The notes below the pieces were generated by a model. It searched no databases, was not told the DNA's origin, and saw nothing but the letters and a program-made list of their open reading frames with translations. A DNA stretch of 63,021 nt, filler included, from Octopus bimaculoides (Eukaryota), in NCBI RefSeq assembly GCF_001194135.2. It is 5 parts of 5 records of this genome, joined end to end, with 100 filler letters (N's around TTAATTAATTAA, not from the genome) between each part and the next. Parts side by side here need not be neighbours in the genome. Positions count along the whole stretch, not along the records: positions 45,903 to 61,757 come from NC_068986.1; 4 more parts are not named here. One strand, given 5' to 3'. Below, piece after piece: positions 1 to 63,021 of the stretch. Both the position numbers and the translations under genes were made by a program. Each line of letters opens with the position of its first letter. Positions within the stretch are counted from its first letter, which is position 1.

Positions 1-24867: not shown

Positions 24868-24930
<63 letters not shown>

Positions 24931-24932
<2 letters not shown>

Positions 24933-25160
24933 CGCCCGGACGCAGTACCAGGCAGTGGCTCTCATGGCTTCTGATCTTAATTGATTGGAAGTGTTATCAT
25001 GTACATTGTTTTGTCTTGGTATAAAAAATGGGCTACAGCAAATATTCTGCTTAATACCATAGATTTGCTTGTCAGTTGTTTGACCTTAACCAGTTGAGCA
25101 TGTCCCTTGGTGGCTGACGATATGTACATCTCTGATCATGAGCAGAAGTAGTGGGGGAGA
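24931..25160. repeat. Unclassified interspersed-repeat-like fragment abutting (AAT)n
   Basis: Composition change right after (AAT)n at 24855-24930 and a sharp junction with the Tx1 fragment. The family was not identified. Confidence 0.45.
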
Positions 25161-25164
25161 ATCG

Positions 25165-26090
25165 GACGGGTGGTCATGATGGGTGTAATGGGCTTCGCAC
25201 CATTCTCGCCACTCTCATCCACCTTCCAACAAACTGGCTAGAAAGCAATACTTTCCTCTCTACCCTTATTTTCCTCTTCAAGTGAAAACTAAAGAAGTTG
25301 ATCAAGGATTAGCCAAAGAGAAAAGTGTTTGTTTTCATCCATTTTAATCTCGTCCGCCGTAGAACCTCTGTCGCCATGACCACCAGACATATAAAGACAG
25401 CTTGCCCTTCCTGGTTAACGAAGGCAGCGGGGCGATCTTCACGATGGATTCAGTTGACAGTCGGGTCCGTCCCACGCCTGACAGCACGTGTTCGACATAG
25501 ACCCACAGTTCAGTGATTCTCGAGCGTTGGACGAGTGCATGCAGAACGATTTCGTCGTCCTGAGTGCATCACGGATATGCTCGGGTGACGGCACTTCCGA
25601 ACCTGTATAGTTTATCTCGAAGAGGCAAAGCCCCCCGATAGCAATGCCAGGCCAGAGATTTTGGGAAGTAATCCATCGGTCTCGGCCGAAAGTTTGCCAG
25701 TAGAGAGCAGCCAGCTGATCTTTTTCGGCACCCAAAGTCTCCTCAAGAATGTCGTCGCACTTTCCCCCCACTAATCCTCTATAGAACGCTAAAGTGGACT
25801 TTCCATCTATTGTTCTATTTAATTTCTCTTCATTGTAACGGCCGTGTGATGTGGTACGAAAGAGCCAATCTCGTCGCCTTAGATCACACGGCCATTACAT
25901 ACGTATTGTAGAAATGGGGTAGGTGGCACCAAACTTTGGCACTGAGAGTTATACCGGCCCTTAAGGTGGACGTCACTGTACGGTTCCAAAGGCCCCAGCC
26001 ATGCCACCAAGTGTAGGGACCGTGTACTGCAATAGCTTGGGATTCAAAGGCCCACAGTTATTTAGTATGTTGCCAAAACATCTGATTTAT
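25165..26090 (-). mobile_element. Tx1/L1-clade LINE ORF2 C-terminal (zf-RVT) fragment
   Basis: Minus translation FYRGLVGGKCDDIL..(fs)MDYFPKSLAWHCYRGALPLRDKLYRFGS..*C..DEIVLHALV..LWVYVE..FHLKRKIRVER..RW is a decayed CCHC-type motif region. Confidence 0.8.
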
Positions 26091-27476
26091 CGGTGTGAAG
26101 TGGTGATGGATGCGTTCAAGAAACAATTTGACCTTCTGCTGTCCAAGGTATGAACCAGGCCTACATCACGGCAAGAAACTCAAAAGAGGGCAACGATATC
26201 AAACTCCCTTCTTCACCAAAAACCAATTTCATATAAGAACGGCCATTGAAAAGATGATAATACTGGCGGTGCCCCAGCATGGCCACAACCTTCGGGCTGA
26301 AACGCATAAAAGAGTTATATATANNNNNNNNNNNNNNNNNNNNNNNNNNNNNNNNNNNNNNNNNNNNTTAATTAATTAANNNNNNNNNNNNNNNNNNNNN
26401 NNNNNNNNNNNNNNNNNNNNNNNTATATATATATATATATATATGAATCTTTGTATCTTTGCATATATATAAAGATATATATATGTACGTATGTATGTAT
26501 GTATGTATGTATGTATGTATGTATGTATGTATGTATGTATTCACATATACACTTATGCACTTTTGTGAGTATACTTCTGAAAATACAAATGTAAAATTTG
26601 AAAATACGAATAATATAACGAGAAAAAGTAACAAGTAATAACACTAACAAATATGTATATACACACGTATATATGCATGCATGTATGTATGTATATATGC
26701 CTATGTGTATATATGTATATATGCCTATGTGTATATATGTAGGCATGTACTTATATATATATAGGTGTTGTTTATCGATGTATATATCTATGAATGCATA
26801 TTTACACGTTTGTCTACGTGTTTATGCAAAATACAACAATGGCAAAAAATAAAAAAGAAGAAAAATTGTTTGACTTTGCTTTCCATGGACAGAATCAAGT
26901 GATGTTATGAACTAGTCTAAAATTAATGGTGTCCCTTTCATGTGGTTCGTTGACTGATGTGACGTAAGTATAGAATAGCGCTGTGACATATTTAGCGTGC
27001 AAGGAAGACGTCGGAATTTACCACAGAAAACAGCAGAACTTGTTAACAAAACTTCTGAAATTTCTATTGAAGGCTCTGTGTATGAGGATGACCTCTCCGT
27101 ATGAGTAGGAGAGAATGAACGTATTGTAAATGAGCAAAATAAAAACAAGGTAATAGAGAGACGAAGAAGAAGTAGAAGAAAAAATAAACTACTAACAACG
27201 ACCTTAGATAGCCGGAAGTGAACACGTATACTCACATATCTATAGAATTGCGAAGAGAGAAGATAATAAATGAAAAAAAAAAATTAATAAAACAAAGCGA
27301 AAACAAAAACAAATGCAATAACAAAATGATTGTAAGGATTATATAAGTAAATGAATATATAGATAAATGTATATTACAATTATCTCCATTTTAGAGAGGG
27401 ATGTCAGCTTTGAAAATAATATAACGAACGATTTGCTACAGGGACAATACTGTGAAATTAAGTTAGTGATGATGAA

Positions 27477-27518
<42 letters not shown>

Positions 27519-28170
27519 TTTAGATAAAAATGGGGTAGGTGATGATGAGGATAAAGACAGCGATTTTGAAGATGATTACCCAAACACCCACACGTAAATT
27601 CACACACAAACACACAGAGAAACACACATACATACACACACATACGCACACACAAACACACACCCTCCCCCCACACACAAAAACACCACCACACACACCC
27701 AGACATTTATTTATTCATACCCATGATATGCATAGTGATGGTATGTGAGAACTGTGATTCTAAACGCAGCGACGTGGTAGGAAATTTGTTCAACTAAAAG
27801 CAGTGCTCCAGCATAGCTGCACTCAAATGACTGAAACAAGCAAATGGAAAATAATGTGTGAGTATGGGCGCGTGAGTGCGTGTGTGTGTATGTGTTCGTG
27901 TTTCTTCATTCCACCGCTTTAATGAACAGAGTTGGATTCTTTAGGTCCAAGTAACCTAGCGGTTTGAGTAAAAAGAACTTCAAGGCGGTGCCCCTGTGTG
28001 ACCACAGTCCAATGAATGTAAGTTGTAAAAACTAATATATATACACACGCTATACACTTCAGAAACTCGTTTTCATACTTATTAATATGCAAATATTTGT
28101 AAAATGTATGTTTATATTTTTATTTGTGTGTGAGATATATCTTATATCGACAAACTCAGGTCAACACATA

Positions 28171-29200
28171 CACGGGTTGGTCAAAATGATGGTAAAACTT
28201 GATGAACTCAGATTTATTATCTAAGCCGGCGTTGGACTGCCTTTGGTACTAGGGCAGCTTCACCACTTTGCGGAACTTGTACAAGTTCTGAATGGTTGTT
28301 AGGGAGATTTTGAGACATTCTTCATGTACAACAGGCTTTAACTCTCTCAGCAACGACGGTGGAAGTAAACTGCTTCCCATTTGCGGTTTCAAAATGCGCC
28401 ATAAATGTTTAGTTATAGTGATATTCTGGGACTAGTTTAAATATACTAATTCCCTTTTTTGCTTTCCGTACCAAACTTTTTTTATTAACAGATCCGTGTG
28501 AATCTGCGCACTGTAGGCCCGGAAGATTGCCCTGCAATCAAGGATCAACGTTTTCAGCGTTGTATATACAAGATGGAGCAAAATTCTCAGATGATCCTAG
28601 ATGGAAACGCGGTCATACGTAAAAACTAAAGTGCCAAGAGAATTCCGTGATATGAATTTCCAATCATCACAGACCCACCACTCACGATGGGGAACCAAAT
28701 ATTCAAGATCATTGGTTTTTTTTTTAGGCTGTCTCCAGACATAAACTCATCCCGTCAAAGGGGCGAATAAAGATTCATCAGAGCAGTTTACATTGTTCCA
28801 TTTTACTGTAGATCACTTCTGATAATATAGACAGCATTTCCTGTTCGTATGAAGAGTGATGGACCACTAATGGTATTAAACTTTATGGAATTCACAACGA
28901 ACGGGTTTTATTAACACAATAGAGCCAAGGTGTTGCTTTAGCCTCCTGTCACTTTTCCTGCCGTAGTTTCAAGCTTTTTAGATGCAATGCATTTCACGAT
29001 TCTGCGGGCCTTGCTTGTAAACTTTGACCTCTCTCAAATTGACTCAAACTATGACTGCTGTCAATTACAGCATCCTTCCTGTGACTTGATGTCCCCAGTT
29101 TTGAAAACAGTAATTCCTAACAAGCTGTTTTAGATTTACACGAGAGAGCTACCCGAGACAAGCATAAGTAGCCATAAGATCAAGTACGCAAAACTCCGAG
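28171..29200 (-). mobile_element. Decayed Tc1-family transposon
   Basis: One end is TA|CACGGGTTGGTCAAAA. Minus translation shows WNNVNCSDES, VYVWRQ, GGSVMI and LREL..V..E..KISLTTIQNLY. The second TIR was not found. Confidence 0.8.
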
Positions 29201-29240
29201 TACCTCTCGTGCACATTCAATTATATACAGCCATATTTTC

Positions 29241-29272
<32 letters not shown>

Positions 29273-29350
29273 GTCTATCTATCTATCTATCTATCTGTCT
29301 GTCTGTCTGTCTGTCTTTCTGTCTGTTTGTCTGACTGCCTGCCTGCCTGC

Positions 29351-29405
<55 letters not shown>

Positions 29406-29881
29406 CATATACAATACATGATATATATATATATTTATGACTATAAGCGTATAAACACACACACACATATAGATGTATATTCATATGCATGCGCATATGC
29501 ACATATATATGAATATACATGCATACGCATATCCATATCCGCACCCCCCCCCATCCACACACCCACACATCCACACACCCACCACACACATATGTATATG
29601 AGTGTGTATGCTTGTGTATGTATGTGTTTGACGTTTGCTTGTGCGTGTTTGTTTATTTCTCATATTCCGTGTATGATGGCACACGAGGAGTTTTACATTT
29701 AAGACCTGACAGTGTGTCAGTCGTATCTGGGTTTCGTTTCTATTAGTATTGTTTGTCGTGTCTTATTATTTTCTGCGCGAGATGTCAATGTGTTTATATA
29801 GAGATGTTGTTATATCTGGTATTGTTGATGAACCAGTGGCAAAATAATATAATGAATTCACCCTCCCCACAACAATATGCA

Positions 29882-29919
<38 letters not shown>

Positions 29920-30035
29920 TGTACGTATATACATTTATAAGCATATATATGTACATACATAAACATATATATATACATATATATACATACATATATATAT
30001 ATATATATACATATATATACATATACATACGGATA

Positions 30036-30087
<52 letters not shown>

Positions 30088-30521
30088 NNNNNNNNNNNNN
30101 NNNNNNNNNNNNNNNNNNNNNNNNNNNNNNNNNNNNNNNNNNNNNNNNNNNNNNNNNNNNNNNNNNNNNNNNNNNNNNNNNNNNNNNNNNNNNNNNNNNN
30201 NNNNNNNNNNNNNNNNNNNNNNNNNNNNNNNNNNNNNNNNNNNNNNNNNNNNNNNNNNNNNNNNNNNNNNNNNNNNNNNNNNNNNNNNNNNNNNNNNNNN
30301 NNNNNNNNNNNNNNNNNNNNNNNNNNNNNNNNNNNNNNNNNNNNNNNNNNNNNNNNNNNNNNNNNNNNNNNNNNNNNNNNNNNNNNNNNNNNNNNNNNNN
30401 NNNNNNNNNNNNNNNNNNNNNNNNNNNNNNNNNNNNNNNNNNNNNNNNNNNNNNNNNNNNNNNNNNNNNNNNNNNNNNNNNNNNNNNNNNNNNNNNNNNN
30501 NNNNNNNNNNNNNNNNNNNNN

Positions 30522-30570
<49 letters not shown>

Positions 30571-31210
30571 CAGAGAGAGAGAGAGAGAGGGGGAAGAAAT
30601 AAATTGAAAGAGAGATAGAGAAGGAGAGAGGAAGAGAGAGTGGAGAGACGAATGATAAAACAGAAGCAAAAAGAACCAAATAAAATGGCTGACATAATAG
30701 AGAATGAGCAATAAGTAATACTTGTTTCTCGCTCCTCATTTTCTTTGCTCGAAAAATCTGACGAACATAACCAACTGTGAATGATGTAGACAGGACCTAT
30801 CACGAAAGCTGGTGACATTTGCATCATCGGCTCTTATTTCACCTGAGCCTGCGATTAGAATACTTGATACGGATTAAGAAAACGAGAAGGAAATGTAGCT
30901 GCATAAACTTCATTAAAACTCTTTTGAATAACTATTTTAGACTTCAGTCAAAGAGATATCTGCAGCTGCCGAAAATAAAAGGTGGAAATATATTTATTTC
31001 TCTCTTTTGTACAGTTTTTGTTATATTTATTTCTTTTGTCCGTTTGTTGTATTTATTGCCTTTTATCTTTTTAACCATGGAGTACACATTTGCACACACA
31101 CACATCCCATATACAAACACTAATATATTTACAAAGTAATCTCCCACATGCATGTATATATAGATGCCCGTATATATATATATGTATATATATATATGTA
31201 TATATATATG

Positions 31211-31298
<88 letters not shown>

Positions 31299-31475
31299 TG
31301 CGTGTGTGTATGCGTAGATATATATATATATTTATATATATATATATATATACGTACACGTATGTGTGAGTGCATATGTGTGTGTGTATGTATTTATATA
31401 TATGTGTACGTATTTATATATGTAGGTATGCATGTATGTATACATATACATACATTCCTCTAAATATACGTACAT

Positions 31476-31515
<40 letters not shown>

Positions 31516-31819
31516 ATATAGTCACTCATGCATAGGTGTACACATACATACTGACACACAGAAATACTTTCAGATATACATATATAAATACCCGTGCACC
31601 ACTCCAATTCGCGCGTGCACCTTCATGTTCGGCTACACTTGTAAAGAGACTGTCAGAGCGATTGATTGACTACTCTTCAATTTTCAACTCTGGTGTTTCG
31701 TCCAAAGTATTCAGTATCCTTATATTTATATATCTTTATAAGAACCAAGCCGCCTTTATTATACTCATCTTCTGTTTTACATCGTTATGGTAATAATTAA
31801 TATTTCTAGAAGTATATGT

Positions 31820-32280
31820 TTTACTCTTTTACTCTTTTACTTCTTTCAGTCATTTGACTGTGGCCATGCTGGAGCACCGCTTTTAGTCGAGCAAATCGAC
31901 CTCAGGACTTATTCTTTGTAAGCCTAGTACTTATTCTATCGGTCTTTTTTGCCGAACCGCTAAGTTACGGAGACCTAAAGACACCAGCATCGGTTGTCAA
32001 GCGATGTTGGGGGGGGGGACAAACACAGACACACAAACAGACACATATATATATATATATATATATACATATGCATATATACGACGGGCTTCTTTCAGTT
32101 TCCGTCTACCAAATCCACTCACAAGGCCTTGCTCGGCCCCAGGCTACAGTAGAAGACACCTGCTCAAGGTGCCACGCAGTGGGACTGAATCCGGAACCCT
32201 GTGGTCGGTAAGCAAGCTACTTACCACACAGCCACTCCTGCACCTATGCCACTCCTGCACCTATTCCACTCCTGCGCCAA
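31820..32280 (-). mobile_element. SINE family B, near full length
   Basis: The minus strand starts with a tRNA-like head (ataggtgcaggagtggctgtgtggtaagtagcttg..ccggattcagtcccactgcgtggcacc), has an internal (TA/CA)n tract and ends gactgaaagaagtaaaagagtaaaa. Confidence 0.92.
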
Positions 32281-32549
32281 ACGGAATGAGGCTTTCAACT
32301 GTAATCATTAGACCTTATTCTATCTATTTTGTTTTAGTTGTGTTTAGATTAGTTTGGATTAGATTGGATTACTTATTTTGAGCCCACGGCAGGACGAAGG
32401 ACTCAGCATGTTCTTTCCATCAACCGCAGTCTGATGTGGAGGCCGGGAATTTGAGCTCGATTTCATAGTGGTTTGATGGGCCTACTCTTCTACACTGGCT
32501 CAACATGGCATGGCAGAAAGATGTGAATGTTTTTATACGTATTCTTAGA

Positions 32550-32713
32550 AATAGTTAAGTCGATTACATCGAACCCGGTGCTCAACTGGTTCACCTGAAT
32601 GGATGAAAGGAAAAGTCGACCTCGGTGAAATTTGAACTCAGAACGTAAGAACGGATGGAATATCGCTATGCATTTCACCCGGCGTGCTAATAATTCTGCT
32701 AGCTCATCGCCTT
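32550..32713 (-). mobile_element. SINE family A
   Basis: Contains aaaagtcgacctcggtgaaatttgaactcagaac..ggcgtgctaataattctgctagctcatcgcctt. Confidence 0.85.
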
Positions 32714-33138
32714 GTACTTAGATAAATTCTTATATTTAGTTTAACTTGACGCAAACATGGCTGACCCTTCCTGCTTACACTCGTCAAACCTATCAACGCG
32801 GAACTATGTTAAGAAATCCTATAGTCAATTCTGGTCATGTGTCTGCCCTTTACTGGCATCACCATTGTATCCTTGTCTTCTCTGCAACTGGCGAAATAAT
32901 GATGAGAAAAATCCCAGTTCATTATAATTTATTCAGATGACTACGGCATTTTTGAATAATAGTTAAAAATTGTTTTAAAAAATCTGTCATCATTGTTTCA
33001 TTACTCCATATCTTTCTTAACATGTTTCTTTTTTCGAATTGTATTTTAATGTATACCTTCTGAATAAATTTTCATCCATCTCTCTGTGTGTCCGCCTGCA
33101 TGCCTGCCTGCATGCTTGCCTACATTAATTTTGTTTGA

Positions 33139-33184
<46 letters not shown>

Positions 33185-33282
33185 GCATGTCTGTCTGTCT
33201 ATCTCACAATCTATTATACACACACACATATATACACACACACACACATATATGCATACACACACACGTGTATAAATATATT

Positions 33283-33318
<36 letters not shown>

Positions 33319-33444
33319 CACACACATACATACATTTATACATACACATATTCACGCACGCATAACATAGAGTTTACATACTTGAAGCCAGCCTCTCTTC
33401 CGTTCCAGCTTTCTACCTCATTCGATCGCATTTCCTTTCTTTGC

Positions 33445-33490
<46 letters not shown>

Positions 33491-35324
33491 NNNNNNNNNN
33501 NNNNNNNNNNNNNNNNNNNNNNNNNNNNNNNNNNNNNNNNNNNNNNNNNNNNNNNNNNNNNNNNNNNNNNNNNNNNNNNNNNNNNNNNNNNNNNNNNNNN
33601 NNNNNNNNNNNNNNNNNNNNNNNNNNNNNNNNNNNNNNNNNNNNNNNNNNNNNNNNNNNNNNNNNNNNNNNNNNNNNNNNNNNNNNNNNNNNNNNNNNNN
33701 NNNNNNNNNNNNNNNNNNNNNNNNNNNNNNNNNNNNNNNNNNNNNNNNNNNNNNNNNNNNNNNNNNNNNNNNNNNNNNNNNNNNNNNNNNNNNNNNNNNN
33801 NNNNNNNNNNNNNNNNNNNNNNNNNNNNNNNNNNNNNNNNNNNNNNNNNNNNNNNNNNNNNNNNNNNNNNNNNNNNNNNNNNNNNNNNNNNNNNNNNNNN
33901 NNNNNNNNNNNNNNNNNNNNNNNNNNNNNNNNNNNNNNNNNNNNNNNNNNNNNNNNNNNNNNNNNNNNNNNNNNNNNNNNNNNNNNNNNNNNNNNNNNNN
34001 NNNNNNNNNNNNNNNNNNNNNNNNNNNNNNNNNNNNNNNNNNNNNNNNNNNNNNNNNNNNNNNNNNNNNNNNNNNNNNNNNNNNNNNNNNNNNNNNNNNN
34101 NNNNNNNNNNNNNNNNNNNNNNNNNNNNTATATATATATATATATATTACCCTCCGCAAACATAAAAACACCCTCACACATGTACATTCTTCAATTTTTC
34201 ACCAATGAAATGGCTTCATCTCCCGGAATTACTCAAAAGAAACAATGGTTGAAAGCATGACGCTGCGTAGTTTCCTGAACCCGATCAGATTTGATCCCGT
34301 CTGTAGAGCGCCAGTTGACCGTAACAACGTATCTTTAAATAGATACAATTAATGAAATTAGGTTAAAAGTTTCAATGAGTCTCTTAATACGTTTTCCTTC
34401 TCGCTACCTCCATTTACATGTCCGTTACATTGGTATGAAACACGCAGCCTCAAACAGGGCTTTTATTTTCTACCGTCTGTTCACGTGAATAGGACTGTAC
34501 TACAGGACATAGATGTAAATGATACAAGCTTGACTGCTGTTGTTATTAACGATGATCTTGCTATTGTTGTTGTTGTTGTTAGGCACTAAGTTTGTTCTTG
34601 AGCGAGTAAACGTATGACGGAAAATGTTTCTGCGTTGATGCTTTGTATATTTTTGAGCCATGAGTAAAGGGTGTGTCAGTTACTTTTTACAGAGCCTCGA
34701 CTCTACTGAGAGTTATGGATAAGTTATCTAACAAGTGAGAACTAATCCGAAATACTTGTAACAGGGTGGATTCTGTTAAAGGTCCTTATGGTTGGAGCTG
34801 GATTACAAATCAGAATTCAAAGATCCAGAACAAATAACACAAGGTATTTGGTCCAAGATCCTTACACTTTGGTGTCAAGGCTAAACAGGAAGATCAACTG
34901 ACCAGAATATTTCTTACATTCACACTAATCCACCAGCGCATGGTCTGACTTTGAACTTCAAAAGAATGAAGAACCGATTTGATTCTGGTGGGATTTGAAC
35001 AAAGGCCATATGGTTTCTAATCCAACGTTCGTGCAGTTCATTAGTCCACTAATCCAGGATTTGATACATTTCTATCGATTTCGAACATAAAAACACATGT
35101 AAAGTTGACTTTGGCCAATTTAAACTCAGAGTCGGAAACACACACACACACACGCANNNNNNNNNNNNNNNNNNNNNNNNNNNNNNNNNNNNNNNNNNNN
35201 NNNNNNNNNNNNNNNNNNNNNNNNNNNNNNNNNNNNNNNNNNNNNNNNNNNNNNNNNNNNNNNNNNNNNNNNNNNNNNNNNNNNNNNNNNNNNNNNNTAT
35301 ATATATATATATATATATATCTTT

Positions 35325-35358
<34 letters not shown>

Positions 35359-36127
35359 CGATGATTTTCAAGAGAAAAGGAAGGTTAGAACGATCTCGGA
35401 AAAGTTAGAGCACCGACTGACCGGGACCGTTTGGCACTTTTCTGCAGGTCTCCCTTCTCATTTTCCGTCAGTGGGGCTAGACTGAGTTGACGTAATAACA
35501 ATATTCCTATTCTATAACGGCAGGCTCCTCATTTGGGATGTCACACGCTATGATACCTTTTCCATCGACAACTAGAAGTGTTCAGCGAGAAGCTTTGCTG
35601 TTCGCCAGGCTGGTAAAGGCAAACTGTCAATGTATCGGTCGATGTCGCGCATGTGACAGTGGAGACTTCCGGCACTCTATCCCTGCTCACCGCTACCGAA
35701 GTGATAATGACTATCCGCAATAGACAGCCCTGTAAGTCAGAGTGGCTGTTACAGCACATCTCCCTCGCTATCCTCCAACACAATGCTTTTGTCATTTTGG
35801 CTGTCTGGATCACATGACATCGAGAGAACGTGTGAATTTTGCAGCTTAATTCTCTTTGTTATTCCTTTCTAAATTTTTGTCTGTTATTCTTTGCATTTCT
35901 TTTTCTTTTTTTTTTTTTCATTGCGATATACATTTTATAGATTTTTAATATTCATTGAATATTTCTGAAATCCACTAACAGACTTTATATGCACACATAT
36001 ATTTTTATATAGGGATGTACGTTGACATTAGTACACGTATAACATATATTAAGTATTTGATTAAAGCTGAAATTGCGTAAGTTGCTAAGGACGTATAGCC
36101 CTGTATCTCAAGAGAATCTCTTGCAGG

Positions 36128-36219
<92 letters not shown>

Positions 36220-36261
36220 TAATAATAATAATAATAATAATATAATAATAATAATGATAAG

Positions 36262-36722
36262 GCGCAGTGCCCAACTGGATGACAAAGGGAAAGATATCAT
36301 GTGCCAAGAGTCCTGAAAAAGGAAATGTTGCATCCTAGTTTAGATTAATAACATGCTTTCCGCTAATATGGAAGCTAATGTCAGTTGCTTTGGTCGGTGA
36401 ACTGTACACATATTTGGAAAGATGTGGGCTGCTACCCATTGCACAGAAAGGGTGCTGGAAAAGGTGTCGGGGAACGAAGGATCAATTCTTAATTGATAAT
36501 CTAATTATCAGGAACTGCAAGAAAGGACACACAAACCTGAGCATGGCATGAGTTGACTATCACAAAGCATGCGATATGATACCACTTTCCTGGATAATAA
36601 GAACAATGGAGATGTATGGAGTAGCAGAAAATGTGAGAAGCCTCATATGGAATAACATGAAATGCTGAAGAACGGAACTGGCGGCAGGAAAGCAAGTATT
36701 GGGAGAAGGGAAAATCAAGAGA
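36262..36722 (+). mobile_element. R4/Dong-like RT fragment starting directly after (AAT)n
   Basis: Translation PNWMTKG..CFPLIWKL..LLPIAQKGC..RGTKDQFLID..NLSMA*VDYHKACDMIPLSWI. Confidence 0.88.
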
Positions 36723-36901
36723 GACACAAGGTGAGATTTTAGCCAGTCCACATCATCAGGTCACTGGACTGCCTTCAGTAAACTACTGCATCCCCCTTAT
36801 GTACTGCTTCTCTGGAGCGTTGACCAACAACATATATGTATGTGCGTATACATTTGTGTGTGAGTGTGTACAAATGTGTGTATGCGTGTGTATGTGTGTT
36901 A

Positions 36902-36945
<44 letters not shown>

Positions 36946-37188
36946 TGTGTTCACATTAACATCGATATGTTTGTTTATATTTATGCTAAGGTATTGTATA
37001 CATTCTATTGTGTTCTTACGAATTGTAATTTCTTATTTAGAAATTGCCTTTATAGCAAATAAGTAAATTCTACTCACACATACGCACACAAACACACACA
37101 CACACACACACACAAACTCACTCAAACACACGCTTATGCATGCATTCATACGCCTACTTACAATAATACATTCTTACATATGTATATA

Positions 37189-37248
<60 letters not shown>

Positions 37249-37282
37249 TATAGGGAGAATTCACAAAAAACATATATATATG

Positions 37283-37324
<42 letters not shown>

Positions 37325-37773
37325 AATGTATGTTTTTGTGTATGTATGTATGCACGTAGATATATACATACACTATATACTATATATTTACGTTTATACA
37401 TACATACATATCTTGTCATTGTCACTCTTTTTTTATTGTCACTTGATTCATTTATACATCATTTTCCTTGTTGATGTCATTATAGTTATATTCTTTTAAT
37501 TACCACAAATCTTTTCTCACTTCCTTTAATTTATCACTGCTGTGCTTCACAAGTCTTGCAATATCTGCCGCTTTTTTCTTTTTACTTCATCTTTTGTAAA
37601 TTTTTTTGTTGCATCTTTTTTTTTTTTGGTTTATTTTTCTTTGCATCTTTTACTTTTTGTATTGCATTGCAGCATCTTATTATATTGTATTAAAGTATAT
37701 CCAATTTCCTTTATAATCCTGAAATCACTTTTGTTCTAATATACACACATACATAATCATACATAATCATATA

Positions 37774-37806
<33 letters not shown>

Positions 37807-39653
37807 GTATGTATGCATGTATATGTATGTGTATGTATGTATTTGTCCTCTATGCACACTTATATGCGTCCTTTTGTTTTTACGTCTTTTCGCGTTTCGT
37901 TTCGTTTCATTTCATTAGGAGTTCCTCCCTTTACTATTTAAATATATATTGTTATTTTCTTTTCAAAATGTGTTTTAATTTTTATTGCTTTCATTACCTA
38001 TTTATCTATTGTAAATTCATTTATTTCATTACTTCTAATTCCATTTACTAATTTACTTGTTCACGATATAATACATTTATTTATTTATTTATTTATTTAT
38101 TATATATTTGTTTATCATCTTATTTTGTCTTGTTGCTATGTGTTTTTTTCTTTTTCTTTCTATGATGTTTTCCTTTGTCTTTCTTGTTGTTTTGCTAATT
38201 TCGGGAGACATATTTGTCGTCTTCACTAGAATTCGGTTCCTCAAAAATCTTGCTAATAGACAATGGAGCCTGACAAATTAGTTTTGCTTTTCTATAGTTT
38301 TATATAGTTTTACAATTAACAAATGTTTTGTTGAAACAAATACTATTCTGTAGATCGCCTATCAATACAACACATAGAAACAATGGAAAATGTATTTTTT
38401 TTTAATAATAGATTATAAAAACAATACGAAAACATTATTTTTGTTTATTTTCAAAGCTTTTCTGCTAAATTTCATATTCTTTAATCCAAAATAACATGTA
38501 GTTGGCATATATCATTTAGTTTTTCTAAATCTTCTAACGAATAGCATTTTCTCATGTAATACGTGTATTTAGCTTTTATTCTGCTTTGTATATAATATTT
38601 GTGTCTTATTCTTTGGATTCTGATAGATTTGAAATAGCCCCAGTTTTCATGATGTGGTCTTTATCCATGACATGAAATGGTACCTTCACAAAAATATACT
38701 TTGATTTGCATCCTGAATATTACATCTATCTGTTTGTTGATCTGCCGTTCAACCAATCGATCTCTCTATAGATACTTAGATTACGTTAGGTTAATCGATT
38801 TCTATCTATCAATCTATTTATGTTTATCAATCTCTCTCTCTCTCTCTTTCTCTTTCTCTTTCTCTCTTCGTCTCTCTTACTTTTCTGTCTTCTCTCATTT
38901 TCTCTCTCCTGAAATTCTTCATTTCACTTACACAAGAATATGTCGTCGTCTGCTTTTAAATTTCGCCCTTATAAAATTGAAGTAACAAAAGAACGCTTTT
39001 ACATCAAATATTATTTGCACCACCAAGAACAACATACTACCAATAGATTCATTTGTTTAAAATTACACACATTCACAAAATAAAAACTATATCACAACCC
39101 TTCATTTCTCACCAGTCAAATCCCTACAAAATATCTCCTTTCATCTTAAATAAACAAACCACTTCTTTAGTTCTTCTTTAATGATATGATGACTTCTGGT
39201 TATGAGAAAAACACTATTGTTACATAAATGCGTGTCTACATACATACATAGTTACATAAAAATCTGTATCTACATACATGCATACAAAAATACCCTGTTG
39301 TTGATGTTGAAATTCCAGTGAAGAAATTCCAATGAATAAGTTGGAAACCAGTTCTTTCTTTGTTGACAAGAGATCTCGAAATAAAGCTGAACAATGACAT
39401 AAAAACATACATACATACATGTACCGTGCTTTATCTCAACATCGTTAGTAACATACAGTGTAAACACGGACACAATGCACTGCGTCTCCGAATTAAACAT
39501 CTAAACTACATTCTCCTGGCTGACTGTCACATATCTACGCAACTGACTGTGTCAGTATTTTTCCCAATGTTGTGCAAGAAGTAAATTAACGTCGTAATAG
39601 CGTCAGACGAACCGTCAATCTGTTAGGTTTCCACATACATCTTCCGTCTAATG

Positions 39654-39937
39654 CATGCAGTGGTTCTCAACCAGGGTCCATATGGCCGGTGCGGATCCAT
39701 AAAAGATTTGGTCGTTCAAATTTATGTCTAATAATCTGATTTTACTTCTACAATACACAAAATATTTAAATATTTTTTAAATACAATTCCTAATAATAAT
39801 TAATCCTAAAAAATATAATAAGAGGTTGTAGACATTAAATGGCTATGGGGATCCACCTGAGTAGAATAGACAATCAAATGGGTCCATAGACAATCAAAGA
39901 GGCTCATTAGCAAACGATGGTCGGTCGAGAAACACTG
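39654..39937. mobile_element. hAT (Charlie-like) MITE
   Basis: TIRs are cagtggttctcaacc (39658) and ggtcgagaaacactg (to 39937). The 8-bp gtctaatg occurs on both sides (39646-39653, with 4 extra nt before the TIR, and 39938-39945). Confidence 0.75.
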
Positions 39938-41658
39938 GTCTAATGGTTGTAGGAAGATGAAGAAATATGTCTCATAAGCTTCCTAGAATCGACAGCCAGG
40001 TAAGAATTTTTGCAACATAATGAATTATGCTGATGAGACCCAAGGGTAATATTGTGATATCTCCACAGACCACAGATTAACTATACTAGTCTTAGGTCAA
40101 ATCAAGTATAAAGTTGAATATATTTGGTTAAGGTGAGTAGCAGTGGGATTGAAATTTGTTCTGAGTAATTGCAAAGCGAGCGTATTAGCAATTTGGCCAA
40201 TATTGTGATTTGTAAAAGAATTAATCATACAGTGATGACGATAAATAGAAAAAGTGACGTACAGACACACTATATATATTAATGTTCCTATGTTATAATA
40301 GAAGTAATTTTACTTTAGATTGAAGGATTACTCAAAGCATTTAGTAGAGCATAAATTTATTATTCTTTAACAAGAATAGTATTGACAATAATTTGGAAGT
40401 TTCGGCCAGCTAGCTCATCATCGGATTATGTATGTATGTATGTATGTATGTATAGACAGATAGATAAGCAGACATACATGCATACAGACGGAAAGACAGA
40501 CAGATTGATAGATATATAGATAAATAAACAGACAGACAGGCAGGCAGAAAGATCGAGTGACTGTAAGACAAATATATAGATAGATGGCTACAGTGACTTA
40601 ACGTCTCTGAACGTTGATTTGAAATGTTTACAACTTTGATTTTCAATCCATAGATTTTTACTTCATCAAATCTTCCGGCGCTAATTTAAATGTAGTCTAT
40701 CCTGTACGTAAATGATAAGAAATATCAAAATTCGACCATCATATTTGAAATGCCGCATATTTAGTTTCTTCCAAAAACCAAATATATTAGAAGAAACTTG
40801 TGGTAAATCACCTTCCTGGTGACATAAATATATGAATAGGTTAATAGAAACGAATTTTAAAGCAATTTTGCAGCCTGAAGTAAACACTGTTTTATCAGTT
40901 TAGGCATTTGCTTGAAAGCTTTCGAACAATCAATTACAGTTAAAGGGATGGGGGCAATTATTTGGACTAATGTAGTCACATGTGAAGGAAGAGATTATAG
41001 TTTCCATATCGAATCGGTACTGTAATGTTTCTTGATAAAATTTGTAAGTCCCTTGTAATAATTATATCTAAAGGTATCTTTTTCTCTTTTTTAGTTTATG
41101 TACTATTATTTAAATAACAATGTAGATAATTGGATTTATATATGTTTTAATGGATAAATATGTACTCACACGCATGTATACACACACATATATCAATTTA
41201 CATATATCAATAACATTGGTTATTATTGATGAGATCAAATTTAAAAAGAAAAATACGTAATCACCCGACACTCCATCCATTCCCAGCCTCACAACAAAAC
41301 GGAGGAGGAAATTAAGACAAAAAAAATACTGAATGAAGTTAATTTTTTAGAACATGATAAATACCAAAATAATTTTAAAGAATTTCCTCTAAAATATAAC
41401 TCGTTTCTGGAGGTGGGCCAAAGAAATGAAACCTTAATATTTTGTAACTTTTTTTTTTCTTTTTATTTGCATATGAATTTTGGCATCGTTTCAATCGTAA
41501 ATCTAGGAACTTTCTCGAAGAATATGATCGTAAGCACTATTTAATGCTTTCAGTGAGACCAGTGATGTTGAAGTGGTATGAGATTATATAACTGATCACG
41601 TCAAGGATAAAATAAGATCGGTTCCTTCTTACTGTCATTTTAATCATCCATCTATCTG

Positions 41659-41730
<72 letters not shown>

Positions 41731-41862
41731 GCTAGATAGATAGATGGATCGATATTTATTTATCTGTCCATCTACCTCTGTATCTATGCATCATATAACG
41801 CTTCTTATATCATTCTACATTGTTCATTAAGGGATTAGACTATGACTGAAGTACTCCAGGAT

Positions 41863-41919
<57 letters not shown>

Positions 41920-42414
41920 NNNNNNNNNNNNNNNNNNNNNNNNNNNNNNNNNNNNNNNNNNNNNNNNNNNNNNNNNNNNNNNNNNNNNNNNNNNNNNNNN
42001 NNNNNNNNNNNNNNNNNNNNNNNNNNNNNNNNNNNNNNNNNNNNNNNNNNNNNNNNNNNNNNNNNNNNNNNNNNNNNNNNNNNNNNNNNNNNNNNNNNNN
42101 NNNNNNNNNNNNNNNNNNNNNNNNNNNNNNNNNNNNNNNNNNNNNNNNNNNNNNNNNNNNNNNNNNNNNNNNNNNNNNNNNNNNNNNNNNNNNNNNNNNN
42201 NNNNNNNNNNNNNNNNNNNNNNNNNNNNNNNNNNNNNNNNNNNNNNNNNNNNNNNNNNNNNNNNNNNNNNNNNNNNNNNNNNNNNNNNNNNNNNNNNNNN
42301 NNNNNNNNNNNNNNNNNNNNNNNNNNNNNNNNNNNNNNNNNNNNNNNNNNNNNNNNNNNNNNNNNNNNNNNNNNNNNNNNNNNNNNNNNNNNNNNNNNNN
42401 NNNNNNNNNNNGTG

Positions 42415-42740
42415 TGTAGTGGTGTACGGCTTAGAGGTTAGGGCATTCGGCTCATGATCGTAAGGTCGCGAGTCCGATTCGCGAAGGTGCGTTGTGTCCT
42501 TGAAAAAAAACACTTTACTCCACGTTGCTCCTGTTCACTCAGTTGGCAAAAATGAGTTGTGCTTCTATTTGAAAGGGCCAGCCTTCTTATACTCGGTATC
42601 ACCCTGAATCTCCCTGTGAACTACATTAAAGGTATGCTTCAACAATTTGCACATTAATTTCACGACCAAGCTGTTTCGCTGATCGGATCAACTGGAACCC
42701 TCGTCGTCGTAAGCGACGGAGTGACAGTGTAGGCATATAT
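42415..42740 (+). mobile_element. tRNA-derived SINE family C
   Basis: The head ggcttagaggttagggcattcggctcatgatcgtaaggtcgcgagtccgattc is followed by gttgtgtccttg..cactttactccacgttgctcc..ggcaaaaatgagt. An inverse homolog lies at 59145-59290. Confidence 0.8.
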
Positions 42741-43774
42741 ATATATATATGCCTACACACTTCGTACTTATAGAAAAAGGAAATAAAAACAAAATGCAAA
42801 ATACACAACACAATAGCTGTATTAATGACAATTATCACATCTTAACAAAGATAATCTTCGCAGAAACTTGTAAAAAGAAGAAAATAAGCTGCCGTACAAG
42901 CACAACAAGAACAACAAGAAGAACTCAATGATAATGAATACAACTACAAGAACATCAATTCGGAGAAGAAAGGAATTAATAATAACAATTAACATTGGAG
43001 AAAACAATTACAGGAATCGTGAAAGAAATAACGACACATATCAAAACAAATACAAGCGAAATTGAAGACAGATAGTAACTAGAGCAACGGCATTCGACAG
43101 CCACAAGAAAAATTACGAATAAAAATAGACCATGCTTTTTTNNNNNNNNNNNNNNNNNNNNNNNNNNNNNNNNNNNNNNNNNNNNNNNNNNNNNNNNNNN
43201 NNNNNNNNNNNNNNNNNNNNNNNNNNNNNNNNNNNNNNNNNNNNNNNNNNNNNNNNNNNNNNNNNNNNNNNNNNNNNNNNNNNNNNNNNNNNNNNNNNNN
43301 NNNNNNNNNNNNNNNNNNNNNNNNNNNNNNNNNNNNNNNNNNNNNNNNNNNNNNNNNNNNNNNNNNNNNNNNNNNNNNNNNNNNNNNNNNNNNNNNNNNN
43401 NNNNNNNNNNNNNNNNNNNNNNNNNNNNNNNNNNNNNNNNNNNNNNNNNNNNNNNNNNNNNNNNNNNNNNNNNNNNNNNNNNNNNNNNNNNNNNNNNNNN
43501 NNNNNNNNNNNNNNNNNNNNNNNNNNNNNNNNTATATATATATATATATATATGCATATATATATATATATGCATATATTTATGCCTGTATGATATGGGA
43601 AACGAAACAAAGAATAGAATTTGAATGAAACAAATAAAACAGATGCAATTAAACAATGTAAAATGTTTTGCGATATATAACCCAACACCACCACAACAAA
43701 AAAAAAAAGACACCAAACTTAATTTGTTTTCAGTATTTGTCAAACGTTCTACTTAAATTAATGGCGAACAACTA

Positions 43775-43990
43775 GGAGAGAGAGGGAGAGAGGCAGACAA
43801 AGAGAGAACCAGTTAGAGAGAGAGGGAGAGAGGGAGAGAGGGAGAGAGGGAGCAGGAAGAATATTGGCAACAAGACGGAAAGAGATTGTGAGAAGGAGAG
43901 AGAGAGAATGAAAGTGAGAGAGAGATAGAGATAGAGACTAAGGATAATAAGAGAGATAGAGAGATAGAGAGGGACTAAGGATAATTACAC

Positions 43991-44021
<31 letters not shown>

Positions 44022-44191
44022 AAGAACGAAAGTGTAAGAACGAGAGAGATAACGAAAGTGAGAGAACGGAGGAGAGAGAGAAAGAGAGAACAGGAGGGAA
44101 AGAGAGAGAAAAAGAGATTAACAAGAGCTGACGATAGTCCATACAGAAAAACAGTGCATTTGTGGTAGATAGATAGATAGATAGATAGATT

Positions 44192-44232
<41 letters not shown>

Positions 44233-44630
44233 GTAGGTAGAATGAATGCGAAAGAGAATAAGAAAGACACTCAGATATTAATGAATTGGAGAGATGCAGA
44301 GAAATGAGAAGTAAAATAAGCAGAACAAAAAGAGGAGACAGTGAGAGAGAGGAGACAGAGAGAGTGAGAGAGAGAGGGAGAGAGAGAGAGAGAGATAGAG
44401 AGAGAAAGAAGAAGAGAGAGAGAAAGAGAGTAAAACATATAGTATGATCAAGTCAGACAAGGTGACGGAGTGAAACAAAGTGGAAGATACATAAAGTAAT
44501 GAGCATGATAAAAAGTGACAGGGACAGAAAGAGATACATAAAAGGAGAGAACGTGTACGAGAGGAATAAAAAGTGAGAGAAAGACAGATAGATAGAGAGA
44601 GAGAGGGGAAGAGCAGTGACAGAAAGAGGA
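43775..44630. repeat. GA-rich compound low-complexity tract including (GATA)n
   Basis: Directly visible (AG)n and (GATA)n runs. Confidence 0.9.
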
Positions 44631-44807
44631 GAGTGAACAGGATAATGCAAGTTATAATTGTGAAGTGTATTTATAAACGTGTGCACGCAAATATATGTAT
44701 ATCAATTTAGGTATGAGCATGTATGTGTACATGTGTGTATATGAATGTGTGCAGGTGCGAGTATTCCAGTGTGCATGTCTGGTTGTGAGATGTTATGTTT
44801 AATGGGT

Positions 44808-44841
<34 letters not shown>

Positions 44842-45090
44842 NNNNNNNNNNNNNNNNNNNNNNNNNNNNNNNNNNNNNNNNNNNNNNNNNNNNNNNNNNN
44901 NNNNNNNNNNNNNNNNNNNNNNNNNNNNNNNNNNNNNNNNNNNNNNNNNNNNNNNNNNNNNNNNNNNNNNNNNNNNNNNNNNNNNNNNNNNNNNNNNNNN
45001 NNNNNNNNNNNNNNNNNNNNNNNNNNNNNNNNNNNNNNNNNNNNNNNNNNNNNNNNNNNNNNNNNNNNNNNNNNNNNNNNNNNNNNNNNN

Positions 45091-45130
<40 letters not shown>

Positions 45131-45259
45131 TGTGTGTGTATGTGTGTGTGTGTGTATGTGTGTATGTGTGTGTGTGTGTGCGTGTTAATACACCAATGCA
45201 CACACACAAATATATATATGTATAGTTATTTAAATGAATGTGTATATACACACATCCCT

Positions 45260-45299
<40 letters not shown>

Positions 45300-45771
45300 T
45301 TGCACATATACGTACCGACGTATGTATATATAACACACGTGAAAGAATGAAGCAACTAGCAGATAATTTCGTTAGTGCAAAGTGGTACTGGATAATGTGA
45401 TAATATGCATATATTTCTGTATTTAATTTTCTAACTAAATTAAAAAGGCAACAATCAAGCACAAACACATACACACACACAGACACACGCACACAAACAC
45501 ACACACACACACACACGCACGCGCACACACACACACACTGACTCACAAAAGTTAACACTCACTAACGTATGTATGGATGCACACATTCATACCTGTTTTA
45601 TAGGATTAGTTAATTCTTCCTATCAATCTGCGTAATGTCTAGCACAGTGGCGTCTTACAATTTAAGCGTTAATCTACATTATATTTACATGGCTGTTATA
45701 TATGTAAAGCATTAATTTTACACAGCATATATTTATTCGTATATGTGTAGGTGCATGTATTTTGTCTGTAA

Positions 45772-45802
<31 letters not shown>

Positions 45803-45996
45803 NNNNNNNNNNNNNNNNNNNNNNNNNNNNNNNNNNNNNNNNNNNNTTAATTAATTAANNNNNNNNNNNNNNNNNNNNNNNNNNNNNNNNNNNNNNNNNN
45901 NNGGTAGGTAGGTAGGTAGGTAGGTAGGTAGGTAGGAAGGCAGGCAGGCAGGCAAACAGGCAAGCAGGCAGGCAGGCAGGTGGGTAAGTAGGTAGG

Positions 45997-46042
<46 letters not shown>

Positions 46043-48396
46043 TGAAATGCAAGTCATTCTCCACCGTTTTCACCGACACATTCCTCAGCCTGAGTCTGTA
46101 GCGGAAAACACTTTCACAAAGTACTGCAGAGTGTGGTGAATTACGGCACCATGGGTTGCAAAGAGAACTTCTTACTACTACCACCGCTGACCTTTTGTTA
46201 CTAAAGTTAATTATTGAATATATGTCATGATATGTTTATTCTTAGAAGATAATTTATGTCTGTACACTTCCTCTATTTGAAGATGATAAAAATAATCATT
46301 TAACACGTAATAAGATCGTCTGAGACATCCTAACATAGAAGTTCCTGATTATAGTGTTGTTAGGTTTTTTTCTTAAATCACTTTTAGTAAAAATTCAGAA
46401 TATTAAAAAGATATTCGTCAATTTTAGCCAATAGCATGTTTTGCATAGAACTATATTTACAAGTTCGTATAAGAAAGTTTAGTGTTCAATTTAAATTCAT
46501 TTTGAGACATTTAGTAAAGACATTCACTTTACCACGTTATACGTAGTTTTTCTGATGCTGATTTATTTTATTTTATTTTAGTTACTGTCATTAATATTAT
46601 ATTATTAATAATATAGTACAGTTGGTAAAGCCTAAACAGTAACGCCACTGGGAAAAATCCATAGCAATATTTAGTCATGAACATATACTGCATGAACTCA
46701 AACTATATTAGAGTCAACTTTACTTTTGTATGATTTCGTAGGCTTGTGTGTCATTGAAGGTATTAGTAAATATTTCTATTAAAATATAATTTTGTAAAGA
46801 ATTAATAACATTACCTGATAAATTCTTAGTAGTAATTAGTCTCATTTCTGACTACACTAGAGATGACTTTAACACCTGTTTTTCTGAGCATGTAAAATCG
46901 GCTTTGCTATTTCGATTCGTTTTTCTAGATAGTTGGTTAAGATAAAACCAATGCTTATTTTCATTTAAACCATTTGGAGCTGATGAAATAATTATTTCTC
47001 GTATACTATATTCAGGTAGATCGATAATATCTCATTGCTATAAATATCGTTCTGTTCTAATGTTAGAAATAATTGCTAATATGTATTATATGTATAACAT
47101 TTAGCGTGATATTAGATCTTAGAACATTCTACCAGCAGAGCAACACTGTACTAAAATACACTTCCTTGTAGTCTACAGAAGTTTTGTGGCGATCCAAAAG
47201 ACAGATAATTCGACATATAGTAACCAAGACACTGCAGTTATTTTTCATATATAATTCTGAAATCTATTACTGTAGATGATTAATAAACTTCTTACTGTGA
47301 CAATAGAATCACTATTTCAAGAAAAATTATATTCCCACGATAGGTGTAAAACAGGAAAAGAGACGAGTGCATTATCCTATACACACGTGTACATCTAAAT
47401 ATGTCAGTCGAAGACTTGGTCTTACAGCGTAAATTTTGGTATGTACAAGGAGGTAATTTCCTCCAAATTTTTCTAGAAGTTACTAGAAGCTACATTTTGA
47501 CGAAGAAGTGCTAAGGAAGTGGGTAATTTATCTTCTGCAATAAAAATCTGATCACCGTCTATGAAGGTCATATTTAAGAGATAAGAGAAAGACAGATTTA
47601 AAAATTATAATTCAATGAAATTTATAAATTATATATATTCTAGACGGTTTTTCGGTAGTCAATAATTCAGATCATCCTGTATGTATATCTAAAAATAAAG
47701 AGTATCAGATTTTGTATATTATTTTCCCTTTTTGCTCAATGCCTATTCTCCGTTCTACGGAAGGCTATTTAGTTTTTATAGAATACTTTGCAAGGACAGT
47801 GAATAACGGGATTAGTTGAACGCCAGATACAAAATTTTACTGTATATAAATTCAACTCTTTACATTGTTAATATGAGTCGTGTCAAAGTCGAATCTATTT
47901 TTTTATTTTTCGGGTTCCATAGAGTAAAGGTGTGTAATACTTACAACGAATGTTGTCATAATGTATTAAGTAAGGCAAATACATTAATGCCGACTCAAAT
48001 TCTTTTCTACCATTTTGTGATCGATAAACAAAAAAAAAATTACTATACTCTGCTATATTCTGCTCTATAAATTAGAGTCTGTGACAACGATGAATATTCA
48101 TTTCATATCAAATACCTAAGTGGAACGTTGATCGAATCTTCAACGTCATTGTAAATAATCTGTTGATGTTTCAGTTCAGTAATCACGTACGTAAATTTTG
48201 CGTTCAAATTTTAGTGATCGGAGACACTGTCACCAAGCATATTGTTTTTACCCAAACTTTGGTTTTGAATTTGTGAGAGCATGTCATTCGAGGAAAGTGT
48301 TTTAATTTATACATTTATCAATCCAATCAAAATGTACAGAATAATGTTTCCGCACTGGAGATAAACCAGTTTCAACTTTTGCTGTTGTATTTCCAG

Positions 48397-48571
48397 CTAT
48401 GTTCCTGGCAGGTCACCGACATGATGGATTATAGTAAATGTGTTCAAGTAGGCGTTGTTAGCTCAGGAATTATCCCTAATCTGAAAAAGAACGTTTTATA
48501 TAAACTTCGAGTATGTGGTTTCACTGGAGCTGGAGATGGAAAATTAAGTGAATTAACTTACTTCACACTTG
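48397..48571 (+). CDS. Internal exon: end of the last fibronectin type-III domain of a contactin-like adhesion protein
   Basis: Acceptor tgttgtatttccag| and donor cttg|gtaagt, phase 0 to phase 1. It encodes LCSWQVTDMMDYSKCVQVGVVSSGIIPNLKKNVLYKLRVCGFTGAGDGKLSELTYFTL-G, which fits the FN3 pattern L....Y.LRV.G...GDG..S. An alternative acceptor at 48411 is possible. Confidence 0.8.
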
Positions 48572-49944
48572 GTAAGTATAAATTAAGCATAGCTTTTTTA
48601 ATTTTTAAGTTTAGCCTTTTAATCTAAATCTTCTTGTGGGAAGCAACCTAAGGTATATAAATAATGACTCCTAGAGTTGACAGAAAGATGGAAATTATCT
48701 ATTAGTTGCTTATAAAAAATGATCAGCATTTGCCTGGTACTTATTTATTTAATCCAGAAAGATGAAAAGTAAAATCTACTGCGGTGGAATTGAAAGGGTC
48801 ACACGAAAATGAAGAGACATAAAAAGTATCTTAAGATATTCCATTTCTTTCAATTGTTGCACTTCTGTTACATAAAGGAAAATTAGACATTCGTCTGGGT
48901 ATTACAAACATATGTATATGTAAGCAACTAAGCAGAGTCTCAAATCTTAATGAACATTGAACCTGTTACTTGGTTTCCATGACGTATAAGTGATCGAGAT
49001 CACAGCAACTTGAAATGAAGTGTGAACCGCTTAGTTCAGAAATCGAAAACACGACCTTGTAATTGTGAGTAAAACACTTTAGACAATAGACCACGCATCT
49101 TCATACAAATACATATATAAATATATATATGCCACAAAACATCAGTAATCAAGAGATCCCTAAACAAGCATAAACCCTGACCAGAATTAGAATTCCAATG
49201 AAGGTCAATCACACAATATCAATGTATCGTATAATATATACTGCAAAAATACCAACAAGTAGATCAAATGTATACATCCTATCTTCAGCTGCCTAAGGAA
49301 AATCATTGTGGTTTCGATAGCTAGACAGTACCTTTCAATGTTTTGGTATCAACAGTATTCAGCGCATAAACAATTATTGAGAAATAATAGAAAGGAAAGG
49401 CCAAACATTAATGCAATATGTCCATTATGTCTAACCAGCTTATTGCTGCAACACACAGATAAGAACATCAAATCTCAAACATAAATCATTTCATACTGAT
49501 AGCAATGAAGCATAGAAATAATAACATAAAATAAAGAAAGCAGAGAAATTTAATCAAAAACATAGTCAAACGAAGAGACATAGAACTTAAAACACACTAG
49601 AGAACTATATACATTCAGAATAAATTATTGAATATACTCGAAGACAGACGTTGCCATTACGTAAAATGGAAAATAACAATAAGCTAAAGAATTATCAACA
49701 TAGAACTGTATACATATAGACTGAGCACAGAACATAACCGATAGACATTGCTACTAAACCTAAAATAAATTCTTAAAGCACAAAAATACAATCAAAACCA
49801 ACAAACTAAAACTAACGGAATAATAGCTATCATCGTTATATATATATATGATAATAATATTAGGGAAAATTTTCCAAATTTACAGGGAACAATTCAATTT
49901 AATTTATCAAAATTAAATTAAATTTCACAATATGTAATATATAA

Positions 49945-50926
49945 ATATATAATTTAGAGAAAAAACCACAATTATTTAATTCATCCATGAAAATCCACAA
50001 TCACATATAGGAAAATTTAATAAGAAAATACACTAAAAAGACCTATAATAAAAATTTAAAAAGTACAAAGTAATAAATATTAAAATAGTAAAAGTGACTA
50101 CACGTGTTTCATAACCATATTTTCAAATAGAAAATAAAATAAAAATCAAATCGATTCAAAATAAATCGATCGAAAATCAATTTTATTCAAAAATATAGCT
50201 CATCGTCAGGTCAAAATTCAATAATAATAATAAAATCAATGTATATATATCGACTAACTATAAACATCAAATAATAAATAAAAGAAAAACATTTAACAAT
50301 AATACTGAAAATAAATGCAATACTTATCTTATTGAAGCGTTAGTTTAAGCTAAAATGTTAAACGTTATACTTTTAACTTCGCGTTTATTAGAATTAAGTC
50401 ACGTGAAAATATGGCGTAAAGACAAGTAATAGAATAAAGAGATACATAAATATGTATTTAAGTTTTATTTATAAAATCAAAATGTATTTTAGCTGTAATC
50501 ATAATAAAAAATTAACTGTATTATAAATATTTACTCCAAAATTTTAAATTCTAAATAATTTAAAACTCTAATAAATTAAAACTAAAATACGTAAATTAGA
50601 TAATATATATGAAAGAATCTAAAATACTATAAATTAATATATTTACATTAAATAAGTTGACGATTAGCTATATTTTTAAATAGAATTGATTTTCCATCGA
50701 TTTATTTTGAATCAATTTGATTTTTGTTTTATTTTCTATTTGAAAATATGTTTATGAAACATGTGTAGTCTTATATTTACTATTTTAATATTTATTACTT
50801 TGTAATTTTTTGATTTTTATTATAGGTCTTTGTAGTGTAGTTACTTATTAAAATTTCCTATATGTGATTGTGGTTTTTCATGGATGAATTAAATAATTGT
50901 GTTTTTTTTCTTTAAATTATATATAT
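49945..50926. mobile_element. AT-rich foldback element with about 265-bp imperfect inverted arms
   Basis: 49945-50208 (..ccacaattatttaattcatccatgaaaa..gctcatcgtca) is the reverse complement of 50658-50926 (tgacgattagc..tttcatggatgaattaaataattgtg..). Confidence 0.8.
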
Positions 50927-53900
50927 TCACGGTGGTGCACCAGCATGACCGCAGCCACTTGGCTGAAACACATAAATAAATAAAAAAAATATATATATCG
51001 ATTTTAGCTATTATTTAAATCGATGTTAATACAAAAACTCACTTGTGAGTATTTTGCTACGTTTGATTACAGATACAATGTTTTTGCCAAATTTTNNNNN
51101 NNNNNATACATACATACATACATACATTCAAACATACTTATATACATATATACATGCATACATGCATGCATGCATGCATACATACGTACATACATACATA
51201 CATACATACATACAAATTGATGTAAGAGTGTGCGTCTTTTGTTGCTTATGTGTATACATAAATGTCTGTATGTATCGATCTATGAGTGAGCATTTGTGCC
51301 TTTGGAAATTTATATTGTTACTTGATAGATTTCTTCGATTATTACGAATAATAAAAATAACTATCTATAGTTTAATCATAATTAAATTTCTTAATCGAGA
51401 TGAAATTTCTAGATCATAATGCTTATAACTGCATACTTTATAAATTAGTCTGATAAATTAAACTGACTTTTTTCAACGTGAAACGATTTCATCAGCAAAA
51501 CTCATATTAATTTTGATATTTATATTATAATATATGTTTAAAAATATTGTAATATAAATTCAGTATCTCCAAAACAAAAACAATATCAAACATTTGTATG
51601 TAGAACTGCATGTGCTCTTCACAGAGATGTGTTTTATCAATACACACAGCCGAATTGCCACCAAACGCACCATCTTTAAACATTTATATCACAAATCAAG
51701 AATTTAGGAATTGCACAAAACTAGACTCTGGTGAGGATTTCTCTCGAGCGAACGTCTTTAACATGGCAAAAACTGCATCAAATAGACTCCCCTTCTACAT
51801 CAAGCTATACAGTACAGTTAGTAACTTACTACACAGCTCGTGTTTGTGTGTGTGTGTGTATTATACAGTGGTTATTAACAAATCATGTCACAATATCCAC
51901 TGTATCAATCCGTAGTCTCAGAAACTCTGAGAGTCAAAAGAGTCTCCCAGATTGCGGATGGAAAGTGGAAGTTACTGATAACCTGGTGTGTTGAATTCGG
52001 TAAGTGGTTTTCATTTTCATATGAATGCATATGATTCAGTTTTGAAATGCATGAACGTCAATTCTCGGAGCAGTACATAAATACTAGAAAACAATTTTGC
52101 TTTTGACTGAGCACAAGCCTTTATTTCACAAGAAGAACAGAAGAAATGGATTGGTGTTACTGAAAGCTGCATTAGCACTAGAATAATCTGAAAATGAACT
52201 ACAAAAATTTCACGTTTACAATGTGATTTGGCTTCTATTTCTAGTAGGTTGATATAATGAACGGTTGAGATTAGCCATCCTTTCTTTTCCTGTAGAAAAC
52301 CATTTTGAAATGTTGTACATCACTTCACATGCCCCAGATCGCATTTATAATCAAAATGAGTGATGAATACTTAATGCCTGGTAGGTCATTCGAAAGCTTT
52401 AGATATAATAAATACCATTTCTAAGCTTTTGGCTCGAATTTATTTATCTGATAATATATAAATATTTTAGCTAATGTACTTTCTAAAGGCTTCACAAAAA
52501 TATTTTTTATATATCATCGCAATAGTTATTCAAATAATTTACTTTTTCATATTTTGTTAGAAAGTAGATGAAAAGTCTTCAGTTGTTGAATTAAACAGAC
52601 AAGAGAAAAGATTATTATATTTAACTTCTTTTTTGTTTTAGCTCCAATGGCCAGTTTCCAAAATATTTTGTATTATGCTGCCAAAAAATATTTCTATGAT
52701 TTGGCTCTGGAACTTTAGTTTCAACTGGAATAAAGAGAGTTATTAACATGTTGATGACTTGACTTAGGTATTGTTTCGTTCCACGAATGAAAAGAGAGCA
52801 TTAGGAATACAAGTGAACTGAAATCTTTGCAATTGAAGGCTGAAACTATATAAATAAAAAAAGACCTTCGACATAAACAGAAGACAGATCTACAAGAAAT
52901 AGCGGTCAAATCTCTTTCATATCACACTCGCTGTCTTAAGATAAGAAGAACACTGTACATTATATATTTCTAGATAGTTCTAAATATAAAGGAGGGTTTA
53001 GAATGGCCTGCCTCTTATTATAGTTCTGCTCGATCAAGGCTGAATCTAGCAATTCAATTTGTACTCTATAATCCCCCTTATTTCATCTGGAATTTGGTAA
53101 CACTCGGTCTTCTTTTTAGGGTATTAGTCACCTAAATAAACGTGTATAGATATAATTGTATTAATCAAAAAGTAAAAGAGAGTAGTAGTCCGAATCTATA
53201 TACTTCTTTACTCTGACGTTCACTAACTACAGAGTAAATATAGTTACAGATTATAACCTTGTTGAAGAAGGTTAGAGTTGGTTGTTATCTGTTGTATGTC
53301 GCAACGGGAACGCTTTAGAAAAAATTATATCTTAACTATGGAATGACATCAATGACATTATCATGCACACAACAGTTATAGCTGTTGTTAAATTATGAAG
53401 AAATATCAAAGACATAATCTGTAATAAGCATAACATATTATAGATAAATCATTAAAAAAAATCGGTAAATAGATAAAATGACTAGTAAGTTAATGTCTTA
53501 AATTAAGTGTGATTGCGTATATTATTAGAATATTCTAGAACCTAGTGCTCAATGGAGCCGCTACAGTCTTTCATTCACTAGAATTATGGGTTAAAGTCCA
53601 GTCAGATGTGCTTTACTGATATAAAATAAATATATATTGCAGCAGACTAAAATCTATTAAATCTTTACGAACGTAGCTGGGTGACATTATATCGACGTTA
53701 TATCTTCGATTTTTAATCTCCACAATACTTGAATTGAAATAAGTTGGTAAGAATTCACAGAAAGAGTTCCGCAATTTAATTCCACATGAAAGCAATGCAA
53801 TTTCCCTTTTGTTTTAGAGAGATATTCTATTTCCAATAGATTTAGAATTTTGAGTAACATTAAGCAACCTTCACGGATAAACAACCGAGAACGTTGCCTT

Positions 53901-54469
53901 ATTCATTAATGAGTCAATATTTTCTCGTTCGTAACTCTTTTTTGTTTTTAGAGTGTGTTTCCTTATTGACGCAGATATAAAAAAATTTTAAATAACATTT
54001 CTCGAGGTAGAAGTGATAAATATATAATAAAGAATATTATCTTCAAATATTTTCTCTTCTACCTATATGAGCTATACACCATCTTGAGAACAAGTTTCTT
54101 AAGATATACCATTTTAAAAGAAATTATGCAATTTTGCGTTGTCCAGAAACTTCTAATAATCATAGTTTTGAAAATAACCGTGAACTTCCGGGGATACAGC
54201 TACTCTTTATTGATTAAGGAAGGGTAACTGGACGTCAATTCTAACACTGTTCTTTCCCCAAAACTCTAAGAGAATTTATATTTTTTGTGAATACTATGTT
54301 TATCAAATAGCGTACGGAAATAACAAAAATGCACTTGTTCTGTTCTGTTCTTTTTATTTTGTGTACATGTCTAATAATGCTTTCAAATTTTGGCCCGAGG
54401 TCAATAATTCTGGAGGAATGGTTAGTCGCATACAACGATCCCCCACTTTTCAACTGTTTGTAATTTCAT

Positions 54470-54605
54470 TGAACCGGAAGGGTTGAAAGGCAAAAATCGA
54501 CATCAGCGGAATGTGAATTTAGAACGAAATGGCGCTAAGCACTTTGTCTGTCTTAGAACGAAATTCCACGAAGCACATTGTCTGGCTTGCAAGCGATTCT
54601 TTTAC
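54470..54605 (-). mobile_element. Old SINE family A remnant, present in both duplication units
   Basis: ttgaaaggcaaaaatcgacatcagcggaatgtgaatttagaac has a homolog at 58980-59090. Confidence 0.7.
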
Positions 54606-54889
54606 TGCATTTGCCCTGTTTACATATCCAATAATAATGATATTTTCTATCCCAAAATTTAAGGAAATTCATATTGGTTCGCATTTCATCATTGTTACCA
54701 AATCAAATATAGTATCTATGGAAATAGCAAAAAATGGATTTGTTCTGTTATTAATTCATGTTTACATATCTAATAATAGTGAACATAATTTGATTTCTTG
54801 TTAATGTATGATAATATGAAAATAATCACCAATGGAATAATTTGATAAAATCAAAATTTTATAAATCTTTTCTTTCAAATATTTTCCAG

Positions 54890-55020
54890 GTGGTCAGGTG
54901 AAATATAATCCGCACGATTTTGAAGTCTTGGCGATTTCAAGCACGATTCATGCAAAGTTTGAAATAATTTTAATTCTATATATTATAACAATCTACTCAC
55001 CGAACAACATTTTTACTTAA
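54890..55020 (+). CDS. Terminal exon copy 1 (GPI-signal-like tail)
   Basis: Acceptor tctttcaaatattttccag|. A phase-1 join to 48571 gives FTLG-GQVKYNPHDFEVLAISSTIHAKFEIILILYIITIYSPNNIFT*. AATAAA at 55321. Confidence 0.72.
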
Positions 55021-56552
55021 AATTGAAAATTCTAAATTTTGTTTTTATTTAAATATATTNNNNNNNNNNNNNNNNNNNNNNNNNNNNNNNNNNNNNNNNN
55101 NNNNNNNNNNNNNNNNNNNNNNNNNNNNNNNNNNNNNTATTTAAAAATAATTTTTAGCTTTAGTTATTTTCATATCTTTACTATATTTCTACATAAAATC
55201 AAAGTATCTATTATGCATCAATTTTCAAAATTACAAAGAACATAAGAATGAATTTTTAAAATTTATTTGAATTTTCCCCTAAGTGTACCAGTGTCTTAAT
55301 TTAGTCTTAATTCATACACGAATAAAAAGTTCTTTAGAAATAAATCTAATAAATGATAATTATGATAATATTGTTGTTGTTTTTATCGTTGTCCCAAGAT
55401 CTGCTCTGTGCTTATAGGCGTATAAGGAAAAAGCATTGAAAGTATGACCAATCCGCTTATTCGTATAAGAGAAAGTACATTCGTTATATTCTTATGAATA
55501 TAGGCAGCGCCATTAAGCTCATGTGATCTAATCCGTCATTGGTGTAACTGCACCACCATCAACATTACTCGGCAATTTCAAAGGTTTCATTCTACTGCCC
55601 GCAATTGGGCCAGGCCTCGATATAGATACAATGATTCCGGCTGTTTACCAGAATTGGAGGATAGAGAGGGAAGTGGTATTCCAGTGGGACCTATCAACAG
55701 AAATGGAAGTGGCCCAGGTCTGTGATTAAGGCCTTTGTTATCTGCCTTATTTGCTGGCCGACCGACTCTCCGTAACCTACGTCCAGGTCAGCTACTTAGA
55801 GGAAACAGAAATTGTGCTTAGTACAATATCATGAGTCAAAATGTCCACAGTATCAATCCGTAGTCTAGCAAGTCCTGTGAGGTAAAAAAATGTCTCTCAG
55901 TTTGCGGAGGGAAACTAAAAGCAACTGACTGAGGCAATGGAACAAACAACAAAATGCTGCTGAGTGGTAAGTGGTTTTCGTTTCCACAAGAAGACATTGT
56001 TTATTTTTGAAATGCACGAACGTCATATCTAGAAAAAATCTTTATTTGAATTGAAATGTTTTTAGCGAAAATTTAATCAACAATTAATGAACATTATTAA
56101 CATCATATATATATATATANNNNNNNNNNNNNNNNNNNNNNNNNNNNNNNNNNNNNNNNNNNNNNNNNNNNNNNNNNNNNNNNNNNNNNNNNNNNNNNNN
56201 NNNNNNNNNNNNNNNNNNNNNNNNNNNNNNNNNNNNNNNNNNNNNNNNNNNNNNNNNNNNNNNNNNNNNNNNNNNNNNNNNNNNNNNNNNNNNNNNNNNN
56301 NNNNNNNNNNNNNNNNNNNNNNNNNNNNNNNNNNNNNNNNNNNNNNNNNNNNNNNNNNNNNNNNNNNNNNNNNNNNNNNNNNNNNNNNNNNNNNNNNNNN
56401 NNNNNNNNNNNNNNNNNNNNNNNNNNNNNNNNNNNNNNNNNNNNNNNNNNNNNNNNNNNNNNNNNNNNNNNNNNNNNNNNNNNNNNNNNNNNNNNNNNNN
56501 NNNNNNNNNNNNNNNNNNNNNNNNNNNNNNNNNNNNNNNNNNNNNNNNNNNN

Positions 56553-56690
56553 GAATGGATCGACCTCCGAAAGGATGAAAGGCAAAGTTGAACCCAGCGA
56601 AATTTGAATTCGAAAAGTACAACCACAAGAAATGCTGCTTGGCCTCCGTCCAGCATGTCAACGATTCTGCCAGTGCGCTGGCAGAATCAT
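56553..56690 (-). mobile_element. SINE family A fragment
   Basis: Contains cgacctccgaaaggatgaaaggcaaagttg..aacgattctgccag. Confidence 0.75.
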
Positions 56691-59144
56691 TTAAACAATA
56701 ATCTAAATGAAATATATCTCCGTCATCTGAACATCCAAAGTTTTCATCTATCTCTCGAAATCAATACTTGTACGTAAATCATAATCTGGATGTACATTTC
56801 TTAATAATGTGTACTTGAGACAAACCATTTGAGGGGAAATTTCGATCAAATACATCGTCTTCACTATATTATCATTCTTACTACATATCAAGAATTTATG
56901 AACAACATAAAACTTCCCATTAACAAATTTACCCTTCCTCCGTCCTGGGTCGCCTCGCCAAATATCAAGAACTATAATTAATTTAATCGAGTAATGCGCT
57001 CCCTAAATTTCTGGCTCTGTGACTGTGTTAGAAACAAAACTTAACATTGTAAACCAGTTTGGCTTTTCGGCGTCACATTTATAGTGTGATTTGTGGAAGA
57101 TTTGATTGAACTTTCTGGTAGATTAATCAAATGACCTGATTTTGGCTTCCACTTTGACATGGATATCGACCGTTTTGAATAATTTCACTTTTGTTTTTAA
57201 TGTATTCCATTCTGTTTCTATAGAAAACCATTCCGAAATGGTGTCGCACACATGTAAAGTCATTACTTCCCTTTTCCCCCGACCTCATTTATAGTCATAA
57301 TGAATGATAAATATTTAATGCCAACTAGGTTGTTCGAAAGCTTTAGATATAATAAATGCGATTTCTACGTTTGAGACTCAACACTATTTATCTGAAAATA
57401 TGTAAACATTTTAACTTATATAATCTACAAAGACTTCACAAAAATAATTCCGTCGAAATAGCTATACAAATATTTTACTTTTTGCTATTTTGTCAGAAAC
57501 TAGTTGAAAGTTTTTCAGTTGTTGAATTCGAAGACAAGAGACATTATGAGAATAATCGTCTTGTTTTGTTACACCCAATTTTCAGATACTAAAAATGTTT
57601 GGCATCGTACTGCCCAGCAACATCTCTATGAATTGGCTCGGAAACTCCAACTGCAAAATTGAAATGTGTTAGCACCCCGCTTTAGCAGGAGGTAAAGAGA
57701 GGAGTATCTTTACGTTTGGATGAATTCACTGCAGTATGATTTCGTTCGAGTAATGAAAAAGAAGCATTAGAGTCATAAGTGAAATGAACTTATTCCAGTC
57801 GAATGCTGAAACTATATTTCAATATTTAACTTATCATACAAGCCACAGAAGAAGATTTGGTTTCACAATTTAACCGACTTACAAAAAACTGCAGCGAAAT
57901 CTCTTTCATACTACATACGCCATCTTAAGATATGAAGGACAAATTACATTATATATCCCTAGACATTCCTAAATATGAGGGAGAACTATCATAGCTCTGC
58001 TCAATCAAGGATAACTTTGGCAATCAAACTTGTTCTCTATAATTCCCCTTACTTCACGACTGAAATTTGCTGATGTTGTTTCTTTGTTAGACATTAGTCA
58101 CCTAAATGAACTTGCGTATAATAATTGAATTACTCAAAAAGCGAAAGAGGTTAGTGGTCCGTATCCGTCACTAATTTACTTCTTTTACTCTGAAATTCAC
58201 TAACCACAGAGTAAATATAGTTCCAAGTTATAAACATGTCGAAGAAGGTTAGAGCTGATTGTTATCTTTGGTATTTCGCTACAGTAATGCTTTAAAAAAA
58301 ACGGACATCGAGGACATCATACACACAAGAGTAATAGTTTTCGTTAAATTATGAAGCAAAGCAATAACGAAGACACAATCTGCAATAAACATAGCATTTA
58401 TAATAGGATTATAAACGATTACTGAGTAAATATCTTAAGTGTGATTCGTATATCATTAAAACGTTATATGACAAACAAGCTCAGTGGAGCCGCTATTGTA
58501 CTTCTTTCACCAACATCAGTGGCACTGCTGCGGCTATGGGTCAAAGCTCAGTCACATAAACTTTCTGATATAAAAATAAGTATATAGTGCAGCGTATTAA
58601 AATTTATTAAACCTTTACTAGCGTAGCTGAGTAATATTATATCAGTATTATATCTTCGAATTCCAATCTACACGGTACGTGAAGTCAATACAGTTGATAA
58701 TAATTCGCAGTTTAATCCAGGATTTTAATTTCACGCATCATAGTCTGCCGAAACGATTGCAATTATCCTTTTGTTTTACAGAGAGTAGATTTAGAATAAT
58801 ATAAAGCAATCTTCAAGGATAAACAACTGAGAAATTTGCCTTAGTCATAAGCAAGTCCAGATTTCATCATAAACAGTCATCGTTCAAAACTCTTTCTACA
58901 GGGTGTTCAGTTATGACGTAAGCATAAAAACGATACACATTTCTCGTGGTAGAAGTGACAAGTATATAACAAACAAAAGTTGAAAGGCAAAAGTTGACAT
59001 CAACAGAATGTGAATTCAGAACGTAAAGACGAACGAAATGCCGCTGAGCCCCTTTCCCAGCGTGCATGCGTTTCCTCTACCGAATTTGCCTTGTCTAAAA
59101 AAAAATAAAATGCGCCCTTTTAAAGCCTACCCAGNNNNNNNNNN

Positions 59145-59290
59145 GCGTTACTCATTTTTGCCAGCTGAGTGGCCAAGAGCAAAGTGAAATGAAGTGTTTT
59201 GCTCAAGAACACAACGCGTCGCCCGGTCCAGGAATCGAAACCACAATCTTACAATCATGATGCTGACAACCCAACCACTAACCCACGCGC
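59145..59290 (-). mobile_element. SINE family C fragment, only in duplication unit 2
   Basis: Contains ctcatttttgccagctgagtgg..gctcaagaacacaacgcg..ggaatcgaaacc. Confidence 0.8.
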
Positions 59291-59577
59291 CTCCACATTT
59301 ACCTTGTTTACATATCCAATAATAATGATAATTATTTTTATCCCAAAATTTAAGGGAATCTATATTGATTTGCATTTCGTCATTGTTACCAAATCAAATA
59401 AAATATCTATGAAAATTGCCAAAAAATGGTTTGTTCTGTTAATTCGTCTTTACATATCTAATAATAGTGATCATAATTTGATTTCTTATCAATATATGCT
59501 AATGTGAAAATAATCACCAGTGGAATATTTTAACAAATTCAAAATTTTACAAATCGCTTCTTTCAAATATTTTCCAG

Positions 59578-59708
59578 GTGGTCAGGTTAAATATAATCCG
59601 CACGATCTTGAAGTATTGGCGATTTCAAACTTGATTCAAGCAAATTATGGAATAATTTTAATTTTAAATGTCATAACAGTCTACTCACTTAACAATTTAT
59701 TTACTTGA
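59578..59708 (+). CDS. Terminal exon copy 2 (GPI-signal-like tail)
   Basis: Same acceptor context, same length (131 nt) and same phase as copy 1. It encodes G-GQVKYNPHDLEVLAISNLIQANYGIILILNVITVYSLNNLFT*. AATAAA at 59726 and 60012. Confidence 0.68.
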
Positions 59709-60059
59709 AAAGTCAAAATGAAGAAAATAAATATAAGGAATGTAATACTTTTTAGAAATTTTAATATGCAACATATTTTATCGAAAATGCTAAATTCAAA
59801 ATAAAGTATATAAATTTTTATTTCAGTTGACTTCATATATTCATTATATTCAACTTAAAATTAAAATGTCTACTATGCATTAAATTTCAAAATTTCAAAA
59901 TTACGAAGAACATAATAACATTTTAGAAATAATTCCTATTTTCTCCTACATGTATCTTTGTCCTGTATTATTCTTAACGCTTACAGAAAATTGAATGAAA
60001 ATTTCTATAGAAATAAAAGACATCTAATAAATAACAATAATGACACTCTTCTTGTTGTG

Positions 60060-60493
60060 AAGGCGGTGAGCTGGCAGAAACGTTAGCACGCCGGGCGAAA
60101 TTCTTAGCGGTGATTCGTCTGCCATTACCTTCTGAGTTCAAATTCCGCCGAGGTCGACTTTACCTTCCATGCTTTCAGGGTCAATGAATTAAGTACCAGT
60201 TACGCACTGGGGTAGATGTAATCGACTTAATCCCATTCTCTGTCCTTGTTTGTCCCCTCTATGTTTAGCCCCTTTTTGGGCAATAAAGAAATGAGAAACG
60301 TTAGCACGCCGGGCGAAATGCATAACCGTATACCATCTATCTATACGTTCTGAGTTCAAATTCCGCCGAGGTGGACTTTGCCTTTCATCCTTTTGGAGTC
60401 GACAAATTTAATACCAGTTGCGTACTGGGGTCGATCTAATCCACTGGCCACCACCTCAAAAATTTAGAGCCTTGTGCTTAGACTAGAAAAGAT
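60060..60493 (+). mobile_element. SINE family A dimer, full length, inserted only in unit 2
   Basis: Two monomers, each with gttagcacgccgggcgaaat..ttctgagttcaaattccgccgagg. Flanks tcttgttgtg / tcctgttgtg resemble a TSD. Confidence 0.93.
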
Positions 60494-61700
60494 TTTTCCT
60501 GTTGTGTTTTCGTTGTTGTCTCAAATCGGCTTTGTGTGAGTAGGTTTTGAGAACACATACCTTTTAGCCTTGACCAATCCATTTATTGTACAATAGAAGC
60601 TACATTGATTAATGTACTCTTTGTATTGAAACTTAGTTCGAAGGTCGAATGACCTCGTTGTATTGTTATGAATATAGGCGGCGCCACTAAGCACGTGTGA
60701 TGTAATCTGTCAGCTGGTGTATCTCCACCACCATCATCACCAACGTTACTCGGTAAGTTTCAAAGGATTTACACCACTACCCGCAATTGGGCCAGGTCTC
60801 TTTATAGATACAATGATTCTTGCAGTGCACCATCCTTTTCATACTACCAGTATTAGAGGTTAGAAGTGGAAATGGTATTCAGGTGGTAACCTGCCGCCAG
60901 AAATGTTAGTGACACAGTGCTGTGAATAATGCTTTAGGTATCTGCCTTATTTACTAGCAGGCCGACTCGCAACAACCTGCGTCCAAGTAAGCTACTTCGA
61001 GAAAACTGAAATTGTAGCTAGTCGCACATCATGACACAAAAATGCTGCTGGTGAGTCGAGTACGGTATGTGGGTTTCATCTCCATATGAAAACATACAGT
61101 TCATTTTGGAAATATCTGAACGTCATATCCAGAATGACGGTCTTTTGTTTAAAATGTTTTATGGCGAATTAGAAAGTGATCAACCTTATTAACAGAGTTT
61201 AAATATTTTTTAGTGGTAATGTCTAAAGGAAATAAAAATAACAGTAAAAATGACATTGATTAATTATAATGATTAATGAGTGTAGTTTTAGTAATTTAGA
61301 GAAATACTACAAATTAAATAATGAAAATCACGACGATATATCGTCGACGAAAACAATCGTAATCAGCAATAATGCAAGGGACATATTTTAATAATTCATA
61401 TATGAAAAAATTTACCTCTAGACATTTCATAACATTCTGATAGTTTCAAAGTTTCTAATCACTTTTAAAGATAAATTGCAGAATTTCTTTAGCTTGGTAT
61501 GAAGAGGCAATTTATTTAATTATAACATAAAAAACTACGATGTTTCAAAATGCTGGAAGAACAAAGAATTTATATTAAATAATGTTTACACATATTTGAA
61601 TAGTACAGTATATACGTGTGTATATGTGTGGTGGAGGAAAATATGTATATATTATGTATCATATTTAAAGCATACACAAATGCTCACATAAACATATGCA

Positions 61701-61744
<44 letters not shown>

Positions 61745-61934
61745 TATATATTTATATNNNNNNNNNNNNNNNNNNNNNNNNNNNNNNNNNNNNNNNNNNN
61801 NTTAATTAATTAANNNNNNNNNNNNNNNNNNNNNNNNNNNNNNNNNNNNNNNNNNNNGCATGGCCACAGTCAAATGACTGAAACAAGTAAAAGGGTAAAA
61901 GAGTAAGAGTAAAGATATATATATATGTATATAT

Positions 61935-62980
61935 ATTTTTTATATAATGTATTATTATTAATATCAGGAAATCAATATCAGAAAATTCTTCAGAAAGATA
62001 TATACGTGTGTAAAATAATTGTTGCATTAAAAATATAAATATGTATAAATATATGTAAATATGTATAAGTATAAATATATAATAATAATAAACATGACAG
62101 TTTAAAAGTTTTGAATTAAGTTTTAAAGAATCTTACAATCGTTTCGCAGAAGTGCTGTCCTAATAATGGAATCCTATATTGATAAACATTTATAGACAAT
62201 TCTTTAGAGATATAAAATGTGAAATTTGTATAATTTAACAAATGGAAGTTTTTTAAAAATATGAAGTAATATGGGGAAATGGTGTTTGTTTGAAATCTAA
62301 ATTAAAAATTACTGCACCATTTTCCCATATAATTTCATAATTTAAAAAAACTACCATTCGTTAAATTATACAAATTTCACATTTGATATTTCTGAGGAGC
62401 AGAAGAGTTATCTATAAATGTTTATCAATATAGGATTCTATTATTGTATATTATCTAAGTCTATGAACTCTATTTGGAATACAGGATAATATAATGGATT
62501 TTATACTTAATTATTATGGATTACTACAGAAGACCAACCAAGGAAGCATATATGGATTAAAGACTCTCATACTAAAGTGTACTTACGAAAATCAAAAGCA
62601 GTCATTTTTAATCTTTAATTTATATTTCAAACAAACACCATTTCCCCATATTACTTCATATTTTTAAAAACTACCATTTGATAAATCATACAAATTTCTG
62701 AAGAGCAGAAGTGTTGTCTATAAATGCTTATCAATATAGGATTCCATTATAGGGACAGCGCTTCTGCGAAATGATCATAAGATGCTTTAAAAACTTAATT
62801 CAAACCTTTTAAACTGTCATATTTATTATTATATATTTATACTTATATATATTTTCATATATTTTATATATTTATATTTTTAATACAACAGTTATTCTAC
62901 ACACATATACATCTTTCCGATGAATTTTCTAATATCAATTTCCTGATATTAATAATAATTATATTATAAACTATATATAA
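61935..62980. mobile_element. AT-rich foldback element with about 380-bp inverted arms and an extra internal arm copy
   Basis: 61935-62316 is the reverse complement of about 62598-62980. 62317-62445 repeats the start of the right arm. Confidence 0.82.
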
Positions 62981-63021
62981 TCGCTCGTATTAAATACATA
63001 AATACTTTAATAGTATTAATA

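What the first reader, a model, noticed from the sequence alone, without database searches (positions are those of the whole stretch)
48397..59708. Two intact, duplicated alternative terminal exons giving a contactin-like protein two different GPI-signal tails
Seen in sequence: the FN3 exon ends in phase 1 (..FTL-G|gtaagt). Two downstream exons (54890-55020 and 59578-59708) share the acceptor context, length and phase, have no indels or internal stops, and each has its own stop and downstream AATAAA. The N-terminal part (GGQVKYNPHD.EVLAIS) is nearly invariant, with synonymous changes such as gtg/gtt and gtc/gta. The putative omega-site and hydrophobic region has diverged (SSTIHAKFEIILILYIITIYSP versus SNLIQANYGIILILNVITVYSL). 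Established: contactins are Ig/FN3 proteins anchored through a C-terminal GPI signal. Inference: mutually exclusive last exons could tune GPI attachment, secretion or shedding, or 3' UTR identity of a neural adhesion molecule. I cannot tell whether this has been described.
Basis: partly seen in the sequence, partly recalled or inferred. Interest (0 to 1): 0.78.

Follow-up and report, generated by a model that had tools for sequence, protein, structure and literature searches.

The report
Duplicated last exon of octopus contactin
The end of the Octopus bimaculoides contactin gene carries two tandem copies of its last coding exon (the membrane-anchor signal): the first is the one current gene models use, and the second is intact but unannotated, so it is a plausible but unproven alternative ending of a well-known kind.

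Summary
The piece is the 3' end of the Octopus bimaculoides contactin gene. The FN3 half-exon (48397-48571, donor G|gtaagt, phase 1) joined to e1 (54890-55020) reproduces exactly the C-terminus of RefSeq XP_052824420.1. e2 (59578-59708) is a second 131-nt copy with the same acceptor, phase and stop position. No assembly gap touches an exon or a splice site.

e1 and e2 lie in a ~3.8-kb tandem segmental duplication (52278-56034 and 57206-61134). The background is 78-82% identical, with many indels. The exon is 84% identical, less than the 282 nt of intron just upstream (89.6%) but more than any same-size background window. The 269 bp ending at the stop codon have no indel.

If e2 had drifted freely, an intact, still hydrophobic e2 has a probability of roughly 0.01-0.05 (a post-hoc test).

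Against use of e2: gene models in three Octopus species end only in the e1-type tail, and I could not obtain any transcript or orthologous DNA. The part that differs is the cleaved GPI signal, so the mature proteins would differ by about one residue (F/L) plus the 3' UTR.

Verdict: the duplication is real and e2 is a candidate alternative last exon (about 45%), and nearly as likely an unused relic (about 42%). Tandem-duplicated 3' exons are a known kind, so interest is modest.

The parts
48397..48571 (+). Penultimate coding exon: the C-terminal half of the last FN3 domain of contactin. Phase-0 acceptor, phase-1 donor (G|gtaagt).
   Evidence: It is identical to residues 1045-1103 of XP_052824420.1 (P0182). 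Pfam fn3 matches weakly (E 0.02) because only half a domain is present. Compared with another octopus (L001) it shows 8 synonymous and 2 nonsynonymous differences.
54890..55020 (+). e1: the annotated last coding exon, encoding the GPI-type signal tail GGQVKYNPHDFEVLAISSTIHAKFEIILILYIITIYSPNNIFT*.
   Evidence: It matches the last 43 residues of P0182 at 100%. The O. sinensis and O. vulgaris orthologues end in a tail that differs at 4 of 43 residues.
59578..59708 (+). e2: an intact, unannotated paralogous copy of the last exon, encoding GGQVKYNPHDLEVLAISNLIQANYGIILILNVITVYSLNNLFT*.
   Evidence: It has the same length, phase, acceptor and stop position as e1, with 84% nt and 72% aa identity. No protein carrying this tail was found.
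52278..56034 (+). Duplication unit 1: about 2.6 kb of intron, e1, and about 1 kb of 3' flank ending in repeat x2.
   Evidence: Self-BLAST and alignments.
57206..61134 (+). Duplication unit 2: colinear with unit 1, contains e2 and ends in repeat x3. It carries an extra ~600-bp insert at 60059-60654.
54618..54889 (+). Conserved proximal intron block upstream of e1. Its partner is 59306-59577 upstream of e2.
   Evidence: 89.6% identity against a 78-82% background. It exceeds all 1718-1729 background windows of the same size.
59306..59577 (+). Conserved proximal intron block upstream of e2.
51868..52070 (.). Boundary repeat x1. Related copies are x2 (55814-56034) and x3 (about 61000-61134). The order is x1-U1-x2-gap-U2-x3.
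   Evidence: The arrangement fits unequal crossing-over between flanking repeats (inference).
55339..55353 (+). Pair of AATAAA motifs about 320 nt after the e1 stop. They align with a pair at 60012-60031 after e2 and are candidate poly(A) signals.
   Evidence: Not statistically informative in this AT-rich DNA.
55504..55717 (+). Extra exon of the superseded model XP_014777082.1. That model leaves e1 at a GC donor (54951|54952), passes through this exon, and ends in a further exon at 57586-57662.
   Evidence: The model was dropped in the newer RefSeq annotation. It hints at read-through past e1 only if it was transcript-based.

Best explanation
A ~3.8-kb stretch at the 3' end of the O. bimaculoides contactin gene was duplicated in tandem. 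The stretch held the last intron's distal 2.6 kb, the last coding exon and about 1 kb of 3' flank. The duplication probably arose by unequal crossing-over between copies of a flanking repeat (x).

e1 is the working last exon. e2, 4.7 kb further on, has an identical 3' splice site, the same phase, an open frame, a stop at the same codon and aligned AATAAA motifs.

I commit to this reading: e2 has been kept usable and is a minor or tissue-restricted alternative last exon. It would be reached when the FN3 donor skips e1 and e1's poly(A) site is bypassed.

The diverged half of the exon is the GPI-attachment signal, which is cleaved off in the ER. The two products would therefore differ in the mature protein by about one residue (F11L). 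What would really differ is the efficiency of GPI attachment (anchored versus released protein) and the 3' UTR.

Shown: the duplication, the intactness of e2, the contactin identity, and e1 as the annotated end. Inferred: use of e2, GPI anchoring, and the mechanism of choice between the exons.
For: Identity of the gene and of e1.

Extent of the duplication and the boundary repeats.

Signs of constraint on e2:
- 30 nt are identical across the acceptor.
- No indel occurs in the 269 bp ending at the stop. In the background only 2-3.6% of 131-column windows are gap-free, and 0 of about 1840 231-column windows are.
- The identities of the exon, of its first 50 nt and of the proximal intron each exceed every same-size background window.
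- In neutral simulations, P(no premature stop) is 0.25-0.32.
- For the 3' half alone, P(no stop and hydropathy at least as high as observed) is 0.10, and P(gap-free) is 0.14.
- Codons 1-17 give dN/dS 0.13 with dS (0.20) close to background. This argues against a recent gene conversion across the exon.
- 4 of 5 replacements in the hydrophobic stretch are conservative (I/V, I/L, P/L).
- The best 13-residue hydropathy is 2.42 for e2 and 2.35 for e1. Both lie within the range of 42 homologous contactin tails.

Control: between species, the working FN3 exon shows the same pattern of a better-conserved upstream intron (89% versus 82-83%).

Precedent: tandem-duplicated 3' exons that swap C-termini are common among functional human events, 77 of 236 (PMC9741552).
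Against: No protein or gene model with the e2 tail turned up. The RefSeq names for O. bimaculoides and O. sinensis carry no isoform label, and O. vulgaris also ends in the e1 type.

No transcript evidence could be obtained.

e1 is transcribed first and has the same splice site, so it should win by default.

Exon identity is not higher than the adjacent intron. A gene-conversion tract covering about -270 to +50 would explain that block without any selection.

Codons 18-43 evolve near neutrality (dN/dS 0.72, not significant).

With O. sinensis e1 as the reference, e2 carries 10 of the 12 amino-acid differences. Orthologous working tails keep their hydrophobic stretch 100%.

e2 replaces the favourable S-S-T small-residue triplet with S-N-L and places an Asn inside the hydrophobic run.

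All the p-values are post hoc, computed on a feature that was chosen because it is intact.
Confidence: 0.45

Rival explanations
1. e2 is an unused by-product of the segmental duplication, a relic or pseudo-exon. It is still intact by luck, and a gene-conversion event from e1 refreshed the block from about -270 to +50. All contactin mRNA ends at e1.
For: - Only e1-type tails appear in the gene models of three species.
- The most conserved part is mostly intron and stops mid-exon (3/50 versus 18/81 differences, Fisher p = 0.015). That is what the end of a conversion tract looks like.
- The 3' half diverges at the background rate (77.8% identity) with dN/dS 0.72.
- e2 carries 10 of the 12 amino-acid differences relative to O. 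sinensis e1.
- Given a conversion, the remaining 81 nt stay gap-free and stop-free by chance at about 0.06-0.08, which is not rare genome-wide.
- e2's omega region and hydrophobic run are degraded relative to e1.
Against: - Adding retention of hydrophobicity lowers the chance figure to about 0.014.
- The stop is kept at the same codon through a stop-to-stop change.
- Synonymous divergence within the supposedly converted codons 1-17 (dS 0.20) is not reduced, although this rests on only 2 changes.
- An identical, unblocked 3' splice site downstream of a terminal exon would be expected to be used at least occasionally.
Confidence: 0.42
2. The tandem arrangement is a scaffolding error. The contig with e2 (56553-61757) belongs elsewhere in the genome as a dispersed duplicate, so e2 is not inside the contactin transcription unit.
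For: The two contigs are joined only across a 433-N gap of estimated length (56120-56552). Continuity cannot be tested from the window.
Against: - Homology is colinear, and the shared boundary repeat occurs in the order x1-U1-x2 ... U2-x3. That order is what a tandem duplication produces.
- The superseded Gnomon model joined exons across the gap (55717>57586, canonical GT-AG).
- Identity of 69-82% rules out haplotypes.
Confidence: 0.08
3. e2 is the last exon of a separate, very recent contactin paralogue. Its FN3 exon would be hidden in the 56120-56552 gap.
For: A 175-bp exon would physically fit in a 433-bp gap.
Against: - The duplicated unit starts at 52278/57206, which is 3.7 kb downstream of the FN3 exon. 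Nothing in 56553-57205 matches 48572-52277.
- No other gene is called within 10 kb downstream of the contactin gene in the O. bimaculoides, O. vulgaris or O. sinensis annotations.
- The next closest protein to this contactin after the Octopus orthologue clusters is only 53% identical.
- The other Octopus paralogues have unrelated tails.
Confidence: 0.03

Closest known systems
Tandem-duplicated 3'-terminal exon substitutions (homologous alternative last exons), such as the tropomyosin 3' exons; surveyed in PMC9741552 and treated separately from internal mutually exclusive exons in PMC5740500
   Same: The last coding exon is duplicated in tandem. Both copies keep length, phase, acceptor and stop, and they would give homologous alternative C-termini chosen by splicing plus cleavage and polyadenylation. 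C-terminal swaps are the enriched class (77 of 236 human events).
   Different: Use of the second copy is unproven here and no isoform is annotated. The duplication is young (dS about 0.28) and possibly lineage-specific, whereas most human events are ancient. The swapped region is a cleaved signal rather than part of the mature protein.
CDC42 alternative homologous last exons, giving prenylated versus palmitoylated C-termini
   Same: Two homologous terminal exons would encode alternative lipid-anchoring signals on an otherwise identical protein expressed in neurons.
   Different: In CDC42 the two tails specify chemically different lipid modifications, and both isoforms are experimentally established. 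Here both tails look like the same kind of signal (GPI) and nothing has been tested.
Contactins: vertebrate CNTN1-6 and invertebrate contactin (Ig x6, FN3 x4, GPI anchor; the invertebrate forms have an N-terminal C-type lectin domain)
   Same: The window encodes the last FN3 half-domain and the C-terminal signal of the O. bimaculoides orthologue. The tail motif is shared with mollusc and arthropod contactins.
   Different: My library searches found no description of a contactin with a duplicated GPI-signal exon. The transcript-derived contactin paralogues of other cephalopods that I examined each show a single tail type.
Alternative membrane-attachment exons in Ig-superfamily adhesion molecules: NCAM GPI versus transmembrane forms, and Drosophila Dscam1 exon 17.1/17.2 (from memory)
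   Same: Alternative exons at or near the 3' end change how a neural adhesion molecule is attached or sorted.
   Different: The NCAM exons are not homologous duplicates and switch the type of anchor. Dscam exon 17 is an internal mutually exclusive pair encoding transmembrane segments. Here both copies encode the same class of signal.

Membership tests
Contactin (Ig/FN3, GPI-anchored neural adhesion molecule) | Full-length sequence homology to contactins | tested here: met
   FN3+e1 is identical to the C-terminus of XP_052824420.1 'contactin [Octopus bimaculoides]'. That protein's close relative P0001 hits 251 proteins at E <= 1e-20, and the named ones among the 120 listed are mostly called contactin, from molluscs, arthropods and a lamprey.
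Contactin (Ig/FN3, GPI-anchored neural adhesion molecule) | Ig domains followed by FN3 domains | tested here: met
   The precomputed Pfam hits for P0182, P0001 and P0184 are Ig_3, I-set, Ig_2 and fn3. The window exon itself gives a weak fn3 match to profile positions 52-82 of 84.
Contactin (Ig/FN3, GPI-anchored neural adhesion molecule) | C-terminal GPI-attachment signal: small omega-site residues, a short polar spacer, and a hydrophobic end with no cytoplasmic domain | tested here: inconclusive
   Only a heuristic test was possible. Both tails have small residues (A-I-S-S-T versus A-I-S-N-L), a 7-8 residue spacer and an 11-13 residue hydrophobic run, which is too short for a transmembrane helix. 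The best 13-residue hydropathy is 2.35 and 2.42, against a median of 2.64 and a 5th percentile of 2.04 in 42 homologous tails. No GPI predictor was available. e2's run is broken by an Asn.
Contactin (Ig/FN3, GPI-anchored neural adhesion molecule) | Demonstrated GPI anchoring (release by PI-PLC) | not testable with these tools
   This needs an experiment.
Tandem-duplicated alternative last exons | Two adjacent homologous exons with the same length and phase, each with an intact acceptor and its own stop | tested here: met
Tandem-duplicated alternative last exons | Both exons joined to the same upstream donor in mature transcripts, in a mutually exclusive way | not testable with these tools
   No RNA data were reachable. 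Indirect evidence is negative: only e1-type tails appear in the models of three species, and look-ups of ORFs around e2 returned nothing.
Tandem-duplicated alternative last exons | Both copies evolving under constraint, that is, more conserved than neutral flanks | tested here: inconclusive
   The exon exceeds every background window and is indel-free and stop-free (p about 0.01-0.05). However, it is no more conserved than the adjacent 282 nt of intron, and dN/dS does not differ significantly from 1.
Tandem-duplicated alternative last exons | Both copies retained in related species | not testable with these tools
   No orthologous DNA was returned, because the gene ranges are 165-199 kb.

The most novel reading that the evidence does not exclude
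e2 is a selectively maintained, tissue-specific alternative last exon. Octopus neurons would then make one contactin with two different GPI-attachment signals and two 3' UTRs. That would tune the ratio of anchored to released protein, or mRNA localisation, without changing the mature adhesion domain. It would be a duplicated 'signal-only' exon swap that my literature searches did not find described for GPI-anchored proteins.
Probability: 0.3. Interest if true: 0.5.

Novelty: new member of a known kind. Interest (0 to 1): 0.33.

Why it matters
If e2 is used, it would be a clean natural case in which exon duplication varies only a cleaved GPI signal and the 3' UTR of a neural adhesion molecule. 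That would allow a direct test of whether the sequence of a GPI signal is used to regulate anchoring versus shedding. It would also add a cephalopod example to the list of tandem-duplicated C-terminal exon swaps. If e2 is not used, this is an ordinary young segmental duplication inside a gene, and its only value is as an annotation note.

Tried and rejected
- The word-index protein search with the 101-aa joined peptide found nothing, although exact matches exist. The exhaustive search was needed to find them.
- The profile search carrying both tails returned only a genomic ORF of the FN3 exon from another octopus. Neither e1 nor e2 has an in-frame ATG, so the collection's gene caller would not have called them.
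- Exact look-ups of the e2 ORF, a minus-strand ORF over e2's 3' end and an intronic ORF near e1 were not on record.
- Orthologous DNA from O. vulgaris, O. sinensis and the new O. bimaculoides assembly was not returned, because the gene ranges exceed 100 kb.
- Haplotype explanation: rejected, because identity is 69-82% with many indels.
- Hidden FN3 exon in the gap: rejected as unlikely, because the unit boundary lies 3.7 kb downstream of the FN3 exon and no extra gene is annotated.
- Dscam-like docking and selector RNA pairing between the intron and the conserved blocks: only one 11-mer match, at chance level.
- The conserved intron block as a hidden coding exon: both copies share an ORF and the indels preserve the frame, but the differences are mostly nonsynonymous, so this was rejected.
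- Rfam and tRNA scans found only sub-threshold hits on microsatellites.
- AATAAA as evidence for a poly(A) site: uninformative at 2.6 per kb.
- Literature searches found no description of duplicated GPI-signal exons or of octopus contactin isoforms.

Full report
**1. What is in the sequence**

The piece (45903-61757, 31% G+C) holds only three stretches that match contactin proteins.

- The first is the exon at 48397-48571. It has acceptor tttccag| and donor CTTG|gtaagt (phase 1), and it encodes LCSWQVTD...LSELTYFTL(G).
- The second is e1 at 54890-55020.
- The third is e2 at 59578-59708.

Both e1 and e2 are 131 nt long and sit behind the same 20-nt polypyrimidine/AG acceptor. Thirty nt are identical across the junction. 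Both complete the split Gly codon and run to a stop at codon 44 (TAA and TGA).

They differ at 21 of 131 nt. Codons 1-17 (GGQVKYNPHD(F/L)EVLAIS) carry 3 changes, 2 of them synonymous. The remaining codons carry 18 changes.

The four assembly gaps lie in intron, 3' flank or inter-unit DNA. None interrupts an exon, a splice site or a reading frame. The 433-N gap (56120-56552) does separate the contig with FN3 and e1 from the contig with e2.

**2. What gene it is**

An exhaustive HMMER search with FN3+e1 found a 1077-aa protein ending in a near-identical 101 residues. This protein and the other members of the two close clusters are:

- CAI9724527.1, contactin-like, O. vulgaris;
- XP_029638021.1, contactin-like, O. 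sinensis;
- XP_014777082.1 and XP_052824420.1, 'contactin [Octopus bimaculoides]'.

XP_052824420.1 ends exactly in FN3+e1, so the window is O. bimaculoides and the 48571>54890 junction is the annotated one.

More distant hits are annotated contactins of molluscs, arthropods and a lamprey, with Ig and fn3 Pfam domains. Their tails share the motif GG.V.(F/Y)(D/N)P..(D/E)(V/I)(L/M)A, followed by small residues and a hydrophobic end. This is the layout of a GPI-attachment signal (established knowledge for contactins). 'Contactin-like with a GPI-type tail' is therefore supported.

**3. Extent and origin of the duplication**

Self-comparison shows two colinear units, 52278-56034 and 57206-61134. Each holds about 2.6 kb of intron, the exon and about 1 kb of 3' flank. 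Lineage-specific insertions interrupt them at 54035-54481 in unit 1 and 60059-60654 in unit 2.

A ~200-bp repeat (x) sits before unit 1 and at the end of each unit, in the order x1-U1-x2-gap-U2-x3. This order is what unequal crossing-over between flanking repeats would leave (inference).

Identity of 69-82% with 2.4-4.5 indel events per 100 bp rules out uncollapsed haplotypes. The unit starts 3.7 kb downstream of the FN3 exon, and nothing upstream of unit 2 matches the FN3-e1 intron. A hidden FN3 copy in the gap is therefore unlikely. No other gene is called within 10 kb downstream of contactin in three Octopus annotations.

**4. Is e2 more conserved than chance?**

Aligned identity by partition:

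| Partition | Identity |
|---|---|
| Far intron | 78-82% |
| 3' flanks | 79-82% |
| Proximal 282 nt of intron | 89.6% |
| Exon, whole | 84.0% |
| Exon, first 50 nt | 94% |
| Exon, last 81 nt | 77.8% |

However, the exon, its 5' part and the proximal intron each exceed every same-size window of the remaining duplicated DNA (0 of about 1700-2400 windows).

The 269 bp ending at the stop have no indel. In the background only 2-3.6% of 131-column windows are gap-free, and none of about 1840 231-column windows are.

I ran neutral simulations using the background substitution spectrum. They give:

- P(no premature stop in 43 codons) = 0.25-0.32;
- for the 3' half alone, P(no stop) = 0.43-0.56;
- for the 3' half alone, P(no stop and hydropathy at least as high as observed) = 0.10;
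- for the 3' half alone, P(81 columns gap-free) = 0.14.

Depending on whether e1 is assumed frozen, and on whether the 5' block is assumed to have been refreshed by conversion, the chance of an intact, still hydrophobic e2 under drift is about 0.01-0.05. This is a post-hoc figure on a feature that was picked because it is intact.

dN/dS is 0.13 for codons 1-17 and 0.72 for codons 18-43, and neither is significant. dS (0.28 overall, 0.20 in codons 1-17) equals the background. That argues weakly against a recent conversion across the exon.

As a control, the working FN3 exon compared with another octopus (Logan contigs L001-L004) shows 8 synonymous and 2 nonsynonymous changes. It also shows the same tendency for the upstream intron to be better conserved, 89% versus 82-83%.

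**5. Evidence against use of e2**

No protein with the e2 tail turned up in any search. The RefSeq names for O. bimaculoides and O. sinensis carry no isoform label, which implies a single product per gene.

Orthologous working tails keep their hydrophobic stretch unchanged between O. bimaculoides and O. sinensis, in this gene and in a paralogue. e2 differs from e1 at 5 of those 18 positions, although 4 of the 5 replacements are conservative.

Relative to the O. sinensis e1 tail, e2 carries 10 of the 12 differences and e1 carries 2. e1 and e2 share Q3 and H9 against L3 and Q9 in O. sinensis. This fits either a duplication younger than the species split or gene conversion. I could not decide between these without orthologous DNA.

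e2 also turns the S-S-T small-residue triplet into S-N-L and places an Asn in the hydrophobic run. Even so, its best 13-residue hydropathy (2.42) is within the range of 42 homologous tails.

A superseded Gnomon model leaves e1 at a GC donor and continues into 55504-55717 and 57586-57662. If that model was transcript-based, it shows read-through past e1 into unit 2. The newer annotation dropped it.

**6. How it would work**

Terminal exons are selected by splicing together with cleavage and polyadenylation, not by the mechanisms used for internal mutually exclusive exons (PMC5740500). e2 can be used only when the FN3 donor skips e1 and e1's poly(A) site is bypassed. The 3' splice sites are identical and e1 is transcribed first, so e1 should dominate unless it is repressed. 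I found no convincing docking or selector complementarity.

A GPI signal is removed at the omega site. The mature products would therefore differ only at F11L. Any functional difference would lie in attachment efficiency or in the 3' UTR.

**7. Comparison with what is known, and verdict**

Tandem-duplicated 3' exons that swap homologous C-termini are a recognised and enriched class: 77 of 236 human events, with the tropomyosin 3' exons as one example (PMC9741552). CDC42's two lipid-anchor tails are the nearest functional analogy, cited from memory. My literature searches found no description of a duplicated GPI-signal exon or of octopus contactin isoforms.

I rate this as a real duplication. 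e2 is a candidate alternative last exon (about 45%). It is nearly as likely an unused relic kept intact by chance and conversion (about 42%). A scaffolding error (about 8%) and a separate paralogue (about 3%) are minor possibilities.

Novelty: at most a new member of a known kind. Interest: modest.

Noticed in passing
window 49945-50208 and 50658-50924: Inverted repeat, 91% identical over 267 bp with arms about 450 bp apart, inside the FN3-e1 intron. Probably a transposable-element pair or a foldback element.
   Followed up: no
window 60076-60227, 60294-60445 and 56560-56619 (reverse): A ~150-bp element occurs twice in direct orientation (79.6% identity) within an insert specific to unit 2. 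A partial reverse copy lies just after the 433-N gap. It looks SINE-like, but no tRNA-like part was detected.
   Followed up: partly
window 55504-55717 and 57586-57662: The superseded RefSeq model XP_014777082.1 splices out of e1 at a GC donor (54951|54952) into these two exons. This gives a 95-residue tail with no match to the contactin relatives examined; its unit-2 counterpart is broken into pieces of 55-80% identity. It hints at read-through transcription beyond e1.
   Followed up: partly
window 48700-49380 versus L001-L004: About 680 bp of the O. bimaculoides intron is absent from the corresponding contigs of another octopus species (Logan runs SRR11869384, SRR11869385, SRR11869391 and SRR11869394). 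It is likely a lineage-specific insertion.
   Followed up: no
window 54529-54804 and 59199-59507: Both copies of the conserved intron block hold an ORF in the same frame, and their indels are frame-preserving (3 nt; +1/-1; 3 nt). The differences are mostly nonsynonymous, so I judged this a coincidence and not a hidden exon.
   Followed up: yes
window 45903-46060, 51106-51230 and 61600-61757: (TATC)n and (CATA)n microsatellites. They produce sub-threshold mir-297 and mir-466 Rfam hits that are spurious.
   Followed up: yes
proteins P0182 and P0069 (O. bimaculoides models): Both O. bimaculoides contactin models contain a stretch (..SMSRCGTVFGKVSLNFCFTVSVYLFPARNTHSTKNIRSSMA..) where O. sinensis and O. 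vulgaris have FN3 sequence. This suggests a mis-predicted internal exon in the O. bimaculoides annotation.
   Followed up: no
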